The position numbers and the translations under genes were made by a program. The notes beneath the pieces are model-generated. The model searched no databases and had not been told where the DNA came from. It saw only the letters and a program-made list of their open reading frames with translations. A DNA stretch of 64,000 bases from Parcubacteria group bacterium Gr01-1014_31 (GTDB lineage: Bacteria; Patescibacteriota; Patescibacteriia; Buchananbacterales; GWA2-38-13): contig VMFR01000002.1 of the NCBI GenBank assembly GCA_007376135.1, positions 28,870 to 92,869 of the forward strand, given 5' to 3'. Numbering within the stretch: position 1 is the stretch's first letter; each line of letters starts with the position of its first letter. This document shows, piece by piece, positions 1 through 64,000 of this stretch.

Positions 1-558
1 GAAACGTCGGGATTTACCGGCATCTTCCTTGAGCATCGCTTCCAATTTGGCCAAGTCCTTGTGCGGATAGATGCGCTTGGCTACACGCTCCCCCTTGCAC
101 AGACGCAGGCCGTCAATAATGGAAGCGTGGTTCAGTTCATCCGAGTAGATAAAATCCGGCGCGGCTGCTGGGTCACCCAGCGGGTCGTTCACGATGGTGG
201 CGAAGAACGCTTCGTTGGCCGCAAAGCAGGAAGAAAAAAGAATGGCATCTTCGGTGCCCAAGAATTTGGCCAACCGCTGCTCCAACTCGCAGTGGATCTC
301 CTGCGTGCCACAGATGAAACGCACCGATGCCGTGCCATACCCGTACCGGTCAAGTGCCTTCTTTGCAGCCGCAACCACGGCAGGGTGGTTCGCTAAACCG
401 AGATAGTTGTTGGCGGCAAACTGCAAAACTTTTTTGCCGATAACCTCCACCTCCGGGCCCTGCGGAGTGCTATACGGCACCTCTATTTTTTCCCGGTGCT
501 CGGCGCGCAGTTGTTCCACGCTGCCGGAAAGCCGTTCAAGGAAGTTTTTTGAATACAT
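1..558 (-). CDS. kbl: 2-amino-3-ketobutyrate CoA ligase (glycine C-acetyltransferase), partial; C-terminus runs off window start
   Basis: Reverse-strand translation from ATG at 558 gives MYSKNFLERLSGSVEQLRAEHREKIEVPYS...FAANNYLGLANHPAVVAAAKKALDRYGYGTASVRFICGTQEIHCELEQRLAKFLG, which matches the Kbl/AONS class-II aminotransferase N-terminus. Not in ORF track because it lacks an in-window stop. Confidence 0.8.
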   Translation of the reverse strand, partial: MYSKNFLERLSGSVEQLRAEHREKIEVPYSTPQGPEVEVIGKKVLQFAANNYLGLANHPAVVAAAKKALDRYGYGTASVRFICGTQEIHCELEQRLAKFLGTEDAILFSSCFAANEAFFATIVNDPLGDPAAAPDFIYSDELNHASIIDGLRLCKGERVAKRIYPHKDLAKLEAMLKEDAGKSRRF

Positions 559-700
559 AGATTGAGACTGTAAAGAAATAGCTGAAAAGTGGAAAGAAAT
601 TAGCCTTCGAGCTTGTCGAGAAGCTACCTTTTGGCAATCTTCTCGACTCGCGCGGCTCGCTCGAAGTATAAAAAATATTATTCTACAGTTTCAGATTTAA

Positions 701-1927
701 TTACTTTCCCGGCACGCTGCCCGGATACAGGAGTACCTTAATTGCCTTGCCGTTCTGCAGCGCCGCGAACCCTTCGTCGTACTTGGAGAGCGGCAGGCGG
801 TGCGTGATGATGCCATGTTGAAGAATGGTCTCTCCCAGCCCCTGCGAGAACAGCTCCTGCATCAGGTGCCAGGAATCAAAGACGCGGCGGCCGAATACTC
901 CGTGGATGGTCAGCCCGCGGAAGATGACCTGCTGGGAAAAATTCAGCGGATACGTGCCGCCGGGCAGCCCCAGCAGCGTCAGTTTCCCGCCCAGCCGGAG
1001 GTTTGAGAACGCATCGTCGTAGGCGCGGTAGTTGCCCGACAGCTCAAACACCACATCCACACCATTGCCGCCGGTCAGTTCATTAACCTTGGCACGCAAT
1101 GCTTCCCGCGCGCCCGGAGCAAGCATATTAAAACAGGCGTCCGCACCCAGTTGCTTGGCGATTTCCAGTTTATCCAACGCGCCCTCGGGCAAGGCGTCGG
1201 TGCAAATAATGGGCCCCGCCCCCAATTTTTTCGCAATGGCAACCGATACTAACCCCTGCACCCCGCACCCGGTGATCATCAAACTGCGGCCGACAATGTC
1301 GGTGGACTGCACCATATGCACGCTATTGCCGATGGCGTCCATAAAGGCAATAACATCCGGCGGGATCTCACCCTTGGCGAACAGCACCACGTCCTCGGCC
1401 GGCACCAGCACGTACTCGGCGTAGCTGCCGTCCATGTGGATGCCCTGGACCTTGGTCTTTTGGCACAGGTGCCGCTGCCCAATGGAACACTGCAGACATT
1501 GCCCGCAGGTCACGTGCATCTCGGCCGTGGCGTAGAACTCCGAACGCAGCAGGTTGGGAAATTTGGGGTCGGCGGCCAGTTCCTGCGCGGAGCGGCTGCC
1601 GACGAACCGCTTGATGTGTTCATTGCCGAACGGCCGCTGGGTGACGAGGTTGGCGAGATGCTGAAGTGCCTGTATTCCCCAGTCGGACAACTCCCCGCAG
1701 AACTCGTGGCCGATGGTCACGCGCTCACCCGGCACTCCAGTCATGCTTTCCGCCAAGGCCTGGCTGGCCCGGTAGATGGATACGTCCGTGCCGCACACTC
1801 CGCTGGCGTAGACTTTGATCTTCACCTGGTCGGCGGACCCGACCTTCGGTTCGGGAACGTCTAACAACTGAAAACCTTTCGGCCACTCGCTCCCGGGCTT
1901 GGGAATCGGTTTGACAATGGCACGCAT
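701..1927 (-). CDS. tdh: L-threonine 3-dehydrogenase-like Zn-dependent dehydrogenase (MDR family), with ~60-aa insertion after the catalytic GHE motif
   Basis: 408-aa ORF. Motifs: GVCGTDVSIY, GHEFCGE, structural-Zn Cys cluster CGQCLQCSIGQRHLC, Rossmann ITGCGVQGL, C-terminal ITHRLPLSKYDEGF...KVLL like Tdh. Sits upstream of and co-oriented with kbl. Confidence 0.75.
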   Translation of the reverse strand: MRAIVKPIPKPGSEWPKGFQLLDVPEPKVGSADQVKIKVYASGVCGTDVSIYRASQALAESMTGVPGERVTIGHEFCGELSDWGIQALQHLANLVTQRPFGNEHIKRFVGSRSAQELAADPKFPNLLRSEFYATAEMHVTCGQCLQCSIGQRHLCQKTKVQGIHMDGSYAEYVLVPAEDVVLFAKGEIPPDVIAFMDAIGNSVHMVQSTDIVGRSLMITGCGVQGLVSVAIAKKLGAGPIICTDALPEGALDKLEIAKQLGADACFNMLAPGAREALRAKVNELTGGNGVDVVFELSGNYRAYDDAFSNLRLGGKLTLLGLPGGTYPLNFSQQVIFRGLTIHGVFGRRVFDSWHLMQELFSQGLGETILQHGIITHRLPLSKYDEGFAALQNGKAIKVLLYPGSVPGK

Positions 1928-1931
1928 AATG

Positions 1932-2465
1932 TTAGCTTCCCTGATTCTTGATTCGTGATTCTTGATTCGACGATTCGAATCGTTTGATCATAATGACCTC
2001 GGCGTTGCCGAAAAGAAAATCCTTGAGCGTGGCTTCCACTTCGGCGCCCAGGACCTTGCGGTAGGCCCGCTGGGCGACGTTGTCGCTCGCGGTATCCACT
2101 TTGATGGCATGGAGTTCCCTCCCGACCTGCTCGCGCACGAACGTCTGCACCGCGGAAAGTCCCTGCTCCATCATGGCCGTTGCCACCCCCTGGTTGCGGT
2201 GGTCGGGGTGCACCCCCAGCTGCTCCAGCTCCACCACGCCCGCCTGGAACCCGCCGATGAAGCTCCATGAGCTGTAGCCGATGATGCGGCCGTCGCGCAG
2301 CGCCACGAAGTACTGGGTTTTTGGATAGGCGGTCATGCCGCCGCGATGCCACGCCTCGGTCAACGCGGCCGTACCGTTATCCTGCGGAAAGCACACCTGC
2401 GCCACGGCAACAATGCCGGGGAGGTCGTTGGGCGTAGCGGGACGGACGGTCACGAGGGTGGGCAT
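1932..2465 (-). CDS. GNAT family N-acetyltransferase
   Basis: 177-aa ORF with acetyl-CoA motif HPDHRNQGVATAMM (R/Q-x-x-G-x-A/G). Confidence 0.7.
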   Translation of the reverse strand: MPTLVTVRPATPNDLPGIVAVAQVCFPQDNGTAALTEAWHRGGMTAYPKTQYFVALRDGRIIGYSSWSFIGGFQAGVVELEQLGVHPDHRNQGVATAMMEQGLSAVQTFVREQVGRELHAIKVDTASDNVAQRAYRKVLGAEVEATLKDFLFGNAEVIMIKRFESSNQESRIKNQGS

Positions 2466-2473
2466 AGGGGGCG

Positions 2474-4158
2474 CTATTCAACGGTCACGCTCTTGGCTAA
2501 ATTTCTCGGCTTGTCCACTTCGCAATTACGCAGCAGGGCGACTTCATAGGCAAACAGCTGCAGCGGCACGGCGGCCAGGATCGGGGTCAGCATCTCCAGG
2601 GTCTTGGGGATCCAAATGACGTCGTTGGCAACCTTGCCGATGTGCTCGTCGCCGGCGGTCGCGACCGCGATGACCGGCCCGCCGCGCGCCCGCAATTCCT
2701 GCAGGTTCGAAAGGCTCTTCTCATACACGCTGTCTTGCGGGGCGAAAAACACGCTGGGGAAATTGGCATCGATCATCGCCAGCGGCCCATGCTTAAGCTC
2801 GCCCGACGGGTATCCTTCCGCGTGCACGTAGGAAATTTCCTTCAACTTGAGCGCACCCTCCAGGGCGGACGGGAAATTGTACTTGCGGCCCAGGTAGAGG
2901 AAATTAGGATAGGCCTGGTAGCGTTCGGCCAGCTTGGCGATGGCGGCGCGCTGGGTCAGGATCTGCTCGATCTTGGCGGGCAGCGCCTTGAGCTCGTTAA
3001 TGATGCGATTCCCGGTCACCAGCGACATCTGCCGCTGGCGCCCGAGCGTCACGGTCATCAGCGCGAGCACCGTCAGCATACCGGTGTACGCCTTGGTGGA
3101 CGCCACGCCGATCTCCGGCCCGACGTGCAGGTACACGCCCGCATCGGTCATCCGCGCGATGGTGGAGCCAACCACATTGACGATGCCCAGCACCAGACAC
3201 CCTTTCTGTTTGGCTTCCTGGATGGAGGCGATGGTGTCGGCTGTTTCCCCGGACTGCGAAATGGCAATGACCGCGGTCCCCTCATCTAGCACCGGCTTGC
3301 GGTAGCGAAACTCCGACGCCACCATCACTTCCGTGGGAATGCCGGCGTACTCTTCCAGCATGTATTCGCCGACCAGCCCCGCGTGGTACGCCGTGCCGCA
3401 CGCGATGATGGTGACGCGTTGGACCTTGGCCAACCGCTCGGCGACCAGCTCCAGCCCGCCGAGCTTGGCCAGCCCGCGCTCCGGGATGCTCCTGCCCTGC
3501 TGGGCAGCCGCGACCGCGGCCGGCTGCTCGAAGATCTCTTTGAGCATGTAGTGCGCGTACCCGCCGCGCTCCACGTCGTCCACAGTCCACTCCACAGACT
3601 CGTGCTCGCGCTGCACCGGTTGGTGCGATGCGATAGTAACGATCTGCATGCCCGCCGGAGTAATGGTCGCCATCTCGCCGTCCTCCAGGTACACTACCTT
3701 GCTGGTGTGCTCAATGATGGGCGAAATGTCGGACGCGATGATGAATTCACCGTCGCCGACCCCGACCACCAGGGGGGAACCGTGCCGCGCGGCAATGAGC
3801 TGCTGCGGGGCGGCCGGGTCCATCACCAGCACGCCGTAGGTGCCGCGCACCTGCTGCAAACCTTTGCGCACCGCCTGCGGCAGACTGGTGCCGTCAGCTA
3901 AAATTTCTTCGAACAGGTGAGCCAAAACTTCCGTGTCGGTCTCTGACTTGAACACGTGGCCGGCCTTCTGCAGTTTCTCCTTGAGCGTCGCATAATTCTC
4001 GATAATGCCATTATGCACCACCTGCAATTGCCGCCGGCATCCGCTGTGCGGGTGCGCGTTGGCTTCCGTCGGCCCGCCGTGGGTCGCCCACCGCGTATGC
4101 GCGATGCCGACGTGCAGTATCGTGCCGGGCGTACCATTGAACCTACAATTCCGCACAT
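2474..4158 (-). CDS. glmS: glucosamine-6-phosphate synthase (glutamine--fructose-6-phosphate aminotransferase) with N-terminal lesion (frameshift plus ~50-aa deletion)
   Basis: Long ORF 2474..4228 carries GIAHTRWATHG, NGIIENY and both SIS domains through the C-terminal KPRNLAKSVTVE. The canonical MCGIVG start (ATG at 4158) is in a different frame and joins the GIAHTRW region after only ~11 codons. Confidence 0.7.
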
Positions 4159-4242
4159 AACGTTGCAGAATTAGGAATACGGGAAGGGGAACTTCCCGCT
4201 TCTGGCCAACCCATAATTCCTGATCCATAATTCCTTATTCGA

Positions 4243-4980
4243 TTACAATTTCTCCCACAGCGCATTAAAAAGTATACGCTGGGTTTGAGAAAGGTTCTCA
4301 TCCTCAATGGTAACGCCGATCGGCGTGCCGCTGCTGTCCACGGTGATGAGCGCGAGTTTCCCGGGATAGATGATCTGGTAGGTCGGCGCCGGTTGCTCGG
4401 TCTTCAGCCACTTGCGCTCGTCCAGACCGCGGGTCTCCCCGCCCGGACCAAGGGCGATGACCTTGACCTGGATACCGGCCTTGATGCGGTCCTTGGTGAA
4501 ATTCTGGTAGAGCTTGTAGAGATGTTCGCGGATCTGCGCCGACGAGTAGACGGCGTACTCTTTAACGTCGGCCGCCTGGCAGGTCGCAATGACGTCCGCC
4601 AAGATGCCCTTGACGCCCGCATGCCCCTCCGCGAACCGGGCGACCGGCTTGCCGCCCGCGGTGTCGTGCATAGAACGCAACTGCGGCACGATGTCGGAGA
4701 GCGCCGTGCGCGTGGCCGCCAGCTCCTCCTCGCGGTGGCGCACGACGTCAGAAAGCTTTCCCGGGTCCTCGGCGATAAAGTACTGCTTTTTCTCCTGGTG
4801 GTAGTAGCTGACCAGCCCCTGGGCGATGAGCTCACGCAGGATATCATAGGTGGTACCGCGGTTGATCTGCGCCGCTTCCGCGATGCGCCGTACGGGTGAC
4901 GGCCCCAGCCGAAGACATGCCAGATAGACGGTGACGACCTTATCGGAAAACCCAAGCTGTTTTAATACATTTTCCACCAT
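4243..4980 (-). CDS. TrmB-family sugar-responsive transcriptional regulator
   Basis: Internal ATG at 4980 gives MVENVLKQLGFSDKVVTVYLACLRLGPSPVRRIAEAAQINRGTTYDILRELIAQGLV, an N-terminal winged HTH typical of TrmB, followed by a C-terminal sugar-binding-like domain. The ORF-track start at 5025 is TTG. Confidence 0.65.
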   Translation of the reverse strand: MVENVLKQLGFSDKVVTVYLACLRLGPSPVRRIAEAAQINRGTTYDILRELIAQGLVSYYHQEKKQYFIAEDPGKLSDVVRHREEELAATRTALSDIVPQLRSMHDTAGGKPVARFAEGHAGVKGILADVIATCQAADVKEYAVYSSAQIREHLYKLYQNFTKDRIKAGIQVKVIALGPGGETRGLDERKWLKTEQPAPTYQIIYPGKLALITVDSSGTPIGVTIEDENLSQTQRILFNALWEKL

Positions 4981-5285
4981 ACCCGGTAGGACAATGGTCG
5001 AATATGTGCGATTCTCACGTAACAACGGAGAATACTCTTATACTGACTTAGATTATTCCTCACCCGTCCATTGTACTGCCGGGCATATTAGGGATACGGA
5101 GCACTGTATTCCACCCTCGTTTACTTGTCAACTATTTTTCTACACAATTTGTGGATAAACGATTATTTTATCTAAAAATAGACAAAATTTGGGTATATAA
5201 TCTGTCAATAAATATCTATCATATCTGCTCGTCCCAATGCGTCGGCCCCACCAAATTCCTGTAACCCCTTCTCTCTGAACTGCGA

Positions 5286-5314
5286 TTGACGCAAGCCACA
5301 CAGTACGGTATAAA
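5286..5314 (+). promoter_or_regulatory. sigma70-like promoter (TTGACG-17-TATAAA) upstream of PGI/PMI gene
   Basis: TTGACG at 5286-5291, a 17-nt spacer, TATAAA at 5309-5314, within an AT-rich intergenic region. Confidence 0.45.
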
Positions 5315-5414
5315 GATTTCGCTCACTGGAACTAACCACGACTCATCAAAGGAGGTAAAACAGAAAATATCGCTCGAAGTTTCCCGTTCTTTTATCCACT
5401 CATTTGGAGGTACC

Positions 5415-6536
5415 GTGAAAACTGCGAAGACCAAAACATCTGCGTCGCGAACCACCGCACCGCAACGGCTCTTGGACGACTCCCGACGGCTCACGACGGG
5501 CGCGTTCGGCGCATTCGCCGAATCGGTCGTACAATTCGCCAACCAGTGCCGGCAAGTGGTTGCCGACACGAAGCGGCTGAAACTGCCGTCCGCGTATCGG
5601 CAGGTCGATAACGTCGTTATCAACGGCATGGGCGGCTCGGGCCTGGGCACCGACGTACTGCTCTCGGCGTTCGCGGCACACTTGCGCTGTCCCGTCGTCC
5701 TGACGCACGATTACATCGTGCCCAATTTCGTCGGTCCCCGCACCCTGTACCTGGCCTGCAGCTACTCCGGCAACACCGAAGAGGTGTTGGTGGCACTCTG
5801 GGATGCGTTTGGCCGTCGCGCCAAGATCGCGGCGATGTCGGCGGGCGGACGCTTGGCGCAAACGGCGCGCCGACTCAAGCTGCCGGCGTACATCTACGCC
5901 ACGCCGCACAACCCTTCGGGCCAGCCGCGGCTGGGCCTGGGCTACTCGATGCTCGGCGTCTGGGCGCTGCTGGGCAAGGCTGGCGTGCTCCCCTGCACCG
6001 AAAGACTGGTCGGCCAGTTCCTCGCCGCCACGGAATCGGCGTCGCGGCGGTTTTCTCCCACCGTGCGCACCCAGCGCAACCCCGCCAAACGGACGGCGTT
6101 GGGCCTGCACGGCCGGTTGCCGCTCATCATCAGCGGCAACCCGCTGTCGGGTGCGGCCCACACGTTCGCTAACCAATGCCACGAGAGCGCCAAACACCTG
6201 ACGGCGCACTTCACGCTGCCGGAGCTCAACCACCACCTACTGGAAGGGCTGAAGCACCCGGCGGCTGCCCGCACACTGGCGGCCGTGCTCATTGAATCGC
6301 CCAACGACCTGCCGGCCATCCGCCGCCGCATCGCCGTCACCGCCCAGGTCTTTGCACGCCACCGTATTCCGGTGCTCCGCTACCGCACGGCTCGGGGCCC
6401 CTGGATCGCCCAAGCAGGCGAAGCGCTCCAACTGGGCGTCTACACCAGCTGGTACCTAGCGGCGTTGAACGGCGTCAACCCGCAAGCCATTCCCTGGGTC
6501 GATTTTTTCAAACGAACACTGGCCGCACGACGGTAA
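5415..6536 (+). CDS. bifunctional phosphoglucose/phosphomannose isomerase (SIS-domain PGI/PMI family)
   Basis: GTG start at 5415 sits 6 nt after GGAGG. Motifs INGMGGSGLG and SYSGNTEE are typical of archaeal-type PGI/PMI. The upstream part of the listed ORF lacks an RBS. Confidence 0.7.
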   Translation: MKTAKTKTSASRTTAPQRLLDDSRRLTTGAFGAFAESVVQFANQCRQVVADTKRLKLPSAYRQVDNVVINGMGGSGLGTDVLLSAFAAHLRCPVVLTHDYIVPNFVGPRTLYLACSYSGNTEEVLVALWDAFGRRAKIAAMSAGGRLAQTARRLKLPAYIYATPHNPSGQPRLGLGYSMLGVWALLGKAGVLPCTERLVGQFLAATESASRRFSPTVRTQRNPAKRTALGLHGRLPLIISGNPLSGAAHTFANQCHESAKHLTAHFTLPELNHHLLEGLKHPAAARTLAAVLIESPNDLPAIRRRIAVTAQVFARHRIPVLRYRTARGPWIAQAGEALQLGVYTSWYLAALNGVNPQAIPWVDFFKRTLAARR

Positions 6537-6548
6537 TCTGCCCCCACT

Positions 6549-7211
6549 ATGGTGCGCGCAGTGCTTTTCGATCTGGATGGCGTGCTGATGGAAACGGAGC
6601 TTCAAACATTCCACTTCTACCAGGACGAACTCAAGCGGCGGTACGGCATCACGCTGTCCAATGACGCGTTCCGTTTTAAAGCTGGGCGAAAATCGGCCGA
6701 TTTCTGGTGTGACGCACTAAATGACGAACAGCGCCGGACAGTGGACACCACCGCGCTCACCAGGTATAAACGCGAACATTTCGGCGCCACGCCATCGCGC
6801 TACATCAGCCGAGTGCAGGGCGGTCCAGAACTCCTGGCAGTGCTGCGGCAAACTGGGGTTCCGCTAGCGCTCGCCTCACAAAATGAACCTTTCATGATCA
6901 ACGCAGCGGTCGACTGGCTGGGGATTCGGGATTACTTTTCCGTTATTCTCACGATCGCCGATATCAAACGATTGAAACCTGACCCCGAAATTTACCTCCT
7001 GGCCGCGGACCGGTTGAACGTACAGCCGACTGACTGTGTCGTCATCGAAGACTCACGGGACGGCGTCGGAGCGGCGAAGAACGCCGGGATGTATTGTATT
7101 GCCATTCGCCACCCCTACACACCGTTTGGACACCTCGACCGGGCCGACCGCATCGTCGAGCGTTTCACGGAACTGACCCCGACGCTGATCGCTGGAACAC
7201 TCTCACGATAA
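6549..7211 (+). CDS. HAD-IA family hydrolase (beta-phosphoglucomutase-like phosphatase)
   Basis: Motif I FDLDGVL at the N-terminus and motif IV EDSRDGVGAAKNAG. Confidence 0.75.
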   Translation: MVRAVLFDLDGVLMETELQTFHFYQDELKRRYGITLSNDAFRFKAGRKSADFWCDALNDEQRRTVDTTALTRYKREHFGATPSRYISRVQGGPELLAVLRQTGVPLALASQNEPFMINAAVDWLGIRDYFSVILTIADIKRLKPDPEIYLLAADRLNVQPTDCVVIEDSRDGVGAAKNAGMYCIAIRHPYTPFGHLDRADRIVERFTELTPTLIAGTLSR

Positions 7212-7269
7212 AAAGAAACGGGCCGGAGGTTGTCCGACCCGTGCTATCGGGTTGTGGGAATGTGCGAGG

Positions 7270-7992
7270 CTACTCGAGTTCCGACGGGATACCGTCATCC
7301 GCGAGCGCCATGTCGACGCTCATGAGTGCCAGCATCTGCGGGCTGATCTCGCTGTTGTCCACGAAGTGATCGATAGCTGCCCACCGCTTTCGGAAGTACG
7401 AAATTTCGAACTCCTGGGTGAGCTTGAACCGCTCGAGCACTTCGGCGCCCTTGCGGTGCCGGTCACGTTCGCGCAGGCGCACGAGGCGCACCGGCGCAGG
7501 AGCGTGGACGAACAGCAGACCGTCGATGAACTCACGTAGCTCGGGGATGGCGACGCCATCGAACACGATCAGCCGTCGGCGCGACGGGCTCGCGGGCGGG
7601 ATGATGATCTCGCCAGTGAGTTCGCCGCCATCGGCACGATTGTAGACGTTCTTCAGGTGAACGCCGTCGCCGTTACGCAGCGTGCGCAGCACGTGCCCGG
7701 CACGATCGAAGTCCCACCAACGGAGCTGGTCGCGACGTAGCGCCCCCTCTTCTGGCGAAACCCGATCGCCCTCGGCCAGCCAGAGTTTTCGCTGGCGGCT
7801 CGAGAGGATGAAGAACGCATCGAGGGGAAGCTCGAAGCTATCGAAACCGAGGTCGTGGGCAGTGGCCACGGCACAGGGACCGATGTGGGTGGTCTTGCCC
7901 GCGCCGGCCTGACCGGTGATGCCAAGAATGGCGACCTGCCGCGCCTGGCCGAGACCGTCGATGATCTCACGGAATGGATTGTGGCTAGACAT
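7270..7992 (-). CDS. P-loop kinase of the uridine kinase/phosphoribulokinase family
   Basis: ATG at 7992 gives MSSHNPFREIIDGL. Walker A motif is ILGITGQAGAGKTT. The longer ORF-track N-terminus (Ser/Arg-rich) is a GC-bias extension. Start overlaps the upstream HAD gene by 8 nt. Confidence 0.55.
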   Translation of the reverse strand: MSSHNPFREIIDGLGQARQVAILGITGQAGAGKTTHIGPCAVATAHDLGFDSFELPLDAFFILSSRQRKLWLAEGDRVSPEEGALRRDQLRWWDFDRAGHVLRTLRNGDGVHLKNVYNRADGGELTGEIIIPPASPSRRRLIVFDGVAIPELREFIDGLLFVHAPAPVRLVRLRERDRHRKGAEVLERFKLTQEFEISYFRKRWAAIDHFVDNSEISPQMLALMSVDMALADDGIPSELE

Positions 7993-8692
7993 GCGCCACC
8001 TCCCTTCGCCAGCTGTCGTCCAGCAGGCAGGACCCGTTCGCCAGCAGCTCATCCCGACCGTCGGGAAAGATGATGGCACCAGCATAGCCGGCAGAGATGG
8101 CCGGGGGTCCGTCCGAGAAATCACGGTCACCGACCGACAGGCAGGCCTCCGGGGGAAGGTGGAGACGCTGCGCCAGACGGGCGAAGAACTGCGGATCCGG
8201 CTTGGACACCGCGAGCGTCTCAGCGCCGTAGATGGGCGCAACGGGAAGCGCGGAGCGCAACCCGACACTCTTGAGCACGCGCTCCCCCACCACCGCGGGC
8301 GAGTTGGTGCCGAACGCGATGACCGAGAAACGCTCCGCCAGCCGCTGGAAGAACACACACACCACATCGTCGGCGGTGAGCGATCCCTCCGGCTGCCACA
8401 CGCGGCAGCGCAGCTGATGCCATTCGTCGGCGGTGACCCCCAGGGCGTAGACCGCTTCGGTCAGCGTAACCGGCCGTCCGGCGGTGCGACCCAGTTTTTG
8501 GCGAATGGTGTGCAGCTGGGCTGCGACCGTCTCTGGTGCCTGGCCTTTCAGCTGGGCAATTGCGGCGATCTCGCCACAGCTGCTGGCGCTGAAGTAGCCG
8601 GGGTTGGAGTAGACGGTGTTGTCGATGTCGAAGATGACCCCCTTGATAACGGGCGGGGTCGGCCCGGCTTTCGGTTTAACGTAAACCTTCAT
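7985..8692 (-). CDS. HAD family hydrolase
   Basis: ATG at 8692 is preceded by GGAGAG (8 nt upstream). N-terminal DxD motif in VIKGVIFDIDNTVY, plus SVGDRDFSDG motif IV. Confidence 0.65.
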   Translation of the reverse strand: MKVYVKPKAGPTPPVIKGVIFDIDNTVYSNPGYFSASSCGEIAAIAQLKGQAPETVAAQLHTIRQKLGRTAGRPVTLTEAVYALGVTADEWHQLRCRVWQPEGSLTADDVVCVFFQRLAERFSVIAFGTNSPAVVGERVLKSVGLRSALPVAPIYGAETLAVSKPDPQFFARLAQRLHLPPEACLSVGDRDFSDGPPAISAGYAGAIIFPDGRDELLANGSCLLDDSWRREVAHV

Positions 8693-8933
8693 CACGTACT
8701 CTCTCCTCTCGCAGGAAGGCCAACCTTGGAAATACCACGAACAAAACTTGTGCAACAGATGTTGCCTCCTTTTCTTGGTACACCGCACGTGCGCTTGCAT
8801 CCAAATTTCTTCAGAAAACCCCGCAGGACATCCCGCGGATTGCCACGTCAGAACATGGGTTGATTTGTCAAAGGCCGTACTGAAGGAGCACAGCGCAAGC
8901 CGCCGGCATGACCCGATGGCCTGCGCCCTACTC

Positions 8934-8964
8934 CAAAAAAACTTTGCGCTCCCTGCGCAAAGTT
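8934..8964 (-). terminator. rho-independent terminator after nucleotidyltransferase gene
   Basis: Hairpin AACTTTGCGC/GCGCAAAGTT followed by a T-tract on the minus strand. Confidence 0.55.
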
Positions 8965-9142
8965 ACAAACCTCTTGAAGAACCTTTACCGGCCGAGGAGA
9001 AATTGAAAAATCCTGCTCCGCGAACTATCGACAACGCCTGGATTTTCGCTTTGATGAAACGATTTTTTGCCATTGCCGACATACTGTAAAATCATCATAC
9101 TTCATCATACAGTATTGTCAAGCTGTACTATCCACACCGGAT

Positions 9143-9994
9143 CTAAACGGACGGCGACCCCTTCCCCCACTCTTTGACGGCCTGCTCGTAAATCTCCGGA
9201 GTGCCAACATCGAACCACTTGCCCTCGAACGGAAAGCCAAAGAACCGGCCAGTCGCCGCCAGCTTCGGGAACACGTCGGATTCCAGCGATTTATCCTTGG
9301 GCGTGATGACCTCGAAAATGGCAGGGTCGAACACGCAGACGCCGGCATTAATAACGTGAGACAAGGTCTGTCCCATGGCGGGCTTTTCCTGGAAGCGCAG
9401 GATCTTTGACCCGTGCAGGGCGACCACCCCCCAGTCGGAGGACTTGGCCACCGAGGTCAAAGCGACCGTCGCGATGCCCTTGTGCGACAAGTGAAATTCC
9501 GCCAGGTCGCCGAGGTCGATCTCGGCCAGCACGTCGCCATAGTAGCAGAGGAACGGCTCATTGCCGAAAAACTTGCGCGCCTGACGCACCGGTTGCGCGG
9601 TGCCGCTCTCGGCGTCACCCTGGTCGAGGTAGCGGATAGCCACCCCGAACTTGCTGCCGTCGCCGAAGTGCTCTTTGATCTTGGCGCCCAGGCTGCCGAT
9701 GGAAATGACCAGGTCACGAATGCCGTACTGCCGCAGCAGCGCCACGCTGTGCTCGAGCAGCGGCTTGCCGGCCACGGGCAAGAGCCCCTTGGGCAGCTCG
9801 TACGTGAACGGCCGCAAGGCCTGGCCGCGTCCGCCCGCCAGGATGAGCGCACGAGAGATCCCCGGGCCAAGACTCTTGGTCAGCAGGTACTCGATGGCGT
9901 GCGAACGGTTGCGGATGCGCGAGCCGTCAATGAATTTGTCCAGCTGCTTGACCAGCTCGTTTTTCATCGTGATGGTGAGGCGGAGACGCGACAT
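9143..9994 (-). CDS. sugar-1-phosphate nucleotidylyltransferase (NDP-sugar pyrophosphorylase) with N-terminal ribbon-helix-helix-like extension
   Basis: ATG at 9994 gives MSRLRLTITMKNELVKQLDKFIDGSRIRNRSHAIEYLL, a beta-strand plus two helices like CopG/RHH. This is followed by ALILAGGRGQALRPFTYELPKGLLPVAGKPLLEH, the NTP-transferase signature (GxGxR...K). A TTGTCC-17-TAGAAT promoter lies at 10017-10045. Confidence 0.7.
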   Translation of the reverse strand: MSRLRLTITMKNELVKQLDKFIDGSRIRNRSHAIEYLLTKSLGPGISRALILAGGRGQALRPFTYELPKGLLPVAGKPLLEHSVALLRQYGIRDLVISIGSLGAKIKEHFGDGSKFGVAIRYLDQGDAESGTAQPVRQARKFFGNEPFLCYYGDVLAEIDLGDLAEFHLSHKGIATVALTSVAKSSDWGVVALHGSKILRFQEKPAMGQTLSHVINAGVCVFDPAIFEVITPKDKSLESDVFPKLAATGRFFGFPFEGKWFDVGTPEIYEQAVKEWGKGSPSV

Positions 9995-10340
9995 AGGGGA
10001 AAAAATGAGTATCCGTATTCTACCCCAGGCCCCCCGAACGGACAAGGGGGATAAATGAATTACCGCCCCGCAACCCCGCAGTCGTGGGCAGGTCGGGGTG
10101 GTAGCACCCCCACCAACCCCAGCACCAATGGTGCGCCCAAGCTGTACGGTGGAGCGCTGCGCCGTCCAGGGGGAGGGGCTATTCGCCCCGCGCGCTCCAC
10201 CACGGCTGGACAACGACGAGCGATCAGCAAGGTTTGGAGGAAGGAGAACGGCACCATTGGCGCGGGGTTATTTTCCGTACCTCTCCTCGATTCATCCCGT
10301 CCCGCGGCTGCGGGACGGGTATTCTGGAGGAAGGAAAATA

Positions 10341-10366
10341 AAAACCCCCGCGGAACGCGGGGGAGG
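10341..10366 (-). terminator. rho-independent terminator of the 23S-5S operon
   Basis: Minus-strand CCTCCCCCGCGTTCCGCGGGGGTTTTTATTTT lies directly 3' of the 5S gene. Confidence 0.7.
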
Positions 10367-10370
10367 AACG

Positions 10371-10507
10371 CTTGAGGGCACTATTCCCGGCATCGACCTA
10401 CTGTCGCCCCGAAGGACTATCATCGGCGCTGACAGGCTTAACTGCCGTGTTCGGGATGGGAACGGGTGTGACCCTGCCGCCGAAGACACCGGGAATACTA
10501 CCCTCAA
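10371..10507 (-). rRNA. rrf: 5S ribosomal RNA
   Basis: Minus-strand sequence GTTCCCATCCCGAACACGGCAGTTAAGCC...GCCGATGATAGT...AGTAGGTCGATGCC with terminal helix TTGAGGGTAG/TGCCCTCAAG. Ends are approximate. Confidence 0.85.
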
Positions 10508-10548
10508 ACGTTGATATACAGTGAGGTAGACGTCAGCACGATTCTTGT

Positions 10549-13974
<3,426 letters not shown>

Positions 13975-14308
13975 ACAAGAATTGCGCCGCTCGCTCCTCG
14001 GCGGAGCCGCGGGCATCCTCGTGGTACCACTTTCTCTCGAAGATGCTTTTGTTACCTCACTGTATGCAGTTGTCAACGACCGGGATTTCCATCCGCAGGA
14101 GAATCCGCGTCAACGGACTCGGCCTGTGAAGAGAAACAACGCTCGGAGGGACTAAAAAAGCCGCAGGTCGTGCGGCTGGGGGTCAGGGACAGTAGAACTG
14201 CCTCAGTCGCGTGACGAGTTACTGGTTAATCCCCGGCTACCCATAGGCGAACGCTTAGTTTTGAGTAATTTATGCTGCCTCCTATTATAACGACCCATAT
14301 TCAGGATG

Positions 14309-14626
14309 TCAAGACAGGGGCGGTAACGGCCCTTCACCTTGTTCTTTTTTGGCCTGGTTAAGCTGCATCTTTGCCCGCTCGAGGAGCCTCCCGAGCTGGT
14401 AGGTAAGTGCGACAATCAGCGCAGTAATGACCATGGCGTATCCAAACATTGCCCACAGGTTATCTTCAGGCCGAGGGAATATGGTTTCAAAAAATTTTTT
14501 TATCACGTCGTTCCAAGCCAACGCCGCCACAATGCCAAAGCCGGTGGTCACCAGCTGACCCATTTTTTCCAGAATCTCAACCTTAAGGGATTTACGCTCC
14601 TCGGGGGTTTTGCCACCGTTGGGCAT
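14309..14626 (-). CDS. small membrane protein (DUF5654-like), low-GC gene
   Basis: 105-aa ORF with two predicted TM helices and motif TGFGIVAALAWNDVIKKFF. Local GC ~45 % versus >60 % in the flanks. Confidence 0.45.
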   Translation of the reverse strand: MPNGGKTPEERKSLKVEILEKMGQLVTTGFGIVAALAWNDVIKKFFETIFPRPEDNLWAMFGYAMVITALIVALTYQLGRLLERAKMQLNQAKKEQGEGPLPPLS

Positions 14627-14638
14627 AAGGGGAAAAAA

Positions 14639-15355
14639 TTACTTCACGGCTTCCTCCTGACTAAATGGGACTACTTGGGCTCCGGCAGGTAACGTAAACA
14701 CATCGTCGGGAATGTCTACATTCACCTCAACGTTGTCGCGCCCGGTTTCTATACCACGGTAATCTCGATCCAGCGCCATCTCTCTGACAGGTATTCCGTA
14801 TGCGGTCCAAATCCAGCTCTTCCATTGTTTAATTTCTTTTTCCCCGTTTTTGGTCTTAACCACAATGTATTCTCGGTCACCTATAATTTCCTTACCAAGA
14901 ATGCTCGGATTACTCTCCATGATCAATGTCCACTCCCTTGCGAATGAAGCGGTGCCTCCCTCACTATCGCGTAACTCGTCATCGCCTATTGTTTTCCTTC
15001 TGGCAATATTGGTGGTGGGACGATAATAAAAAATTTCATTATTTAATGTATCTCCGATGACGATCATCTGGAGCTCATCAGTGTTAGGGGCAAGTAATTC
15101 GGTCCGTCCCCTTTCTTCACCACTGATTGTCTTGCGCCAGATATTCGTTTTAGTAACCACCCCATTCACCGAAGACCATGCTTGGTATTTAAGAGAGGTA
15201 ATTTTTTGCAGATTTTCCAGCGAGGTCTTCAATAAGTTTAGCTCGGCTTTTCTCTTGGGTACCCACCAGAACTGGTAAACGGCAATTCCCCCAATCAAGA
15301 AAATAATGAGGGTGATAACGATTTTTAAAAGTGTTCGCTTGCCCATGTCGGTCAT
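14639..15355 (-). CDS. membrane-anchored hypothetical protein (LolA-like / DUF4367-like fold suspected), low-GC gene
   Basis: 238-aa ORF with an N-terminal TM (LLKIVITLIIFLIGGIAVYQFWWV). Low GC, co-oriented with the preceding small gene. Confidence 0.45.
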   Translation of the reverse strand: MTDMGKRTLLKIVITLIIFLIGGIAVYQFWWVPKRKAELNLLKTSLENLQKITSLKYQAWSSVNGVVTKTNIWRKTISGEERGRTELLAPNTDELQMIVIGDTLNNEIFYYRPTTNIARRKTIGDDELRDSEGGTASFAREWTLIMESNPSILGKEIIGDREYIVVKTKNGEKEIKQWKSWIWTAYGIPVREMALDRDYRGIETGRDNVEVNVDIPDDVFTLPAGAQVVPFSQEEAVK

Positions 15356-15385
15356 GTAGTTTTGGCAATGAGTTGATATAAAGTT

Positions 15386-16666
15386 TCACGCCGGCGGCTT
15401 TACGCGTCTGACGAACTGGAACATCAGCGCAAGCAAACCCAGCGCGACGAGAGACAAGAGCGCGGGCAGCAGCCACGGATACCGCTCGGTGAACGGTATC
15501 ACCGGAGCTGCCGGTGCGACGTACGCGGGGTTTGCCTGCTGCGGCGAGAGCGTCGCGCCCGGAGCGGCGGGCACCTCCAAGTAGGGGAAGAGCCGCTCCA
15601 AATCGTAGGCCGGACGCTGCGCCAGCGGATTTCCGTAGTAGAGGAAGTACTGCTGACCGGGAATCGCGGAGAACACGACGCTGCGCAGGACTCCCCTCGC
15701 GGTGGCGCCAGTGAATGCGATCGGCTGATCATCGCCATTGTACACCGCGACGCGCAGGTAGCGCGCCGCCAGCTCGGAGTAACGGAGCGTCAGGTGCTCG
15801 CCGCGAAACTTCTCGGTGGCAACACGAAACACATAGTCGCTGCCCAGCGACCGCCAGGCAGTGGCGTCGTTGGAAGCAAACAGCTCCACCGGCCGATTGA
15901 AGTTGGTCGCCGCCGTCTGCAGCGTCAGTTCCTGGATCGGCAACCCGCTCTGCCCGAGATCCAGGGTCAGAAGCGACGACTGAGTCAACCCCTCCTCCAC
16001 CTGGATAAGCGTCGGCGTAAAGATAACGTCCTTGGCGCTCGCGGCAACGCGCTCGGTTACCTCCACACCGCTGACTCTGAACGGCGTATCGGAAAATACC
16101 TTGAGCCGCAGGTAGCGGAACGTCGCCTGCGGGTAGGTTAACGCCGTCTCTTGGGCGAAAAAATTCCGCCGCGGCTCCCCATGAGCAAAGATGTAGCCGT
16201 CGGACCTCAATACCTGCCAGGACATCCGGTCGTTGCTGCCGGCAATCTCCACCTGCTTTTGGAACTCACGTTCCGGGGTGACGATGGAAAGCCAGTTGTG
16301 CGCCGCGCCGCTCTCGCCAAGGTCCACTACCAGGGATTGGAACTGGCCGGGCGTGTAGGCGTTGTCAAAAACGGCCAGCTGGCGCCGCCGAACCTCGGGC
16401 GCTTGGCGCTCCACCACCACTTTGTAGGGTGTTTCCAGCCCGGTGCTGTCGGCGACGCGCAGGTCGCGCAGGTCGGCCTGTAAACCCGCGAACGCCTCGG
16501 CATCCAGGTTCAGCCGCACGTAGCCGCTCTGCTGGACGGTGATCGCCTTGCGGTACTGCCACGCGGATGGCGTGAACGCAGCAAAAGCACCCGTGGCAAA
16601 TACGATGGTGGATGCGACCAACGTCGCGATTCGAATGATACGCATTACTGGAGTAATAATTTTCAA
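15386..16666 (-). CDS. DUF3999 domain protein (secreted, tandem discoidin-like repeats, C-terminal TM anchor)
   Basis: 426-aa ORF with signal peptide MRIIRIATLVASTIVFATGAFA, the repeat-unit architecture typical of DUF3999 and a C-terminal TM (WLLPALLSLVALGLLALMF). Paired with the downstream DUF2339 gene. Confidence 0.65.
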   Translation of the reverse strand: MKIITPVMRIIRIATLVASTIVFATGAFAAFTPSAWQYRKAITVQQSGYVRLNLDAEAFAGLQADLRDLRVADSTGLETPYKVVVERQAPEVRRRQLAVFDNAYTPGQFQSLVVDLGESGAAHNWLSIVTPEREFQKQVEIAGSNDRMSWQVLRSDGYIFAHGEPRRNFFAQETALTYPQATFRYLRLKVFSDTPFRVSGVEVTERVAASAKDVIFTPTLIQVEEGLTQSSLLTLDLGQSGLPIQELTLQTAATNFNRPVELFASNDATAWRSLGSDYVFRVATEKFRGEHLTLRYSELAARYLRVAVYNGDDQPIAFTGATARGVLRSVVFSAIPGQQYFLYYGNPLAQRPAYDLERLFPYLEVPAAPGATLSPQQANPAYVAPAAPVIPFTERYPWLLPALLSLVALGLLALMFQFVRRVKPPA

Positions 16667-16720
16667 TTTCGAAACTCTAATTTCGAATCAAATTCGAATG
16701 AAAAAATTTTCAAGCATTCG

Positions 16721-17608
16721 TTAATTCTGTAAATTGTTCTGAAAATTGCGCAAAACTGGCGGCAGAGCGACCAACAAAAGCAGCACCAAGCCAATAACAC
16801 CAACGGTGATGAAAACAAGTATGGTCCTTCGAATTTTTTGGTTTTCTGCGGGCGTGGGTTCTGAAGTCTTAACTTGTTTGAGTGCCGAAAAAATACTGTA
16901 GAAATAAATAATAGTGAGCGGAGTCATGACGAGATACTGCCAAAGTAATTGAACGACTTGGGCAGGCGCAGAGATTGTTGGTTTAACAGCATCTTTGGCT
17001 CGTACAAATGCTGCTATATCCATCCAACTGGTAGCGAAAGTAACCACTAGACCAGCTAACAGCGAGAGCAGCGACCAAACTAAAAGCCGCCAGAACACGC
17101 TCCCCGCGTATCCTCGAACGTAGTGCCAGCTTCTCGTAAGTGCGGCCATCCCACGATGATGCTCGGTCAGTAAAACAAATCCTGCGAAAAGGAGCGAGAG
17201 TGCGGCTACCACACCCGGAAAAATAAACAAAAATGTTCCGCCTAACACGGCTAAGCCGGTCAGTAACCCAATCAACGCGAATGACGGCCACTGACGCATC
17301 CCCTTCATATACGCACCACCAATGCCAGCGTCAAGTGCACCCCCTTCCGCTACCATCACCATCAGGCCAATATAAGCGAACGAAGCTGCGATCGAGGTTA
17401 GCATGTTGATAAGAACGAGCAAACCAAGCGGTGTCGATTCCCAAAGAACGACGGTCAAGAGTGCGAAGAGCATTGGGGCGACCGCGATACCAACAATCGT
17501 GGTCCAATGCGCACCGTAAAAAGATAGCGTCCAAGCCAAGAGTTTCGTTGGAGAAGGAAGTTTGACTTGAGTAGTTCCAACGGACTGAGGCACTGAATTG
17601 GCGGTCAT
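16721..17608 (-). CDS. polytopic membrane protein, hypothetical (low-GC gene)
   Basis: 295-aa ORF with ~7 hydrophobic segments. GC ~45 %. Confidence 0.45.
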   Translation of the reverse strand: MTANSVPQSVGTTQVKLPSPTKLLAWTLSFYGAHWTTIVGIAVAPMLFALLTVVLWESTPLGLLVLINMLTSIAASFAYIGLMVMVAEGGALDAGIGGAYMKGMRQWPSFALIGLLTGLAVLGGTFLFIFPGVVAALSLLFAGFVLLTEHHRGMAALTRSWHYVRGYAGSVFWRLLVWSLLSLLAGLVVTFATSWMDIAAFVRAKDAVKPTISAPAQVVQLLWQYLVMTPLTIIYFYSIFSALKQVKTSEPTPAENQKIRRTILVFITVGVIGLVLLLLVALPPVLRNFQNNLQN

Positions 17609-17701
17609 ATGTTTTACAATTTACTTTACAATAAAAATTCAAGTCAAAAAATTAAAAGTTTTGAATTTTTAATTGTCATTTTGACTTTTTCATTTTGCCT
17701 T

Positions 17702-19546
17702 TTAACTTTTCTCTTGAATGAGCCCTTTAATCCTATCCTTATACTTATTGTACCCGAACGATGCCACAAGGAGGAGCACACCCAGCGCGATGGAGATAAT
17801 AATGCGATACAGCGTCCCCAGCCCCCACAGATCGTAGAGGAAAAATTTCAGCATGGTGAAGCCGATGAGCAGGATGCCGCCGACGCGCAACAGGCGCGAT
17901 TTCCGAACAAACCCGACCGCAATAACCCCGACGGCGTACAGCGCCCAGAGTATGGACAAGGTGATGCTCTCCCATTGGCGGAGACTGCGGACGGCGGCGT
18001 AATACTGCGAATCTGGCTTAGGCAGTCCGCGCCCAAACGTCGGTAAGGCGGCAGACGGAACAAGCGCGCGAACCTTTGCCGCGTAGAAATCCACAACCTC
18101 GGCGCTCAAGGCAACTAGCGCTAGCATGTTCGCAGTCACCACGATGGCTTTGATAAACTTATACTCCTTGTCTGACACGGCTGCCTTAAACTGGTGGTAC
18201 AGAGCACCAACGCCACTCAAGCACGCGACGCTGAACGCAAAGACCAACACTCGCGGGTTGGCAATTAACCGATACTCAGCGGCCGGCAACGACAATTCCA
18301 TCGCGAGCAGGCGCCCCAGCACCAGCACGCTGATAACGGCGGCAAACGCGCGATAGAATTTATCTTTCAACGTGAACGACAGCCACACCAACACCACGGC
18401 TTCCACCGCCCAGCCCAACGTCAGCCAGCGTTGCTCCAATATCAATCCTAAAGCAACGGTGAGGAACGTCACCGACAGTCCGGGCAGCGACAAAGCCAAT
18501 CGTTTGTCCTCCGGGTTGAACTCATGGGAGAGCACCGCCAGCCCGAAGTACAGCACCGCCAGCCCCATGGCCGCGAAACTCATTCCCGTGCGGTGCCCAT
18601 CGAACAGTTCATACAGGAGCAGGAAGAACCCAAACCCGTTGACCGCCAAGAGCACTAGGTCGTAAGGTTCGGACTTTTTACGGTTGACCAGGTTGTGGCT
18701 GACGGTGGACGCCAGGAATATGGTGAAAAACGCGCTCAAGAACGCTGCTAGCGTCCACTGTTGCACCGCGACGTAGTGCTGCTCATACCAGAGCGTATAC
18801 AAAAGCGCGGTGCCCGCCAGCCCAAGGAGGTTAAGTACCCGCCAGTTACGGTAGAACGACACCCCCAGAATACCAACATCCAGCAGCGCCAAGTACCCGA
18901 AGTACGCCGGCAGCGAGGGTTGCCCGGCAGCCACCAGGAGCGGCGTCAGGAACCCGCCGACAATGCCAATTCCCACCAGCGTCACTTGGTTGGTCAACAC
19001 GCTCAACACCCCGGCCGTCACTGTCACCACGGCCATGAAAACGAACGCCAAAGAGCTGGGCACCAAGTGGTAGAACCCGTACGACGCGTAGGCGCTCAAA
19101 TACAAGACCGCGATGCCGCCGCCCGATAGCGCTTGCCCGTAGGCGCCATAGCGCGGCCGGAAGTACTCCCCCAGCCCGAGCAGCCCGACACCGAACAACA
19201 CCCCGATCATCACGCGGCCGGCCGGTCCTATCCAGTTATTGTCAAAGGCATACTTGAGAAAGAAACTGACGCCCAAGAGCAGCGCCAGCACGCCGATCTT
19301 GGCCAGCCACTGTCCCCCGATCCTGGCTTCCAGGTCGCCCGCCGGACGCGGCTTTTTCGCTGCCGTAATTTCACCCGGTTCGGGCTGGTACGGCGGCGGC
19401 AACGGTGCGGCCTCGGTAACCGGGATATGTCCGCCCTCCAACGCTGCCACCCGCTGGTTCAAACGCTCGACAGACTTTTTTACTTCCGTCAGTTCGTTGA
19501 ACAACCGCAGGATGTTTCTGGACAGATCACTGGCATCATTGGCCAT
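17702..19546 (-). CDS. DUF2339 family multi-pass membrane protein
   Basis: ATG at 19546 gives MANDASDLSRNILRLFNELTEVKK, an N-terminal coiled-coil region, then >15 TM segments. DUF2339 proteins co-occur with DUF3999. The ORF-track start at 19711 has no coding support. Confidence 0.65.
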   Translation of the reverse strand: MANDASDLSRNILRLFNELTEVKKSVERLNQRVAALEGGHIPVTEAAPLPPPYQPEPGEITAAKKPRPAGDLEARIGGQWLAKIGVLALLLGVSFFLKYAFDNNWIGPAGRVMIGVLFGVGLLGLGEYFRPRYGAYGQALSGGGIAVLYLSAYASYGFYHLVPSSLAFVFMAVVTVTAGVLSVLTNQVTLVGIGIVGGFLTPLLVAAGQPSLPAYFGYLALLDVGILGVSFYRNWRVLNLLGLAGTALLYTLWYEQHYVAVQQWTLAAFLSAFFTIFLASTVSHNLVNRKKSEPYDLVLLAVNGFGFFLLLYELFDGHRTGMSFAAMGLAVLYFGLAVLSHEFNPEDKRLALSLPGLSVTFLTVALGLILEQRWLTLGWAVEAVVLVWLSFTLKDKFYRAFAAVISVLVLGRLLAMELSLPAAEYRLIANPRVLVFAFSVACLSGVGALYHQFKAAVSDKEYKFIKAIVVTANMLALVALSAEVVDFYAAKVRALVPSAALPTFGRGLPKPDSQYYAAVRSLRQWESITLSILWALYAVGVIAVGFVRKSRLLRVGGILLIGFTMLKFFLYDLWGLGTLYRIIISIALGVLLLVASFGYNKYKDRIKGLIQEKS

Positions 19547-19559
19547 AAAATATTTTAAG

Positions 19560-20036
19560 TTACCAGTAGCCGTAACCAAAAATAAACCGATTGATAAAAC
19601 GAAGCTCTGCGTCGTGCCACAGCACCGTTGCTGCCAACAGTCCCCAGCCGAGCCACGGCCAACGCCAAAAGAAAAAGGCCAGCAGGCCAATCCGGAGTGC
19701 AAATAATCCACCGCCTACGAACAGCGTTTCGGCACGATTTAAAAAAATATTGAGGAGAGAAAATACCAACGACAGTACACCGCCCAAGAGTAGCCCGAGC
19801 AGAAAATGCCTCACCCGCTGGCCGGACGAACGATAAGTGAACGGCACGCGCCAACCAAAAAAACGCTGGGGATGAGTAGCGGGAGTTTTGGCAGTTGCCG
19901 GGCCGTACACTTCCGCCATGCCGGCAGCAATCACCGCGGGCGGATACCCCTGGGCGGCAAGCTGCTCCCGCAGGACCGCTTCAGGAAAACGGTCCTTATT
20001 GGCACGCAAATACGCAATGACTGCCGAATGGGCCAT
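19560..20036 (-). CDS. hypothetical membrane protein
   Basis: ATG at 20036 gives MAHSAVIAYLRANKDRFPEAVLREQLAAQGYPPAVIAAG, then three TM helices. Confidence 0.45.
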   Translation of the reverse strand: MAHSAVIAYLRANKDRFPEAVLREQLAAQGYPPAVIAAGMAEVYGPATAKTPATHPQRFFGWRVPFTYRSSGQRVRHFLLGLLLGGVLSLVFSLLNIFLNRAETLFVGGGLFALRIGLLAFFFWRWPWLGWGLLAATVLWHDAELRFINRFIFGYGYW

Positions 20037-20139
20037 GGATGCAGATATCCACAATCATGATACCACGCAAGCGGCAGCGGCAGTGGAACTAATCAAAAAA
20101 TGGGATCTTGCCTGGCCTAGCCGCAAGACCCCATAAATT

Positions 20140-20898
20140 TCAATCAACAACTAAGGTCAAAATGGCGAGCGCCATTCCCAGGTCAAGGTACGCTCGACTG
20201 CCCCGCGGACTGGCACCACAAATCAGCAGGATGACCCCGATCATGGCGAAGAGTATTCCCGGCAACACCGCCGAGGAAACGAAGAACAAAACCACGAGAC
20301 CGACGGTCAGAGCGATGGCCGCGGTGATCTTTGCCCAGCGATTCCCCCACGCTAACGGAATCGTCCACTTATAGCCGCGATCGATGTTCTCGTCGTCCAG
20401 ATCCTTCGTCACCTCCCGGCCGAACACGACGAGAACGAACGACAGAAAGAGCGGCCACACGGTGTCCACGGACGCACCCGCCACGGCGGGCAACAGCGAC
20501 GGGCTGGCAGCGGTAACGGCGACCAGCGTGACCGGCACCATCGGCATCAACCGCGTCTCCGAGTACACCATGCCGGCGAACGCCATGAGGGACAACACGA
20601 TGCCAGTGCGATTGTCCTCAATCACCACCAGCAGCAGGAACAGGCCGCAGATGCTCCAGCAGGCGAGGAGCAGCGCGAGGAATGTGCCCGGGTGTTCAAG
20701 CGCTACGACTTTACCCTTGCGACGGTCGTGGTACCGGTCACGCCAGTCGTTCTGCAACATGGTTGCGCAAGCGATAAAGAACACGGCGACTGCCACCAGC
20801 CAGGAAGGATCCATGCCGGCCACCCAAAAACTGGCAACTGCCTGCAAGCCAGCTAGTGTACAGACCGGTAAACGAAAAGACCAAATCCATGCCGCCAT
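20140..20898 (-). CDS. UbiA-family prenyltransferase
   Basis: Asp-rich motifs NDWRDRYHDRRKG (NDxxDxxxD) and KDLDDENIDRG, plus 7-8 TM segments. Confidence 0.75.
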   Translation of the reverse strand: MAAWIWSFRLPVCTLAGLQAVASFWVAGMDPSWLVAVAVFFIACATMLQNDWRDRYHDRRKGKVVALEHPGTFLALLLACWSICGLFLLLVVIEDNRTGIVLSLMAFAGMVYSETRLMPMVPVTLVAVTAASPSLLPAVAGASVDTVWPLFLSFVLVVFGREVTKDLDDENIDRGYKWTIPLAWGNRWAKITAAIALTVGLVVLFFVSSAVLPGILFAMIGVILLICGASPRGSRAYLDLGMALAILTLVVD

Positions 20899-21093
20899 GA
20901 CTGACCACCTCCTTCTCTATTTATTTTGAACGTGCGAAGGAACGAGTTGAGTATCCTATTGTGCTATGGTACTGCCGGATGTTGGGTATCCAACAACCTC
21001 CGAACGCGACGCTCACCCGCTAAAATTTTCCGAGGGGGAGAGTCGCCAACCCATGGCTGATCCGCCTTGGGCGGAAACTCCCATGATTGGGTA

Positions 21094-21180
21094 TGCCGGA
21101 GAGAGGACTCGCCACCGCCTTTGGCGGGGTCCCGCCTACTTTACTTAATAAATAATAGGATGGCGGGAAACCTCTACACC
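21094..21180 (-). repeat. tRNA-associated structured repeat, copy A (downstream of tRNA-Leu-TAG)
   Basis: Homologous to 39015..39100 and 26943..27043. Motifs: GGTTTCCCGCC, AT-rich loop, GTAGGCGGGACCCCGCC(A/G)AAGGCGGTGGCGA, and it ends in a tRNA 3'-end-like GAGTCCTCTCTCCGGCA. Confidence 0.6.
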
Positions 21181-21289
21181 TTGGCTAAATAAATATTCAC
21201 TGCATCCACCAACATTTGCCGAGGGGGAGAGTCAAACTCCCATGGTCTTGCGACCGCTAGCTCCTAAAGCTAACTTGCTCTCTCACCTT

Positions 21290-21373
21290 TGCCCCCGAGA
21301 GGACTCGAACCTCTAAGGGATTGCTCCCACCAGGTCCTAAGCCTGGCGCGTATACCAGTTCCGCCACGGGGGC
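21290..21373 (-). tRNA. tRNA-Leu (anticodon TAG), long variable arm
   Basis: Minus-strand GCCCCCGTGGCGGAACTGGTA...CCAGGCTTAGGACCTGG...GGTGGGAGCAATCCCTTAGAGGTTCGAGTCCTCTCGGGGGCA. Acceptor 7/7 bp, T-loop TTCGAGT, anticodon loop CTTAGGA. Confidence 0.85.
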
Positions 21374-21498
21374 AAAGGTGAGAGGGTGAATCTACCAATT
21401 TCGCCACTCCGGCACGGCATTCCCATATTGGCTGGGGCGACTGCGGTTGTCAATAAATCGGCTGCAAGGTCGTGGTAGAATATAATCGTGTGCTAACA

Positions 21499-23451
21499 AT
21501 GTTTCATCGCGGTTGGCTCCTCATCATTTTGGCGAGCCTGCCCCTACCGGTCGCGGCGCAGGTCGTCATCACGGAGATCGCGGCATTTGCGCCAACCGAC
21601 CACGAATGGGTGGAAATCTACAACGCCGGTCCCGCATTGGTCGATCTCACCGGCTGGAAATTCTGGGAAAATAGCACCAACCACGGCCTGACGGCATTCC
21701 AAGGGGACGGAACGCTGGCCCCGGGAAATTTTGCCATCATCGCGCAGAAAGCCGACGTATTTTTTGCCGACCACCCGGAAGTGGCGGGGCTGGTTTTTGA
21801 CAGCTCCTGGAGCAGTTTGAAAGAAGCAGGGGAAGAGATCGGACTGAAGGATAGCGCCGGAACAGTGGTCGAACTCTTCTCCTACCTCCCAGCGCCGGAG
21901 GCAACCCTCGGCAAGATCAACCTCACGCTCGACGACTACACGGACGCCAACTGGCACATGCAACCGGGACTAGGTACGCCGGGACAAGCCAATATTGCCG
22001 CCGCCGCACCCACACCGACGCCTTCACCCGAACCAACACCAACTCCCACGCCAAGCCCGACTCCTACGCCCACCCCGCTCCCGACGCCTACGCCGACGGC
22101 AACACCGACACCATCTCCGACCCCTCTGCCAACGCCGACTCCCAGCCGAGCGGTCGTCATTAACGAACTGATGACGGCGCCAACCGGCGGCCAGACCGAG
22201 TGGGTGGAACTCTCCAATCGCGGCGCAACAACCGCCGACCTGGAGGGGTGGACGCTGCAGGAAGGCTCCGGCGCGCGGCGCACGTTGCACGGCACCCTTG
22301 CTGCCGGCGGGTTTCTCGCGGTCACGCCGAGTGGCAGCCTCAACAACGGCGGCGAGCACATCCTCCTCCTAGATAACTCCCGCGTCGTCGTTGATGAGAT
22401 CGCCTATGGGGATTGGGACGACGGCAGTGTGAGCAACAACCCACCCGCGCCGCCATCCGGCGCGGTGCTGGCACGGAACGAGGAAAACATTTTTGTCGTG
22501 AGCGGAACTCCGACCCAGGGTCAAGCCAACCGCTTCACTTCAGTCGCACAACCGACGCCCGCGGTTTCGCCAAGCCCGCGCGCATCAGCAATGCCGCCAG
22601 CGCCAACCCCTCTGGCCACGCGAACACCAACCCCAACACCGACCGCGGGTGTTATCCCTGCAGCGACCGCAACTCCCCAACCATTGCCAACAGCACCAAA
22701 GCCGAACACATCCTCGGCAACCCCGGCTCCGGCACGAACGCCCGAGATTCGCGGCAGCCAACGCGTGCAAACGACAGCGGCGGCGCGCGCGGCAGCAGCC
22801 GACACAGCGCTCACGGTCGTTGGCACCGTCACCGCGCTGCCGGGCATGCTGGGCAGCCAGATCGCGTACCTGGCCGACGACACCGGCGGCCTGCAACTCT
22901 ACCAGTACCACAAACAATTCCCGCCGCTGCGCCTTGGCGACACGGTCGAGGTCAGTGGCATCAGGTCGGTGGTGAACGGCGAGGCCCGGTTGAAGCTGGC
23001 GAACGCCGATGCCGTACGAACCCTGGGAAACGGCGAAGTAACGGCGGCGGCGACAACAACCGCGGCCGCCTTGTCCGAACTGCCGCCGGGAATGCTGGTT
23101 ACTCTGCAAGGCGAGGTTACCGGCCGCGACGACTCATCCTTCGTGCTGGACGACGGCACGGACGAAACCACTGTGACCATGTGGCGGGATGCCGCCAGCG
23201 AGGCCTGGCCGATGCTGGGGGCGCAGGTCGCCGTCACCGGCATCTGGCAAATGACCGACGACGCCAATCGGTTAAGGCTGCGGCAACCCGACGACCTGGA
23301 CATCCTGACGGTACCCGCGACAGCGCCAACCGCCGGGACTACCAGACAAACATTTCCCCGCTATGCCCTTGCCGCGGGCGTGGCGGTGGTGGTCGCAGTT
23401 GCCGGCATTGCCGCCCGCCGCCGCGCCGCGACACCTCCACCGCCGGCGTGA
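21499..23451 (+). CDS. secreted lamin-tail-domain (LTD) protein with Pro/Thr linkers, OB-fold-like domains and C-terminal TM anchor
   Basis: ATG at 21499 gives signal peptide [21 protein letters not shown]. Two LTD units (VVITEIAA...EWVEIYN and AVVINELM...EWVELSN) are separated by (PT)n linkers. Two OB-like segments follow, then a C-terminal TM ([16 protein letters not shown]). Confidence 0.65.
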
Positions 23452-23471
23452 ACTTTGCTATACTGGTGCCT

Positions 23472-23672
23472 ATGAATATCCGCTTTAACCAAATCGTCAC
23501 CACCGGCGACTGGGTGAAGATCGGCATCCTGCTGGGCATCGCCATTATCGCCTGGTACTACGTGTTCACCATCTACTCCCAGCCGCTGGAATTGGCCAAC
23601 GATATTGAATTACAGCGTCTCCACCAGCAGTACGAGTATTCCAAGCAGCCGCCATTGGCACCAGCCGAATGA
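23472..23672 (+). CDS. small single-pass membrane protein (paralog 1)
   Basis: 66-aa ORF: MNIRFNQIVTTGDWVKIGILLGIAIIAWYYVFTIYSQPLELANDIELQRLHQQYEYSKQ. ATG is 21 nt after the LTD-gene stop. Confidence 0.45.
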   Translation: MNIRFNQIVTTGDWVKIGILLGIAIIAWYYVFTIYSQPLELANDIELQRLHQQYEYSKQPPLAPAE

Positions 23673-23923
23673 TTCCATCTATGCGCAAAGCACGCCGCGC
23701 GTCGCTCCGCTGGTCCGATTGGGTCAAGGTCGGAATCGTCATGGCCGCCGCGCTGCCGGCATGGTACTACGTGGACCGCGCGTACCAGGAACCGTTCGAC
23801 CTAGTCTCCGAAGTTCGCCGCCAACAGCTGGTCGCCGACTACGAGAGCACCTCGCCGCTGGTGCGCCGGATTCCCCTGGCCGGCGGCGGGCAATCGCCCA
23901 CAATCCAGCTCCCCACCCGCTGA
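23669..23923 (+). CDS. small single-pass membrane protein (paralog 2)
   Basis: 84-aa ORF: ...WSDWVKVGIVMAAALPAWYYVDRAYQEPFDLVSEVRRQQLVADYESTS. Shares the DWVK(I/V)GI...AWYYV...Y(S/Q)(Q/E)P(L/F)(E/D)L...YE(Y/S)(S/T) pattern with paralog 1. Its ATG overlaps the upstream stop (ATGA). Confidence 0.45.
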   Translation: MIPSMRKARRASLRWSDWVKVGIVMAAALPAWYYVDRAYQEPFDLVSEVRRQQLVADYESTSPLVRRIPLAGGGQSPTIQLPTR

Positions 23924-23931
23924 CCGAGGGC

Positions 23932-23960
23932 TTGAAAAAACTCCCTCCCTGCCGTATACT
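23932..23960 (+). promoter_or_regulatory. promoter (TTGAAA-17-TATACT) for tRNA-Gly
   Basis: TTGAAA at 23932-37 and TATACT at 23955-60. The tRNA starts ~20 nt downstream. Confidence 0.5.
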
Positions 23961-23979
23961 GCCCACTACGTTGTCTTCC

Positions 23980-24054
23980 GCGGGTGTCGTATAACGGCTA
24001 TTATGCCACCTTGCCAAGGTGGAGACGGCGGTTCGACTCCGCTCACCCGCTCCA
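23980..24054 (+). tRNA. tRNA-Gly (anticodon GCC), CCA encoded, atypical AT-rich D-arm
   Basis: GCGGGTG...CCACCTTGCCAAGGTGG...GGCGGTTCGACTCCGCTCACCCGCTCCA. Perfect 7-bp acceptor stem, anticodon loop TTGCCAA, T-loop TTCGACT. Confidence 0.8.
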
Positions 24055-24056
24055 TC

Positions 24057-24087
24057 AAAAAATCAGCGCTTCCGCGCTGGTTTTTTG
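24057..24087 (+). terminator. bidirectional rho-independent terminator (tRNA-Gly / adenosine deaminase convergent pair)
   Basis: AAAAAATCAGCGCTTCCGCGCTGGTTTTTT. Confidence 0.65.
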
Positions 24088-24107
24088 TTGCTTGCGGGAC
24101 GGGCGCG

Positions 24108-25151
24108 CTACAACTGCAGTTTGCTGTCCGCACTGCCGTTCGGCTTGACGAAGGTAACGCGAAACGCATTCTCCTTGACGCGCTCCAGTTCGGCGCGGGA
24201 AAAGACCTCCTGCTCTTCGAGCAGCTGCAGCTCGTGGGTGAGGTTGGTGCCATGCATCTCGGGGCCATCGGTGTTGATGGTCAGGGTAACGCCGGCTTCC
24301 AGCAGCGTGCGGTAGGCGTGGCGCAGCTGGGCCCAGGTCTTGAAGATGCCGATGTTGAGGTTGCTGGTCGGGCACAGCTCGAGCGCGATCTTTTGCTCGG
24401 TCAGCTTGTCCATCAGCTTGGGGTCGGTCGCGGCCCGGATGCCGTGCCCGATACGGTGCGGCTGGATCTTATCCACCACCAGGCGCATCTCGGCCGGGTC
24501 CCCTTCCTCGCCGGTATGGATGGTCACGCCAAACCCGCGCCGCTTGGCATCCACGAACAGGTCCACGTATTCTTCCATCTTGAAGTGGTCATCCTGCGGG
24601 CCGGCCACGTCCACGCCGATGACGCCGCGATTCTGATACTTGCAGGCCTTCTCGTACAGCGTCGTGTTGAGCTTGTAGTCAAAGCTGCGATCCAATTCAA
24701 AGATGATGCCGGCCTGCACCATCGGGTATTCCAACAGCGCGCGTTCCACGCCGTTGATGACCGACAAGATAATGTAGTCAAGGTCGCGCTCGCCGGCGCG
24801 GTTGCGCTTGGCGGGGTTAAAACGCAGTTCATGCAGCACCACGTTGTTGGCGCGATAGGCGCCGCCGATGACGTTGCGCACCGCCGGCGACAGCGCCGAG
24901 GGCGACGACTGGATGAGCTCGCACAATTTGTAGTATTTCTCATCGAGCCGGCGCATACCGCCGCCGTCCCGGAACGGCTCCTTAATGACCACCATGTTCT
25001 CAAACTCCCAATAGTCCTTGGTGGGCAGCTTCATCCCCTGGTCGTGAGCGATAGACCACAGGATGGACGGCGCCACCGACCCGCCCAAGTGCGTGTGCAG
25101 CTCGGCCAGACGAGGCCGCTGGGTGCCGGAAGAAAATGAGGTTGCTTCCAT
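24108..25151 (-). CDS. add: adenosine deaminase family protein
   Basis: ATG at 25151 gives MEATSFSSGTQRPRLAELHTHLGGS (metal-binding HxH). Also TIHTGEEG, HGIRA and TINTDGP motifs. The ORF-track N-terminal extension is a GC artefact. Confidence 0.8.
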   Translation of the reverse strand: MEATSFSSGTQRPRLAELHTHLGGSVAPSILWSIAHDQGMKLPTKDYWEFENMVVIKEPFRDGGGMRRLDEKYYKLCELIQSSPSALSPAVRNVIGGAYRANNVVLHELRFNPAKRNRAGERDLDYIILSVINGVERALLEYPMVQAGIIFELDRSFDYKLNTTLYEKACKYQNRGVIGVDVAGPQDDHFKMEEYVDLFVDAKRRGFGVTIHTGEEGDPAEMRLVVDKIQPHRIGHGIRAATDPKLMDKLTEQKIALELCPTSNLNIGIFKTWAQLRHAYRTLLEAGVTLTINTDGPEMHGTNLTHELQLLEEQEVFSRAELERVKENAFRVTFVKPNGSADSKLQL

Positions 25152-25158
25152 ACGTCGT

Positions 25159-26232
25159 TTACTCGTGATAGTTGGGCGCGGCGTGGATAATGGCGAGCGA
25201 GTGCGGGTGGGATTCCGCGCGGCCGGCCGGCGTGATCTGCACGAAATGCGCACGGCGCTGCAGTTCCGGCAAGGTCGCTGCACCCAGGTACCCCATGCCG
25301 CTCTTCAGGCCGCCGACGATCTGATACAGCGTGTCGGCAAGTTTCCCCTTGTACGGGGTGGCGGCCTCCACGCCCTCCGGCACATACTTTTTCGCCCCGC
25401 TCTGGAAGTACCGGTCCGAGCTGTTGCCGCCCTCCATCGCGCCGAGGCTCCCCATGCCGCGGTACGCCTTGAACTGCTTGCCGTCGATCGTCACCACGTC
25501 GCCGGGCGCTTCGTCGGTACCGGAAAGCATCCCGCCCAGCATCACGGCGCTCGCGCCGGCAGCCAACGCCTTGACCACATCCCCACTGTAGCGGATGCCG
25601 CCGTCGGCGATAACGGGGATGCCCTTGGCACGCGCGACTTTTACGACGTCCATGATGGCGGTGAGCTGCGGCACCCCGACGCCCGCCACCACGCGCGTGG
25701 TGCAGATGGAACCGGGCCCGACGCCGACCTTGATGCCGTCGGCAAGGGGCAGGAGCGCGCGGGCGGCCGCGGCCGTCACAATATTGCCGACAATGATCTT
25801 CGCTTTCACCTGCGCGCGCACCTTCGCGATGGTCGCGATCAATTCCGGTTTATGGACATGGGCAGAATCGAACACAAGGACGGTGACCCCGGCACGGTCC
25901 AGCGCCAGCGCACGGGTAACGTCGCGCGGGCCCACGGCGGCGGCAACGTGCTTGCCGCCGGCATTGGCAATAGCGGTTTTCACCATGGCCACCTGTTCTT
26001 CGATGGTGCAATTGCGGTGCAGTACCCCGAGTCCGCCGGCATTGGCCATCGCCGCGACCATGGTGGCGCCGGAAACGGTATCCATCGCGGCCGATAGCAC
26101 GGGAATATCCAACGGCAACCCCCGCGCAGCCATTGTACGAACGTCAGCCTGGGAAGGGCTGACGCTGCTTTCCTGCGGGATAAGCAGGACATCATCAAAC
26201 GTGAGGCCAAGAGGGATACGGGTTGACGGCAT
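25159..26232 (-). CDS. guaB: IMP dehydrogenase, CBS-subdomain-less form
   Basis: [13 protein letters not shown], catalytic [17 protein letters not shown], and the IMPDH flap [21 protein letters not shown]. The CBS pair is replaced by a short linker. C-terminus ESHPHSL...APNY. Confidence 0.8.
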
Positions 26233-26278
26233 ATGGGGAAAATCCAGTGGCTGTATCGTAGCAAAACCCAGCGGAAAT

Positions 26279-26764
26279 TCAAGCCGCCGGACGGGACGTG
26301 GCGGCCGTCAACGCGTAAAGCGCGACGCCGGCGGCGACGGCGACGTTGAGCGACTCCTTCGCCCCAGCCATCGGAATACTTACCACCGCATCACTGAACC
26401 GACGCACCGCCGGACTGACGCCGAAAACTTCATTGCCCACGACCAGCGCCAGCGGGTAGCGCGGATGAAAGTCCGGCAACGCTATGCTGCCGCGCGCGCG
26501 TTCCAGCGCGATAATACGGACGCCGACCTTGCGGAGCCGCCGCAGCAGCGGCAGCACTTGCCGGCAATGTTCCCACGGGACCGTTGTTTCCGCCCCCAGC
26601 GCGGTCTTGGCAATCTCCTTGCTGGGCGGCGTGCCGGTGTACCCGCACAGGTACAGCTTTGCTACGCCAAACGCATCAGAATTGCGAAACAACGCCCCGA
26701 CGTTATAGAGGCTGCGGATGTTATCGGCCACGAGAAAAATAGCGGGTACTGATTGCTTCGGCAT
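26279..26764 (-). CDS. SpoU/TrmH-family RNA 2'-O-methyltransferase (TrmL-like)
   Basis: 161-aa ORF with motif [13 protein letters not shown], the SPOUT knot motifs [13 protein letters not shown] and a VVGNEVFG-type motif. Confidence 0.65.
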
Positions 26765-26841
26765 GATGGCATGGTATCATATGGTTATACCATTGACCCT
26801 ACCCTTGCTTCCGGCTTCCGTATCTTTTATACTGTGTGTTC

Positions 26842-26926
26842 GCCCGGGTGGCGTAATCTGGTAGCCGCAGCTGACTTAAGATCAGCCGGGAGAAATCCCA
26901 TGTGGGTTCGATCCCCACCCCGGGCA
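26842..26926 (+). tRNA. tRNA-Leu (anticodon TAA), long variable arm
   Basis: GCCCGGGTGGCG...GCTGACTTAAGATCAGC...CGGGAGAAATCCCATGTGGGTTCGATCCCCACCCCGGGCA. Acceptor 7/7 bp, anticodon loop CTTAAGA. Confidence 0.85.
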
Positions 26927-26942
26927 TCTCGACATCAGTGTA

Positions 26943-27043
26943 GGTTTCCCGCCATCGATTAATATAGTAAATATAAGGTAGGCGGAACCTCACCGCATCC
27001 TGCGGGACCCCGGCGACGGCGGTGGCGACTCCCACCCCGGGCA
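26943..27043 (+). repeat. tRNA-associated structured repeat, copy C (downstream of tRNA-Leu-TAA)
   Basis: GGTTTCCCGCCATCGATTAATAT...GGTAGGCGG...GGGACCCCGGCGACGGCGGTGGCGACTCCCACCCCGGGCA. The last ~20 nt duplicate the 3' end of the adjacent tRNA (GATCCCCACCCCGGGCA). Confidence 0.6.
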
Positions 27044-27056
27044 TAGTATAAAACTT

Positions 27057-28166
27057 ATGAAAATACATGGAGGGAAGCGAGCGTTCCGTTATTTCATAGT
27101 CTTGGCCGCGCTGGTGTTAGCTGCCGGCTGCGCCCGCCAGCGGACGAACCGTCGGGCGGCGGCGCCTGCGGTGGCTCCAACGGCGGCGGTGGCCGCCACG
27201 CCCCAGCCAACGCCCCTGGACCAGGGGAAGATAACGGAATTCACGCTGGAGCATGGCGGCCGCACGCGCCGTTACCTGGTCCACGAACCGCTCAACGCAA
27301 AGACCGGCACCCCGCTGGCGGTGGTGTTGAGCCTGCACGGCGGCTCGGGCAACGCCGACGCCCAAGTTGCCATTAGCGGCCTCAACCTGGTCGCGGATCG
27401 TCGCGGCTTCCTTGTAGTCTACCCGGAAGGCACTGGCCCGAAATTAAAAGGAACAACGGTGGGGAGCTGGAATGCCGGCGGCTGCTGCCCGCCCGCCAAC
27501 GAACAGCAAGTGGACGACGTCGGATTCATCGCCGCGGTGCTTGACGACGTGGCAAAAAATTTCACCGTTGACCAACGGCGCATCTACGTCAGCGGCATTT
27601 CCAACGGCGCGCAAATGGCCTACCGCCTGGCGTGCGACCTCTCCGACCGCATCGCGGCCATCGCGCCGATCGCCGCCCAGGGGGTAATGCCCGACTGCGC
27701 GCCCAGCCGCGCGGTGTCGGTGTTGCACTTCCACGGCACGGCCGATCCCTGCGCCCTCTACGACGGCGGCACCTGCGGCGGCTGTTTCTCCAAATTCCTG
27801 GAAGAACTGGGGATTCCCAACGAACCGCGCACCTGGAGCTGCGAATCGGTACCGTCGTTCATGGCCAAATGGCGGGAGCGCAACGACTGCAACGACCTGC
27901 CGCAAGTCACGACCCAGCAAGGCGGGGCCACCTGCGTGACCTCACAGAAATGCCGTGGCAACTCCGAAGTGACGCTCTGCGCCATGGCCGGTATGGGGCA
28001 CACCTACCCCGGCCAGCAGTACCAACTGCCCGCCTGCGCGACCGACCCGGCCGGTTCGGTCTGCCAGCTCTACGGGCAAACCGTCGGCCCCGTCAGCAAC
28101 GACTTGGACGCCAACGAAAAGATGTGGGCTTTCTTCCAGCGCCATGCCCTGCCGCCGGGCGCTTGA
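27057..28166 (+). CDS. lipoprotein esterase of the PHB-depolymerase/LpqC family
   Basis: Signal peptide plus lipobox LVLAAGC. Nucleophile-elbow serine motif GISNGAQMAYRLA. Multiple Cys pairs. Confidence 0.6.
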   Translation: MKIHGGKRAFRYFIVLAALVLAAGCARQRTNRRAAAPAVAPTAAVAATPQPTPLDQGKITEFTLEHGGRTRRYLVHEPLNAKTGTPLAVVLSLHGGSGNADAQVAISGLNLVADRRGFLVVYPEGTGPKLKGTTVGSWNAGGCCPPANEQQVDDVGFIAAVLDDVAKNFTVDQRRIYVSGISNGAQMAYRLACDLSDRIAAIAPIAAQGVMPDCAPSRAVSVLHFHGTADPCALYDGGTCGGCFSKFLEELGIPNEPRTWSCESVPSFMAKWRERNDCNDLPQVTTQQGGATCVTSQKCRGNSEVTLCAMAGMGHTYPGQQYQLPACATDPAGSVCQLYGQTVGPVSNDLDANEKMWAFFQRHALPPGA

Positions 28167-28184
28167 TGGCTTTGCTAGATAGCA

Positions 28185-28217
28185 AAAACCGCGGCCCCGC
28201 TTTGGGGCCGCGGTTTT
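28185..28217. terminator. bidirectional terminator between convergent esterase and FBP aldolase/phosphatase genes
   Basis: AAAACCGCGGCCCCGCTTTGGGGCCGCGGTTTT. Confidence 0.6.
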
Positions 28218-28229
28218 ATGAATTGAATT

Positions 28230-29390
28230 CTACTGGCCGTCCTTCGCTTCCACCTTGGGTTTGCCCGGCGTGAAGCGGAACCGCTTCAGCAGGCCTTCCA
28301 CGGTATCGCGGAAACCACCGTACTCCAGTTCCGTGTAGGGCAGCATCGCCGCGCCCGACCAGCCTTGCGACCGCATCTCCATCCCCTTCTCCTGGGCGCG
28401 CAGCCGAACGGCGTCCCACGCGGGGTTATCGAAGAAATCCACGTGCATTTCGGAGAAGCGTCCGACCCCGTTGAGCGAGAACCCAACACACGACACCAGC
28501 GGCAGGCAGTACATCCCGGTCACCGCCGTGTTCAAGGCAACGGGCATCAGCGGCATGACGTGCGACCCGCGCGCATCGCCGCCCACGAAGTGCGCCTTGG
28601 CGAACGGCGACAGCATCTCCTCAGGCGCGGGGAAAATGCCCTGGTTGCGGACCAGCGCAATGGGATCGTCCTTGCCGGTGTACGTGCCCGCGATATTATG
28701 CAGCCGCTGGGTGGAAATGGACGCTGCCGGCTGGCCGTCGTAGGTGCGGGCATGGATGGCCGAAATGCCGAACCGCTCGTTGTCGCGCAGCAGTGCCGCC
28801 AGCTGGTAGTAGTCCTCCGGCGCATTGAGCTCGATGACCGAATCGCCGTCGGTGTTATCCATATCCACAATGGTGAAGCGGAACCCCTTGGTCAGCTTGG
28901 GCAGCATCAGGCCGGCGCAGTACATCGGGTCGGCGAACGCCAAGAACATCGGCAGGTTGTACGCTCCTGGGCCGCACTTGTCGGCGGCAAAGACGCAAAA
29001 ACTCTCCGAGGCGCGAACCTTATTGGTCTTGACGGGATTGTGGTCGAACGTCAACTCGGCCACCGCCGGACCGGCGCCGCGCAGGTTGCCCGACGGGGCA
29101 TCCACCAGCAGGTCCTGGCCGGCGCCATACAGCCCGGCTTCCGCCGCCACCGCGGTCGCCTTCAAAAAACTCTGCCAGGCGAACTGGTGCACGTCGGGAT
29201 CATTCTCGCCCTGCTCGTGCGACATGGTGATACAGATGTCGTCGCCGGTGTGCGACACGAACCCGTCGATGAGCAACCCCTTGGCCATCGCCGCCTTCAC
29301 CTCTTCCCGCACCGTAGCGATCATCGCGGCGGACGGCTGCGTGTGGCCGCCGATGGAACCGACATCGGCCTTGATCACGGACAACGTCAT
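28230..29390 (-). CDS. fructose-1,6-bisphosphate aldolase/phosphatase (class V FBPase, bifunctional)
   Basis: MTLSVIKADVGSIGGHT N-terminus plus AGQDLL, SGNLRGAGPAVAE, GPGAYNLP, FADP, GKDDP, RGSHVMPLMPV and DNPAWD. Start chosen at Met24 of the listed ORF. Confidence 0.85.
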   Translation of the reverse strand: MTLSVIKADVGSIGGHTQPSAAMIATVREEVKAAMAKGLLIDGFVSHTGDDICITMSHEQGENDPDVHQFAWQSFLKATAVAAEAGLYGAGQDLLVDAPSGNLRGAGPAVAELTFDHNPVKTNKVRASESFCVFAADKCGPGAYNLPMFLAFADPMYCAGLMLPKLTKGFRFTIVDMDNTDGDSVIELNAPEDYYQLAALLRDNERFGISAIHARTYDGQPAASISTQRLHNIAGTYTGKDDPIALVRNQGIFPAPEEMLSPFAKAHFVGGDARGSHVMPLMPVALNTAVTGMYCLPLVSCVGFSLNGVGRFSEMHVDFFDNPAWDAVRLRAQEKGMEMRSQGWSGAAMLPYTELEYGGFRDTVEGLLKRFRFTPGKPKVEAKDGQ

Positions 29391-29528
29391 GCGCATAGAC
29401 ATCACAACGATGATTAATTCTGATTTTTCCACTCTACCAAGAGTATGGCGGAACGGCAACCGTCACTGTCAACCCTCGACCGCGCTGGTCGCTGGCATCC
29501 TCCATGGGCCGGTGGTACAATATTCGGT

Positions 29529-29960
29529 ATGACCTACTCGCAAAAACCCTGGCGTGCCCACACCACGCTGACCTGGGCCATCGTTCTGAGCTTATCGGTC
29601 GCCACGTTCGGCGGCCTGATCGCCATCGCATCGCTGGCGGTCGGCATGACGCCGTGGGAGGTGATCGTCGTGCGCCAAGTAGCCGCGCAACCCGCGGTCC
29701 CGACGGTAAACGGCGCCCTCCAGGTGTCCACCATCGATCAGATCTGCCTGGACGACAACGACTGCGCGTGGATCGGCACCCGCTGCGACAGCTGCAGCTG
29801 CGGTGACACGGTCAATGTGGCGACGGCCCAACGCTATGAGGACCAGCTGAAAACGCTCTGCGCAGACTACCGCGGCGCGGTGTGCGACTATAACTGCACC
29901 GCGACCAAACCGCGCTGCGTCAACCGCCGGTGCGTCTTGACAGAAAACCAACTACAATAA
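29529..29960 (+). CDS. small Cys-rich exported protein with N-terminal TM
   Basis: ATG at 29529 sits 9 nt after TACAAT. One TM, then a 10-Cys C-terminal domain (CLDDNDCAWIGTRCDSCSCGD...CADYRGAVCDYNCTATKPRCVNRRC). Confidence 0.4.
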   Translation: MTYSQKPWRAHTTLTWAIVLSLSVATFGGLIAIASLAVGMTPWEVIVVRQVAAQPAVPTVNGALQVSTIDQICLDDNDCAWIGTRCDSCSCGDTVNVATAQRYEDQLKTLCADYRGAVCDYNCTATKPRCVNRRCVLTENQLQ

Positions 29961-29966
29961 GATCCC

Positions 29967-30659
29967 ATGCGCCCCTGGCGCGCGTACAAATCGCTGGAAT
30001 GGTTCCTCTTCACCGGCTTTGCGATGGCCGGTTTTGTTGCACTGGTGGCAATAATGGTCCTTGCCCTCAAGATTCCCGGACAGCGCATGTTCATCGGCTT
30101 AGTTTCCACACCGACTGTGACGCCATCACTCGCGCCAAGCCCGCTGGACACCACCGGCTGGCAAATATACCGGAATCTAAAGTACAACGTTGAATTCCAA
30201 TACCCGAACGAGTATATTCTAAAACAAGTTTCAGATGGATACATACTCATACGGCCACCGGACGCGACGGAATATGACTGGTTGCTGAGCATTCAGATTG
30301 AACCACCTGTAGGATTTGCCACGGTGAACCCCTCTTTCAGCGAGGCTGCTGATGCGGTTAAATTGTTCTGTGCTGCTGACGGGCCAGGCGGCTCAAAATA
30401 CTGCGACGACATTCTCCTGAAAACTCCGTTCAAGAATAGGTACAATATTGATGGATATGAAATGTACCTTAACGAGATACAAGAAGTGGGAGGGGAAATT
30501 ATTGAAAAAAGACGTAGGGGTCCCGTCTTTGTGCTGAATATATCGCCAAATGTCCCTCAACGAATGTTTACAATTGAATTTACTGAGACTGAAAAACAAA
30601 CGCCACTCAATGAGATGATCCTTAGAAAGATTTTAGACACGGTAAAAATCAGCCAATAA
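29967..30659 (+). CDS. membrane-anchored hypothetical protein (C-terminal half low-GC)
   Basis: 230-aa ORF with an N-terminal TM and a Pro/Thr/Ser linker. GC falls to ~40 % after ~30200. Confidence 0.45.
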   Translation: MRPWRAYKSLEWFLFTGFAMAGFVALVAIMVLALKIPGQRMFIGLVSTPTVTPSLAPSPLDTTGWQIYRNLKYNVEFQYPNEYILKQVSDGYILIRPPDATEYDWLLSIQIEPPVGFATVNPSFSEAADAVKLFCAADGPGGSKYCDDILLKTPFKNRYNIDGYEMYLNEIQEVGGEIIEKRRRGPVFVLNISPNVPQRMFTIEFTETEKQTPLNEMILRKILDTVKISQ

Positions 30660-30664
30660 TTACA

Positions 30665-30693
30665 TTGACGCCAACCAAAACCGGCGCTACCAT
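30665..30693 (+). promoter_or_regulatory. promoter (TTGACG-17-TACCAT) driving the FMN riboswitch/rib operon
   Basis: Predicted TSS ~30700, immediately before the riboswitch P1 stem. Confidence 0.45.
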
Positions 30694-30711
30694 ACCCACA
30701 CAAACTAACAT

Positions 30712-30850
30712 TTCCTTCGGGGCAGGGTGCGGTCCGACGAACGTCGGACCAATTCCCAATCGGTGGTACAGCCCACGAGGTCCGATGTACATCGGACCAT
30801 GATCCGGTGAAACTCCGGAGCCGACGGTACAGTCCGGATGAAAGAAGGAA
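30712..30850 (+). ncRNA. FMN riboswitch (RFN element)
   Basis: GGGGCAGGGTG...ATTCCCAATCGGTGGTACAGCCCACGAG...GATCCGGTGAAACTCCGGAGCCGACGGTACAGTCCGGATGAAAGAAGGAA. P1 stem TTCCTTC/GAAGGAA. Followed by a terminator and two near-identical GGGGAGG hairpins before the ribE RBS. Confidence 0.85.
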
Positions 30851-30889
30851 TCTTTCCTGATTTTTCGTAGTTTCAGGAAACCGACGAAT

Positions 30890-30912
30890 GCCCCGAAGAC
30901 CTCGGGGTTTTA
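30890..30912 (+). terminator. riboswitch expression-platform terminator
   Basis: GCCCCGAAGACCTCGGGGTTTTAT. Confidence 0.6.
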
Positions 30913-31011
30913 TAATTTCCTCCCCTTACGAAGGGGAGGTGAGGAGGGGTCAACGGATACACTTCTTCACCCCCTCTAGCTCCCCCTTCGCAAGGGGGAG
31001 AAAACAGATGT

Positions 31012-31590
31012 ATGTTCACCGGCATCATCCGCTACCAAGGGAAACTCACCAAGCACGTCGGCAACGAGCTGACTATTGCCGAGCCGCATGTCGTTTCCGC
31101 CCGCCTGAAACCGGGCGGCAGCGTTGCGGTCAACGGCGTCTGCCTCACGGTAGAAGCAAGGAGTAAGAAGCAAGGAGTACGCGTATCGGTCATGCCGACA
31201 ACCGCGAGATCAACCACGCTCGGCTCCCTACCCGACGGTAGCCGCGTAAATTTGGAACTGCCGCTGCGCATCGGCGACCCGCTGGACGGACACCTCGTCA
31301 GCGGCCATGTGGACGGCGTCGGCACGGTAAAAGATATCCAACGGCGCGGCAACAGCCGCCTGGTAACGATTGCCGCACCGCGCGCGCTTGCCCGCTACCT
31401 AGCACCGAAAGGTTCAGTGGCCATAGACGGGGTGTCACTCACCATCCAATCATCCCGCGGTACGACGTTTACCGTCGGGCTCATACCGGAAACCATGCAA
31501 CGTTCCACCCTTGGAATCCTGCGAGCCGGCAGTCGCGTCAATCTTGAGATCGACATGGTCGCGCGGTACCTCGATACTCTCAAAAAATAA
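31012..31590 (+). CDS. ribE: riboflavin synthase
   Basis: Canonical MFTGII N-terminus and two homologous halves (VNGVCLTV / IDGVSLTI). Confidence 0.85.
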   Translation: MFTGIIRYQGKLTKHVGNELTIAEPHVVSARLKPGGSVAVNGVCLTVEARSKKQGVRVSVMPTTARSTTLGSLPDGSRVNLELPLRIGDPLDGHLVSGHVDGVGTVKDIQRRGNSRLVTIAAPRALARYLAPKGSVAIDGVSLTIQSSRGTTFTVGLIPETMQRSTLGILRAGSRVNLEIDMVARYLDTLKK

Positions 31591-31713
31591 ATTTTCAATT
31601 ACCAATGCTCAATTTCCAGTGAATTTTCAATGCCACAATGACCCGACACTTGAATATGGCCACGTTGTTTCATTCATTGAAAATTGAGAATTGAAAATTG
31701 GAATTTTCCCTCT

Positions 31714-32199
31714 ATGCTTTCCCCTATCCCCGCAACGCCGAAACTCCAACCGAGCTTAGCTCAACGTTCGCGCGTCGCTATCATCACCGCCCAGTTCAAC
31801 GCCAAATACTCGGCCAGCCTGGAACGCCACTGTGTCGCCGCGCTGCAACAGGCAGGACTCGCGCGCGACCGCATCGCGACCTTCGCGGTACCTGGCGCGC
31901 TGGAAATCCCGGTGGTCGCCAAACGCCTGGCCGAGCAGAAAGAATTCTCCGTCATGGTTGCCTTCGGTGTCGTGCTGAAAGGTGAAACCTACCACTTTGA
32001 GATCGTCGCCGACCAATGCGCGGCGGGGCTGCAGCAAGTCGCGGTGCAGACCGGCATTCCGGTCATCAATGAAGTGCTTGCCTGTTACACGGCCGCGCAG
32101 GCCGAGGCCCGCTGCGGCGATAACGACAGTAACAAGGGCCGCGAGGCAGCCGCGGCTGCCGTGGCGATGCTCAACCTGCTTGCCCGGCTGCCCGGGTAA
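31714..32199 (+). CDS. ribH: 6,7-dimethyl-8-ribityllumazine synthase
   Basis: ATG at 31714 (MLSPIP...). Motifs RVAIITAQFN, FAVPGALEIP and the VxxG core. Confidence 0.8.
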   Translation: MLSPIPATPKLQPSLAQRSRVAIITAQFNAKYSASLERHCVAALQQAGLARDRIATFAVPGALEIPVVAKRLAEQKEFSVMVAFGVVLKGETYHFEIVADQCAAGLQQVAVQTGIPVINEVLACYTAAQAEARCGDNDSNKGREAAAAAVAMLNLLARLPG

Positions 32200-32201
32200 C
32201 T

Positions 32202-33413
32202 ATGGCCTCTTCCCTAGCGGAAATCCTGCAGGCCGCCCGCAGCGGCAAACCGGCCCTCATCCTCGACCACGCCGACCGGGAGGGCGAAGCCGACCTGTTT
32301 TTTCCGGCGGCAAAGGCAAGCCCGGAACTGGTCAACTTCCTCATCACGGAAGGACGCGGATTGCTGTGCGCCCCGCTCACGACGGAACGCGCGCTGGCGC
32401 TGGAACTGCCCCTGATGGTGCCGCAAGATTCCAATCGGGAAGCCCACCGCTGCCAATTTACGGTGTCGGTGGATGCCGCCCGCGACATCGGGTCGGGCAT
32501 TTCCGCAGCAGACCGCGCCCTGACCCTGCGCCGCCTAACCGAAGTATCCGCCGCAGCGAACGATTTCGTCCGGCCCGGCCACGTCTTCCCGCTGATTTCC
32601 GCCGGCGGCGGGATTGCCGAACGCGACGGCCACACCGAAGCGGCCATCGCCACCTGCCGCTTAGCGGAACTGCCGCCCGTCGGGGTCATCTGCGAACTCA
32701 TCAACGCGGACGGCACCATGGCGCGCGGCCACCAGGTCTCTGCCTTTGCCGACCGCCATCGCCTGCCCATCATTGAGATCGCCGAACTCGCAGCGGCCGC
32801 GGCAACGTTGCCGACGCTACCAACCACGCAGGTCCGCCGCCTGGCCTCGGCGCAACTTCCCACCGCGTTCGGTAATTTTTCCATCCATGTGTTTTCTGCC
32901 GCGGACGGCAAGGAACACGTCGCGCTGACGTGCGGCGACGTGCAGCGCGACACTCCGATCCCGGTACGCCTGCATTCCCAATGCCTGACGGGCGACACCT
33001 TCCATTCCCTGAAATGCGATTGCCGCCAGCAGCTGCACGCTGCGCTGCGGGAAATTGCCGCCGCCGGCGCGGGCGTCCTCCTCTACCTGAACCAGGAAGG
33101 CCGCGGCATAGGATTGGCCAACAAGATCCGCGCCTATGCATTGCAAGAGACGGGGATGGACACGGTGGAGGCCAACCTCGCGCTCGGGTTGGCCGCTGAC
33201 GCCCGTGATTTTTCCGTCGCCGCCGAACTTCTGGTCGAACTGGGCGTACGCGCGGCCACCGTCCTGACCAACAACCCCGCAAAACTGCGACCGCTTTCCG
33301 CCCGCGGCATCGCGGTCACCAGCCAATCGCTCACCGCCATCACGCCCGAAAACCGCCGCTACCTCAAGGCCAAGGTGGCAAAGCTCGGGCACCGCATCCC
33401 AACACTGGATTAA
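32202..33413 (+). CDS. ribBA: bifunctional 3,4-dihydroxy-2-butanone-4-phosphate synthase / GTP cyclohydrolase II
   Basis: RibB half has DREGEADL and GHTEAA. RibA half has the Zn site CxC (HSQCLTGDTFHSLKCDCRQQL) and EGRGIGL. Confidence 0.85.
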   Translation: MASSLAEILQAARSGKPALILDHADREGEADLFFPAAKASPELVNFLITEGRGLLCAPLTTERALALELPLMVPQDSNREAHRCQFTVSVDAARDIGSGISAADRALTLRRLTEVSAAANDFVRPGHVFPLISAGGGIAERDGHTEAAIATCRLAELPPVGVICELINADGTMARGHQVSAFADRHRLPIIEIAELAAAAATLPTLPTTQVRRLASAQLPTAFGNFSIHVFSAADGKEHVALTCGDVQRDTPIPVRLHSQCLTGDTFHSLKCDCRQQLHAALREIAAAGAGVLLYLNQEGRGIGLANKIRAYALQETGMDTVEANLALGLAADARDFSVAAELLVELGVRAATVLTNNPAKLRPLSARGIAVTSQSLTAITPENRRYLKAKVAKLGHRIPTLD

Positions 33414-33461
33414 GTACCTTGCGACGGGCCCACGCGGAGTCTACAATAGAGGTGCCACGCT

Positions 33462-34484
33462 ATGCCCGATACCCCGCAACCCCGCATCATTGACCCGCAG
33501 GAACAGGCCGCCGAACAGCGGCTGGACTTAACATTGCGGCCCGGAACGCTGACGGAATTCATCGGCCAACGATTGGTGAAAGACAATCTGGAAATTTCCA
33601 TCACGGCGGCGCGGCAGCGGAAAGAACCCATCGAGCACGTGCTGCTCTATGGCCCGCCGGGACTGGGCAAAACGACGTTAGCCCACATCATCGCCCGCGA
33701 GATGGACGTCAACATCCGCATCACGTCGGGCCCGGCGCTGGAACGCGGCGGCGACCTGGCGGCCATTCTCACCAATCTCGGCGAGCACGACATCCTCTTC
33801 ATCGACGAGATCCACCGCCTCAACAAAACGATCGAAGAGATCCTCTACCCCGCGATGGAGGAGTACGCGCTGGACCTGGTCATCGGTAAAGGCCCGTCGG
33901 CCCGGACCCTGCGGCTGGACCTGCCGAAGTTCACCATCATCGGCGCCACCACGCGGGTGAGCATGCTGTCGGGCCCGCTGCGCGACCGCTTCGGCAATAT
34001 CTTCCACCTCAATTTTTACCACGACGATGAGATCGAACAGATCCTGAAGCGGTCGGCGCGACTGCTGGACGTTGCCGTGGAACCGTCCGCGCTCTCGTCG
34101 CTTGCCACCCGCGCGCGGCGCACCCCGCGCATTGCCAACCGCCTGCTGAAACGCGTCCGCGATTTCGCGCAGGTGCGAGCGGACGGCCGCGTCACGTCCG
34201 AGATCGCCCAACAGGCGCTGACCCTGCTGGGCGTGGACGGCTTCGGCCTGGACGACATCGACCGGAGGATACTTTCCACCATCATTGAAAAATTCAACGG
34301 CGGCCCGGTCGGGCTGAATACCATTGCCGCCGCGACCGGCGAGGAGATGGCAACCATCGAAGACGTGTACGAACCGTTCCTGCTGCAATGCGGGCTGCTG
34401 CAGCGCACCGCGCAGGGAAGAATCGCCACCAAACGCGCCTATCAACATCTCAACCTTACCCTACCTCAACAACCGCTCCTCTAA
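33462..34484 (+). CDS. ruvB: Holliday junction branch-migration helicase RuvB
   Basis: Walker [16 protein letters not shown] and sensor motifs. 340 aa. Confidence 0.85.
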
Positions 34485-34580
34485 AATTCATCATTATACA
34501 ATAGCGGATCACGAATTACGGATTCATAACAACGCCAATAATTCGCAATCCGTAATTCGCAATTGGATAATCATACAATT

Positions 34581-34829
34581 ATGACGTTGCCCCTCACCCT
34601 GCTCTACGTCATCTACCTGCTCCTGGTGGGAGTGTTCGTTCTCTACTCCTTTTTCAATATCTATCATCTGCTGCGCTTCGGTTCACCCTTCATCGTAACG
34701 ATTTCCGTGTCCCTGCTGTACCTGCTAGGCGCCGTCACCCTGCTCTCGACCTCGTGGGTTTTCATCGGCGGCATTGACTGGTCAACAACCATCGACCTGC
34801 TCGCGCCCCCCACCACCTTTTTTCAATAG
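34581..34829 (+). CDS. small membrane protein (2 TM), hypothetical
   Basis: ATG at 34581 follows TACAAT. Gives MTLPLTLLYVIYLLLVGVFVLYSFF... Confidence 0.4.
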   Translation: MTLPLTLLYVIYLLLVGVFVLYSFFNIYHLLRFGSPFIVTISVSLLYLLGAVTLLSTSWVFIGGIDWSTTIDLLAPPTTFFQ

Positions 34830-34834
34830 CGTCC

Positions 34835-35401
34835 ATGACCCACCGCTTCTACTTGCCGCACGCGCTGCTGAACGAAAAGATCATCCTGCTGCTGCGTCGC
34901 CACTGGCTGGTGCTCTTCGGCCGCGAATTGGTCTGGGTGATCGCCGCGCTGCTGCCCGTTGGGCTGGCGTGGCTGCTGCCGGGCGACCTGCAGGGGCTGG
35001 CGGAAAATACGGTGGGCTACCCATTGGCGGTCGTGGGCGGCAGCGCCTACTACCTATTCCTCTGGCTGTTCGCGTTCAACGCCTTCGTGGACTACTACCT
35101 GGATGTGTGGATCGTCACCAATGAGCGCATCCTGAATATCGAGCAACACCAACTGTTCTCGCGCGTTGCCGCCGAGCAACGGCTGTCGCGCATCCAGGAC
35201 GTGACCGCGGAAACCCACGGGATCTTCGCGACCTTCCTGCACTTCGGGGACGTGCACGTACAGACCGCTGGCGAGCAGGCGCGGTTCGTCTTCCGCCAGA
35301 TCCCCGACCCAACCGCGGTCGCGCGCAAGATCGCGAGTCTCGCCGAATTCCGCCGCCGCTTTGAGCACGTCAAGGAAGAGCTCCACCGCACCCAGCGCTA
35401 G
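34835..35401 (+). CDS. bacterial PH-domain (bPH_2 / YdbT-like) membrane protein
   Basis: Two TM helices then a PH-like domain. Co-oriented 5 nt after the small membrane ORF. A terminator lies at 35414..35438. Confidence 0.55.
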   Translation: MTHRFYLPHALLNEKIILLLRRHWLVLFGRELVWVIAALLPVGLAWLLPGDLQGLAENTVGYPLAVVGGSAYYLFLWLFAFNAFVDYYLDVWIVTNERILNIEQHQLFSRVAAEQRLSRIQDVTAETHGIFATFLHFGDVHVQTAGEQARFVFRQIPDPTAVARKIASLAEFRRRFEHVKEELHRTQR

Positions 35402-35506
35402 CGGTGATCGCGCGGCCGCCGCTCTCGGCGGTTTTTTATTTTGCCGCCGCCGGGAACCCCGCACACCGAACATCCCCTTTCCGACGCCGGCAACATGCTA
35501 TAGTTT

Positions 35507-36733
35507 TTGCATATGGCCATCCTCCCTGGACTACGGGCAGCCGTGCTCCGCATCCATCCCGCGAGACTCATACTCGCCATCTCTTTCCTCCTGACCTACT
35601 TGGTCTGGATCCTTTGGGCTTTCGACCTCGTGGCGGCGCTGACGGGAGCACGAGCCGTCTACTTCGGACGCGAGGTCGGTAATGACTTCTACCTCTTCCA
35701 CACCGTTGGCCGGGCGGTCGCCGACGGCCGAACGGCGGGCATGTACGAACTGTTCAGTGATCACCCCCACTACCGCGACTTCGGCTACAACCGGCCGCCG
35801 TACTACGCACTGCTGTTCGCGCCCCTCGCCCCCCTGCCTCGCGTCGGGGCCTTCTTCCTCTGGGTGGGCATCGGCATCGTGGCCTTATGGTGGTGCATCC
35901 GGCTCCTCGGGATCAAACGCCGCGGGCTGGCACTCGCGGCGGCGTTCGGGTGGTTCCCGGTCTGGTGCGCGGTCAGCTTCGGACAGACCACCCTGCCAAC
36001 GCTGGGGATCATCGGTCTCACCTACTGGCTATGGAATAAACGGCGCCCCGGACTTGCCGGCCTGACGTTGAGTTTGGCGCTCGACAAGCCGCAGGTGGTG
36101 CTCGGCGTGCTGGTACTGTGGCTGTGGTCATGGCGGCGCGACTGGCGGGCGCTGGCCGGCACGCTCGGCGGCGCGGCGGCGCTGGGATTGCTCAGCGTCA
36201 TTGTGCTCCCGGAAGCCACCTGGGCCTACCTGCAGCGGCTGCCGACCTTCGGGACCATGATGTACCAACCAAACTTCCCGCTCAGCCGGCTGCAGACCGT
36301 CGATGGATTCTTCTACCTCCTGCTGCGGCCTCGGGCCGAAATTGCCGTGGCGCTGTCCCTGCTGACCAAAGCCCTCGGGCTTCTGGGGGCAGTCGCCCTC
36401 TGGCGCCGGTACGCCGCTATCCCCTCAGTCCGTTTTTCCATTGCGGTGCTGCTGACGTTCTGGCTGGCGCCGTACCTGCTCATCTACGACCACGCGCTCC
36501 TGCTCATCCCCGGGTTGCTGCTCACATCGCAGCTGCGCGTCCAGCGCTGGTGGCCATCCCTGGTGGCCGCCGCCGGATTGGGGGCATTCCTCGGCTGGCC
36601 GCTGGTCGAAAAGCAGCTACTCGTTTCCCCTAATGCCGTCAACGTCAACGTCCTGGTGCTGCTCGCGGGCAGCGCCTACCTTGCGTTCCGTCTGCTGAAC
36701 TCCCCGCCGGACAAATCGTTTCATACCAACTGA
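35507..36733 (+). CDS. DUF2029/GT87-like polytopic membrane glycosyltransferase
   Basis: 408 aa with >10 TM segments and the conserved loop FGYNRPPYYALLF. Confidence 0.55.
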   Translation: MHMAILPGLRAAVLRIHPARLILAISFLLTYLVWILWAFDLVAALTGARAVYFGREVGNDFYLFHTVGRAVADGRTAGMYELFSDHPHYRDFGYNRPPYYALLFAPLAPLPRVGAFFLWVGIGIVALWWCIRLLGIKRRGLALAAAFGWFPVWCAVSFGQTTLPTLGIIGLTYWLWNKRRPGLAGLTLSLALDKPQVVLGVLVLWLWSWRRDWRALAGTLGGAAALGLLSVIVLPEATWAYLQRLPTFGTMMYQPNFPLSRLQTVDGFFYLLLRPRAEIAVALSLLTKALGLLGAVALWRRYAAIPSVRFSIAVLLTFWLAPYLLIYDHALLLIPGLLLTSQLRVQRWWPSLVAAAGLGAFLGWPLVEKQLLVSPNAVNVNVLVLLAGSAYLAFRLLNSPPDKSFHTN

Positions 36734-36777
36734 AAACCGCGGCGTACGCCGCGGTTACTCTTGCGGGCCCAAAAAAA

Positions 36778-37095
36778 TCACACACTGCGGACCTGCTGCA
36801 TCAGCCAGCGGGCGTACGCCGCATTCACGTGCAGGCCGAGCTGCCCGATCAGGGGTACCTCGTACGGATGATGCTTGGCGGAAAATGCGCGCGCCGCGGC
36901 GGCCTTCCCCGCCGTGGTTTTGGCTAGCATGATATATTCGCGCCGCTGCACAAGCTTGCCACGCCAACGGTAGCAGCTCGCGCTGGCAACGATATTGGCG
37001 CACCCGATCAGGCGGGCGGAGAGCAGCTGCTTGGTTAGCCGCATGGCAACACCACGACTCGGACAAGGCGCGTAGAGAAGGATGATTGTAGCCAT
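36778..37095 (-). CDS. cutA: divalent-cation tolerance protein CutA
   Basis: ATG at 37095 gives MATIILLYAPCPS...RLIGCANIVASASCYRWRGK...HHPYEVPLIG. CutA1 fold signature. Confidence 0.75.
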   Translation of the reverse strand: MATIILLYAPCPSRGVAMRLTKQLLSARLIGCANIVASASCYRWRGKLVQRREYIMLAKTTAGKAAAARAFSAKHHPYEVPLIGQLGLHVNAAYARWLMQQVRSV

Positions 37096-37185
37096 AGACC
37101 ATCGTACCGCGCGAAACCGAAAACGTTCCAAATTTCCCCCCTACGGGGGATCACCCGCAGGGTAACCTGTCCCAAATTCCATGGT

Positions 37186-38253
37186 TTACATCCACTTTTT
37201 CTTTTTGAAGAACGCGACCATCCCTAACCCGACGGCGGCCATCACGATGAGCACGCCGGGATAGCCGAACGGGTGGCCCAGCTCGGGCATGTATTCAAAG
37301 TTCATCCCGTAGATGCCGGCGATGAACGTCAGGGGGATGAAGATCGTGGTGATGATGGTGAGTACCTTGATGACCTCGTTGAGGCGGTTGCTCATCGCCG
37401 ACAGGTACACGTCCAGCATCCCCGACAGCAGGTCGCGGAAGGTCTCCACCGTATCAATGAGCTGCACGATGTGATCGTACACGTCCCGCAGGTAGGTGCG
37501 CGTTTGCGCCTTGACGAGTCTGGACTCCGAACGGATGAGCCCGCCGATGACCTCGCGCAGCGGCCAAATGGCCTTGCGCAGGAAGATCATTTCGCGTTTC
37601 AAGCGGTGGATGGCCGACGACGTTTTTGGCGTCGGATGTTTGAGCAGCTGCTCCTCCAAAATGCCGATCTCTTCACCGACTTCCTCCATCGCCGTAAAAT
37701 AGTGGTCGACCGTCGCATCTAACAGACTATAGGCCAGATAATCGGTATCCATCTTGCGCATGCGGCCCGCACCGCCGCGCAGCCGCTCGCGCACCGAATT
37801 AAACACCGTCCCCAGTGATTCCTGGAATGACAGCAGGAACGTGTCGCCGACGATCAGACTGATCTGCTCACTGGTGATCTGGCCGGCACTGCCATTGATG
37901 GCCAGCCGCTTGAAGACGATGTAGAGATAGGATTCAAATTCCTCCAGTTTGGGCCGCTGGTCGGTGTTCAGAATATCCTCCTGGATGAGCGGGTGGATGC
38001 CGTAGTGCTCGCCCAGCGTTTGAATGACCTTCGGGTGCAGCCCGACGACGTTGATCCACGACACGGTCGGCGTTTGTTTGTAGCGGAAACACTCCTCCAC
38101 GGTCTTGACCTCGCGCTCCTCCAATTTCTGCTCATCGTAGTCCAGCACCGTAATGCGAACGCGCTGCACCGGCTTATCGCCGATGTACACCAAACTGCCC
38201 GGGGGCAACCCTGCCTTTTGCGACCGAGGGGAAACGATCTTGTGCTTCGCCAT
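37186..38253 (-). CDS. corA: Mg2+/Co2+ transporter CorA
   Basis: YGMNFEYMPEL (GMN motif) and two C-terminal TM helices. Start taken at Met16 (MAKHKIV). Confidence 0.8.
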   Translation of the reverse strand: MAKHKIVSPRSQKAGLPPGSLVYIGDKPVQRVRITVLDYDEQKLEEREVKTVEECFRYKQTPTVSWINVVGLHPKVIQTLGEHYGIHPLIQEDILNTDQRPKLEEFESYLYIVFKRLAINGSAGQITSEQISLIVGDTFLLSFQESLGTVFNSVRERLRGGAGRMRKMDTDYLAYSLLDATVDHYFTAMEEVGEEIGILEEQLLKHPTPKTSSAIHRLKREMIFLRKAIWPLREVIGGLIRSESRLVKAQTRTYLRDVYDHIVQLIDTVETFRDLLSGMLDVYLSAMSNRLNEVIKVLTIITTIFIPLTFIAGIYGMNFEYMPELGHPFGYPGVLIVMAAVGLGMVAFFKKKKWM

Positions 38254-38329
38254 ACCTGTATCGTACTCCGCGGCCGTCGCAGGCGCAATCAGCGCCACAA
38301 AAAACCAACCTGAGCAGCGACGAGCGGCG

Positions 38330-38938
38330 CTACGCCAACGACCGCGCCACCATCCCGATCACGACGATGCCGAGAAAATTGAACGTGAACGACAGCGGGA
38401 TGAACCACGACGTCCGCATTTTGGAAAATCCCAGGAGCGTGATACCCAATTCGTCGGGGAGCGGCGAGGCAATGATGAGTCCGCCGGCCAAGAATGTCAG
38501 CCAGCGGAACGACCGCACCCGAAACAGCATTCTCACCCGCCGGCTGCTCCCCCGCTCTCGCAGCACGGACATCAGGTGCTCGGCAAAATGGTCACGAAAG
38601 AATCGGAAAATAATGAGGTCCCCAATCACCGCCCCGGCGGCGCCCAAGAGCGCGGTGCCAAACAGCGTGTTGACCTGCGCGATCTCGCCCAGCGTCACCA
38701 TCGCCGGCGCCGTAGTGAAGACCGAGGTGAAGAAAAGGCCGGCGATGAAGCTCCCCACAAACTCCAACTCGCGCGTTTGCGTCAGCAGCCGCACCAAAAG
38801 ATCGGTTTTCACCAACGCGACTGCGACCGCGACGCTGAACGCGATGATAGCGAGGTCCTGCAGTAAGTACCAACGGTCATCCCTCGGCAGGCCGCGCCGC
38901 ATCGTAGAACGCACCGATGGTTTTTTTTGTTTTGCCAT
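38330..38938 (-). CDS. hypothetical integral membrane protein
   Basis: ATG at 38938 (MAKQKKPS...) and ~6 TM segments. The listed longer N-terminus overlaps the terminator and tRNA region. Confidence 0.45.
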   Translation of the reverse strand: MAKQKKPSVRSTMRRGLPRDDRWYLLQDLAIIAFSVAVAVALVKTDLLVRLLTQTRELEFVGSFIAGLFFTSVFTTAPAMVTLGEIAQVNTLFGTALLGAAGAVIGDLIIFRFFRDHFAEHLMSVLRERGSSRRVRMLFRVRSFRWLTFLAGGLIIASPLPDELGITLLGFSKMRTSWFIPLSFTFNFLGIVVIGMVARSLA

Positions 38939-38986
38939 GGCCTTATGGTACGTTGATGGTGACGGAACGTCAACGAAATTCCCACC

Positions 38987-39014
38987 AAAAAATCCCGCCA
39001 CGGCGGGATTTTTT
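38987..39014. terminator. bidirectional rho-independent terminator
   Basis: AAAAAATCCCGCCACGGCGGGATTTTTT. Confidence 0.65.
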
Positions 39015-39100
39015 GGTGGACCCAGGGGGAATCGCCACCGCCATTCGGCGGGGTCCCGCCTACCATACTCATTAATTATCGATGGCGGGAAACCCCTCAA
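39015..39100 (-). repeat. tRNA-associated structured repeat, copy B (downstream of tRNA-Ala)
   Basis: Minus strand GGTTTCCCGCCATCGATAATTAATGAGTATGGTAGGCGGGACCCCGCCGAATGGCGGTGGCGATTCCCCCTGGGTCCACCA. The last 20 nt mimic the tRNA-Ala 3' end (GATTCTCCTTGGGTCCACCA). Confidence 0.6.
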
Positions 39101-39122
39101 AATGATACACAAATCCCCTCAG

Positions 39123-39196
39123 TGGTGGACCCAAGGAGAATCGAACTCCTACCTTCTCCATGCCATGGAGATATAATACCATTTTACTATGGGCCC
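39123..39196 (-). tRNA. tRNA-Ala (anticodon GGC) with G3:U70, CCA encoded
   Basis: Minus-strand GGGCCCATAGTAAAATGGTATTATATCTCCATGGCATGGAGAAGGTAGGAGTTCGATTCTCCTTGGGTCCACCA. T-loop TTCGATT. The G3:U70 Ala identity pair is present. Confidence 0.8.
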
Positions 39197-39356
39197 GGGT
39201 CCACCACTGAGGGGATTGCCGTGCAAACTGAATTTTCAATGCGAACTTTTCCAAACCAAAAGCGTAATACCACTTTACTATGGGCCCGCGAGCAGATTGT
39301 TTTCGAAGTGCCAGTACCGGCGATAATACCCCGCCGCCGCGCCGTCGTCAAGGCAA

Positions 39357-40025
39357 CTAGACCCCCAATTGCCGACGCCAGCGGTGCGTCACGCTGGATA
39401 CGTGGTTGCGGTAATACATCACGGTCCGATGGTAGTCGCGGGTGAGGCGGCGCACGGTCAATCCGGCACGCCGGCAGTCCTGGACAATGGAAAGATCACC
39501 CACGCGGTGGTGGCGCGCCGTGCCGAACGCGACCTTAGCGGCTCGCCGGTTCATGAAAAACGTAATGCCGTGATGACAACGGTTGACATGAATGAGTTTG
39601 CCCGGCTTGGTCGCATCGGGCAAGTATCGCGCGGAACGGGGCCCGACCAGATGAACGAACCCGAACACAAAATCCACTCCCGGATGCTCGTGGAAATACT
39701 CCACCCGCCGCTCGACGTGACGCGGCAGGTACGCGTCATCATCGTTCAGGAGCGCAATATACCTGCCCCGAGCGCGCCGAAAGGCCGTCGCATACGCCCG
39801 AAACCCGCCGCCGTGCGCCTGGCGGAAGATACGGATGCGTGAGTCTTTCTTTGCCCAGGCCCGCATGACCTGCCAAGTGCGGTCGCCGCTCGCGTCATCC
39901 ACAACCAACAGCTCCCAATCCTGGAATGTTTGTGCCAGCACCGACCGGATGGCGCGCGGCAACAACTGTGGCCGCCGGTAGGTCGGCAACAGCACGGAAA
40001 CCAAGGGCGTATTTCCGTTGCCCAT
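39357..40025 (-). CDS. family-2 glycosyltransferase
   Basis: VSVLLPTYRRPQLLPRAIRSVLAQTFQDWELLVVDDAS (GT-A N-terminus with DxD). Confidence 0.75.
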   Translation of the reverse strand: MGNGNTPLVSVLLPTYRRPQLLPRAIRSVLAQTFQDWELLVVDDASGDRTWQVMRAWAKKDSRIRIFRQAHGGGFRAYATAFRRARGRYIALLNDDDAYLPRHVERRVEYFHEHPGVDFVFGFVHLVGPRSARYLPDATKPGKLIHVNRCHHGITFFMNRRAAKVAFGTARHHRVGDLSIVQDCRRAGLTVRRLTRDYHRTVMYYRNHVSSVTHRWRRQLGV

Positions 40026-40037
40026 AACCTACGACCG

Positions 40038-40319
40038 CTACGTTGCCGTTCGGTAAACAACGATTAGCGCACTCACTACAGGAAGCATTAATAATACCCA
40101 CCCCATGAACGCCACAAGAACTGGAGGGCTGGTCTCACCAACAAAATTACGACCGGTGGGGCCAACATAGTTTCCAAAATCTTCAGCGAACCAAATACAC
40201 CCCATCGGTATCAGTAGAAACCCAACCATCCCCCAAAACAATTCTCCTCCGCCAGCTGCTGCCGCTGTAATAAAATAAATAATAGCAACCACGAGAGATA
40301 CAATGCGTCCAACCGTCAT
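40038..40319 (-). CDS. small membrane protein (3 TM), hypothetical, low-GC
   Basis: 93-aa hydrophobic ORF immediately downstream of the GT2 gene. Confidence 0.4.
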   Translation of the reverse strand: MTVGRIVSLVVAIIYFITAAAAGGGELFWGMVGFLLIPMGCIWFAEDFGNYVGPTGRNFVGETSPPVLVAFMGWVLLMLPVVSALIVVYRTAT

Positions 40320-40337
40320 ACATCAATAGCCATGGAG

Positions 40338-41129
40338 CTAGCCTTGCGGCTGCACCAACGACAACAATTTCGCGTGCAGCGCGGGCACTGCGGCAACGAG
40401 ACTGGTCGAGGCAAGTGTCCATGGCTTTCCGTCCATATCCGTCACGGTGCAGCCCGCCTCCCCCATCAGCAGCACCCCGGCCGCATAGTCCCACACGCCG
40501 CCCGAGCTGCGGGAAAACGCCCAGTCGCGCCGTCCGTCGGCGACATACATCGCCGCCACCGCAGCGGAACCAAACATACTCAGCCACAACGGCTCCCTCG
40601 CGGCGGAGGCGATCAGTCGCTGGAGCGACGCCAGTTTGTTGGCCCGCAGGCCGGCTCCGGTGCAGCCGTAGCTGTACACCCAGTCCTTGGTGGCCGCACA
40701 ATGCACGGGTTTGCCGTTGCAGGTCGCCCCGCGGCCGCGTTGCGCCAGGTACAGCTTGCCGTTCGGCGGGTCGGCAATGGCCGCGTGCTGCAGCACCCCG
40801 TTCTTGGCCACGGCCACCATCACGCCGAACAACGGCGTGCCCGTAGAAAAATTGCGGGTGCCGTCCAGCGGGTCCACCAACCACAGGTACTCGGCATCCT
40901 TCTGCCAGTCCGGCTGCTCCTCGGAAACGATTCCGTGCGAGGGAAATTTCTTCTTGATGGCCTGGACAAGCAGCCGGTTGGCGGCGAGATCGGCCTCGGT
41001 CACCACGTCGGCACGATTTTCCTTGGTGTACTTCACGCCGGACCGGCCGAAGCGGCGGGAAACCAAACGGCTCGCCTGCCGGGTGATGTCCGCGGTGAAT
41101 TTTGCCAACGTATCGGTCATCCGATCCAT
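40338..41129 (-). CDS. inositol monophosphatase (IMPase/SuhB) family phosphatase
   Basis: Motifs EEQPD, WLVDPLDGT and WDYAAG. Start taken at MDRMTD. Overlaps the upstream GT-C gene by 13 nt. Confidence 0.75.
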   Translation of the reverse strand: MDRMTDTLAKFTADITRQASRLVSRRFGRSGVKYTKENRADVVTEADLAANRLLVQAIKKKFPSHGIVSEEQPDWQKDAEYLWLVDPLDGTRNFSTGTPLFGVMVAVAKNGVLQHAAIADPPNGKLYLAQRGRGATCNGKPVHCAATKDWVYSYGCTGAGLRANKLASLQRLIASAAREPLWLSMFGSAAVAAMYVADGRRDWAFSRSSGGVWDYAAGVLLMGEAGCTVTDMDGKPWTLASTSLVAAVPALHAKLLSLVQPQG

Positions 41130-42253
41130 TGCCAGGAAGTAAAACGCAGGGTGAACGCGATGAGCCCGCCCAACAACAGCGACGACAGTATGAGCGCGGG
41201 CCAGCGCCGCTGCAGCCACGGCTGCTGCGCCAGATAGAGGAAGTGCGGGAACGACACCATCATGTAGCGCGTCCACGACATCGTGCTGCCGGTATACAAC
41301 GGCACCAGCGTGAACGCGGCTGCAAACGCAGTGTACTCTGGTTGCAGCCGACGGGCAATCGGGAGCAGCAGCAGCGCGAACGCCCCGCCGACCACGGCAT
41401 CCAGCGCCCCGTCGCGGTAGCCGAACAATTCACGCGAACCCAGTCCGGCGAACGCCGCCCAAGGAAAGCCGAACTGATGTTCCCATCCGGCGCGCAGCGC
41501 CTTAGGGTAGATCAGCCAGTCCCCCGCGAGCCACCCGGAAAACGCCAGATAGCCGGCCACCGAGATCGGGATGACCGCGTACACCACCACACCGCGCAGC
41601 CAGGCACGCCAACGGAAACCGCTCGCACGCGCGTACTGCACCACGAGCGGCAGGATGATGAGGCCGCCCACGCTCCGAGTCAATGCCGCAAACACCCCCA
41701 GCAGCGCCGCCCATCCCCACCGCCGACGGCGACCCGCGTACAGCGCGCCGATACCCAGCGCCAAAAACAGCGCCTCCGAATACACCGCGGACAGGACCAC
41801 GGCGGACGGGAACACCAGCAGGTACCACACCGTGCGCTGCGCCACGGCCAACGGGTAATCCGCAGCCACCAGCGCAGCGAGGAAAAACGCCGCGACGGCA
41901 CCGGCAACCAGGCTGACGGCAATGCCGGCAACTGCCGCGGAGCCGAACGCCGGGGCAAACGCATGCAGCAGCATCGGGTAGAGCGGGAAAAAATTGATGT
42001 TGCGCTGCTGCACGTACAATGGTTGCGCGCGGTAGCCCTGCTCGGCGATCTGGCGGTACCACTGGCCGTCGAAGGGCGAGAACCGGTCCGCCAAACTTGC
42101 CGGATCGGGCTGACGGTAGATAAAATTGTCCTCACCCAATCCCTCCCCGAACGGCAAAAAGAACGCCACCAACGCCGCGGCGAGGATCACCAGCTTCACG
42201 GCGAGATAACGATGAGCGAAAATGGCGATGCCGGCACGGTCCATAGCGGTCAT
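41117..42253 (-). CDS. GT-C-fold polytopic membrane protein (PMT_2/ArnT-like glycosyltransferase candidate)
   Basis: 378 aa with ~11 TM segments and an N-terminal loop with acidic residues (GEGLGEDNFIYRQPD). Confidence 0.5.
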   Translation of the reverse strand: MTAMDRAGIAIFAHRYLAVKLVILAAALVAFFLPFGEGLGEDNFIYRQPDPASLADRFSPFDGQWYRQIAEQGYRAQPLYVQQRNINFFPLYPMLLHAFAPAFGSAAVAGIAVSLVAGAVAAFFLAALVAADYPLAVAQRTVWYLLVFPSAVVLSAVYSEALFLALGIGALYAGRRRRWGWAALLGVFAALTRSVGGLIILPLVVQYARASGFRWRAWLRGVVVYAVIPISVAGYLAFSGWLAGDWLIYPKALRAGWEHQFGFPWAAFAGLGSRELFGYRDGALDAVVGGAFALLLLPIARRLQPEYTAFAAAFTLVPLYTGSTMSWTRYMMVSFPHFLYLAQQPWLQRRWPALILSSLLLGGLIAFTLRFTSWQWIG

Positions 42254-42500
42254 AGTAGCAAGATGGGGCGGGAAATAAAAAAAATATGACCACGCGCGGC
42301 GGTCATATTTTTCTTTTTGTTTTTACGCTGGTGCGGTGGATTGTAGAAAGGGCGTCAGATGTTCTTCCCAGTACGGTATGATTACCATCCTCGTTCGTGC
42401 TGCGGACATTGCGCCGAGCGTCGAGGGGTACCGGGCAGCGCCGAAACGCGCTACCTCCTCATGACGTATTGCAGATTTGTTGCATAGTCAAAATAGAAGG

Positions 42501-42785
42501 TTACCGCAGCAAGGTATTGCCAACATATCCCGCCGAAAATTCAGCGCGCACATACTGGCTGGGCTGGAATGCGGCGCGCTCATTCTCCGGAGCCGAAGCG
42601 CGCTGGGCGACGGCTTGGTTGGCCAGTGCCAGCGCCCACGCGGCGATGCCGACCATAAAAAAAGCACTCACAATAGTTCCCGCGATCGGCCGCGGAGGGA
42701 GTGCCAACGGTACTCGGGATGCCGGCGCTTGTCCAAAGAACGGCAGGAAGCCAAACGAAGATGCGCCGGATGAGATTTTCGCCAT
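42501..42785 (-). CDS. possible small membrane protein
   Basis: 94-aa ORF with one TM (IAGTIVSAFFMVGIAAWALALA), divergent from the flippase gene. No clear RBS. Confidence 0.25.
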   Translation of the reverse strand: MAKISSGASSFGFLPFFGQAPASRVPLALPPRPIAGTIVSAFFMVGIAAWALALANQAVAQRASAPENERAAFQPSQYVRAEFSAGYVGNTLLR

Positions 42786-42906
42786 ATTTTTTTGTTTTAT
42801 TTTTGTTTTTTGCCCGAACCATCACCAGAATATTGTTATTATAGCGCATCCGAGCCTTTTTGTCAATTTTTACCGTAGCCGGTACCATGCAGGAGAGCAC
42901 TTCCCT

Positions 42907-44358
42907 ATGAGCCTGACCGCGAAAATCGCACGGAACACCGTGGTCCAGCTGGGCGGCAAGGCCGTCGGACTGATGGCCACCGTCATGACGGTGGCCATCA
43001 TGACGCGCGCGCTGGGCGCCGCCGGGTATGGCGCCTACACGGCCGCGTTCGCGTTCCTGCAAGTCGCGTTCATCCTGGTGGATCTCGGGCTGCAGATGAC
43101 CACGGTGACCCTGATCTCGGACGCGCGGCGGGACCCGGCCACGGTCTTTTCCAATATCATGGGATTGCGCCTGACAACCGCCGTCGCCATGGCCGGGCTG
43201 GCCGTAGGCGGCGCGTGGCTGCTGAATTATGCGCCCGACGTCCGGCAGAGCGTCATGGGACTGGCGGCGTTGTTCGTGGCGGCCGACCTCATCGCCGTGC
43301 TGACCGGCGTCTTCCAGTACCGCCTGGCGATGGCGCGCGCCGCCATGGCCGAGATCGCGGGCAAACTGGCGCTGCTCATCGGCGTCGCGGCGGCCGCGGG
43401 TCTAGGCGGCGGACTGCGGGAGATGGTGATGGCGACCAGCGCAGCCGCAGCGCTGCACGCCGTACTGCTGTGGGTGCTGGCGCGCGGGCTGCTGCCGTTC
43501 CGGGTGCGCTACGACTTGGCCGTCTGGCGCGACATCGCCAGGACCACCTGGCCACTGGCGCTGACCATCGCGTTCAACCTCGTCTACTTCAAGATGGACA
43601 CGGTCATCCTGTCATGGTCCTGGCCGGCTGCCGATGTCGGGCGGTATGGCGCGCCGTACCGCATCCTGGAATTGTGCATTAACCTCGGCTACCTGTTCCT
43701 CGGCCTGGTGCTGCCGCTCTTGACCCAGGCGACCGCGGGCAGTGACCGCACGCGGTTTGGCCACCTGCTGCAGCGGAGTTTTGATGGCATCGTTGCCGTC
43801 ACGCTCCCCCTGGTGGTGGGCGGCGCGCTCCTGGCGACCCCGCTGATGGTGCTGGTCGCCGGCCCGGAGTTTTCTGCCTCCGGCCCCTTGCTGTCCATCC
43901 TGCTGGTCGCGACGGGCATCATCCTCCTGGCGGCCGTCTTTGGCTACGGCATTGTCGCGCTCGGCAAACAACGGATGATGCTCCCCTACTATGCCGGCAA
44001 TGCGGCCGTGGTGCTGGTCGCCTACCTTATCTTTATCCCGCGCTATGGGACGCTTGCCGCGGCCTGGCTGACGGTCGGAAGCGAACTGGTGATCCTGGGA
44101 GCCAACCTGCTGGTCATGTACCGGGTCACCGGCTTTGTGCCGCGGCTGATGATCGCCGGCAAAGCAATGCTGGCCGCCGCCGTCATGGCGTCGGTGCTCA
44201 TGCTTTTGCCCTCGTGGCCGGTCGCGCTGCTCGTTGCACTCGGCGGGAGCATCTACCTGCTCCTGCTCCGACTGCTGGGCGGGATACCCGCTGACCTGAT
44301 CGGGAGCATGCTCGGACGCGAACCATCCCCGCCATCGGTCAGGGCAGCACCTCGGTGA
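42907..44358 (+). CDS. polysaccharide/oligosaccharide flippase (MOP superfamily, Wzx-like)
   Basis: ATG at 42907 is preceded by GGAGAG and a TTGTCA-17-TACCAT promoter (42860-42888). 483 aa, ~14 TM. The upstream 170 codons of the listed ORF have no support. Confidence 0.7.
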   Translation: MSLTAKIARNTVVQLGGKAVGLMATVMTVAIMTRALGAAGYGAYTAAFAFLQVAFILVDLGLQMTTVTLISDARRDPATVFSNIMGLRLTTAVAMAGLAVGGAWLLNYAPDVRQSVMGLAALFVAADLIAVLTGVFQYRLAMARAAMAEIAGKLALLIGVAAAAGLGGGLREMVMATSAAAALHAVLLWVLARGLLPFRVRYDLAVWRDIARTTWPLALTIAFNLVYFKMDTVILSWSWPAADVGRYGAPYRILELCINLGYLFLGLVLPLLTQATAGSDRTRFGHLLQRSFDGIVAVTLPLVVGGALLATPLMVLVAGPEFSASGPLLSILLVATGIILLAAVFGYGIVALGKQRMMLPYYAGNAAVVLVAYLIFIPRYGTLAAAWLTVGSELVILGANLLVMYRVTGFVPRLMIAGKAMLAAAVMASVLMLLPSWPVALLVALGGSIYLLLLRLLGGIPADLIGSMLGREPSPPSVRAAPR

Positions 44359-46246
44359 TGGACCGATCGATGCGCAGATCGACTTCCCGCTGGAACTGAT
44401 GATCGCCAATGACAAAATCTCCGCGGAATGACGTTCCCGGTGTTCCCGGCTGCTTCTGCACCAGGAGCTCATAGCGTACCCGCTGTACATACGCACGGAC
44501 GGATTCCGGCAGCTGGTACGCGTAGGTGATCGTCGCCGACCCGCCCGGCTCAATGACCAGGAACGTTTCAAATACCGTTTTCCCCAACTCGTTGTTCGTC
44601 GTAACGTGGTACTGGTTGCCAGTCACCTGCACAAGGGTCGCGCCGGATGGCACATACAGACGCTGATAGGTGCGGTACCGCGTGGTCTTCCAGTTCAACG
44701 TCGCCTTGTTGCGGTACGTCACTGCGGTTTGGGCGACCAATCGGCAGTCGGTTGCCGCCAAGGCGCACGGTTTGCCGGCGTGGTCCTGACTGCGCAAACG
44801 GTACTCAAGCGAACGGTCGATCCACGGGTCGGTTTTCAGGCTGCCGAGATTGGCATCCACCACCATCAGGTAATCGCCAGCCGTGGATTGCACCTCGCCG
44901 GCCCAGCGGCGCAGGCTCAAGCCGCGCTGCACATCGGGAAGATTGGAAAAAATAAGCAGCTGCCGTTCCTCAAGATTTTCCTGGAGCACTCGCGCCAGCG
45001 CCGTCGCCAATTGCATCCGGTCGGGAACGCGCCCCATGGCCGCCAGCAGTTCCGCCGCGAGCCGTCCCATGACGGCTTTGCGGTCGGCGAGCGGCAGGCC
45101 TTGGACGGCGAATTCCCGTCCCACCTGCGATTCAAGGATATCGGTGAGTGTCTCGGCCGTAACCTCCAGGCCATCGATGGTCAGGGGGCCAACGACGGCC
45201 AGCAGATCGGCGGCCACGGTCGGGGTCAACGCCACCACGCTGTCCACATTGCCGCGCCCGCCTTCGCGGTGGAAGAACCAGATCGCCTGGCGCGCGGCAT
45301 CGGGAAAATGCGGCGACCAATTCGAATCGCGCAGGAACCACTCACTGGTCTGATTGAAATCGCGCAGCGGCTGGGGTGGAGCCACGGAAAGCTTGCCTTT
45401 GGCCGCGCTATCCAGGCGGTACACGTCATCGACGGTGAACTCGGTCACCGCGCCGGCGTCGACGGTCAGCAGCGCATAGGAGCCGATGAACCCGCCGGTG
45501 GGACGCAGCTCGGCGTTGTTCTGCAGTAGGATCAAGAACCGATGCGGGGTCGGATACCCCAGCAGCGGCAACCCCAGCTCGAGGAAATTCAAACCTTGGC
45601 GGACGCCGGTGTCCGCCCGTTCCAGGCGGGAAAGTATTTCGCCGTGCAGGCGCTGGAGGCGCGTGCTGATGCCAGCAATGGACACGGCTGAAACGCGGCG
45701 GCGGAACTGCCCCAATTCATCCCAACGGCGCTGCAGGGCCGGCAGCTGGGTTTCCACGGCGGCAAGGATCTCACGCCGTTGCGGTTCAGCCATGGTGAAC
45801 CCCGACGGGGAAAGCGGGGCCAGGATCGGTTCGGCGTCATCCAGCAAAGAGCGGGCAAAGCCGAGACCCTCGCTCCCGAGGCCGGAAACCTGGCGAACAT
45901 ACCGCAGATGGGCGGACACGCCGGGGATCGCCTGCCACGGCGACAGCCAGACCAACCGGCCGCGAAATTGCTGCAAAGCGCTGACGGCATCCATCAACGT
46001 GCGGCGGGCCGGAGCAACATCACCTCGGATCGCCGCGGCCATCACGACCTGGCGGCGGGAAGTCGAGAGCGCGCCCCGGAGCGTGAGCAGCGGCCACGCC
46101 ACAAACACGAAAACCGCCACCCCGAGCAGCACATACGCGAGAACGGCCGCGGCAATCCACGGCACCCAGCGCCGAATGCCGCCGGATCTCGGCAGGCGCG
46201 GCAGCGGTACCGTGACGACCAGCTGGCGGTTACGAATGGAGAACAT
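44339..46246 (-). CDS. DUF4012 domain membrane-anchored protein
   Basis: N-terminal TM, then a large extracytoplasmic domain with the NAELRPTGGFIGSYA motif characteristic of DUF4012. Confidence 0.6.
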   Translation of the reverse strand: MFSIRNRQLVVTVPLPRLPRSGGIRRWVPWIAAAVLAYVLLGVAVFVFVAWPLLTLRGALSTSRRQVVMAAAIRGDVAPARRTLMDAVSALQQFRGRLVWLSPWQAIPGVSAHLRYVRQVSGLGSEGLGFARSLLDDAEPILAPLSPSGFTMAEPQRREILAAVETQLPALQRRWDELGQFRRRVSAVSIAGISTRLQRLHGEILSRLERADTGVRQGLNFLELGLPLLGYPTPHRFLILLQNNAELRPTGGFIGSYALLTVDAGAVTEFTVDDVYRLDSAAKGKLSVAPPQPLRDFNQTSEWFLRDSNWSPHFPDAARQAIWFFHREGGRGNVDSVVALTPTVAADLLAVVGPLTIDGLEVTAETLTDILESQVGREFAVQGLPLADRKAVMGRLAAELLAAMGRVPDRMQLATALARVLQENLEERQLLIFSNLPDVQRGLSLRRWAGEVQSTAGDYLMVVDANLGSLKTDPWIDRSLEYRLRSQDHAGKPCALAATDCRLVAQTAVTYRNKATLNWKTTRYRTYQRLYVPSGATLVQVTGNQYHVTTNNELGKTVFETFLVIEPGGSATITYAYQLPESVRAYVQRVRYELLVQKQPGTPGTSFRGDFVIGDHQFQREVDLRIDRSITEVLP

Positions 46247-46386
46247 TGCGGTAATGCCAGAACGTCAGATGATTTTTCCCTCCCTACTATATCCCGCCGG
46301 CACCAAAATCTGCAATGTGATCCCGCTGGCGGCGGCAAAAAAATACTCCGCTGCCATGGAGCAAGGAACGCAATTCCGCGAACGCA

Positions 46387-47286
46387 TCACCGCCCCCACC
46401 ACCGCACGGGCGGACGCTGGACGAACGCCAAGTCCTTGCGGAATGCAACCGGATCGCTCACGACGTAGCCGTCCGGCGCAAGGTGGGCCAGTTGCCGCAC
46501 GCGGCGGCGCGACCATGGCGTTCCGGTATCGTAGACCCAAATTGTTTTGCCGCGGGCGCGCAGACGGGACAGCAAGCGCGCGCTGACCGACTGCGCGCGC
46601 ACCGACACCGCGTCAATACTCTCCCAATCACCGGCGCGCACGCGGGAGATCTCCCGCGCGTAGTACACCACCAGCCCCGTGCGCAAATTCTCATCGCGCT
46701 GCTTGAGCTCGCGCAGGTCGGCCGGATGGAAACTGGTGACCATCAACGTGCTACGCAGCGGAGTAATGAGATTGGCGACCTCATCCAGTGCGGCGGCGCG
46801 GCGCTCGGGAGGCAGCGCGGGCGTATTTTTCAATTCCACTTCCGCCACGGCGGGCCCGAACTCTTGCAAAAAATCCCGCACACGCGGAATGCCGCGCTGC
46901 GGGTAACGGTCGGCCAGCGGACCGCAGTACGCCAGGTCCTTGATCTGATCGTAGGTAACCGCGTCGACCGACCATGGCCGGCAGTACAACCGTTCCAGAG
47001 TGGTGTCATGCAGCAGCGCCCAGACATTGTCGCCGGTCAACACCGCATCCGCCGAGAGCCGTGCGCCCGCGTCGCGGGCCTGCTGGAACCCCAGCCAACT
47101 GCCTTCTGGATAGCGGGCCCAGTACCCGCGGCGGGCGATGACGGTTGCCGGACGGCTCGGCCGAGCGGGCGCGGGGAACAGCGCCGCGGCCGCCAGCAGC
47201 CCCGCAACCAGCGTCAGCCAACCGCGTTGTTTCAAAAATAGTTGCTTCCGTGACAACATTCCCATATAGGCAACGGGAGTCCGCAC
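46387..47286 (-). CDS. glycerophosphodiester phosphodiesterase (GDPD) family protein, possibly catalytically degenerate
   Basis: Signal/TM then a GDPD-like TIM barrel. The HRG motif is replaced by ARRGY. Confidence 0.5.
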   Translation of the reverse strand: MRTPVAYMGMLSRKQLFLKQRGWLTLVAGLLAAAALFPAPARPSRPATVIARRGYWARYPEGSWLGFQQARDAGARLSADAVLTGDNVWALLHDTTLERLYCRPWSVDAVTYDQIKDLAYCGPLADRYPQRGIPRVRDFLQEFGPAVAEVELKNTPALPPERRAAALDEVANLITPLRSTLMVTSFHPADLRELKQRDENLRTGLVVYYAREISRVRAGDWESIDAVSVRAQSVSARLLSRLRARGKTIWVYDTGTPWSRRRVRQLAHLAPDGYVVSDPVAFRKDLAFVQRPPVRWWGR

Positions 47287-47347
47287 ACGCGGACTCCCGT
47301 TCCAAAGGCAATCAATGCCAGTGAAAACCTTAGATATTCGTATCGCG

Positions 47348-47713
47348 TTAGCTCGTCGCCGATACCAACTGTTGAATGACGAACGAAGCGATCGCGTAGG
47401 CGGCGAAAATAACCGCCAACCCCACGATACCCGCGATGATCATCTTCTTGGCTTCACCAACCTGGTCTTCATTGCCCTGTGCCGTCATCCACTTGAAACC
47501 ACCGTAGAGAACGATGAGGACGGCGATAATGCCCAGGAAGCCCATCAAAATGTTGACGATGAGCATGATGGTCGTCCGAAGATCCTGGGTGCCCCAGCCG
47601 ACGATAGTTGCGTAGCCCAATCCTTGGTTGACGGTCGTGCCCAGCTGGGCGAACACCGGCAACGCGGCCAGCAAACCGGCGGCAGTGGCCAATCCTGTAG
47701 TAATTTTGCGCAT
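47348..47713 (-). CDS. VirB2/TrbC-like pilin-type small membrane protein
   Basis: Signal peptide (MRKITTGLATAAGLLAALPVFAQ) then two long hydrophobic helices separated by the loop MTAQGNEDQVGEAKK. This is the architecture of conjugative T4SS pilins. Confidence 0.4.
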   Translation of the reverse strand: MRKITTGLATAAGLLAALPVFAQLGTTVNQGLGYATIVGWGTQDLRTTIMLIVNILMGFLGIIAVLIVLYGGFKWMTAQGNEDQVGEAKKMIIAGIVGLAVIFAAYAIASFVIQQLVSATS

Positions 47714-47813
47714 TGTGTCACCTCCTTTCTGTAGGGAGGGGGCAAGCGGGAAATTTTCGCCCCGTTGCCTGACTCCAATCCAACAGGAACCAGTATACCG
47801 TGAGTGCGATGAA

Positions 47814-47842
47814 TTTACAACTAATTGTCAACATGGTATAAT
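47814..47842 (+). promoter_or_regulatory. promoter TTTACA-17-TATAAT (extended -10 TGGTATAAT)
   Basis: Upstream of the large secreted protein gene. Confidence 0.55.
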
Positions 47843-47926
47843 AATAATGATACTAGACTGAATTCCGACGGTTGCGCCCCGCTTTCCTGCGGGGCGCCCC
47901 GCGCTTCACCTTCCGCTCCCTTGCCT

Positions 47927-50122
47927 ATGCCATCACCCACCCTGCGCAACCGAGCAACGCGCCGCCGCACCGCGGTCGCAGGATGGCTGACGCTCGCCGC
48001 CGCGCTCTCGCCACTGCAGCCGGCCGCCGCGCTGGTCTTTTCCCCGCACCGCCTGATGACGGACGCGGAGCTGCACGACAGTTCCAGCCTGTCCACCGCC
48101 GCCATCCAACAATTTCTGGAACAGAAGGGCAGCGTGCTGGCAACGTTCCGGGAAACCGTCGAGGGGCAAACGCTCACGGCCGCCCAGATCTTTTCGCGCG
48201 TCGGAAATCAGACGGGCATTTCACCGAAATTCCTGCTGGCCGTGGTGGAACGCGAAAAAGGATTGCTCCGCAAAAACGCCGCGAGCACCAAACAGTCCGA
48301 CCTGGACTGGGCGGCGGGCTACTCGTGTTTCTCCGGCCGCTGCAACGAAAAATACCGGGGCTTTTTCAACCAGATCGATTCGGCGGCCATCACCCAGAAC
48401 ATCTACCAGGAACGCGCCGGCAGTTTCACCTACCGCATCGGCGCGCCGGCGCAGACCCACGACGGCTACCTGGTCACCCCGGAGAACCAAGCGACGGCCA
48501 ACCTCTATATCTATACGCCGTTCGTCGGACACTCGCCGGAGTTGGGCATTGTCAACGGCCTGGGCGGCAACCGGCTGTTCCACAACATCTGGCAGCAGTT
48601 CTTCACCGACGCGAAATACCCCGAGGGCTTGGTCCTGACCGACGGCGTATCGCTGTGGCGCGTCGAGGCGGGCAAAAAACGGAAATTCGCGACGCGCGAG
48701 CTGTTCTCGGCCGACCACCGGCCCGAGGACGCCATCACCGTGACGCCGAAAGTGCTTGCCGCCTACCCGGACGGACCCGACATCCGCTTTGCCAACCACA
48801 CGGTGGTGCGCTCGGCGGCCTCCGGCCAGGCGATCTTGCTGCAGAATGGCAAACAGCGCCCCATCGTGGACGAGCAGGCGCTGGCCCAGCTGGCCGACTT
48901 CCACCTCGCCGCCCTCAGTCTGTCCGACATCCCGGCGGTTGCCGCCGAATTGCTGGAGCCCTACCCCGTCGGCCTGCCGGTGACCGCCAACCTCGCCTAC
49001 CCACAGGGCAAGCTGTTCAAGGATGAGAGCGGCACGCTGGCGTGGATGCAGGACAGCGTCCGCCACCCCGTACACGATGTGACGGCACAGATCAATTTTT
49101 ACCAGCAAACCCCGGAGGCAACGACGGCGGCCGCCCTGGAACGCTACCCCATCGGCAGCCCGGTGCTGCTGCGCGACGGCACGCTGGTGAAGAACAGCGA
49201 GGATTCCTTCTACCTCATCACCAACGGCGAACGGCGCAAGATCACCAGCCTTGAGCTGGCCGTGCGCCTCCTGGGCAACGACCGCGTGACGGCGGCGCTG
49301 ACCGCGCCCAGCGACCTGCTGGAACTGCACGGCGCGGGCCTGAACATGGACTACATCAACGATACTATCCAGGACGCCGCCCCGACCCCCACGCCGCCCC
49401 CGACGCCCGCCGGCCCGCTGATCTCTGCCGACAGCCTGACGGTCACTCCGGCCAGCCTCGTCGGCCTGACCGGGCAGGTCGTTACCGTGCAGGCGACCAT
49501 CCGCAACGCCGGCACCAAAACCTGGCAAACGGGCGAGGTCAAACTGCAGCTCAACGGCGGCATGGAACTTAATTTCCTGGAAAGCAGCGTGGCGCCGGGC
49601 GACATGGCCAGCTTCAGCGGGCCGCTGACCTACAGCGCCACCCCCGGCCTGCAGCCGCAGACGTTCACGGTGCTGGGCCCGGATGGCGCCGCCATTGCCC
49701 GCTTCGCCAAGTTTGCCGTACTGAAGCCGGCCGCCGGCGCGGAGGTAACCAAGCACACGCTGCCCGTCGCCATCAAAGCCAGCTGGAAGCCAATACCCGT
49801 CGCCATCACCATGAAGAACACCACCCCGGACCTGACCTGGACGGCCAGAAAAGCGGCGCTCGTCCTGAAGGGCCCGAGCGACCAGAGCAGCCCGTTCTAT
49901 GACCCGGCCGACTGGGTGAAAACCGACGTGCCGGCAGTCCCCACCAACCGCAAGACCATCAAACCGGGGGAAACCGGCGAATTCCGCTTTACTCTGCGCC
50001 CGCGCGGGGTCAAACCCGGGGTCTATGAGCTGCACTTCCAACTGGAACTGCGCGACACCAACAAAGACATCCTTATTAACGGCGGCGAGGAGTGGGTGAT
50101 GAAGGTGCGGGTAGATAAATAA
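47927..50122 (+). CDS. large secreted protein with C-terminal Ig-like/CARDB-like repeats
   Basis: ATG at 47927. Tat-like signal [35 protein letters not shown] linker, then repeated beta-rich modules. 731 aa. Confidence 0.5.
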   Translation: MPSPTLRNRATRRRTAVAGWLTLAAALSPLQPAAALVFSPHRLMTDAELHDSSSLSTAAIQQFLEQKGSVLATFRETVEGQTLTAAQIFSRVGNQTGISPKFLLAVVEREKGLLRKNAASTKQSDLDWAAGYSCFSGRCNEKYRGFFNQIDSAAITQNIYQERAGSFTYRIGAPAQTHDGYLVTPENQATANLYIYTPFVGHSPELGIVNGLGGNRLFHNIWQQFFTDAKYPEGLVLTDGVSLWRVEAGKKRKFATRELFSADHRPEDAITVTPKVLAAYPDGPDIRFANHTVVRSAASGQAILLQNGKQRPIVDEQALAQLADFHLAALSLSDIPAVAAELLEPYPVGLPVTANLAYPQGKLFKDESGTLAWMQDSVRHPVHDVTAQINFYQQTPEATTAAALERYPIGSPVLLRDGTLVKNSEDSFYLITNGERRKITSLELAVRLLGNDRVTAALTAPSDLLELHGAGLNMDYINDTIQDAAPTPTPPPTPAGPLISADSLTVTPASLVGLTGQVVTVQATIRNAGTKTWQTGEVKLQLNGGMELNFLESSVAPGDMASFSGPLTYSATPGLQPQTFTVLGPDGAAIARFAKFAVLKPAAGAEVTKHTLPVAIKASWKPIPVAITMKNTTPDLTWTARKAALVLKGPSDQSSPFYDPADWVKTDVPAVPTNRKTIKPGETGEFRFTLRPRGVKPGVYELHFQLELRDTNKDILINGGEEWVMKVRVDK

Positions 50123-50139
50123 CCGGGGAAGCAGGGAGT

Positions 50140-50301
50140 ATGAAGCAGGAATTAGGGAAATCGCCACGCTGGCTGATTGCGGCCATTGTGGCGGTGAGCG
50201 TATTTACCCTGATTATGATCGTCATGGCAGTGCTTATCGCCGTCGATGGCCCGCAGTACCGTAATTACCCGGGCGACGTGTTCTTGTACGAAGCCGCTTA
50301 G
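50140..50301 (+). CDS. possible 53-aa single-TM protein (not in ORF track)
   Basis: GGGAG RBS 4 nt before the ATG. MKQELGKSPRWLIAAIVAVSVFTLIMIVMAVLIAVDGPQYRNYPGDVFLYEAA. Confidence 0.3.
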   Translation: MKQELGKSPRWLIAAIVAVSVFTLIMIVMAVLIAVDGPQYRNYPGDVFLYEAA

Positions 50302-50484
50302 CCGCTCGAAGTCGAGGGAGGAGGTCCGCGGTGTGGCGAAACCCCCCATTGGCCCTGGATTCTTCTGCCAGCGTTGGTCTACTGCGATGCGAGTGCACAA
50401 CCTGCACAGGTTAGCTGAAATCCGTAGCATCGTAACGTAAATTCCCCCGCCCGATGGCGTGGTTTTTGCTATAGTGCCAAGCGT

Positions 50485-51705
50485 ATGGGGGCATCAGTTT
50501 GGGGATGGGCAGGACGGCACAAAGCCGCGACCGTCGGTATTGGGCTTGTCGGCGTGCTCGCGGCAATCTACCTGGCGTTCGCGGGCAACGGCTACGGCTA
50601 CTACCGCCGAATCGCCCAGGCGATGCTGGGCGGAAAGCTTGGGCTGCCGGTCGGAACCGTTCCGGCCGGAAATCTGCGCGACTTCAGCCAGTACGGCGAC
50701 ACTCTCTACTATCCGATGGGCGTGCTGCCTGCGGCGATCTTGGTGCCCGCGGTGGCGGGAATGGGCGTGGATTTTCCGCAGGCAGTGATGGTGCTCGCGC
50801 TGGCCGCCGCCATCGCGTCCCTCGCCTACCAACTGGCGCGGCGGCGTTCGTGGTCGGAACGCGACGCGCTGTGGCTTGCCGCCGGGTTCCTGTTTTCCAG
50901 TCCGCTCGCCTACCTCATCCTGCGGGCCACTGTCTTTGACGCGTACTTGGCACATCTGGTCTCCCTCGCCTGCCTGCTGTCGGCGCTGGTAGAATACAAC
51001 GGACGCCGCCGATGGTGGCTCATGGGCATGCTGGTGGGCCTGTCCGCGATGAGCCGGCCGCTGACCGCGGGTGCGGCGGTCTTTTTTTGGCTCGCGGTGA
51101 CGCGCGAACCATTGTTGCGCGCAAAAAAAATATTTGCGTTCACGCTGCCGCTGGTGTGTACACTCTCGCTCATTGCCGCGTACAATTTCGCGCGCTTTGA
51201 CAACCCTTGGGAAGCCGGCTACACGTATCAACTCATCGATCCGGCAACCGTGCAGGCGCGCCAGCTGGGGCTCATTTCCTGGCGCCATGTTCAGCGAAAT
51301 TTCACCCGGGCGTTCCTTGCCGGACCAAAGCTTATTTTCGCTGAGGGAAGCCAAAATATTCCAGTTTTCCCCTATATTACCTTTGACGGATCTGGAATGT
51401 CCCTCCTACTGACCTTCCCCCTGCTGTTCCTCTTCTTCCGGACGCGCTGGCGCACCCCCGACGCGGGCGCGAGCCTGACGGCGGCTGCGGCAATCGCCCT
51501 GCCACTGCTCATGACGTTCGCGGGCGGCGACCACCAGTTCGGCTACCGTTTCGGTTTTGATTATTTACCGCTGCTGATGTATGCGCTGGTCGCGTCGCGC
51601 CCGCAGCTTGGCGGCTTTGGACGCGCGCTCATCATCGTCGGCGCGATGACCAACGCCTTCCTGACGGCGCCTGCGCTCTTGCACTGGCCGATGTCCGGCG
51701 GCTGA
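50485..51705 (+). CDS. polytopic membrane protein, GT-C-like (ArnT/PMT-type) candidate
   Basis: 406 aa with >10 TM. TATAGT sits 9 nt upstream of the ATG (near-leaderless). Confidence 0.45.
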   Translation: MGASVWGWAGRHKAATVGIGLVGVLAAIYLAFAGNGYGYYRRIAQAMLGGKLGLPVGTVPAGNLRDFSQYGDTLYYPMGVLPAAILVPAVAGMGVDFPQAVMVLALAAAIASLAYQLARRRSWSERDALWLAAGFLFSSPLAYLILRATVFDAYLAHLVSLACLLSALVEYNGRRRWWLMGMLVGLSAMSRPLTAGAAVFFWLAVTREPLLRAKKIFAFTLPLVCTLSLIAAYNFARFDNPWEAGYTYQLIDPATVQARQLGLISWRHVQRNFTRAFLAGPKLIFAEGSQNIPVFPYITFDGSGMSLLLTFPLLFLFFRTRWRTPDAGASLTAAAAIALPLLMTFAGGDHQFGYRFGFDYLPLLMYALVASRPQLGGFGRALIIVGAMTNAFLTAPALLHWPMSGG

Positions 51706-52029
51706 ACCACGCTTGACAGAAAAATGGGCCGGATAGCCGCGACTGCCGGTGCAAAAAATCCGTTGTGGATAAACGTTTTCACGCTTTCGTGAAACACAAT
51801 GAAACCGCGGTTTCCGACGCGCAAAACGCGTCTTTCTTTTTTTCTTGTCGCCAATTTTGCAGGCGTGCTATACTCACCAACGCACCCAAAATAAACACCA
51901 ACCTGGACCCCCTCAGAGCAGCCTGGTCGAAGGAGGCCCGCCAGGTTCTTGGACACTTTAAAAGACAGGGAGTTTCCCTGCAGCCCCGGATGCTGAAAGG
52001 AGACTCTCTGTTTTCTTAACACTCTCCGT

Positions 52030-55000
52030 ATGACCCCGAAGCGATCCGTGTCCGACGCCGTGGACACGAGTACCCCGTCCATGACGGGGGTAGCCGCCGT
52101 GACGGAACCGTCGCCGTTCCGTTATCACCCCGAGGGGATGAAATTCCCCCGCTACTTCACCAAAGCGGGCGTGGATCCGTACGCCGTGGTGCACTACGAC
52201 CGCCGGTCCAGCGTCATCCGCGAAACCGACGGGCGCGAGGTCTTCCGCATGGATGACGTGGAGGTGCCCAGCTCCTGGAGCCAGGTGGCAACCGACATTT
52301 TGGCGCAAAAGTACTTCCGCAAGACCGGGGTACCCCAACTGGACGAAAATGGCGCAGTGGTGCGAAATCCTGACGGTTCCGCCGTGTTAGGACCGGAACG
52401 GTCGGTCAAGCAGGTGGTCCACCGACTTGCCGGCTGCTGGCGGTACTGGGGCGAGCGCTACGGGTACTTTGCGACCGCCGAGGACGCCCAGGCCTTCTAC
52501 GATGAAGTGGTCTTCATGCTGCTGACCCAGCGGGCGGCCCCGAATTCCCCGCAGTGGTTCAACACCGGCCTGCACTGGGCCTACCAGATCAATAGCAAGG
52601 CGCAGGGCCACTGGTACATCGACCCCGACACTGGGAAAATGACGCGCGCCGTCTCGGCCTACGAACACCCGCAGCCGCACGCCTGCTTCATTCAGGCCGT
52701 CAACGACGACCTGGTCAACGAGGGCGGCATCATGGACCTGTGGGTCCGCGAAGCGCGGCTGTTCAAGTACGGCTCGGGCACCGGCACCAACTTCTCTTCC
52801 CTGCGCGGCAGCGGCGAGCGGCTGTCGGGCGGCGGCAAGTCGTCAGGGCTGAAGTCGTGGCTCAAGATCGGCGACGCCGCGGCGGCCGGCATCAAGTCGG
52901 GCGGCACGACGCGCCGCGCGGCCAAGATGGTGATCCTGGACATCGACCACCCCGACGTGGAGTGGTTCATCAATTGGAAAGCGCGGGAGGAAAAGAAGGT
53001 GGCCGCGATGGTCGCCGCCGGCTACGACTCGGCCTACGAGGGTGAAGCCTACCAGACCGTCTCGGGTCAGAACTCCAACAACTCCGTCCGGCTGCCCAAC
53101 AACTTCATCAAGGCGGTCCTCAATGACCAACCCTGGGAGCTCAAAGGCCGCATCGACGCCTCGGCCAACCGCACCATCAAGGCCCGCGAGCTGTGGGACC
53201 AGGTCGCCAACGCCGCCTGGGCGTGCGCCGACCCGGGCGTGCAATTTGACACCACCATCAACGAATGGGGCACCTGCCCGCAATCGGGCAAGATCCGCGC
53301 CACCAACCCCTGCTCAGAATACGTATTCCTGGACAACACCGCCTGCAACCTGGCCTCCATCAACCTGGCGCTCTTCTTTGACACCCAGACCAAGACCTTC
53401 GACGTGCCCGGCTTCACCTACGCCGCACGGCTGTGGACCACCATTCTGGAAATTTCGGTCCTGATGTCCGCCTCCCCCAGCCGCGAGATCGCCGACGGCA
53501 CCTACAACTTCCGGACGCTGGGCCTGGGCTACGCCAACCTCGGCGCCGTCCTGATGACGTCGGGCATCCCCTACGACAGTCCGGAGGCGCTGGGCTTCGC
53601 CGGCGCGGTCACCGCGCTGATGACGGGCGTCTCCTACCGGACGTCGGCGGAAATGGCGAAGTTCCTCGGCACCTTCCCCGAATTCACGAAGAACCGCGGC
53701 GACATGCTGCGGGTCATGCGCAACCACCGCCGCGCCGCCTACAACGCCAAAGCGGAGGAATATGAAGGCCTGACGGTCAGCCCGATGGGCATTGAGCCGG
53801 CCTACGCGCCCACCTACCTCCTCACGGCCGCCCGCAAATCGTGGGACGAAGCCATCTCCTGGGGCGAACAGCACGGCTACCGCAACGCCCAGACCACGCT
53901 GCTGGCGCCGACGGGCACCATCGGCCTCCTGATGGACTGCGCCACGACCGGCGTCGAGCCGGACTTCGCGCTGGTCAAATTCAAGAAACTGGCCGGTGGC
54001 GGCTACTTTAAGATCGTCAACGAAGCGGTGCCGGTGGCGATTTCCGCGCTGGGTTACACAGAGAGCCAGATCACGGACATCACCGCCTACCTGCGCGGCC
54101 GCGGCACGCTCGTCGGCGCGCCGCACGTCAACCCGCTAGCGCTCAAAGCCAAGGGGCTGACGGACGCCGAGATCGCGAAAGTGGAAACGGCGCTGAAGGC
54201 CGCGTTCGCGCTGGAATTCGTCTTCACGGCCACCACGCTGTCGGACGCGACGCTCCAACGCCTGGGCTTCACCCCGGCCGAGTACGCAGCGCCGGGCTTC
54301 AACCTGCTGTCCCGCCTGGGCTTCACTTCCGAGCAGCTCCAGGAAGCCAACGAGTACGTCTGCGGCACGATGACTATCGAAGGCGCCCCGCACCTGAAGG
54401 CCGAGCACGAACCCGTCTTTGACTGCGCCAACAAGTGCGGCGCGAAGGGCAAGCGCTACATCCACTTCATGGGCCACGTGCGGATGCTGGCGGCGGTACA
54501 GCCGTTCCTGTCGGGCTCCATCTCCAAAACCATCAACATGCCGAATGATGCGACCGTCGCCGAAGTGGAGCAGGTCTACATGGAGTCCTGGCGGCTGTGC
54601 CTGAAATGCCTGTCCATCTACCGCGACGGCTGCAAGCTGTCCCAGCCGCTGGCCACCTCCGCCAAGGGCACGGGCAAGAAGTCCGAGGCCGAGACGGCGG
54701 CTGCCCCCGCGCCAGTCGCACCGGCGGTGAACACCCCCGTTGCCGCTCCCCTCGCCGCTCCGGTCGCAACGGTCGCGGAACTGCCCAAATCGTCTGGCCG
54801 CCGGGTGTTCCTGCATGGGGAAAAGCGCGAACTGCCCTACAAGCGCAGCGGCATCACGGTGGAAGCCGAGATCACCGGCCACAAAGTTTTCCTGCGCACC
54901 GGCGAATACCCCGACGGCAGCCTGGGCGAGATATTCATTGACATGTACAAGGAGGGTGCCGCCTACCGCAGCATCATGAACAGCTTCGCCGTGGCGGTTT

Positions 55001-55473
55001 CCACCGCACTGAAGTATGGCGTACCGCTGGAAAAACTCATCACCAAATTCACCTTCACGCGCTTTGAGCCGTCCGGCCCGACCTCACACCCCAACGTCAA
55101 ATTCTGCACGTCGGTGCTGGACTTCATCTTCCGCATACTAGCCATGGAGTACCTCGGCCGCACCGACCTGGTGCAGGTGCCGCCGACGGGCGTGCAGAAG
55201 AACCGCGCCGCACAGCTGGCGGCGCTCGCCGTCCACCAGCAGGCACTGGAATTACCGTCCACGCCGACGGCCACCGTTGCGGAAGCGGCCGTGAGCAGCG
55301 ACCCGGGGTCGGCCGCCAGCATGGACGTGAAGACCGACACCAGCCAGATCAATTCGTTCCTGGGCCAGATGATGGGCGACGCGCCGCTGTGCGACACCTG
55401 CGGCCACGTCATGATCCGCAACGCCTCCTGCTACAAGTGCCTTAACTGCGGCAGCACGAGCGGATGTAGTTGA
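52030..55473 (+). CDS. nrdJ: class II (adenosylcobalamin-dependent) ribonucleoside-diphosphate/triphosphate reductase, long form with C-terminal Zn ribbon
   Basis: Active-site NPCSEY and ten-stranded barrel motifs. C-terminal CDTCGHVMIRNASCYKCLNCG zinc finger. 1147 aa. An Ala/Pro linker accounts for the extra length; no intein blocks found. Confidence 0.85.
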   Translation: MTPKRSVSDAVDTSTPSMTGVAAVTEPSPFRYHPEGMKFPRYFTKAGVDPYAVVHYDRRSSVIRETDGREVFRMDDVEVPSSWSQVATDILAQKYFRKTGVPQLDENGAVVRNPDGSAVLGPERSVKQVVHRLAGCWRYWGERYGYFATAEDAQAFYDEVVFMLLTQRAAPNSPQWFNTGLHWAYQINSKAQGHWYIDPDTGKMTRAVSAYEHPQPHACFIQAVNDDLVNEGGIMDLWVREARLFKYGSGTGTNFSSLRGSGERLSGGGKSSGLKSWLKIGDAAAAGIKSGGTTRRAAKMVILDIDHPDVEWFINWKAREEKKVAAMVAAGYDSAYEGEAYQTVSGQNSNNSVRLPNNFIKAVLNDQPWELKGRIDASANRTIKARELWDQVANAAWACADPGVQFDTTINEWGTCPQSGKIRATNPCSEYVFLDNTACNLASINLALFFDTQTKTFDVPGFTYAARLWTTILEISVLMSASPSREIADGTYNFRTLGLGYANLGAVLMTSGIPYDSPEALGFAGAVTALMTGVSYRTSAEMAKFLGTFPEFTKNRGDMLRVMRNHRRAAYNAKAEEYEGLTVSPMGIEPAYAPTYLLTAARKSWDEAISWGEQHGYRNAQTTLLAPTGTIGLLMDCATTGVEPDFALVKFKKLAGGGYFKIVNEAVPVAISALGYTESQITDITAYLRGRGTLVGAPHVNPLALKAKGLTDAEIAKVETALKAAFALEFVFTATTLSDATLQRLGFTPAEYAAPGFNLLSRLGFTSEQLQEANEYVCGTMTIEGAPHLKAEHEPVFDCANKCGAKGKRYIHFMGHVRMLAAVQPFLSGSISKTINMPNDATVAEVEQVYMESWRLCLKCLSIYRDGCKLSQPLATSAKGTGKKSEAETAAAPAPVAPAVNTPVAAPLAAPVATVAELPKSSGRRVFLHGEKRELPYKRSGITVEAEITGHKVFLRTGEYPDGSLGEIFIDMYKEGAAYRSIMNSFAVAVSTALKYGVPLEKLITKFTFTRFEPSGPTSHPNVKFCTSVLDFIFRILAMEYLGRTDLVQVPPTGVQKNRAAQLAALAVHQQALELPSTPTATVAEAAVSSDPGSAASMDVKTDTSQINSFLGQMMGDAPLCDTCGHVMIRNASCYKCLNCGSTSGCS

Positions 55474-55560
55474 CCTCGCCCGAAGGGCGGGGTCATCCCG
55501 AGCGAAGTCCGCCGGAGGCGGACGACGTCGAGGGATTTCTTCCATTGACGAGCGGGCGCC

Positions 55561-55591
55561 GAGGGGCGGGATGGTTTCCGCCCCTCTTTTT
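55561..55591 (+). terminator. rho-independent terminator after nrdJ
   Basis: GAGGGGCGGGATGGTTTCCGCCCCTCTTTTT. Confidence 0.6.
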
Positions 55592-55943
55592 GTTCCCCCG
55601 CCGCCGCAACAAGTGAGGGCCGATGTACATCGGCCCGACCGCCAGCGAGGTGAGCGGGAAACAACCCCGCACTAATTTTGCCGCTCACCATACACCTCAC
55701 TCGAATTTGAGATGATCGAAACAGGCGCTTGTGGAGCGCGTGGGCGAATAGCCCTCCCTGTGCTGGACGCAGCGCTCCACCGCGAATACTCTCGCGACAT
55801 TAGTGCGGGGTGTTTAACCACAAAACGTCGCGCTTGCAGCGGGTTTCGTCCCTGTGCTACCGTAGCCCATTGGCGGCGGCACGTTGCTTTCGCCCGCATC
55901 CCGACGCTTCGGGACAGCCCTTTCAGAAAGGACGTTGTCCGCG

Positions 55944-56147
55944 ATGAACTCGGACACCATCATCAAGGCCTGCCTGGTCGTCTACGTCATCTCCGGCGTC
56001 GTGCTGGCGGTGCTGGGGGTCACCCAGGAGGCGGGCAAGACCGGCTTGGCCGGCGGCATCACCCATCTGGTCATGTTCGTCGTGCTGGTCGCAGCCTTCG
56101 TCCATTCCGAACTCAAGGAGCGCCGCAACAAGCTGCGGTCCTACTGA
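55944..56147 (+). CDS. small 2-TM membrane protein
   Basis: ATG at 55944 (MNSDTIIKACLVVYVISGVVLAVLGV...). A terminator hairpin GCCACCCTTCCCCAAGGGTGGCTTCTTTTT follows at 56180..56209. Confidence 0.45.
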   Translation: MNSDTIIKACLVVYVISGVVLAVLGVTQEAGKTGLAGGITHLVMFVVLVAAFVHSELKERRNKLRSY

Positions 56148-56208
56148 CCGCCGATGCCCGTTCCGGCACTTTTGCTGACGCCACCCTTCCCCAAGGGTGG
56201 CTTCTTTT

Positions 56209-56467
56209 TAATCTCCTACCTCCGCAGCAAGGGACACAGCTCTTTCGCGGAAAGGGCTGTGGACCGCCAGCGAGGAAGGTAGGAGATTAACCCGCCAAAA
56301 GTCATGGAGATGATGTTGCTTTTAGATTAAAGTGAGCCGAAGGCGGTAGACCCCGTTAGACAATGGATGAGTGTAGTTTGTTGTGGTTTGCATGGCCGCC
56401 ACATTGAGATGAAGCCGCAAGAAAAAAGGGATTTGACCATTGTCTAACGGGGTAGACCGCGCCGAAG
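56209..56467. repeat. left long inverted repeat: hairpin module plus MITE-like element (core 56344..56460, 22-bp TIRs)
   Basis: Hairpin TAATCTCCTACCT...AGGTAGGAGATTA, then TTAACCCGCC spacer. The MITE-like core is GGTAGACCCCGTTAGACAATGG [73 nt] CCATTGTCTAACGGGGTAGACC. Confidence 0.7.
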
Positions 56468-56624
56468 AAACGTGTATAGGTACTTCCGAGTTCGCGGACT
56501 GTCGGCGGGTTAGTTCCTCTGAAACATAGAATGGCCGGAGGTGTTGCGGAGGCTGGAAATAAAAAGAACCCCGGCATGGAAATGCACGGGGTCCTGCGGA
56601 ATGAACGGGGACGGCTCCGAATGC

Positions 56625-56939
56625 CTAGGCCGGCTCGGGGGTCGGCGGCGCGGGTTCGACGGACGGCGGGATCGGCGGCATCTCGGTGATGAGCACCGCT
56701 TTGTCCCCGCGCTTCTTGTCGCGCCAACGCTGCCAAATCTCCTTGGCGTGGCCGATCTTGGTGCCCTTGAGCACCATCCAGCACGGGCCGCCGCGGCACA
56801 CGGGGTTGGGAATGGTTTCCACCTCGTGGCAGCCGGCGGGGAACACCCCGCCGGGCAGTGAGGCGGCCTTCTTGGCGTCGCCCTCGCCCTGCTCGACGAC
56901 CTGCAGCACGGGCAGGTCAACCTTCGAGGTAATGAACAT
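56625..56939 (-). CDS. hypothetical Cys/His-containing small protein (cargo gene 2)
   Basis: AGGAGG RBS 7 nt upstream. MFITSKVDLPVLQVV...PAGCHEVETIPNPVCRGGPCWMV...IGHAKEIWQRWRDKKRGDK, with a Pro-rich tail. Confidence 0.45.
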   Translation of the reverse strand: MFITSKVDLPVLQVVEQGEGDAKKAASLPGGVFPAGCHEVETIPNPVCRGGPCWMVLKGTKIGHAKEIWQRWRDKKRGDKAVLITEMPPIPPSVEPAPPTPEPA

Positions 56940-56988
56940 AGCAAAACCTCCTAACGGTTGTGGTTGATGGTAGTGTTGGCGCTGCCGG

Positions 56989-58029
56989 CTATAGTCGCAG
57001 CGCCTCGACATCCCGCTGGTCGCGCAGCTGGTAGTCCAGCCCGACATGGTCCAGAACGCGGCACAGTCCGCGCAACGCGACACCCATACCCAAAGCCCCG
57101 CTGACGCCGCCGAACCGCCCCCCGCCCAGCAGGTGGGGCTCCAGCACGACCGCCGGCTCGCCCAGCGCCCGTTCGTAGAACGCCGCGAACTGCCCGGCCA
57201 CGTCCGACAGGATGGGCTCGGGCCGCGCCAGACCCCGGGTGCCGTCAGGCGGCACGTAGTGGGACAGCGCGTCCTCGTCTACTGGTCCGAAGCCCTCGGG
57301 CCGCGGACCATCGTAGAACTTGGCGTGGAACTCGGCCACGCTGCCCTCCATTAGACGCCACTCCGCCCACGGGTCCAGGCCCTGCGAGTAGACGTTGCCC
57401 CAGTCCCAGATGCAGCAGAGCGTCCGCCGCCGGTGGATATCCCACAACCTCCCCGCGATCGCCATGCACGCCGCGCCGCGGTTCCCGACCAAGTTGGCCT
57501 CCACCTCCAAGAGCGGGAGAATACGCTTATTGATGAAGATGTCGACGATCGGCGCCAGCCGCTCCACGGCCTGCTCGATGTACCCGACCTGGCCACTGTC
57601 TGGCGGCGGGTAGAATGAGAACAGGCGAACGGCCTTCACGTTGAGCTTCTCGGCGACCGCGGCAGCCGGGTGGACGACCTCGTCGAGGTAACGCGCGGGT
57701 TCGAAGTACGGCACGCTGGTGCCGTCAGGGACATCCCGCAGCTTGACCTTGCCGATGCCCGAACCCAGACAGTGGGCGGCAAGGCCGTAGGCGCGCTGGG
57801 CGTCAAGGACGGTGGCGAGCTGCGCATCGGTGAGTTTGCCGACGTTCACGATGTCGGGCTTGTCCTGCGTGCCGAAGTTGAACCACCGCGGCACCCACCA
57901 CGACAAACCCAGGGCCGACCCGACGGCCAACTGGTACTCGACGGACGCGATCACCTGCGCGCCGTCCTGGGGCTGCGTACACTCATCCAGGAATGCCGCC
58001 AGCCGAACCTCACGGCCTCTCTGTCGCAT
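56989..58029 (-). CDS. xylose-isomerase-like TIM-barrel sugar-phosphate isomerase/epimerase family protein (cargo gene 1)
   Basis: AAGGAGG RBS. ATG at 58029 (MRQRGREVRLAAF...). Family assignment is tentative (LLEVEAN, EPH acidic/His positions). The listed 35-codon N-terminal extension was rejected. Confidence 0.45.
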   Translation of the reverse strand: MRQRGREVRLAAFLDECTQPQDGAQVIASVEYQLAVGSALGLSWWVPRWFNFGTQDKPDIVNVGKLTDAQLATVLDAQRAYGLAAHCLGSGIGKVKLRDVPDGTSVPYFEPARYLDEVVHPAAAVAEKLNVKAVRLFSFYPPPDSGQVGYIEQAVERLAPIVDIFINKRILPLLEVEANLVGNRGAACMAIAGRLWDIHRRRTLCCIWDWGNVYSQGLDPWAEWRLMEGSVAEFHAKFYDGPRPEGFGPVDEDALSHYVPPDGTRGLARPEPILSDVAGQFAAFYERALGEPAVVLEPHLLGGGRFGGVSGALGMGVALRGLCRVLDHVGLDYQLRDQRDVEALRL

Positions 58030-58388
58030 GACAAATACCTCCTTGTCAAAGGGCCTTAGAAAACGAGGGAAAAAGACGAAAGAGCGAAAACGTACCATAC
58101 AAAATTTCCGGGAGAATGTCAACGAGCACCACAAAACAAGTACTCACATCTTTTCTTGACAAGAATCTATAAATACACTAGTATTTATTCCTTAACATAA
58201 ACTATTGCTCCGCTCTTTCTCCACCCCGCTCCTTCACGACTTTTGACCCAGGGAATGCCTTTCTACGTCAGTAGGAGTTTCACATTCCTTGGGTCTTTTC
58301 TTGTTGCCTGCATTGCACTTAGTAATGGATACAAACCCGCCTCCAGCCCACGAACTGGGTAATGAGTATTTGCATGTTGGTACGGCGC

Positions 58389-58621
58389 GGTCTACCCCGT
58401 TAGACAATGGTCAAACCCCTTTTTTCTTTCTTCTTCATCCCAATGTGGTGGACTGCGCAAACCACAACGAACTATATTCGTCCATTGTCTAACGGGGTCT
58501 ACCGCCTGCGGCTCGTTCAAACAATAACCAAATTCTCCGTCCGACTTTCGGCGGGTTAACCTCACACTCGCCTCGCTGCGGTCGTAAACTCCCTTGCTGT
58601 GGCGGCGTGAGGTTAAAAAAT
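58389..58621. repeat. right long inverted repeat: MITE-like element (core 58389..58503) plus hairpin module, inverse orientation of 56209..56467
   Basis: GGTCTACCCCGTTAGACAATGG [71 nt] CCATTGTCTAACGGGGTCTACC. Its interior is the reverse complement of the left copy's interior. Then ...GGCGGGTTAACCTCACAC...GTGAGGTTAA hairpin, homologous (inverted) to the left hairpin module. Confidence 0.7.
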
Positions 58622-58858
58622 AGGCCTGCCCCTGGAAAGGAAGCAGGCCCGGCGCAGAGGGGAGGAATTACCCATTTCCCCTTGGCATCCGCGCAATGAC
58701 CGTACCGTTCTCCGGCACACGGTCATGGCGCAACGATGATGGTAGATAATCGCGCACATTAAGTCAAATCATCAATTGACGGATGGTTGCCGGCATGCTG
58801 CAATACCAGCGGCGTCCGCGCGTCCTGGGCACGGAGCACGGTGCACTGAGCACAACAT

Positions 58859-59425
58859 ATGCGTATCTACACGAAAACCGGCGATGATGGCACCACGGGG
58901 ATGTTCGGCGCCGGCCGCATTCCCAAACACCACCCCCGCGTGGCCGCCAACGGCGACGTGGATGAGCTCAACGCCTGGCTGGGACTGTGCCGGGCGCGCG
59001 TGCAGAACTCCGCTGCGGCGCCGCTCGCCGCGCTGCTAGCCCGCATCCAAAACACGCTGTTTTCCGTCGGGGCGCAGATCACGACGCCCCAGCAGTCGGC
59101 CGCCTACGCCAATATCCCTAAAGTGGTAGCTGCCGACATCACGTGGCTGGAAGCCGCCATTGACCGGCTCACCGTGGACCTGCCGGAGTTGACCCAGTTC
59201 ATCCTGCCGGGCGGGAGCCTCGCTGCATCCATGCTGCACGTCGCGCGCACCGTGTGTCGTCGCGCCGAACGGTCGGTGGCCGCGGCCCGCGCCGCCGACA
59301 TTCCGCTGGACCCGCTGGTGCTGCAATACCTCAACCGCCTATCGGACCTGCTGTTCACGATGGCGCGCTGGGCCAATCACTGTGAGCAAACACCTGAAAT
59401 TCCTTGGCAAAAGGGTAAGGGGTAA
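58859..59425 (+). CDS. ATP:cob(I)alamin adenosyltransferase, PduO-type
   Basis: Canonical MRIYTKTGDDGTTG N-terminus. 188 aa. Confidence 0.85.
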   Translation: MRIYTKTGDDGTTGMFGAGRIPKHHPRVAANGDVDELNAWLGLCRARVQNSAAAPLAALLARIQNTLFSVGAQITTPQQSAAYANIPKVVAADITWLEAAIDRLTVDLPELTQFILPGGSLAASMLHVARTVCRRAERSVAAARAADIPLDPLVLQYLNRLSDLLFTMARWANHCEQTPEIPWQKGKG

Positions 59426-59595
59426 TGAGGCACAGCCCGCCAAACACGAAGAAGCACGAAGCAAGAATTAAAAAGTAAGGGATCAGCCGCCGCAGTAATT
59501 ATCCCTTGCACTCGTAATGGCACGACAGGAACCGTTATGAGCGCGCGAAGCGGTTTCGCGCTTTCATCCATCGGCTCCTTACAGAAAGGGACATC

Positions 59596-59880
59596 GTGCC
59601 CCCACTCCACCTGGACGACACCCAGCAATGGTTTGTCGCCAACTTCCGCCGCGACCCCCAGGTCGCCAACCTTCGGTTGCGGGATGGGAACTGTCCCGAC
59701 CCGCCGCTCTCCCGCGAGCAGGTCCAGGCGTGGGATACCCACGCCAAGAGCTGCCGGCTGTGCGAATCCATGGTGGAATGCCACCACTTCAGCATTCGCC
59801 GCGCCGAGAACCGCCGCAAAAAGCTTGCGGCCGTCCCGCCTCCGCCCCGCGAACCGTCGTGGGAAGATATGGTGGAGTAA
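59596..59880 (+). CDS. possible small Cys-rich protein
   Basis: GTG start. CxxC...C-HH cluster KSCRLCESMVECHHF. Weak RBS, so uncertain. Confidence 0.25.
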   Translation: MPPLHLDDTQQWFVANFRRDPQVANLRLRDGNCPDPPLSREQVQAWDTHAKSCRLCESMVECHHFSIRRAENRRKKLAAVPPPPREPSWEDMVE

Positions 59881-59933
59881 CTCCGCCATACCACTCCCGC
59901 TCCGCTCTCTCGACCCCACCTGGGGTCTTTTTT

Positions 59934-60389
59934 TTATCCTCCGATATTCCTGCGCGGTATCTTACCGTGCTGATTCAACCTAGAAAGTTTGGAGATTGAA
60001 ATTGAACGCTGCCCATTCTTCTGCATTTTTCCCGCATTTTCCCAAGCAAGCCTACCTGAACCGTTATAAATTTCAATGGCCTCTTTACCATCCTTTAACT
60101 CGTTCAAATCAAGAACCAAGAGTAGGTTGGGCTCACTCCGCAGACCTACTGAGCGACCAAATGTGGCTTTAATTTGGATTTTTTCGCCATTGACCATTTC
60201 CGCATCATGTACGGGAGTACCGACCGGCAAAAGCTCAAGCTCGTACATATAATGGGCGACAACCTCTCCGATACTCCCCACTAGAAGCCCATCGGGCGAA
60301 AAACGTCGCCCAATAAACCTACTTTCGAGACGTCTTACAATCTGAAACAGCTCCTGTATCGCACTGGATACTGCGGAATGTTCAGACAT
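59934..60389 (-). CDS. hypothetical protein, low-GC ORFan co-transcribed after aguA
   Basis: AAAGGGG RBS 5 nt upstream. ATG lies 23 nt after the aguA stop. 151 aa, no recognisable motifs. GC ~45 %. Confidence 0.45.
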   Translation of the reverse strand: MSEHSAVSSAIQELFQIVRRLESRFIGRRFSPDGLLVGSIGEVVAHYMYELELLPVGTPVHDAEMVNGEKIQIKATFGRSVGLRSEPNLLLVLDLNELKDGKEAIEIYNGSGRLAWENAGKMQKNGQRSISISKLSRLNQHGKIPRRNIGG

Positions 60390-60411
60390 AACCCCTTTGA
60401 TTCTTGCTTCT

Positions 60412-61437
60412 TTATTCTAGCTTCTCCGGCCGCGGTTGCTGCTGCGTGCTGCAGTGAATAGTGCCAAAGCCCCACACCAGGTCCACACAGTCCACGCCCA
60501 CCACGCGCCGAGTCGGAAAATAACGCTGCAGGATTGCCATTGCGTCGGCATCCTGCGGGCAGTGGAACGTCGGCATGAGCACCACGGTATTGCCGATGTA
60601 GAAATTCGCGTAGCTGGCCGGCAGGCGCGTGTTGTCATAAATGACCGGAGCCGGCACGGGCAGAGGGACTATTGCTAGGGGCTTTCCGTCCTGGTCGCGC
60701 ATTCTTTGCAAGTCACGGTAATTCTGCTGCAAAATCGCGTAATCCTCATCAGCCGGGTCATCAATCAGCGGGCAGACAACGGTGGACGGATTCACGAACC
60801 GCGCCAGGTCATCAATGTGGCCGTCGGTGTCGTCCCCGGCAATCCCCTCCTTCAGCCACAGAATGTTGGTAACACCCAGGTGTTCGCGCAAGTACCCTTC
60901 TATCTGGTCGCGGTTGAACTGCGGGTTTCTGTTCTCGTTCAGCAGGCAGGACTCGGTGGTGAGCAGCGTGCCTTTGCCGTTCACTTCAATGGAGCCACCC
61001 TCCAATATCATTTGCGGTGTAACCAATGGCAACGACAGCAGCTCGGAAATCTTTTCCGGTACGGCGTCATCCAGGTTTGTTGGCCCCCACTTTTTGCCGT
61101 TGCCGTTGTACCCCCAGTCCAGGATGGTCAAGCCCTCGGGGCCATGGACGAACATCGGGCCGTGGTCGCGCGACCACGACGCGTTGGTTTCGATCTGGAA
61201 AAAATCCACCTGCCGCAGCGGCACGTTGCCGTCTTGCAAAAGCTCCCGCGCCTCGCGCTCCATCTCGGCATCATTAATACACAAAAAGACGCGCTCGCTT
61301 TGTGTGAGCGCCTTGATGATTTGCACGTAGGTGTTGGGAATGGGGCCAAACTTTCCCGGCCAGTGCTTGCGGTTGTGCGGCCAGGCCAGCCACGTGCCGT
61401 CGTGCGGCTCCCATTCAGCGGGTAGGCGATACAACAT
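60412..61437 (-). CDS. aguA: agmatine deiminase
   Basis: MLYRLPAEWEPHDGTWLAWPH N-terminus. A Cys-containing C-terminal GTIHCSTQQ-type motif. Confidence 0.85.
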   Translation of the reverse strand: MLYRLPAEWEPHDGTWLAWPHNRKHWPGKFGPIPNTYVQIIKALTQSERVFLCINDAEMEREARELLQDGNVPLRQVDFFQIETNASWSRDHGPMFVHGPEGLTILDWGYNGNGKKWGPTNLDDAVPEKISELLSLPLVTPQMILEGGSIEVNGKGTLLTTESCLLNENRNPQFNRDQIEGYLREHLGVTNILWLKEGIAGDDTDGHIDDLARFVNPSTVVCPLIDDPADEDYAILQQNYRDLQRMRDQDGKPLAIVPLPVPAPVIYDNTRLPASYANFYIGNTVVLMPTFHCPQDADAMAILQRYFPTRRVVGVDCVDLVWGFGTIHCSTQQQPRPEKLE

Positions 61438-61512
61438 GGATAGAAATTTCCAATTTTCAATTCACAATTTCCAATGAATTTTCAATGAATCAATTTTCAA
61501 ACTGCTTGGTAT

Positions 61513-61890
61513 TTATTGCACTGTTGATTTCAGACGGGTATTGCTGCGAGGTTTCTTTAATCCGAGAATCAACGTACCAACACCGAGGACAAAAAGGATG
61601 ACCGGGCTCAGTGCAGCACCAGAAGACAGCGGTCGCGTAGCGAGCTCACACATCGGGGTAAGATTGTCGGTTACATCAGTATCAACGCTGGAACAATTAA
61701 CAATTTCGCCTCGATAATTCGCTGCGAACCCATACACTCGGCAGGAATATAATCCGTGATCTTCAGGAGTATCTCCTTGCCATTTACAAATTTTATAATC
61801 TTGGTAGATAAGCCGGCCAGCCCAGATGACCGATAAAATTATCAACACCGCACCAACGGACGGCAGAACTATTTTTCTTTTCATACTCAT
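61513..61890 (-). CDS. small exported protein with N- and C-terminal hydrophobic segments (low-GC)
   Basis: MSMKRKIVLPSVGAVLIILSVIWAG...C-rich core...PVILFVLGVGTLILGLKK. Confidence 0.4.
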   Translation of the reverse strand: MSMKRKIVLPSVGAVLIILSVIWAGRLIYQDYKICKWQGDTPEDHGLYSCRVYGFAANYRGEIVNCSSVDTDVTDNLTPMCELATRPLSSGAALSPVILFVLGVGTLILGLKKPRSNTRLKSTVQ

Positions 61891-61964
61891 CTCTTTACAT
61901 TTTATCATGCGGCCAGCCACGTTCCCTCGTGGGGTTCCCATTCGGCGGGCATCCGATACATAAA

Positions 61965-62100
61965 CGCAAATTCAAAATTCAAAAGGCAAAATGCAAAAGT
62001 CCAATCCAAAAGTCAAAAATCGCGTTCCGGCCACCTTTGAATTTTAACCTGTAATTTTGACTTTTAACTTTTGCCTTTTGACTTTGCCTGCCCAACCCCT
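61965..62100. repeat. AT-rich long imperfect inverted repeat (CAAAAGGCAAAA...TTTTGCCTTTTG)
   Basis: Two arms, AAAAGGCAAAATGCAAAAGTC and GACTTTTAACTTTTGCCTTTTGAC, flank GCGTTCCGGCCACC. A related motif (TTTTGACTTTTTCATTTTGCCTTTTAAC) occurs at 17670-17705. Confidence 0.45.
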
Positions 62101-62933
62101 ATCTTCCGGGCTGCCAGGAACGGCCAATCCTTCCGCATCTGGTCAATCACCCCGAGGTCGCACGGTACGAGCACATCTTCCTCCTTCTCGGTGCAGGCCT
62201 GGGCCAGCACCCGCCCGTAGGGGTCGGCGACAAAGGACGTACCCCAGAACCGCAGCCGGTGCTCTAGGCCCACGCGGTTGCACGCCGCCACAAACACGGT
62301 GTTGGCAATCGCGTGCGCCCGCTGGATGACCTGCCAGGCCTCGTGCTCGGCCTCGTTGATGCCGGATTTCGCCTTCAGCTGGTACCCGATGGCCGTGGGG
62401 TAAAAAATTATCTGCGCGCCTTTTGCGGCGGCAACGCGCGCGCCTTCAGGAAACCACTGGTCCCAGCAGATGAGCGTGGCAATCTTTGCAAAACGGGTCT
62501 TGAACACGCGCACGCCGAGATTTCCCGGCGTGAAGTAGTACGCTTCCCCGTAGAAATTTTCCGGGTCGTCGGGGATGTGCATCTTGCGGTAGGTGCCGCG
62601 CAACTTGCCGTCGGTATCTATCACCACGGCGGTGTTGTAGCACTTGCCGCGCTCCCCTTTCTCAAACACCGAGGTGGTCAGCACCACTTTGTTGCGGCGG
62701 GCAATGTCCTGCAACGCGCGCACCGACGGCCCGGGCACCGGTTCGGCCAACCCGAAGAACTTTTTGTCCTTGGTCTGGCAGAAGTACGGCGTCAAGAACA
62801 GCTCCGGCAGCGCAATAATCTGCGCGCCGCGCTTGGCAAGCGACCGCACGCGTGATTCCGCGCGCGCCAAATTGGCGGCGATGGACGCAGCACTTTTCAT
62901 CTGCACCAAACCAATTTTCACTATCCCATTCAT
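62064..62933 (-). CDS. aguB: N-carbamoylputrescine amidase (nitrilase superfamily)
   Basis: CN-hydrolase triad context (LPELF, K, LICWDQWFPE), and MHIPDDPENFYGEAYYFTPG typical of AguB. Confidence 0.8.
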   Translation of the reverse strand: MNGIVKIGLVQMKSAASIAANLARAESRVRSLAKRGAQIIALPELFLTPYFCQTKDKKFFGLAEPVPGPSVRALQDIARRNKVVLTTSVFEKGERGKCYNTAVVIDTDGKLRGTYRKMHIPDDPENFYGEAYYFTPGNLGVRVFKTRFAKIATLICWDQWFPEGARVAAAKGAQIIFYPTAIGYQLKAKSGINEAEHEAWQVIQRAHAIANTVFVAACNRVGLEHRLRFWGTSFVADPYGRVLAQACTEKEEDVLVPCDLGVIDQMRKDWPFLAARKIGVGQAKSKGKS

Positions 62934-63058
62934 GCGAAAACGTTATACGAAAATGCTACGGCGGTACTTGGAAGTCGTGTGCCCAGTTCTCCGTGCTCCG
63001 TTCTCAGTACGTCGCGGCCAAACCGATACGGAGGACTGAGTACTGTGCACTGAGCACG

Positions 63059-63988
63059 TTATTTCCCAAATAGCTTACTGAAATTCCGCTTCTCACGCTT
63101 CTTCCAATTCCCCATCTGGTAGCCGTAGGCGGCAATCACCGGCAGCGCCAACGTCGCTTCCGCATAGACCATCTGCTCGTGCACGGTAGACACCTTGCCC
63201 CAGGACGAGGCCTCTTTCAGCGTGGACGACGAGCACGCGCCGTCGCGAACGTCGGCAACCGTTACCTGCACGGCGTATTTGTGCACCGGTACCTCTTTCC
63301 CAAGCACCTCGGCGCACACGACCGTATCCTGGGCGAAGTTCTTGGGCACCCCGCCGCCGATCATCAAAAGCCCCGAGTCCTGGCTGTTCATTTTGATTTC
63401 CGTCAGCTCGCGGAAATCGGCCACCGAATCAATGCTGACGTGCACGTCCGGGTGCTTGCTTTGGTGCAGTACCAATCCGAACCCCGCCGACGAGTCGGAG
63501 AACGCTGGGCAGAAGATCGGCACGTTGTGCTCAAAAGCCGTCTGCACCAGCGAATTTTTCTTTTTGGCGTGCTTGACGCACCACTCGCCCATCTTGGCGA
63601 TGAACTCGCGCGACGAGTATGGCCGCGGCTGCAGTCCGTCGGCGATTTTTTTGATGGTCTGGTCGCACGCCTGCAACTCTTCTTCATCAATGAAAGTATC
63701 GTAAATGCGGTCGATGTACAACGAGCGCAGCATCCCGTCGTCAATGAAGGGCGTGCCCTGGTAGTGTTTGAACCCCAGTGCCTCAAAGAAATCCATATCC
63801 ACGACGGAGGCACCCGTGGCAACAATGGCGTCAATCATGTTGTTCTTCACCATGTCCACGTACGCCTGCATGCAGCCACCCGCCGACGTGGAGCCGGCTA
63901 AGGTCAGCCACACGGAGCAGTTGGGGTCAGAGAGCATCTGGTCGTAGATTTTCGCGGCGCGCGCCAAATCCCGCGCGGAAAAACTCAT
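63059..63988 (-). CDS. deoxyhypusine synthase-like protein (DHS family; homospermidine/deoxyhypusine-type aminobutyl transferase)
   Basis: NAD-binding MIDAIVATGASVVDMD and the catalytic-Lys region LLMIGGGVPKNF. 309 aa. Confidence 0.75.
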   Translation of the reverse strand: MSFSARDLARAAKIYDQMLSDPNCSVWLTLAGSTSAGGCMQAYVDMVKNNMIDAIVATGASVVDMDFFEALGFKHYQGTPFIDDGMLRSLYIDRIYDTFIDEEELQACDQTIKKIADGLQPRPYSSREFIAKMGEWCVKHAKKKNSLVQTAFEHNVPIFCPAFSDSSAGFGLVLHQSKHPDVHVSIDSVADFRELTEIKMNSQDSGLLMIGGGVPKNFAQDTVVCAEVLGKEVPVHKYAVQVTVADVRDGACSSSTLKEASSWGKVSTVHEQMVYAEATLALPVIAAYGYQMGNWKKREKRNFSKLFGK

Positions 63989-64000
63989 CTTGCCGTACGC

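Follow-up and report, generated by a model that had tools for sequence, protein, structure and literature searches.

Double-hairpin repeat in tRNA gene remnants of a Patescibacteria genome: a candidate mobile DNA element with putative in-place tRNA replacement

Three tRNA genes in a 64,000-nt stretch of DNA, hereafter the window, are each followed by a short structured repeat and by a copy of the T-loop-to-3'-end segment of that same tRNA. This raises the question of what the repeat is and how pieces of tRNA genes came to surround it. The preliminary description of the locus had reported a repeat family lying 3' of tRNA-Leu(TAG), tRNA-Leu(TAA) and tRNA-Ala(GGC) and running in the direction of each tRNA, and this holds. 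The tRNAs are called by ARAGORN and Rfam, and the repeat, referred to here as E, is real and has three homologous cores (Table 1). A covariance model (R1), made from 20 aligned E copies and run on the window with filters off, gives exactly three matches, all co-oriented with the neighbouring tRNA, and no further match above noise in the whole 64 kb. As the training alignment included the window copies at Leu(TAG) and Ala, the scores of these two are partly circular. The motifs GGTTTCCCGCC and GGCGGTGGCGA each occur once at all three E sites of the 64-kb window, while an additional, fourth GGTTTCCCGCC at 41054 is a chance match in a coding region. The remaining tRNA, tRNA-Gly(GCC) at 23980, is free of E, as had been described.

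Table 1. Positions of the tRNA genes, E copies and tRNA remnants at the three E-bearing loci of the window
Locus	Feature	Position	Strand	Identification and remarks
Leu(TAG)	Resident functional tRNA-Leu(TAG)	21289-21374	-	ARAGORN; Rfam 57.6 bits; acceptor GCCCCCG/CGGGGGC
Leu(TAG)	E copy 1	21112-21168	-	R1 64 bits, copy in training alignment; TCCCGCC-(25-nt AT loop)-GGCGGGA CCCCGCC-AAA-GGCGGTGG
Leu(TAG)	Left flank of E copy 1: old T-stem 5' strand + TT, TAGAGGTT	21169-21176	-	Identical to the resident's TAGAGGTT preceding T-loop C56
Leu(TAG)	Right flank of E copy 1: old 3' remnant, CGAGTCCTCTCTCCGGCA	21094-21111	-	83% direct repeat of 21290-21307
Leu(TAG)	Old 5' remnant, ~positions 1-23, GCCGGAGTGGCGAAATTGGTAGA	21390-21413	-	Aligns with 5' end of tRNA-Leu(TAG) of relative L135
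Leu(TAG)	Fragment A: 5'-truncated other tRNA-Leu(TAG) allele, anticodon stem to 3' end, no hairpin insert	21217-21271	-	T-arm GGGAG/CTCCC; acceptor 3' CCTCGGC
Leu(TAG)	Fragment C: T-arm-to-3'-end remnant, same allele as A, degenerate hairpin CCGCCCAAGGCGG in T-loop	21028-21085	-	Weak R1 match 21062-21074
Leu(TAA)	Resident tRNA-Leu(TAA)	26842-26926	+	ARAGORN; Rfam 51.4 bits
Leu(TAA)	Left flank of E copy 2: T-stem 5' strand-like + TT, GTGTAGGTT	26938-26946	+	Compare resident TGTGGGTT
Leu(TAA)	E copy 2, with ~21 nt extra internal segment	26947-27025	+	R1 32.7 bits, absent from training set
Leu(TAA)	Original tRNA-Leu(TAA) 3' end, CGACTCCCACCCCGGGCA	~27026-27044	+	89% direct repeat of 26909-26927
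Ala(GGC)	Resident tRNA-Ala(GGC)	39123-39196	-	ARAGORN; Rfam 61.7 bits
Ala(GGC)	E copy 3	39035-39090	-	R1 59.5 bits, copy in training alignment
Ala(GGC)	Old T-stem 5' strand + TT, GAGGGGTT	39091-39098	-	Pairs with the remnant's CCCC
Ala(GGC)	Old 3' remnant, CGATTCCCCCTGGGTCCACCA	39014-39034	-	90% direct repeat of 39123-39143
Ala(GGC)	Old 5' remnant, positions 1-23	39265-39288	-	96% direct repeat of 39174-39197
Ala(GGC)	Terminator, 18-bp perfect palindrome CCACCAAAAAATCCCGCC/GGCGGGATTTTTTGGTGG	38982-39019	-	Directly after the remnant

E is built from two GC-clamped hairpins that abut each other. Their 7-bp stems, TCCCGCC/GGCGGGA and CCCCGCC/GGCGG(T)GG, are almost the same, and the consensus reads TCCCGCC-(AT loop)-GGCGGGA-CCCCGCC-(loop)-GGCGG(T/G)GG. 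The cores measure 56–79 nt in the window, ~55–80 nt in general and 48–91 nt over the whole family. The loops vary in sequence, loop 1 being AT-rich and wholly different between copies of one genome in which the stems are invariant. Furthermore, the hairpin 1 and hairpin 2 modules are shuffled among copies. The stems are 99.4% paired and nearly invariant, with 5 compensatory cells out of 1346, figures that are in part a product of ascertainment and in which RNA and single-stranded DNA constraint are not separable. Over 97 distinct copies among the matches listed, 99% of cells show the 3' strand of hairpin 2 present and paired, although this strand was outside the search pattern used to find copies. 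Fixed stems with differing loops resemble long-term stem constraint more than recent bursts, which speaks against the mobile-element reading favoured below.

Strongly conserved stems, together with the co-orientation of all window copies and the presence of the module at most tRNAs of some loci (three of four in the window, all three in L007), would suit a functional structured RNA in the tRNA 3' trailer, namely a processing or termination module or a tRNA-like decoy acting on the co-transcribed tRNA. One E copy also folds more stably than its shuffled versions (z = -2.6), but two of the three fold no better than shuffles, and the few compensatory cells and the unconserved loops do not favour an RNA function either. 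At the gathering score, no Rfam family covers E in the window, and at an E-value of 10 or less none is found across 20900–21450. At an E-value of 1 or less, ten loci returned only tRNA, rRNA and RNase P besides weak sub-gathering chance matches (miRNA, Plastid-ycf2). A Rho-independent terminator family was rejected, as no T-run follows hairpin 2 and a scan calls a terminator only after the Ala remnant (38982–39019) and none at E on the tRNA strand.

The flanks of E are informative. The 5–8 nt upstream of each core are tRNA-derived as well, being a T-stem 5' strand plus TT (TAGAGGTT, GTGTAGGTT and GAGGGGTT), so that each core lies between T55 and C56 of a partial tRNA copy made up of T-stem 5' strand, T-loop and 3' end. 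Since the flanks on both sides derive from tRNA, the core is an insertion into the T-loop (TT^CGA) of such a partial copy. E had been described as ending in a copy of the tRNA 3' end; the copy is present, at 83–90% identity, but it belongs to the sequence that received E. The flanks are tRNA remnants and not mimics: what looks like 3'-end mimicry is made up of the 3' strands of the remnant's T-stem and acceptor. A simple target-site duplication (X-E-X) was rejected, as E lies inside one copy of the duplicated segment and not between the copies.

Two of the loci hold more than a 3' remnant. At Leu(TAG), the acceptor 3' strand of the remnant, CTCCGGC, is that of the tRNA-Leu(TAG) of L135, and the 5' remnant upstream of the resident gene is complementary to it; both fit the tRNA of L135 and not the resident one. 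The acceptor stem of the remnant (GCCGGAG/CTCCGGC) shows compensatory differences from that of the resident, which argues that the whole gene was replaced, not the 3' half alone. At Ala, both strands of the old T-stem are changed relative to the resident GGAG/CTCC. With matching 5' remnants upstream at Leu(TAG) and Ala, the working tRNA of each locus is a replacement allele, nested between the 5' and 3' pieces of an older gene. It probably relies on the old promoter and terminator for its expression. A promoter-like site (39351–39323) lies upstream of the Ala 5' remnant, and the stem of the Ala terminator uses the same TCCCGCC/GGCGGGA motif as E; the position of E between these two signals is one that a trailer RNA would occupy. 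Moreover, perfect inverted repeats bracket both residents, of 18 nt at Leu(TAG) (21280–21297/21367–21384) and of 21 nt at Ala (39112–39132/39197–39217). Two additional decayed 3'-end modules had been noted at Leu(TAG) as a sign of repeated events. Repeated events are indeed indicated by the several stacked remnants there, but fragments A and C are remnants of a different tRNA-Leu(TAG) allele. The two form a 77% direct repeat reaching 14 nt beyond the tRNA end.

The Leu(TAA) locus differs in its arrangement. Its leader (26816–26836) is complementary to 27042–27062, the sequence after the remnant, so that the distal copy is the original 3' end and 26909–27025 is inserted DNA. A 117-nt insertion at the T-loop, comprising a new 3' end, a spacer and E, thus displaced the original 3' end. 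The E copy is orthologous to one in MAG E14 (JAUSGZ01; L014 4583–4658), from which loop 1 differs by 1 nt, and the Leu(TAA) loci of the window and E14 are 90% identical and colinear. E14 additionally has a ~310-nt expansion within tRNA-Gly that is absent from the window. Across the window loci, the inserted DNA amounts to 117–200 nt and has no ORF.

Such arrangements recall a miniature integrative element, which had been proposed beforehand along with attachment-site scars. A tRNA 3' part, spacer, T-stem 5' strand and E would form a tiny circle, possibly single-stranded, which a recombinase acting in trans would integrate at TT^CGA. E would then be a folded recombination site like integron attC, and the element would bring a new 3' end while the remnant is the displaced original. 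Several features agree with this. T-loop 55/56, where E is placed, is precisely the classical crossover zone; the left homology is restricted to the T-stem 5' strand (5–9 nt), as an attP core arm would be; at Leu(TAA) and at the tRNA-Gly of E14 the original copy is the distal one; and the stacked remnants at Leu(TAG) and in L113 resemble serial integrations. Mirror-image "Type D" units at tRNA 5' parts also fit, and so does the extent of the homology, which in all 13 cases stops at the tRNA terminus, as it should if the copies differ in origin. In an attachment-scar test, all three window loci gave 18–21 nt direct repeats of the tRNA 3' segment beside an intact tRNA. However, both acceptor strands of the resident at Leu(TAG) differ from those of the remnants, for which a swap of the 3' half is insufficient, and the resident trailer pairs perfectly with its own leader, which is unexpected for a trailer borne by an element.

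Beyond the window, E is found at more than 100 metagenomic and MAG sites, including Patescibacteria of 41–43% GC. A metagenome scan with an exact pattern gave at least 120 matches, and this way of ascertaining most copies biases the apparent diversity of the family and its non-tRNA fraction. The same kind of scan on genomes gave five true matches, located in E14 and two Patescibacteria MAGs, all of them 3' of a tRNA (Gln, Cys, Leu, Pro or Ala). E is the sole similarity between the 60% GC window and the 41–43% GC loci. Its ends are precise and its core is invariant across phyla of very different GC. E sits between YT and CRA (YT^CRA): of 103 junctions among the matches listed, 98 have T or C at position -2, 62 have C at +1, 68 have A at +2 and 62 have A at +3. 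The same 103 junctions comprise 21 in T-loops in the sense orientation, 17 in D-loops, 9 in the tRNA-Glu anticodon loop, 7 in T-loops in antisense and 49 in other contexts. About half of the E sites are in single-stranded loops of tRNA genes (T-loop 55/56, D-loop 12/13 and the Glu anticodon loop), and at least 15 tRNA species carry E (Leu, Ala, Gln, Cys, Pro, Glu, Val, Gly, Arg, Thr, Phe, Ile/Ala, Asn, Met and Ser). Other copies lie upstream of tRNAs, in non-tRNA hairpins or in coding sequences. The latter are in frame, 48, 54 or 60 nt long and in both orientations, and interrupt tpiA (TIM), mnmA (MnmA), a class II aaRS and one unannotated ORF (L130, the 48-nt copy). A check of whether every copy sits 3' of a tRNA thus gave a negative answer.

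E occurs in either orientation and in multiple copies per contig. The antisense copies, the in-frame copies in coding sequences, the multiplicity within contigs and the cross-GC similarity limited to E all indicate that it behaves as an element of DNA and not of RNA, as far as sequence comparison goes. It also appears lineage-specific, since close relatives retain the same tRNAs without it, namely tRNA-Leu(TAG) in L135 and tRNA-Leu(TAA) in L143, in line with what the preliminary description had proposed to look for. Relatives sought via the neighbouring FBPase gene were uninformative, as the P0010 and P0011 loci are not syntenic and the P0001 and P0002 contigs are too short or non-syntenic. 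A conserved structured trailer, which had been named as an alternative, does not agree with the absence of E from close relatives or with copies that are antisense, upstream of tRNAs, in non-tRNA hairpins or in protein genes, and a trailer RNA is very improbable. As for the miniature integrative element, copies in D-loops, anticodon loops, antisense T-loops, non-tRNA hairpins and coding sequences have no carried tRNA piece, and each of the 15 or more tRNAs would require its own matching element. A single-tRNA attachment family was rejected, the same core being present at at least 15 tRNA species and at non-tRNA sites. What stands of the earlier proposal is inserted, lineage-specific DNA with a 3'-end duplication and no integrase inside; the core is neither tRNA-specific nor a classical integrase attachment site.

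The remnants follow a pattern of their own. Of 107 cases among the matches listed, no more than 3 regain a full tRNA when E is excised in silico. E is essentially never found in a full-length tRNA copy, and the remnant breaks off 5–25 nt from E. Partial copies lie within 220 nt of 45 of the 92 tRNAs in the analysed loci, and 31 of these 45 have an E-type hairpin nearby. The duplication end-points coincide with tRNA termini, all 13 falling within -1 to +4 nt. Flanking repeats of E are variable and offset, with no constant duplication length, and in 33% of copies among the matches listed direct repeats in the flanks exceed the 95th percentile of an unpaired control. Remnants in L004 and L007 carry CCA where the resident genes have none. 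A retro-copy, that is, a 5'-truncated cDNA of mature tRNA, is unsupported, as CCA is missing from the Leu, Cys and Gln remnants as well as from the new 3' ends of the E14 tRNA-Gly and the window Leu(TAA).

These irregular duplications could be by-products of replication or repair, in which forks stall at cloverleaves or hairpins and MMBIR-like template switching yields direct and inverted partial duplications with structure-defined break-points. E would then be a hairpin module copied via short flank homology (TT...CRA, T-arm or D-arm motifs) with no transposon enzyme. Besides the excess of flank repeats, break-points at loops and tRNA termini and the shuffled hairpin modules agree with this, as do the inverted copies of tRNA 3' ends that adjoin tRNAs (the window Ala leader, the palindromic terminator and L004). 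So do the D-loop left flank joined to a T-loop right flank in L068, the subfamilies L027, L065 and L078 with the same extra flanks at unrelated sites, and the GGGG/CCCC flanking stem common to Ala remnants of two distant genomes. On the other hand, the precise ends and the invariant core across phyla of differing GC are not expected, insertions in coding sequences show no flank homology, and the orientation-specific YT^CRA target points to an enzyme-defined reaction. Such a by-product is quite improbable.

We therefore favour, with a fair degree of confidence, the reading of E as a non-autonomous mobile double-hairpin DNA element accompanied by in-situ replacement of tRNA genes, its mobility being judged purely from its distribution. 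E would be moved at the DNA level by a trans-acting factor on folded single-stranded DNA, for which an HUH/Y1-type hairpin-specific enzyme, or replication template switching via the conserved loop flanks, is a candidate. The partial tRNA duplications may arise in the same events as E, the survivors keeping one intact tRNA. E would be essentially confined to truncated, redundant tRNA copies beside a working gene because insertion into a single-copy tRNA would be lethal. Some observations run against this reading. Insertion into pre-existing pseudogenes does not predict a break 5–25 nt from E or the absence of E from full-length copies. Selection alone cannot explain duplication end-points at tRNA termini, and the site of E is exactly the crossover site of T-loop-specific integrases.

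Searches for an enzyme that could act on E gave no candidate. The window has 53 ORFs of 100 aa or more, and a Pfam scan of 40 of them detected no integrase or transposase. Clustering of all open frames that reach 120 aa and lie no more than 4 kb from about 100 E copies gave no recurrent recombinase or transposase, TnpA, TnpB or RAYT, and the recurrent neighbours are conserved housekeeping genes only. Neither a long autonomous version of E nor a TnpA (Y1) or TnpB ORF between ends was found in 650 kb of loci plus the window, a scan of viral contigs gave 0 matches to E, and neither an excision nor a same-locus empty-site pair was found. That no recombinase recurs near the copies or appears among the scanned window ORFs also counts against the miniature integrative element, which is unlikely.

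Comparison with known systems helps to place E. Allomyces mitochondrial double-hairpin elements (DHEs), yeast mitochondrial GC clusters and sponge repetitive hairpin-forming elements are 26–80 nt long with two GC-rich hairpins; they lie in spacers, variable regions of RNA genes and coding regions, and form subfamilies by module shuffling. E shares with the mitochondrial DHEs the small double GC-rich hairpins, a mobility that for E is putative, the occurrence in spacers, RNA genes and coding sequences, and the module shuffling. However, DHEs are organellar, whereas E resides in free bacterial chromosomes of at least two deeply different genome types (60% and 41–43% GC). Moreover, targeting of tRNA loops and nested tRNA remnants, both seen in E, are not described features of DHEs. 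Rickettsia palindromic elements (RPEs) were reportedly described in 2000 by Ogata et al. Like E, RPEs and the Coxiella QMITEs are short, non-coding, self-complementary selfish repeats with no transposase of their own, which lie in intergenic DNA, in RNA genes and in frame in housekeeping genes, where only lengths divisible by three survive. By functional class and not as a sequence family, E belongs with RPE-like or double-hairpin elements, being short, self-complementary, dispersed, non-coding and present in spacers, RNA genes and in-frame coding sequences. No sequence relationship to RPEs is apparent, the two being compared by description only. E is half the RPE size, has two tandem hairpins in place of one long palindrome, and differs in its YT^CRA target, tRNA-loop bias, partial tRNA duplications and Patescibacteria-like hosts instead of Rickettsia. 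To our knowledge, the mobility mechanism of mitochondrial DHEs and Rickettsia RPEs has been open for 25 years.

E also resembles the PATEs of IS200/IS605 and the REP/BIME-RAYT systems, in its near-identical stems at both ends, in a fixed orientation 3' of a short T-rich motif, in lacking a target-site duplication of regular length, in a trans enzyme (HUH Y1; for E, a proposed one) and in a preference for DNA prone to be single-stranded. As regards a PATE, E does have two end hairpins and a YT^ target, yet its stems abut the junctions, whereas in IS200/IS605 the hairpins are subterminal and cleavage occurs 10–20 nt away. In addition, a third of E copies have irregular flank duplications, and TnpA, TnpB and RAYT are missing near about 100 copies and from the scanned window ORFs. 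REPs are extragenic and carry a GTAG/CGTC tag. A REP/BIME identity was rejected, since E starts with TCCCGCC, has no such tag and lies in tRNA remnants and coding sequences. A classical MITE was rejected as well, the terminal symmetry being limited to 6–7 nt stems with no fixed-length target-site duplication. With E as an intron, the last exon base would be U and the last insert base G, which is the group I pattern. A tRNA intron was nevertheless rejected: excision almost never restores the tRNA, antisense copies exist, a group I core needs more than 48–91 nt, and no Rfam family matches. Split tRNAs of the BHB type were rejected because the loci are bacterial (bacterial rRNA and RNase P are present) and intact tRNAs lie adjacent. 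Tyrosine integrases cross over in the T-loop or anticodon loop, and their attachment scars resemble the E loci in pairing an intact tRNA with a 5'-truncated copy that begins at the T-stem or anticodon stem and keeps the 3' end, in the distal copy being the original and in serial scars. The E loci, however, have only 12–120 nt plus E between the repeats, lack an integrase and affect many tRNAs. They further differ in common 5'-side mirror images, whole-gene allele replacement and a conserved hairpin pair in the crossover loop itself. Gene fragments at such tRNA attachment scars have been reviewed (PMC9897764). A search of the literature found no description of E, the term double-hairpin element appearing, among the papers searched, in mitochondrial ones only. 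In a paper on tRNA introns of Patescibacteria (PMC13011429), none of the strings "hairpin", "palindrom", "pseudogene" and "short insertion" appears.

A broader view is possible but doubtful, in which tRNA genes are the target of a self-compensating system, and E and related hairpin-bounded units are what can be seen of it. A promoter-less cassette with a complete replacement tRNA, flanked by perfect inverted repeats or held in the loop of an E-like hairpin, would enter the cognate tRNA gene at one of its loops. It would use the old promoter and terminator and leave 5' and 3' remnants, and E would mark and occupy the broken loops. Four cases bear on this view. In L004, tRNA-Pro is enclosed by GCCCCGCC-CCAGG...CCTGG-T-GGCGGGG and occupies the anticodon loop of the former gene, and in E14 the former T-loop holds tRNA-Gly in a unit with a 17-nt perfect inverted repeat at its borders; the others are the nested Ala and Leu(TAG) genes of the window. 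If true, the system would be a new kind of mobile element, driving serial in-situ turnover of tRNA alleles in Patescibacteria-like bacteria.

Many "odd" tRNA fragments and pseudo-tRNAs of Patescibacteria-like MAGs, a practical problem for annotation, are explained by E. It may be regarded as a bacterial counterpart to the mitochondrial DHEs and Rickettsia RPEs, and its YT^CRA target, precise ends and abundant natural filled and empty sites could make the mobility mechanism testable. Additionally, the in-frame copies in tpiA, mnmA and an aaRS show that E also shapes proteins. The tRNA genes of these reduced genomes appear to be repeatedly broken and replaced in place, sometimes by different alleles. 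For a major uncultured radiation, this has a bearing on the turnover of tRNA genes, on horizontal transfer and on the stability of genomes.

The conserved double-hairpin core, E, follows three tRNA genes in the window. ARAGORN predicted five tRNAs in the window, four of which were confirmed by Rfam, and the fifth, tRNA-Ser(GCT) at 27453-27540 (+), is probably a false positive as it lies within the esterase ORF 27057-28166 (Esterase_PHB domain) and has no Rfam match. Without mismatch, the combination of GGTTTCCCGCC and GGCGGTGGCGA occurs in the window only 3' of Leu(TAG), Leu(TAA) and Ala; an extra GGTTTCCCGCC at 41054 lies within a coding region. A covariance model trained on 20 copies and run on the window with filters off returned exactly three matches, the remainder being noise or reverse-strand echo, and the scores of the Leu(TAG) and Ala copies are partly circular as both belong to the training set. 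Downstream of each copy, the tRNA segment from T-loop to 3' end recurs as a direct repeat of 18-21 nt (83-90% identity). Thus, the claim in the preliminary description of homologous elements after three tRNAs, each with a copy of the tRNA 3' end, is confirmed, and so is its remark that tRNA-Gly at 23980 has no element, this locus being a plain gene with a terminator.

E consists of two abutting hairpins with nearly alike 7-bp stems: 5'-TCCCGCC-(15-40 nt AT-rich loop)-GGCGGGA-CCCCGCC-(3-30 nt loop)-GGCGG(T/G)GG-3'. Among the matches listed, the stems are almost invariant and the 3' strand of hairpin 2, which lies outside the search pattern, is found in essentially all copies and is paired in 99.4% of 1346 cells. 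One subfamily ends in GGCGGTGG, has a loop 2 of 3-5 nt and is found in the window, in the metagenome-assembled genome E14 and in some Patescibacteria, while the other ends in GGCGGGG and has a long loop 2. The 5-9 nt preceding each window copy are tRNA sequence too (on the tRNA strand, the 5' strand of the T-stem plus TT), and downstream of E the remnant, a partial copy of an older gene for the same tRNA, resumes with CGA and the 3' strands of T-stem and acceptor. With tRNA sequence on both sides, E is thus inserted into a partial tRNA copy, between its T55 and C56. The supposed mimicry of the tRNA 3' end is a genuine copy of that end, left over from an older copy of the tRNA, and not a mimic, the 5' flank being tRNA-derived as well.

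The E-bearing remnant has an intact copy of its tRNA at a distance of 16-170 nt. In the Type U order, the intact tRNA is followed by a spacer, 5-25 nt of left homology, E, and the tRNA from insertion site to 3' end; all three window copies, E14, L004, L007, L023, L037, L048, L083 and L094 are of this type. In Type D (~25 co-oriented and ~7 antisense), the terminal part of the tRNA up to the site is followed by E, 6-14 nt of continuing tRNA, an AT-rich spacer and the intact tRNA. A partial same-strand copy at most 220 nt away was found for 45 of the 92 tRNAs with enough flanking sequence among the loci compared, with an E-type hairpin beside it in 31 of the 45. Direct repeats in the flanks of E exceed the 95th percentile of the control in 33% of copies, with an excess even at non-tRNA sites. 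A spliced tRNA intron is rejected as the identity of E, given that antisense copies exist and that, of 107 in silico removals, at most 3 yield a tRNA that ARAGORN detects. Five loci (L021, L039, L044, L020 and L113) carry tRNA-Thr(CGT) 5' parts with E in the D-loop, an unrelated second insert behind GTTGGT and, downstream of the anticodon loop, a long insert resembling a group I intron; L113 has three such fragments stacked upstream of the intact gene.

The junctions define a short target. Among the matches listed, 103 distinct junctions have T (75) or C (23) at position -2, C (62) or A (30) at +1, and A at +2 (68) and +3 (62), which gives approximately YT^CRA. The same junctions fall in the T-loop in sense orientation (GGTT^CRA, 21/103), the D-loop (TAGCT^CA, 17), a Glu-type anticodon loop (TTTT^CAT, 9), the complementary strand of the T-loop (ATTT^GAACC, 7) and other contexts (49). 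The latter include non-tRNA hairpin loops (L057, L076/L096, L131) and in-frame positions within protein genes, where all four copies have a length divisible by three and zero stop codons; if translated, they would add 16-20 residues to the protein. In the L027/L065/L078 subfamily, extra flanks (AATTTTCAAT...TTAAATTTT / CAATTTTCAA) move along with E. The occurrence of E in both orientations relative to transcription, within coding sequences and several times per contig, together with its precise ends, shows an insertion at the DNA level and not a tRNA-trailer RNA. The alternative of a structured 3' trailer of tRNA transcripts is accordingly abandoned, as E is found antisense and inside coding sequence and was recently gained in some lineages.

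Coordinates of the features in the window and at the compared loci
Feature	Locus	Positions	Strand	Details
tRNA-Leu(TAG)	window	21289-21374	-	ARAGORN + Rfam
tRNA-Gly(GCC)	window	23980-24054	+	ARAGORN + Rfam
tRNA-Leu(TAA)	window	26842-26926	+	ARAGORN + Rfam
tRNA-Ala(GGC)	window	39123-39196	-	ARAGORN + Rfam
E at Leu(TAG)	window	21112-21168	-	64 bits, copy in training set
E at Leu(TAA)	window	26947-27025	+	32.7 bits, copy outside training set
E at Ala	window	39035-39090	-	59.5 bits, copy in training set
Leu(TAG) 5' fragment GCCGGAGTGGCGAAATTGGTAGA	window	21390-21413		upstream of resident gene
Leu(TAG) fragment A	window	21217-21271
Leu(TAG) fragment C	window	21028-21085
Ala 5' fragment, positions 1-23	window	39265-39288		96% identical to resident 5' end
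Inverted repeat, resident Ala	window	39112-39132 / 39197-39217		21 nt, perfect
Inverted repeat, resident Leu(TAG)	window	21280-21297 / 21367-21384		18 nt, perfect
Inverted repeat, tRNA-Pro	L004	2479-2499 / 2559-2579		21 nt, 95%
Nested regions	L004	2395-2717 and 3160-3500
tRNA-Gly(GCC) expansion	L014 (E14)	1311-1692		~310 nt longer than window 23980-24054
Two-hairpin insert ACCCGGCACC..GGTGCCGGGT, ACCCCAAACC..GGTTTGGGGT	L135	8560-8660	-	precedes partial tRNA-Leu(TAA) copy
E in triosephosphate isomerase gene	L027	348-401	antisense	54 nt
E in MnmA gene	L078	13925-13978	antisense	54 nt
E in class II aminoacyl-tRNA synthetase gene	L132	~9598-9657	sense	60 nt
E in unannotated ORF	L130	~1480-1527		48 nt
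23S rRNA gene	window	10550-13971	-	3.4 kb vs 2.9 kb model
Group I intron in 23S rRNA gene	window	11584-11814		Rfam, 57.8 bits
5S rRNA	window	10385-10493
FMN riboswitch	window	30709-30853	+	97 bits, upstream of riboflavin genes; ordinary arrangement

An exact-pattern scan of genomes, one per species, gave 14 stretches, nine of them chance matches in GC-rich coding DNA and five true copies. All five lie 3' of a tRNA and are followed by that tRNA's 3' end, at Gln, Cys and Leu(TAA) in E14 (E14_metabat.bin.16) and at Pro and Ala in two Patescibacteria MAGs. Metagenomes yielded at least 120 matches to TTCCCGCC-N15-40-GGCGGGACCCCGCC, some contigs carrying several copies. The viral contigs scanned gave none, which rules out a phage element; a Rho-independent terminator is likewise ruled out, since E has no following T-run. 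No Rfam family matches E. E14 and the window are colinear across 7.6 kb at 90% identity, and the Patescibacteria loci (41-43% GC) have only E and its flanks in common with the window. The rRNA features of the window and the labels of its relatives fit a Patescibacteria-like lineage, despite 60% GC. On the Patescibacteria contig L007, all three tRNAs (Arg CCT, Ala CGC and Ala GGC) are followed by a hairpin pair and a 3'-end copy (5506-5600, 5880-5960, 6639-6710). The Arg module has a variant stem with a compensatory change (TCCCGCA/TGCGGGA), and CCA is encoded in both Ala remnants and absent from the resident, that is, working, genes.

Among closer relatives, L135 (GCA_028712155.1, labelled 'Patescibacteria group bacterium') shares synteny with the window, its neighbouring FBPase being 80% identical. 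Its tRNA-Leu(TAG) locus has no E, and downstream of its tRNA-Leu(TAA) come a different hairpin pair and a tRNA copy from anticodon loop to 3' end; the 5' strand of this gene pairs better with the remnant acceptor (G1-C72) than with the resident's own 3' strand (G1-U72). In L143 (FBPase 81% identical), tRNA-Leu(TAA) lacks any element. E14 and the window both carry E at Leu(TAA), with 1 nt difference in loop 1 and a duplicated hairpin 2. These comparisons show a recent, lineage-specific gain, and presence and absence between relatives rule out an anciently conserved trailer.

Older alleles surround the resident genes. At Leu(TAA), the leader 26816-26836 is 76% complementary to 27042-27062, the sequence following the remnant, so the remnant 27026-27043 is the original 3' end of the gene; the inserted DNA is 117 nt long (26909-27025: new 3' end, 12-nt spacer, GTGTAGGTT and E). 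At Leu(TAG), the acceptor strand of the 5' fragment pairs with CTCCGGC of the 3' remnant. Both remnants match tRNA-Leu(TAG) of L135 and the resident acceptor differs (GCCCCCG/CGGGGGC), so the older gene encloses a complete replacement allele. The two additional decayed 3'-end modules reported at this locus are indeed partial copies, now identified as remnants of a third allele (fragments A and C), and the T-loop of C holds a degenerate hairpin. At Ala, a promoter-like site lies upstream of the 5' fragment, the 3' remnant runs directly into a strong palindromic terminator, and the T-stem differs on both strands (remnant GGGG/CCCC, resident GGAG/CTCC). This terminator (38982-39019) is an 18-bp perfect palindrome with the stem motif TCCCGCC/GGCGGGA as in E, and contains CCACCA and its inverted copy TGGTGG.

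Similar nesting is found elsewhere. The old tRNA-Gly of E14 is broken at position 24 and in the T-loop, its pieces still joined to their original flanks; between them lies a complete tRNA-Gly. The unit that holds it has a perfect inverted repeat of 17 nt (TCCCACACCTTTTCTCC/GGAGAAAAGGTGTGGGA) at its ends and is surrounded by old fragments 1-24, 1-52 and 57-76, the first followed by a solo CCCGCC...GGCGGG hairpin. In L004, an insert in the anticodon loop divides the old tRNA-Pro(TGG) into 1-34 and 37-76, and the ends of this insert form the stem of an E-like hairpin, GCCCCGCC-CCAGG...CCTGG-T-GGCGGGG, whose loop holds the new complete tRNA-Pro. The old tRNA-Gly(TCC) of L004 is similarly nested, with a different double-hairpin insert in the anticodon loop, a hairpin in the T-loop and a new intact copy. 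The repeats bracketing Ala, Leu(TAG) and L004 Pro pair a leader with its reverse complement, formed by the tRNA 3' end and the trailer; these repeats may be stems for processing or the ends of cassettes.

E forms a discrete unit: its ends are precise, its target motif is short, it is present or absent among relatives, and the direction of transcription makes no difference to it. The best reading is a non-autonomous mobile element that is handled in the form of folded single-stranded DNA and that might be moved by a trans-acting hairpin-specific enzyme or by template switching using the conserved TT...CRA loop flanks. The 40 window ORFs scanned include no integrase or transposase, nor does such a gene recur in the vicinity of ~100 copies of E. 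Among known chemistries, that of the HUH Y1 enzymes of IS200/IS605 and REP/RAYT comes closest, but E lacks several of the features that define these groups. Insertion into a single-copy tRNA gene would be lethal, so only events leaving or creating an intact copy would be seen, and E would for this reason always lie in a truncated copy beside a working gene. Four points are not explained by this reading: the remnant breaks 5-25 nt from E, its homology to the working gene stops within -1..+4 nt of the tRNA 3' terminus at 13/13 Type U loci, remnant and resident are often different alleles, and residents are bracketed by perfect inverted repeats. These four keep alive a mini-integrative element at tRNA genes as well as a self-compensating tRNA cassette inserting into its cognate gene. 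The miniature tRNA-targeting integrative element proposed earlier is borne out as regards inserted DNA, bounding tRNA 3'-end duplications, lack of an integrase and repeated events at one site; its core is, however, a general double-hairpin selfish element and not a tRNA-specific att module. A literature search found no published description of E. As a mobile element, E adds a new bacterial form to the RPE / double-hairpin class, and it carries an unusual link to the serial in-situ replacement of tRNA genes.

Follow-up and report, generated by a model that had tools for sequence, protein, structure and literature searches.

The two genes in the nrdJ–pduO neighbourhood of this Parcubacteria (CPR) genome, one encoding a TIM-barrel protein and the other a protein of 104 residues, probably form a resident, vertically inherited operon with two old repeat units around it, into each of which the element MITE1 inserted separately. 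Comparison of sequences leads us to give this reading a probability of about three in four. The resulting two-gene `cassette' mimics a composite transposon; the segment itself has not moved. Coordinates refer to the window, i.e. the whole 64 kb stretch of DNA that was analysed.

The terminator of nrdJ lies at 55561–55586. It is followed on the plus strand by a membrane ORF of 67 residues (55944–56147; ORF list), the L004 orthologue of which is 83.6% identical in amino-acid sequence (dS 0.17). A terminator scan placed the intrinsic-terminator hairpin of this ORF, with a T-run after it, at 56180–56201 (plus strand), where it forms the outer edge of the left repeat arm. Both operon genes are read on the minus strand. 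The first (56989–58029; TSC76467.1) encodes a 346-residue xylose-isomerase-like protein; its assignment as a TIM barrel in the original prediction is supported by homologues of about 40% identity that carry PF01261, but not by any direct match, neither this protein nor its neighbour having a sequence match in Pfam (E up to 10), NCBIfam (E up to 1) or the PDB. The second gene (56625–56939), predicted from the ORF list, has no family match, and only four homologues of its product were found. The label `Cys/His protein' given to this product does not survive their comparison: Cys37 and Cys53 are replaced in all four homologues and Cys48 in one, with both histidines invariant. A structure model (AlphaFold2, four sequences) reached a pLDDT of 51.6, which is too poor for a fold search.

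Both genes have the AGGAGG ribosome-binding sites ascribed to them, 7–8 nt before the ATG. The AT-rich promoter region that they were thought to share between them actually lies at 58030–58330, upstream of the first gene. A promoter scan gave the candidate operon promoter TTGACA-17-TATGGT (58094–58122, minus strand), the TTGACA of which is conserved at its L004 counterpart, and a divergent promoter-like site, TTGACA-17-TAGTAT (58156–58184, plus strand), is predicted to be directed into the right arm. The operon is closed by a terminator-like hairpin and T-run (56567–56596, minus strand) that is 92% conserved in L004 and present in L021/L022. Another such hairpin and T-run (58622–58650, minus strand), conserved in L004, has no same-strand gene upstream and marks the outer edge of the right arm.

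In the MITE-less relative L004, pduO, the TIM gene, the small gene, the membrane ORF and nrdJ follow one another in the order and orientation seen in the window, and the TIM protein is 75% identical to that of the window. Synteny and orientation are conserved in L004/L005, L012 and L006, which is essentially the pattern (orthologous loci with conserved synteny and no orientation variation) that the original prediction had named as speaking against a mobile segment. The small gene is also found between pduO and nrdJ in L006–L011, L006 being a more distant relative. The suggestion that the repeats mark out a mobile cassette or a decayed insertion fails, since L004 shares the genes and the site without either MITE and L006 keeps the small gene.

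In composite transposons of the Tn10/Tn5 type, cargo is bracketed by two copies of an insertion sequence. The locus resembles them in that a pair of genes stands between two inverted copies of a single mobile element. It differs in that a separate target-site duplication (TSD) accompanies each end element, the cargo keeps its synteny in a relative without the end elements and no transposase is present. A composite (non-autonomous) transposon or decayed insertion, with MITE-bearing arms carrying the 1.9 kb segment into the nrdJ–pduO spacer as one unit, would also be compatible with the variable gene content between pduO and nrdJ across relatives, the TIM gene being missing from L006, and with the nearest TIM homologues outside the clade being only about 40% identical. 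We regard such an origin as very improbable, because the same genes occupy the same place in L004 and the arm sequence outside the MITEs is orthologous to MITE-less units of relatives. For a composite transposon, one would expect relatives to lack the cargo at this site or to carry it at others; instead, both genes are in place in L004/L005 and the small gene is in place in L006–L011.

The two palindromic copies of about 115 bp described earlier, with oppositely oriented internal sequences, are confirmed at 56344–56460 and 58388–58505. Their supposedly perfect 22 bp terminal inverted repeats (TIRs) match at 92% over 24 nt and are really a perfect 14 bp TIR, CCGTTAGACAATGG, with an 8 bp direct repeat outside it. 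Between the TSDs, the left copy of MITE1 (56353–56450), an inverted repeat with a DNA-folding z score of −7.6, measures 98 bp and the right copy (58397–58495) 99 bp, neither with coding capacity; the right copy is 87% identical to the left, lies in the opposite orientation and has no counterpart at the orthologous site of L004. The TIR, CCGTTAGACAATGG / CCATTGTCTAACGG, has no mismatch in either copy, its inner 12 nt are invariant across nine aligned copies and the 17-mer CCATTGTCTAACGGGGT occurs exactly four times in the window, against 0.14 occurrences expected by chance. With its TIRs, 8 bp TSDs, empty sites in two relatives and same-ended copies in other genomes, MITE1 is, as judged from its sequence, a genuine MITE of 98/99 bp, as had been suspected. 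An integron attC site was rejected as a reading of these ends: GTTAGAC … GTCTAAC, on both strands, has the reverse polarity to RYYYAAC/GTTRRRY, a TSD is present and there is no cassette array.

A perfect 8 bp direct repeat bounds each copy, in line with the TSDs that the original prediction had proposed to look for. The left copy is flanked by GGTAGACC at 56345–56352 (outer) and 56451–56458 (inner), and the right copy by GGTCTACC, as read on the plus strand, at 58389–58396 (inner) and 58496–58503 (outer), each pair agreeing at 8/8 positions. Because the target is nearly palindromic, the direct repeat appears inverted. In the window, GGTAGACC/GGTCTACC are confined to these four positions. A search for empty sites found GGC GGTAGACC GCGCC in two related genomes, one for each arm. 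For the right copy, L004 reads …GAGCCGCAGGC GGTAGACC GCGCCGTACC… with no MITE; for a unit of the left type, L021–L024 read …GAGCCGAAGGC GGTAGACC GCGCCGAAGG…, with flanks as in the left arm and, at the L022 empty site, the TSD as a single octamer. Relative to the small gene, the L022 unit points the opposite way from the left unit of the window, so that its orthology to the latter is drawn from similarity and not from two-sided position. Taken as a whole, the segment is bounded on the plus strand by GGTAGACC … GGTCTACC, which are reverse complements and not a direct repeat, and the inner flank matches the outer one at each MITE; the single TSD that would surround a composite transposon as a unit is not seen. 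Because both MITEs are individually flanked by a matching TSD, the segment was not transposed as a unit, and two separate insertions in situ are indicated.

The inverted arms that bracket the operon are real, but longer than the 250 bp or so first proposed, extending over about 56194–56566 and 58290–58636 (about 320–370 nt). The hairpins reported outboard of the MITEs are present (TTAATCTCCTACCT/AGGTAGGAGATTAA, 14/14 complementary, and TTAACCTCAC/GTGAGGTTAA) and have the common core GACCGC(C)AGCGAGG…TTAACCCGCC. In the left arm, this H module (56204–56303, plus strand; covariance model (CM) 90.2 bits, with stem covariation) consists of the 14 bp stem with conserved loops CCGCAGCAAGGGA and GACCGCCAGCGAGG, followed by TTAACCCGCCAAAAGTC; in the right arm (58543–58620, minus strand; CM 99.4 bits) it is identical to its L004 orthologue. 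Inward of the MITE, the arms remain homologous as far as GGCGGGTT (near 56512 and 58340), and a weaker resemblance reaches about 56566/58290. By alignment of the arms, the inner portion of the right unit (AAACCCGCCTCCAGCCCACGAACTGGG…) lies at 58330–58388, with 94% identity to L004 4846–4912. The left unit has an inner, weaker H-like module (…TTTCAGAGGAACTAACCCGCCGACAGTCC; 56497–56566, minus strand), an inverted repeat read from the terminator of the small gene that scores 20.8 bits against the CM (E = 0.002) and is homologous to L004 7063–7132. The left arm folds as single-stranded DNA far better than shuffled sequences do (z = −9.0).

Identity between the arms is uneven, at 87% in the MITE, 100% in the TIR and TSD and 55–71% in the remainder. 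With the MITE removed, the right unit is 98.3% identical to L004, the left unit 82.9% identical to L022 and the left unit 70.8% identical to the right. Each arm is thus closer to a MITE-less counterpart in another genome than to the other arm, which indicates that the units predate the MITE and that it entered two old paralogous units independently. An inverted segmental duplication of a MITE-bearing arm, or gene conversion that pasted the MITE from one arm into the other, is an unlikely alternative on the same figures, although it would explain why insertion site, TSD and MITE orientation are common to both arms, along with conserved stretches of 11 and 7 nt at the two sides. The two MITE1 copies have the same orientation relative to their own units, for which P = 0.5 under independent insertion; gene conversion confined to the MITE would likewise produce a shared orientation. 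The right unit differs from L004 at 3/173 nt but the two MITEs differ by 13%, so the right unit is not a recent copy of the left, and locus-specific flank variants persist to within 5 nt of the TSD (GCCGAAGGC versus GCCGCAGGC), which argues against conversion of whole arms.

In the independent-insertion history that we propose, an old, diverged palindromic spacer unit would have stood on each side of the operon, beginning at the T-run of an intrinsic terminator and leading from the H hairpin through …AACCCGCC, an apex hairpin GCGG-TAGA-CCGC and GGCGGGTT… to an inverted H-like module. MITE1, with its 98–99 bp, its 14 bp TIRs, its 8 bp target duplications and an apparent preference for GGTA(N)ACC, would have been mobilized in trans, presumably by a transposase encoded elsewhere, and would have inserted separately into the identical octamer GGTAGACC at the apex of either unit. 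An apparent long inverted repeat of 250–370 bp surrounds the `cassette' because the two units are mutually inverted. The sole structural effect of the MITEs would be perfect inverted matches of 33 and 27 nt that might support an occasional inversion. If this model is true, further MITE1 copies should lie at GGTANACC sites with 8 bp TSDs.

These matches, the longest exact ones between the inverted arms, might instead point to an invertible segment in which homologous recombination between the arms flips the operon as a programmed or frequent switch. The small palindromic unit that follows the small gene has opposite orientations in L022 and the window, so that flips mediated by short inverted repeats may occur in the lineage. 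A switch of this kind nevertheless seems quite improbable to us: all assemblies and relatives agree in orientation, the stretch of genes that was scanned, nrdJ through the agmatine deiminase gene, contains no recombinase gene and the arms are only 87% identical over about 115 nt and far less elsewhere. Inversion would change little for an operon that is equipped with a promoter and a terminator of its own. The Logan unitig L002 is interrupted within the MITEs and says nothing about orientation.

A third copy of the H module (55586–55678, plus strand; nhmmer; CM 70.1 bits, E = 1.7e-18) lies immediately past the nrdJ terminator. Adjoining it is MITE2 (55655–55820), a second MITE-like family recognized as an inverted repeat with ends ACCCCGCACTAATTTTGC / GCGACATTAGTGCGGGGT; nhmmer found related copies at 10118–10276 in the window and at 6895–7054 and 3077–3234 in L004. 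There are 4–5 H copies in about 73 kb, all extragenic and palindromic. In an alignment that was itself fitted to the model, 91% of the cells of the H stem are paired and 13/20 pairs have changes on both sides, a level that none of 500 shuffles reached, with slid controls far lower. The apex of the H units, GGCGG-TAGAC-CGCGCC, resembles GGCGGAACTGGTATACGCGCC of the tRNA-Leu in the window, a likeness that is suggestive but too short for a tRNA-like origin to be claimed.

It is possible, if somewhat doubtful, that the arms and above all the H units are functional structured elements, such as bidirectional terminators or insulators, protein-binding hairpins or a small RNA, with the MITEs as passengers; this would be compatible with MITE insertion as set out above. 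Compensatory changes keep the stem, conservation extends to the loop motifs CCGCARCAAGGGA and GACCGCCAGCGAGG, every copy begins at a terminator T-run and the right unit is 97–100% identical to L004, in a setting where neighbouring genes have dS values of 0.17–0.73 and the adjacent spacer is 65–70% identical. However, the two halves of a palindromic mobile element can covary without RNA function, the fitting of the alignment to the model bears on the covariation, the left unit has no excess conservation relative to L022 and the position of the copies downstream of terminators leads one to expect low transcription. No H module follows nrdJ in L004, where it is thus dispensable. The original prediction had considered a conserved structured RNA as an alternative; a scan of the whole window against Rfam 15 gave no match at gathering score in this region, and at E up to 5 only a chance-level match to Ms_IGR-2.

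Eleven copies with the same ends as MITE1, unrelated interiors and 8 bp direct flanks were found in Patescibacteria and other MAGs and metagenomes, and the earlier proviso that there might be no other copies anywhere does not apply. Their flanks include GGTAAACT, GGTAGAC[C/A] and GGTAAA[C/G]C; the two flanks agree at 8/8 positions in L014 and at 5–7/8 in most other copies, while L025 has no recognizable repeat and L038 has inverted flanks. Other MAGs hold two or three family copies each, on different contigs. In about 73 kb of the source genome, MITE1 was seen just twice, both times at this locus, so that a source copy is presumed. The 9.3 kb upstream of the window on the same contig contain no further MITE1, MITE2 or H copy. 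An autonomous insertion sequence with MITE1 TIRs was not found at seven genome loci, at 14 metagenome loci or in a viral collection (exact 17-mers only). A paired-TIR scan of the GTDB genomes, a set that does not include the source genome, returned only MITE-sized elements. Among the 14 loci from the 17-mer scan of JGI metagenomes, five have MITEs, and there are single hits in unrelated genes or solo ends without a transposase ORF; the viral collection gave no 17-mer match.

The MITE target GGTAGAC resembles the D-loop of tRNA-Leu. At two other Patescibacteria loci, the same MITE lies within the D-loop of a disrupted tRNA-Leu copy. Those disrupted genes, together with one in the window, are split by mini-elements that bear a complete replacement tRNA-Leu between inverted repeats, and these inverted repeats resemble the ends of MITE2/H. 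The literature searched does not contain the TIR sequence of MITE1 and describes no MITEs in Patescibacteria and none in tRNA D-loops; the MITE1 sequence family is undescribed in it.

Bacterial MITEs include the Correia elements of Neisseria and the pneumococcal RUP. They are defined as non-coding elements of 50–800 bp with TIRs of at least 10–15 bp and a TSD of 2–10 bp that are mobilized in trans (PMC11602168). MITE1 resembles them in size, lack of coding capacity, TIRs, 8 bp TSD, intergenic location, empty sites and shared ends with unlike interiors, but differs in its strongly specific target GGTAGACC, its low copy number in the available DNA and the reduced genome of its CPR host. Among enterobacterial repeats, REPs are the insertion sites of IS1397 and ISKpn1. 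REP/REPIN sequences are short extragenic palindromes that occur in many copies and have a cognate RAYT transposase. The H units resemble REP/BIME and REPIN sequences in being extragenic and palindromic, following gene ends, forming inverted doublets and serving as landing sites for a small mobile element; they are longer, however, with hairpins of 80–100 nt in units of 180–250 nt, occur in the small number of copies given above and have loop motifs unlike those of REP.

The locus provides a cautionary case, in that a site-specific MITE that enters pre-existing inverted repeats twice can give the appearance of a composite transposon; a MITE-less relative and the TSDs settle the matter. It also provides evidence of recent transposition in a small Parcubacteria genome, in the form of a clean insertion polymorphism in which the filled unit and its empty counterpart share 98% identity. 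The arms may, rather speculatively, be part of a lineage-specific network of small elements around tRNA-Leu, with the H units, as selected hairpins or domesticated relics, acting as landing pads; this would amount to a mobile, self-replacing system of CPR bacteria that targets tRNA genes. The terminator-linked hairpin repeats, with their stem covariation and a possible link to tRNA-Leu targeting, may be the more interesting biology.

The inverted repeats predicted around the two-gene operon on the minus strand (a 346-residue TIM-barrel gene, TIM, at 56989–58029 and a small gene of 104 residues at 56625–56939) are present in the sequence. In a global alignment of the left (∼56194–56566) and right (∼58290–58636) arms, homology extends in both directions from MITE1, a palindromic element originally put at ∼115 bp that occurs twice in opposite orientations (56353–56450 and 58397–58495; 98 and 99 bp) and whose 17-mer end is found four times in the window against 0.14 expected. 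Outward homology ends at terminator T-runs (56202 and 58620); on the inner side it extends to GGCGGGTT (56512 and 58340) and continues more weakly to ∼56566 and ∼58290. Identity between the arms is 100% in the terminal inverted repeats (TIRs) and the adjoining outer 8 nt, 81% in the MITE interior (87% over the whole MITE), 56% in the hairpin module H (71% ignoring gaps) and 53–63% in the spacers. The longest exact inverted match rises from 10 nt without the MITEs to 33 and 27 nt with them.

The 115 bp element is a MITE with an 8 bp target-site duplication (TSD). On the plus strand the left copy reads GGTAGACC / CCGTTAGACAATGG…CCATTGTCTAACGG / GGTAGACC and the right copy GGTCTACC / … / GGTCTACC, so that the duplications sought at both copies are found as flanking 8 bp direct repeats. 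The inverted ends of the original prediction stand, except for their outer 8 nt, which form this direct repeat on both copies and look inverted because GGTNNACC is nearly palindromic. At the position orthologous to the right copy, L004 (GCA_030648715.1), a relative with the same synteny and a TIM protein 75% identical to that of the window, has an empty site, …GAGCCGCAGGC GGTAGACC GCGCCGTACC…. A left-type empty site, …GAGCCGAAGGC GGTAGACC GCGCCGAAGG…, lies directly past the terminator of the small gene in four other loci (L021–L024; small protein 77% identical), with flanks that agree with those of the left arm. The 8-mer GGTAGACC/GGTCTACC is absent from the rest of the 64 kb outside the MITE flanks, and target specificity alone accounts for both units being hit.

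A search for further copies elsewhere bore out the prediction of a repeated element: paired copies with the same ends are present in other genomes and metagenomes. Scanning the GTDB species genomes for paired TIRs gave seven elements of 80–100 bp in three MAGs (Patescibacteria STB_141, one labelled Gammaproteobacteria and one Saprospiraceae, the copies in the last differing in the outer TIR bases), and a 17-mer scan of JGI metagenomes gave five additional paired copies. Their ends are alike, their interiors are not, and their 8 bp flanks are mostly direct repeats near GGTA(N)ACC (GGTAAACT/GGTAAACT, GGTAGACC/GGTAGACA, GGTAAACC/GGTAAAGC, GGTAGGCC/GGTGGACC). One copy, in the locus L038 (181–300), has inverted 8 bp flanks, GGTCTACC…GGTAGACC, giving a perfect 22 bp palindromic end. 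No element with MITE1 ends and a transposase was found using exact 17-mers in the GTDB genome and JGI metagenome loci and the viral collection.

The arms are probably old paralogues that predate the MITE and were hit twice, as each unit is nearer to its MITE-less counterpart than to the other arm: with the MITE removed, the right unit is 98.3% identical to that of L004, the left unit 82.9% identical to that of L022, and the two units 70.8% identical to each other. Locus-specific variants are kept in the flanks as close as 5 nt to the TSD. The two MITEs differ by 13% and the right unit differs from the empty L004 unit at only 3 of 173 nt, which points to the right MITE as a recent arrival that did not come from the left copy. 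Overall, the phenomenon is an ordinary one: a new MITE family inserted twice into pre-existing inverted spacer repeats.

The suggestion of a mobile or inserted cassette fails on synteny. L004 (with its empty site) and L005 carry pduO, TIM, the small gene, a membrane ORF and nrdJ in the order and orientation of the window; L012 retains pduO and TIM, and L006–L011 lack TIM and have the small gene in the pduO–nrdJ interval. The two-gene operon is resident, and the segment is not a mobile cassette and probably not an invertible one. A promoter-like TTGACA-17-TATGGT lies upstream of TIM, its TTGACA being kept in L004. The dS values against L004 of TIM (0.70) and the small gene (0.51) are similar to those of agmatine deiminase (0.73) and CN-hydrolase (0.55), suggesting that the cargo is no outlier and that the unusually similar genes are the B12-related neighbours (nrdJ 0.23, pduO 0.23, membrane ORF 0.17); dS is mosaic across 52030–61437, at ∼0.2 for these last three genes and 0.5–0.7 for the other four. 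None of the assemblies and relatives compared has the segment inverted. The Logan unitig L002 terminates inside the MITEs, as k-mer assemblies are expected to at inverted repeats, and says nothing about orientation; recombination between the arms may occasionally occur. The agmatine deiminase–pduO spacer looks like an integration hot spot: in the window (59934–60389) it holds a low-GC (46%) DUF6998 gene, in L006 (5302–8350) ParB-like, large serine recombinase and MNT/HEPN toxin–antitoxin genes, and in L004 none of these.

The two cargo proteins match TSC76467.1 and TSC76466.1 exactly, both from the MAG 'Parcubacteria group bacterium Gr01-1014_31', and the window DNA is also found on ENA contig ERZ27284378:k139_518337. 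The 346-residue protein has no direct match in Pfam, NCBIfam or the PDB; its assignment as a TIM-barrel isomerase/epimerase holds through hundreds of homologues at ∼40% identity, many from Planctomycetota, annotated as sugar-phosphate isomerase/epimerase with PF01261. The description of the 104-residue protein as a Cys/His type fits poorly with its four homologues, in all of which Cys37 and Cys53 are replaced (Cys48 in one); His38, His64 and two Trp residues are invariant, and the low-confidence model is largely β-strand. This protein, of no known family, adjoins pduO/nrdJ in every relative found (L006–L011, L020–L024), even without TIM, and its location hints at a role that may be tied to their B12-dependent functions.

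Each arm starts with an intrinsic-terminator hairpin and T-run, followed by the 80–100 nt hairpin H, whose loop motifs (CCGCARCAAGGGA and GACCGCCAGCGAGG) are conserved and whose stem varies in sequence between copies with complementarity kept. A covariance model built from five copies and run on the window and relatives gave 12 matches, 11 of them distinct copies and one apparently spurious (window 55466–55509, overlapping the nrdJ 3′ end). The copies with context examined sit past gene ends (nrdJ, the membrane ORF, the small gene and 5S rRNA in the window; agmatine deiminase in L004). In the alignment, 91% of cells are paired and compensatory change is seen at 13 of the 20 pairs (0 of 500 shuffles as high; slid controls far lower), with the caveat that the alignment was fitted to the model and that covariation can also arise in palindromic mobile DNA with no role as RNA. 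MITE2, a second MITE-like family (∼160 bp; ends CCCCGCAyyAATTTTGC; window 55655–55820 and 10118–10276; L004 6895–7054, 3077–3234 and 4911–4951), usually abuts H. Immediately past the 5S rRNA gene come the weak H copy (16.9 bits; 10255–10345, −) and then a MITE2 copy, the same order of gene end, H and MITE as past nrdJ. From reading the sequences, the inner-unit ends AACCCGCCRAAAGTC / GACTKTCGGCGGGTT appear like those of MITE2, and the unit past the small gene has the opposite orientation in L022; together with the H–MITE2 adjacency, these features identify the spacers as mosaics of nested small repeats, similar in style to REP/BIME regions. The right unit is nearly identical between the window (58330–58690) and L004 (4680–4912), at 97–100% (100% over 58638–58520), next to a spacer of 65–70% identity and genes with dS of 0.17–0.73, which may reflect selection or, alternatively, very recent recombination over a short tract.

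Elsewhere in the window, the 23S rRNA gene (10550–13971, −) is 3422 nt long against a 2925 nt model and has several further insertions besides a group I intron (11584–11814), whose presence suits a CPR bacterium. An FMN riboswitch (30709–30853; 97 bits) is unrelated to the MITE finding.

In L016 and L038 a MITE1 family copy lies in the D-loop (GGTAGAC; …GGAACTGGTAG / ACAC…) of a disrupted outer tRNA-Leu (7280–7410 and 120–300, respectively) adjoined by an intact tRNA-Leu, which suggests the tRNA-Leu D-loop motif as the preferred target of MITE1. L038 also has a small MITE2-like element a few nucleotides from MITE1 within one D-loop, and the ends of MITE2 are similar to the inverted repeats (CCCCACACCTTTTGCCC) of the L016 insert that carries tRNA-Leu. 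A tRNA-Leu nested in a tRNA-Leu is seen in the window (21215–21472, −), L038 (300–540) and L016 (7270–7620). In the window, tRNA-Leu(TAG) (21289–21374) lies inside a 113 nt insert (21278–21390) bounded by 13 nt inverted repeats (CCCTCTCACCTTT/AAAGGTGAGAGAG); on deletion of the insert in silico, ARAGORN recognises a second, 86 nt outer tRNA-Leu(TAG), and likewise in L038. The architecture in L038 and L016, both Patescibacteria loci, involves tRNA-Leu(CAG) and other positions in the outer tRNA. Such a nested tRNA-Leu may be a mini-element replacing the gene disrupted by its own insertion. These nested tRNA-Leu genes and the conservation of the H hairpins are more interesting leads than the MITE insertions themselves.
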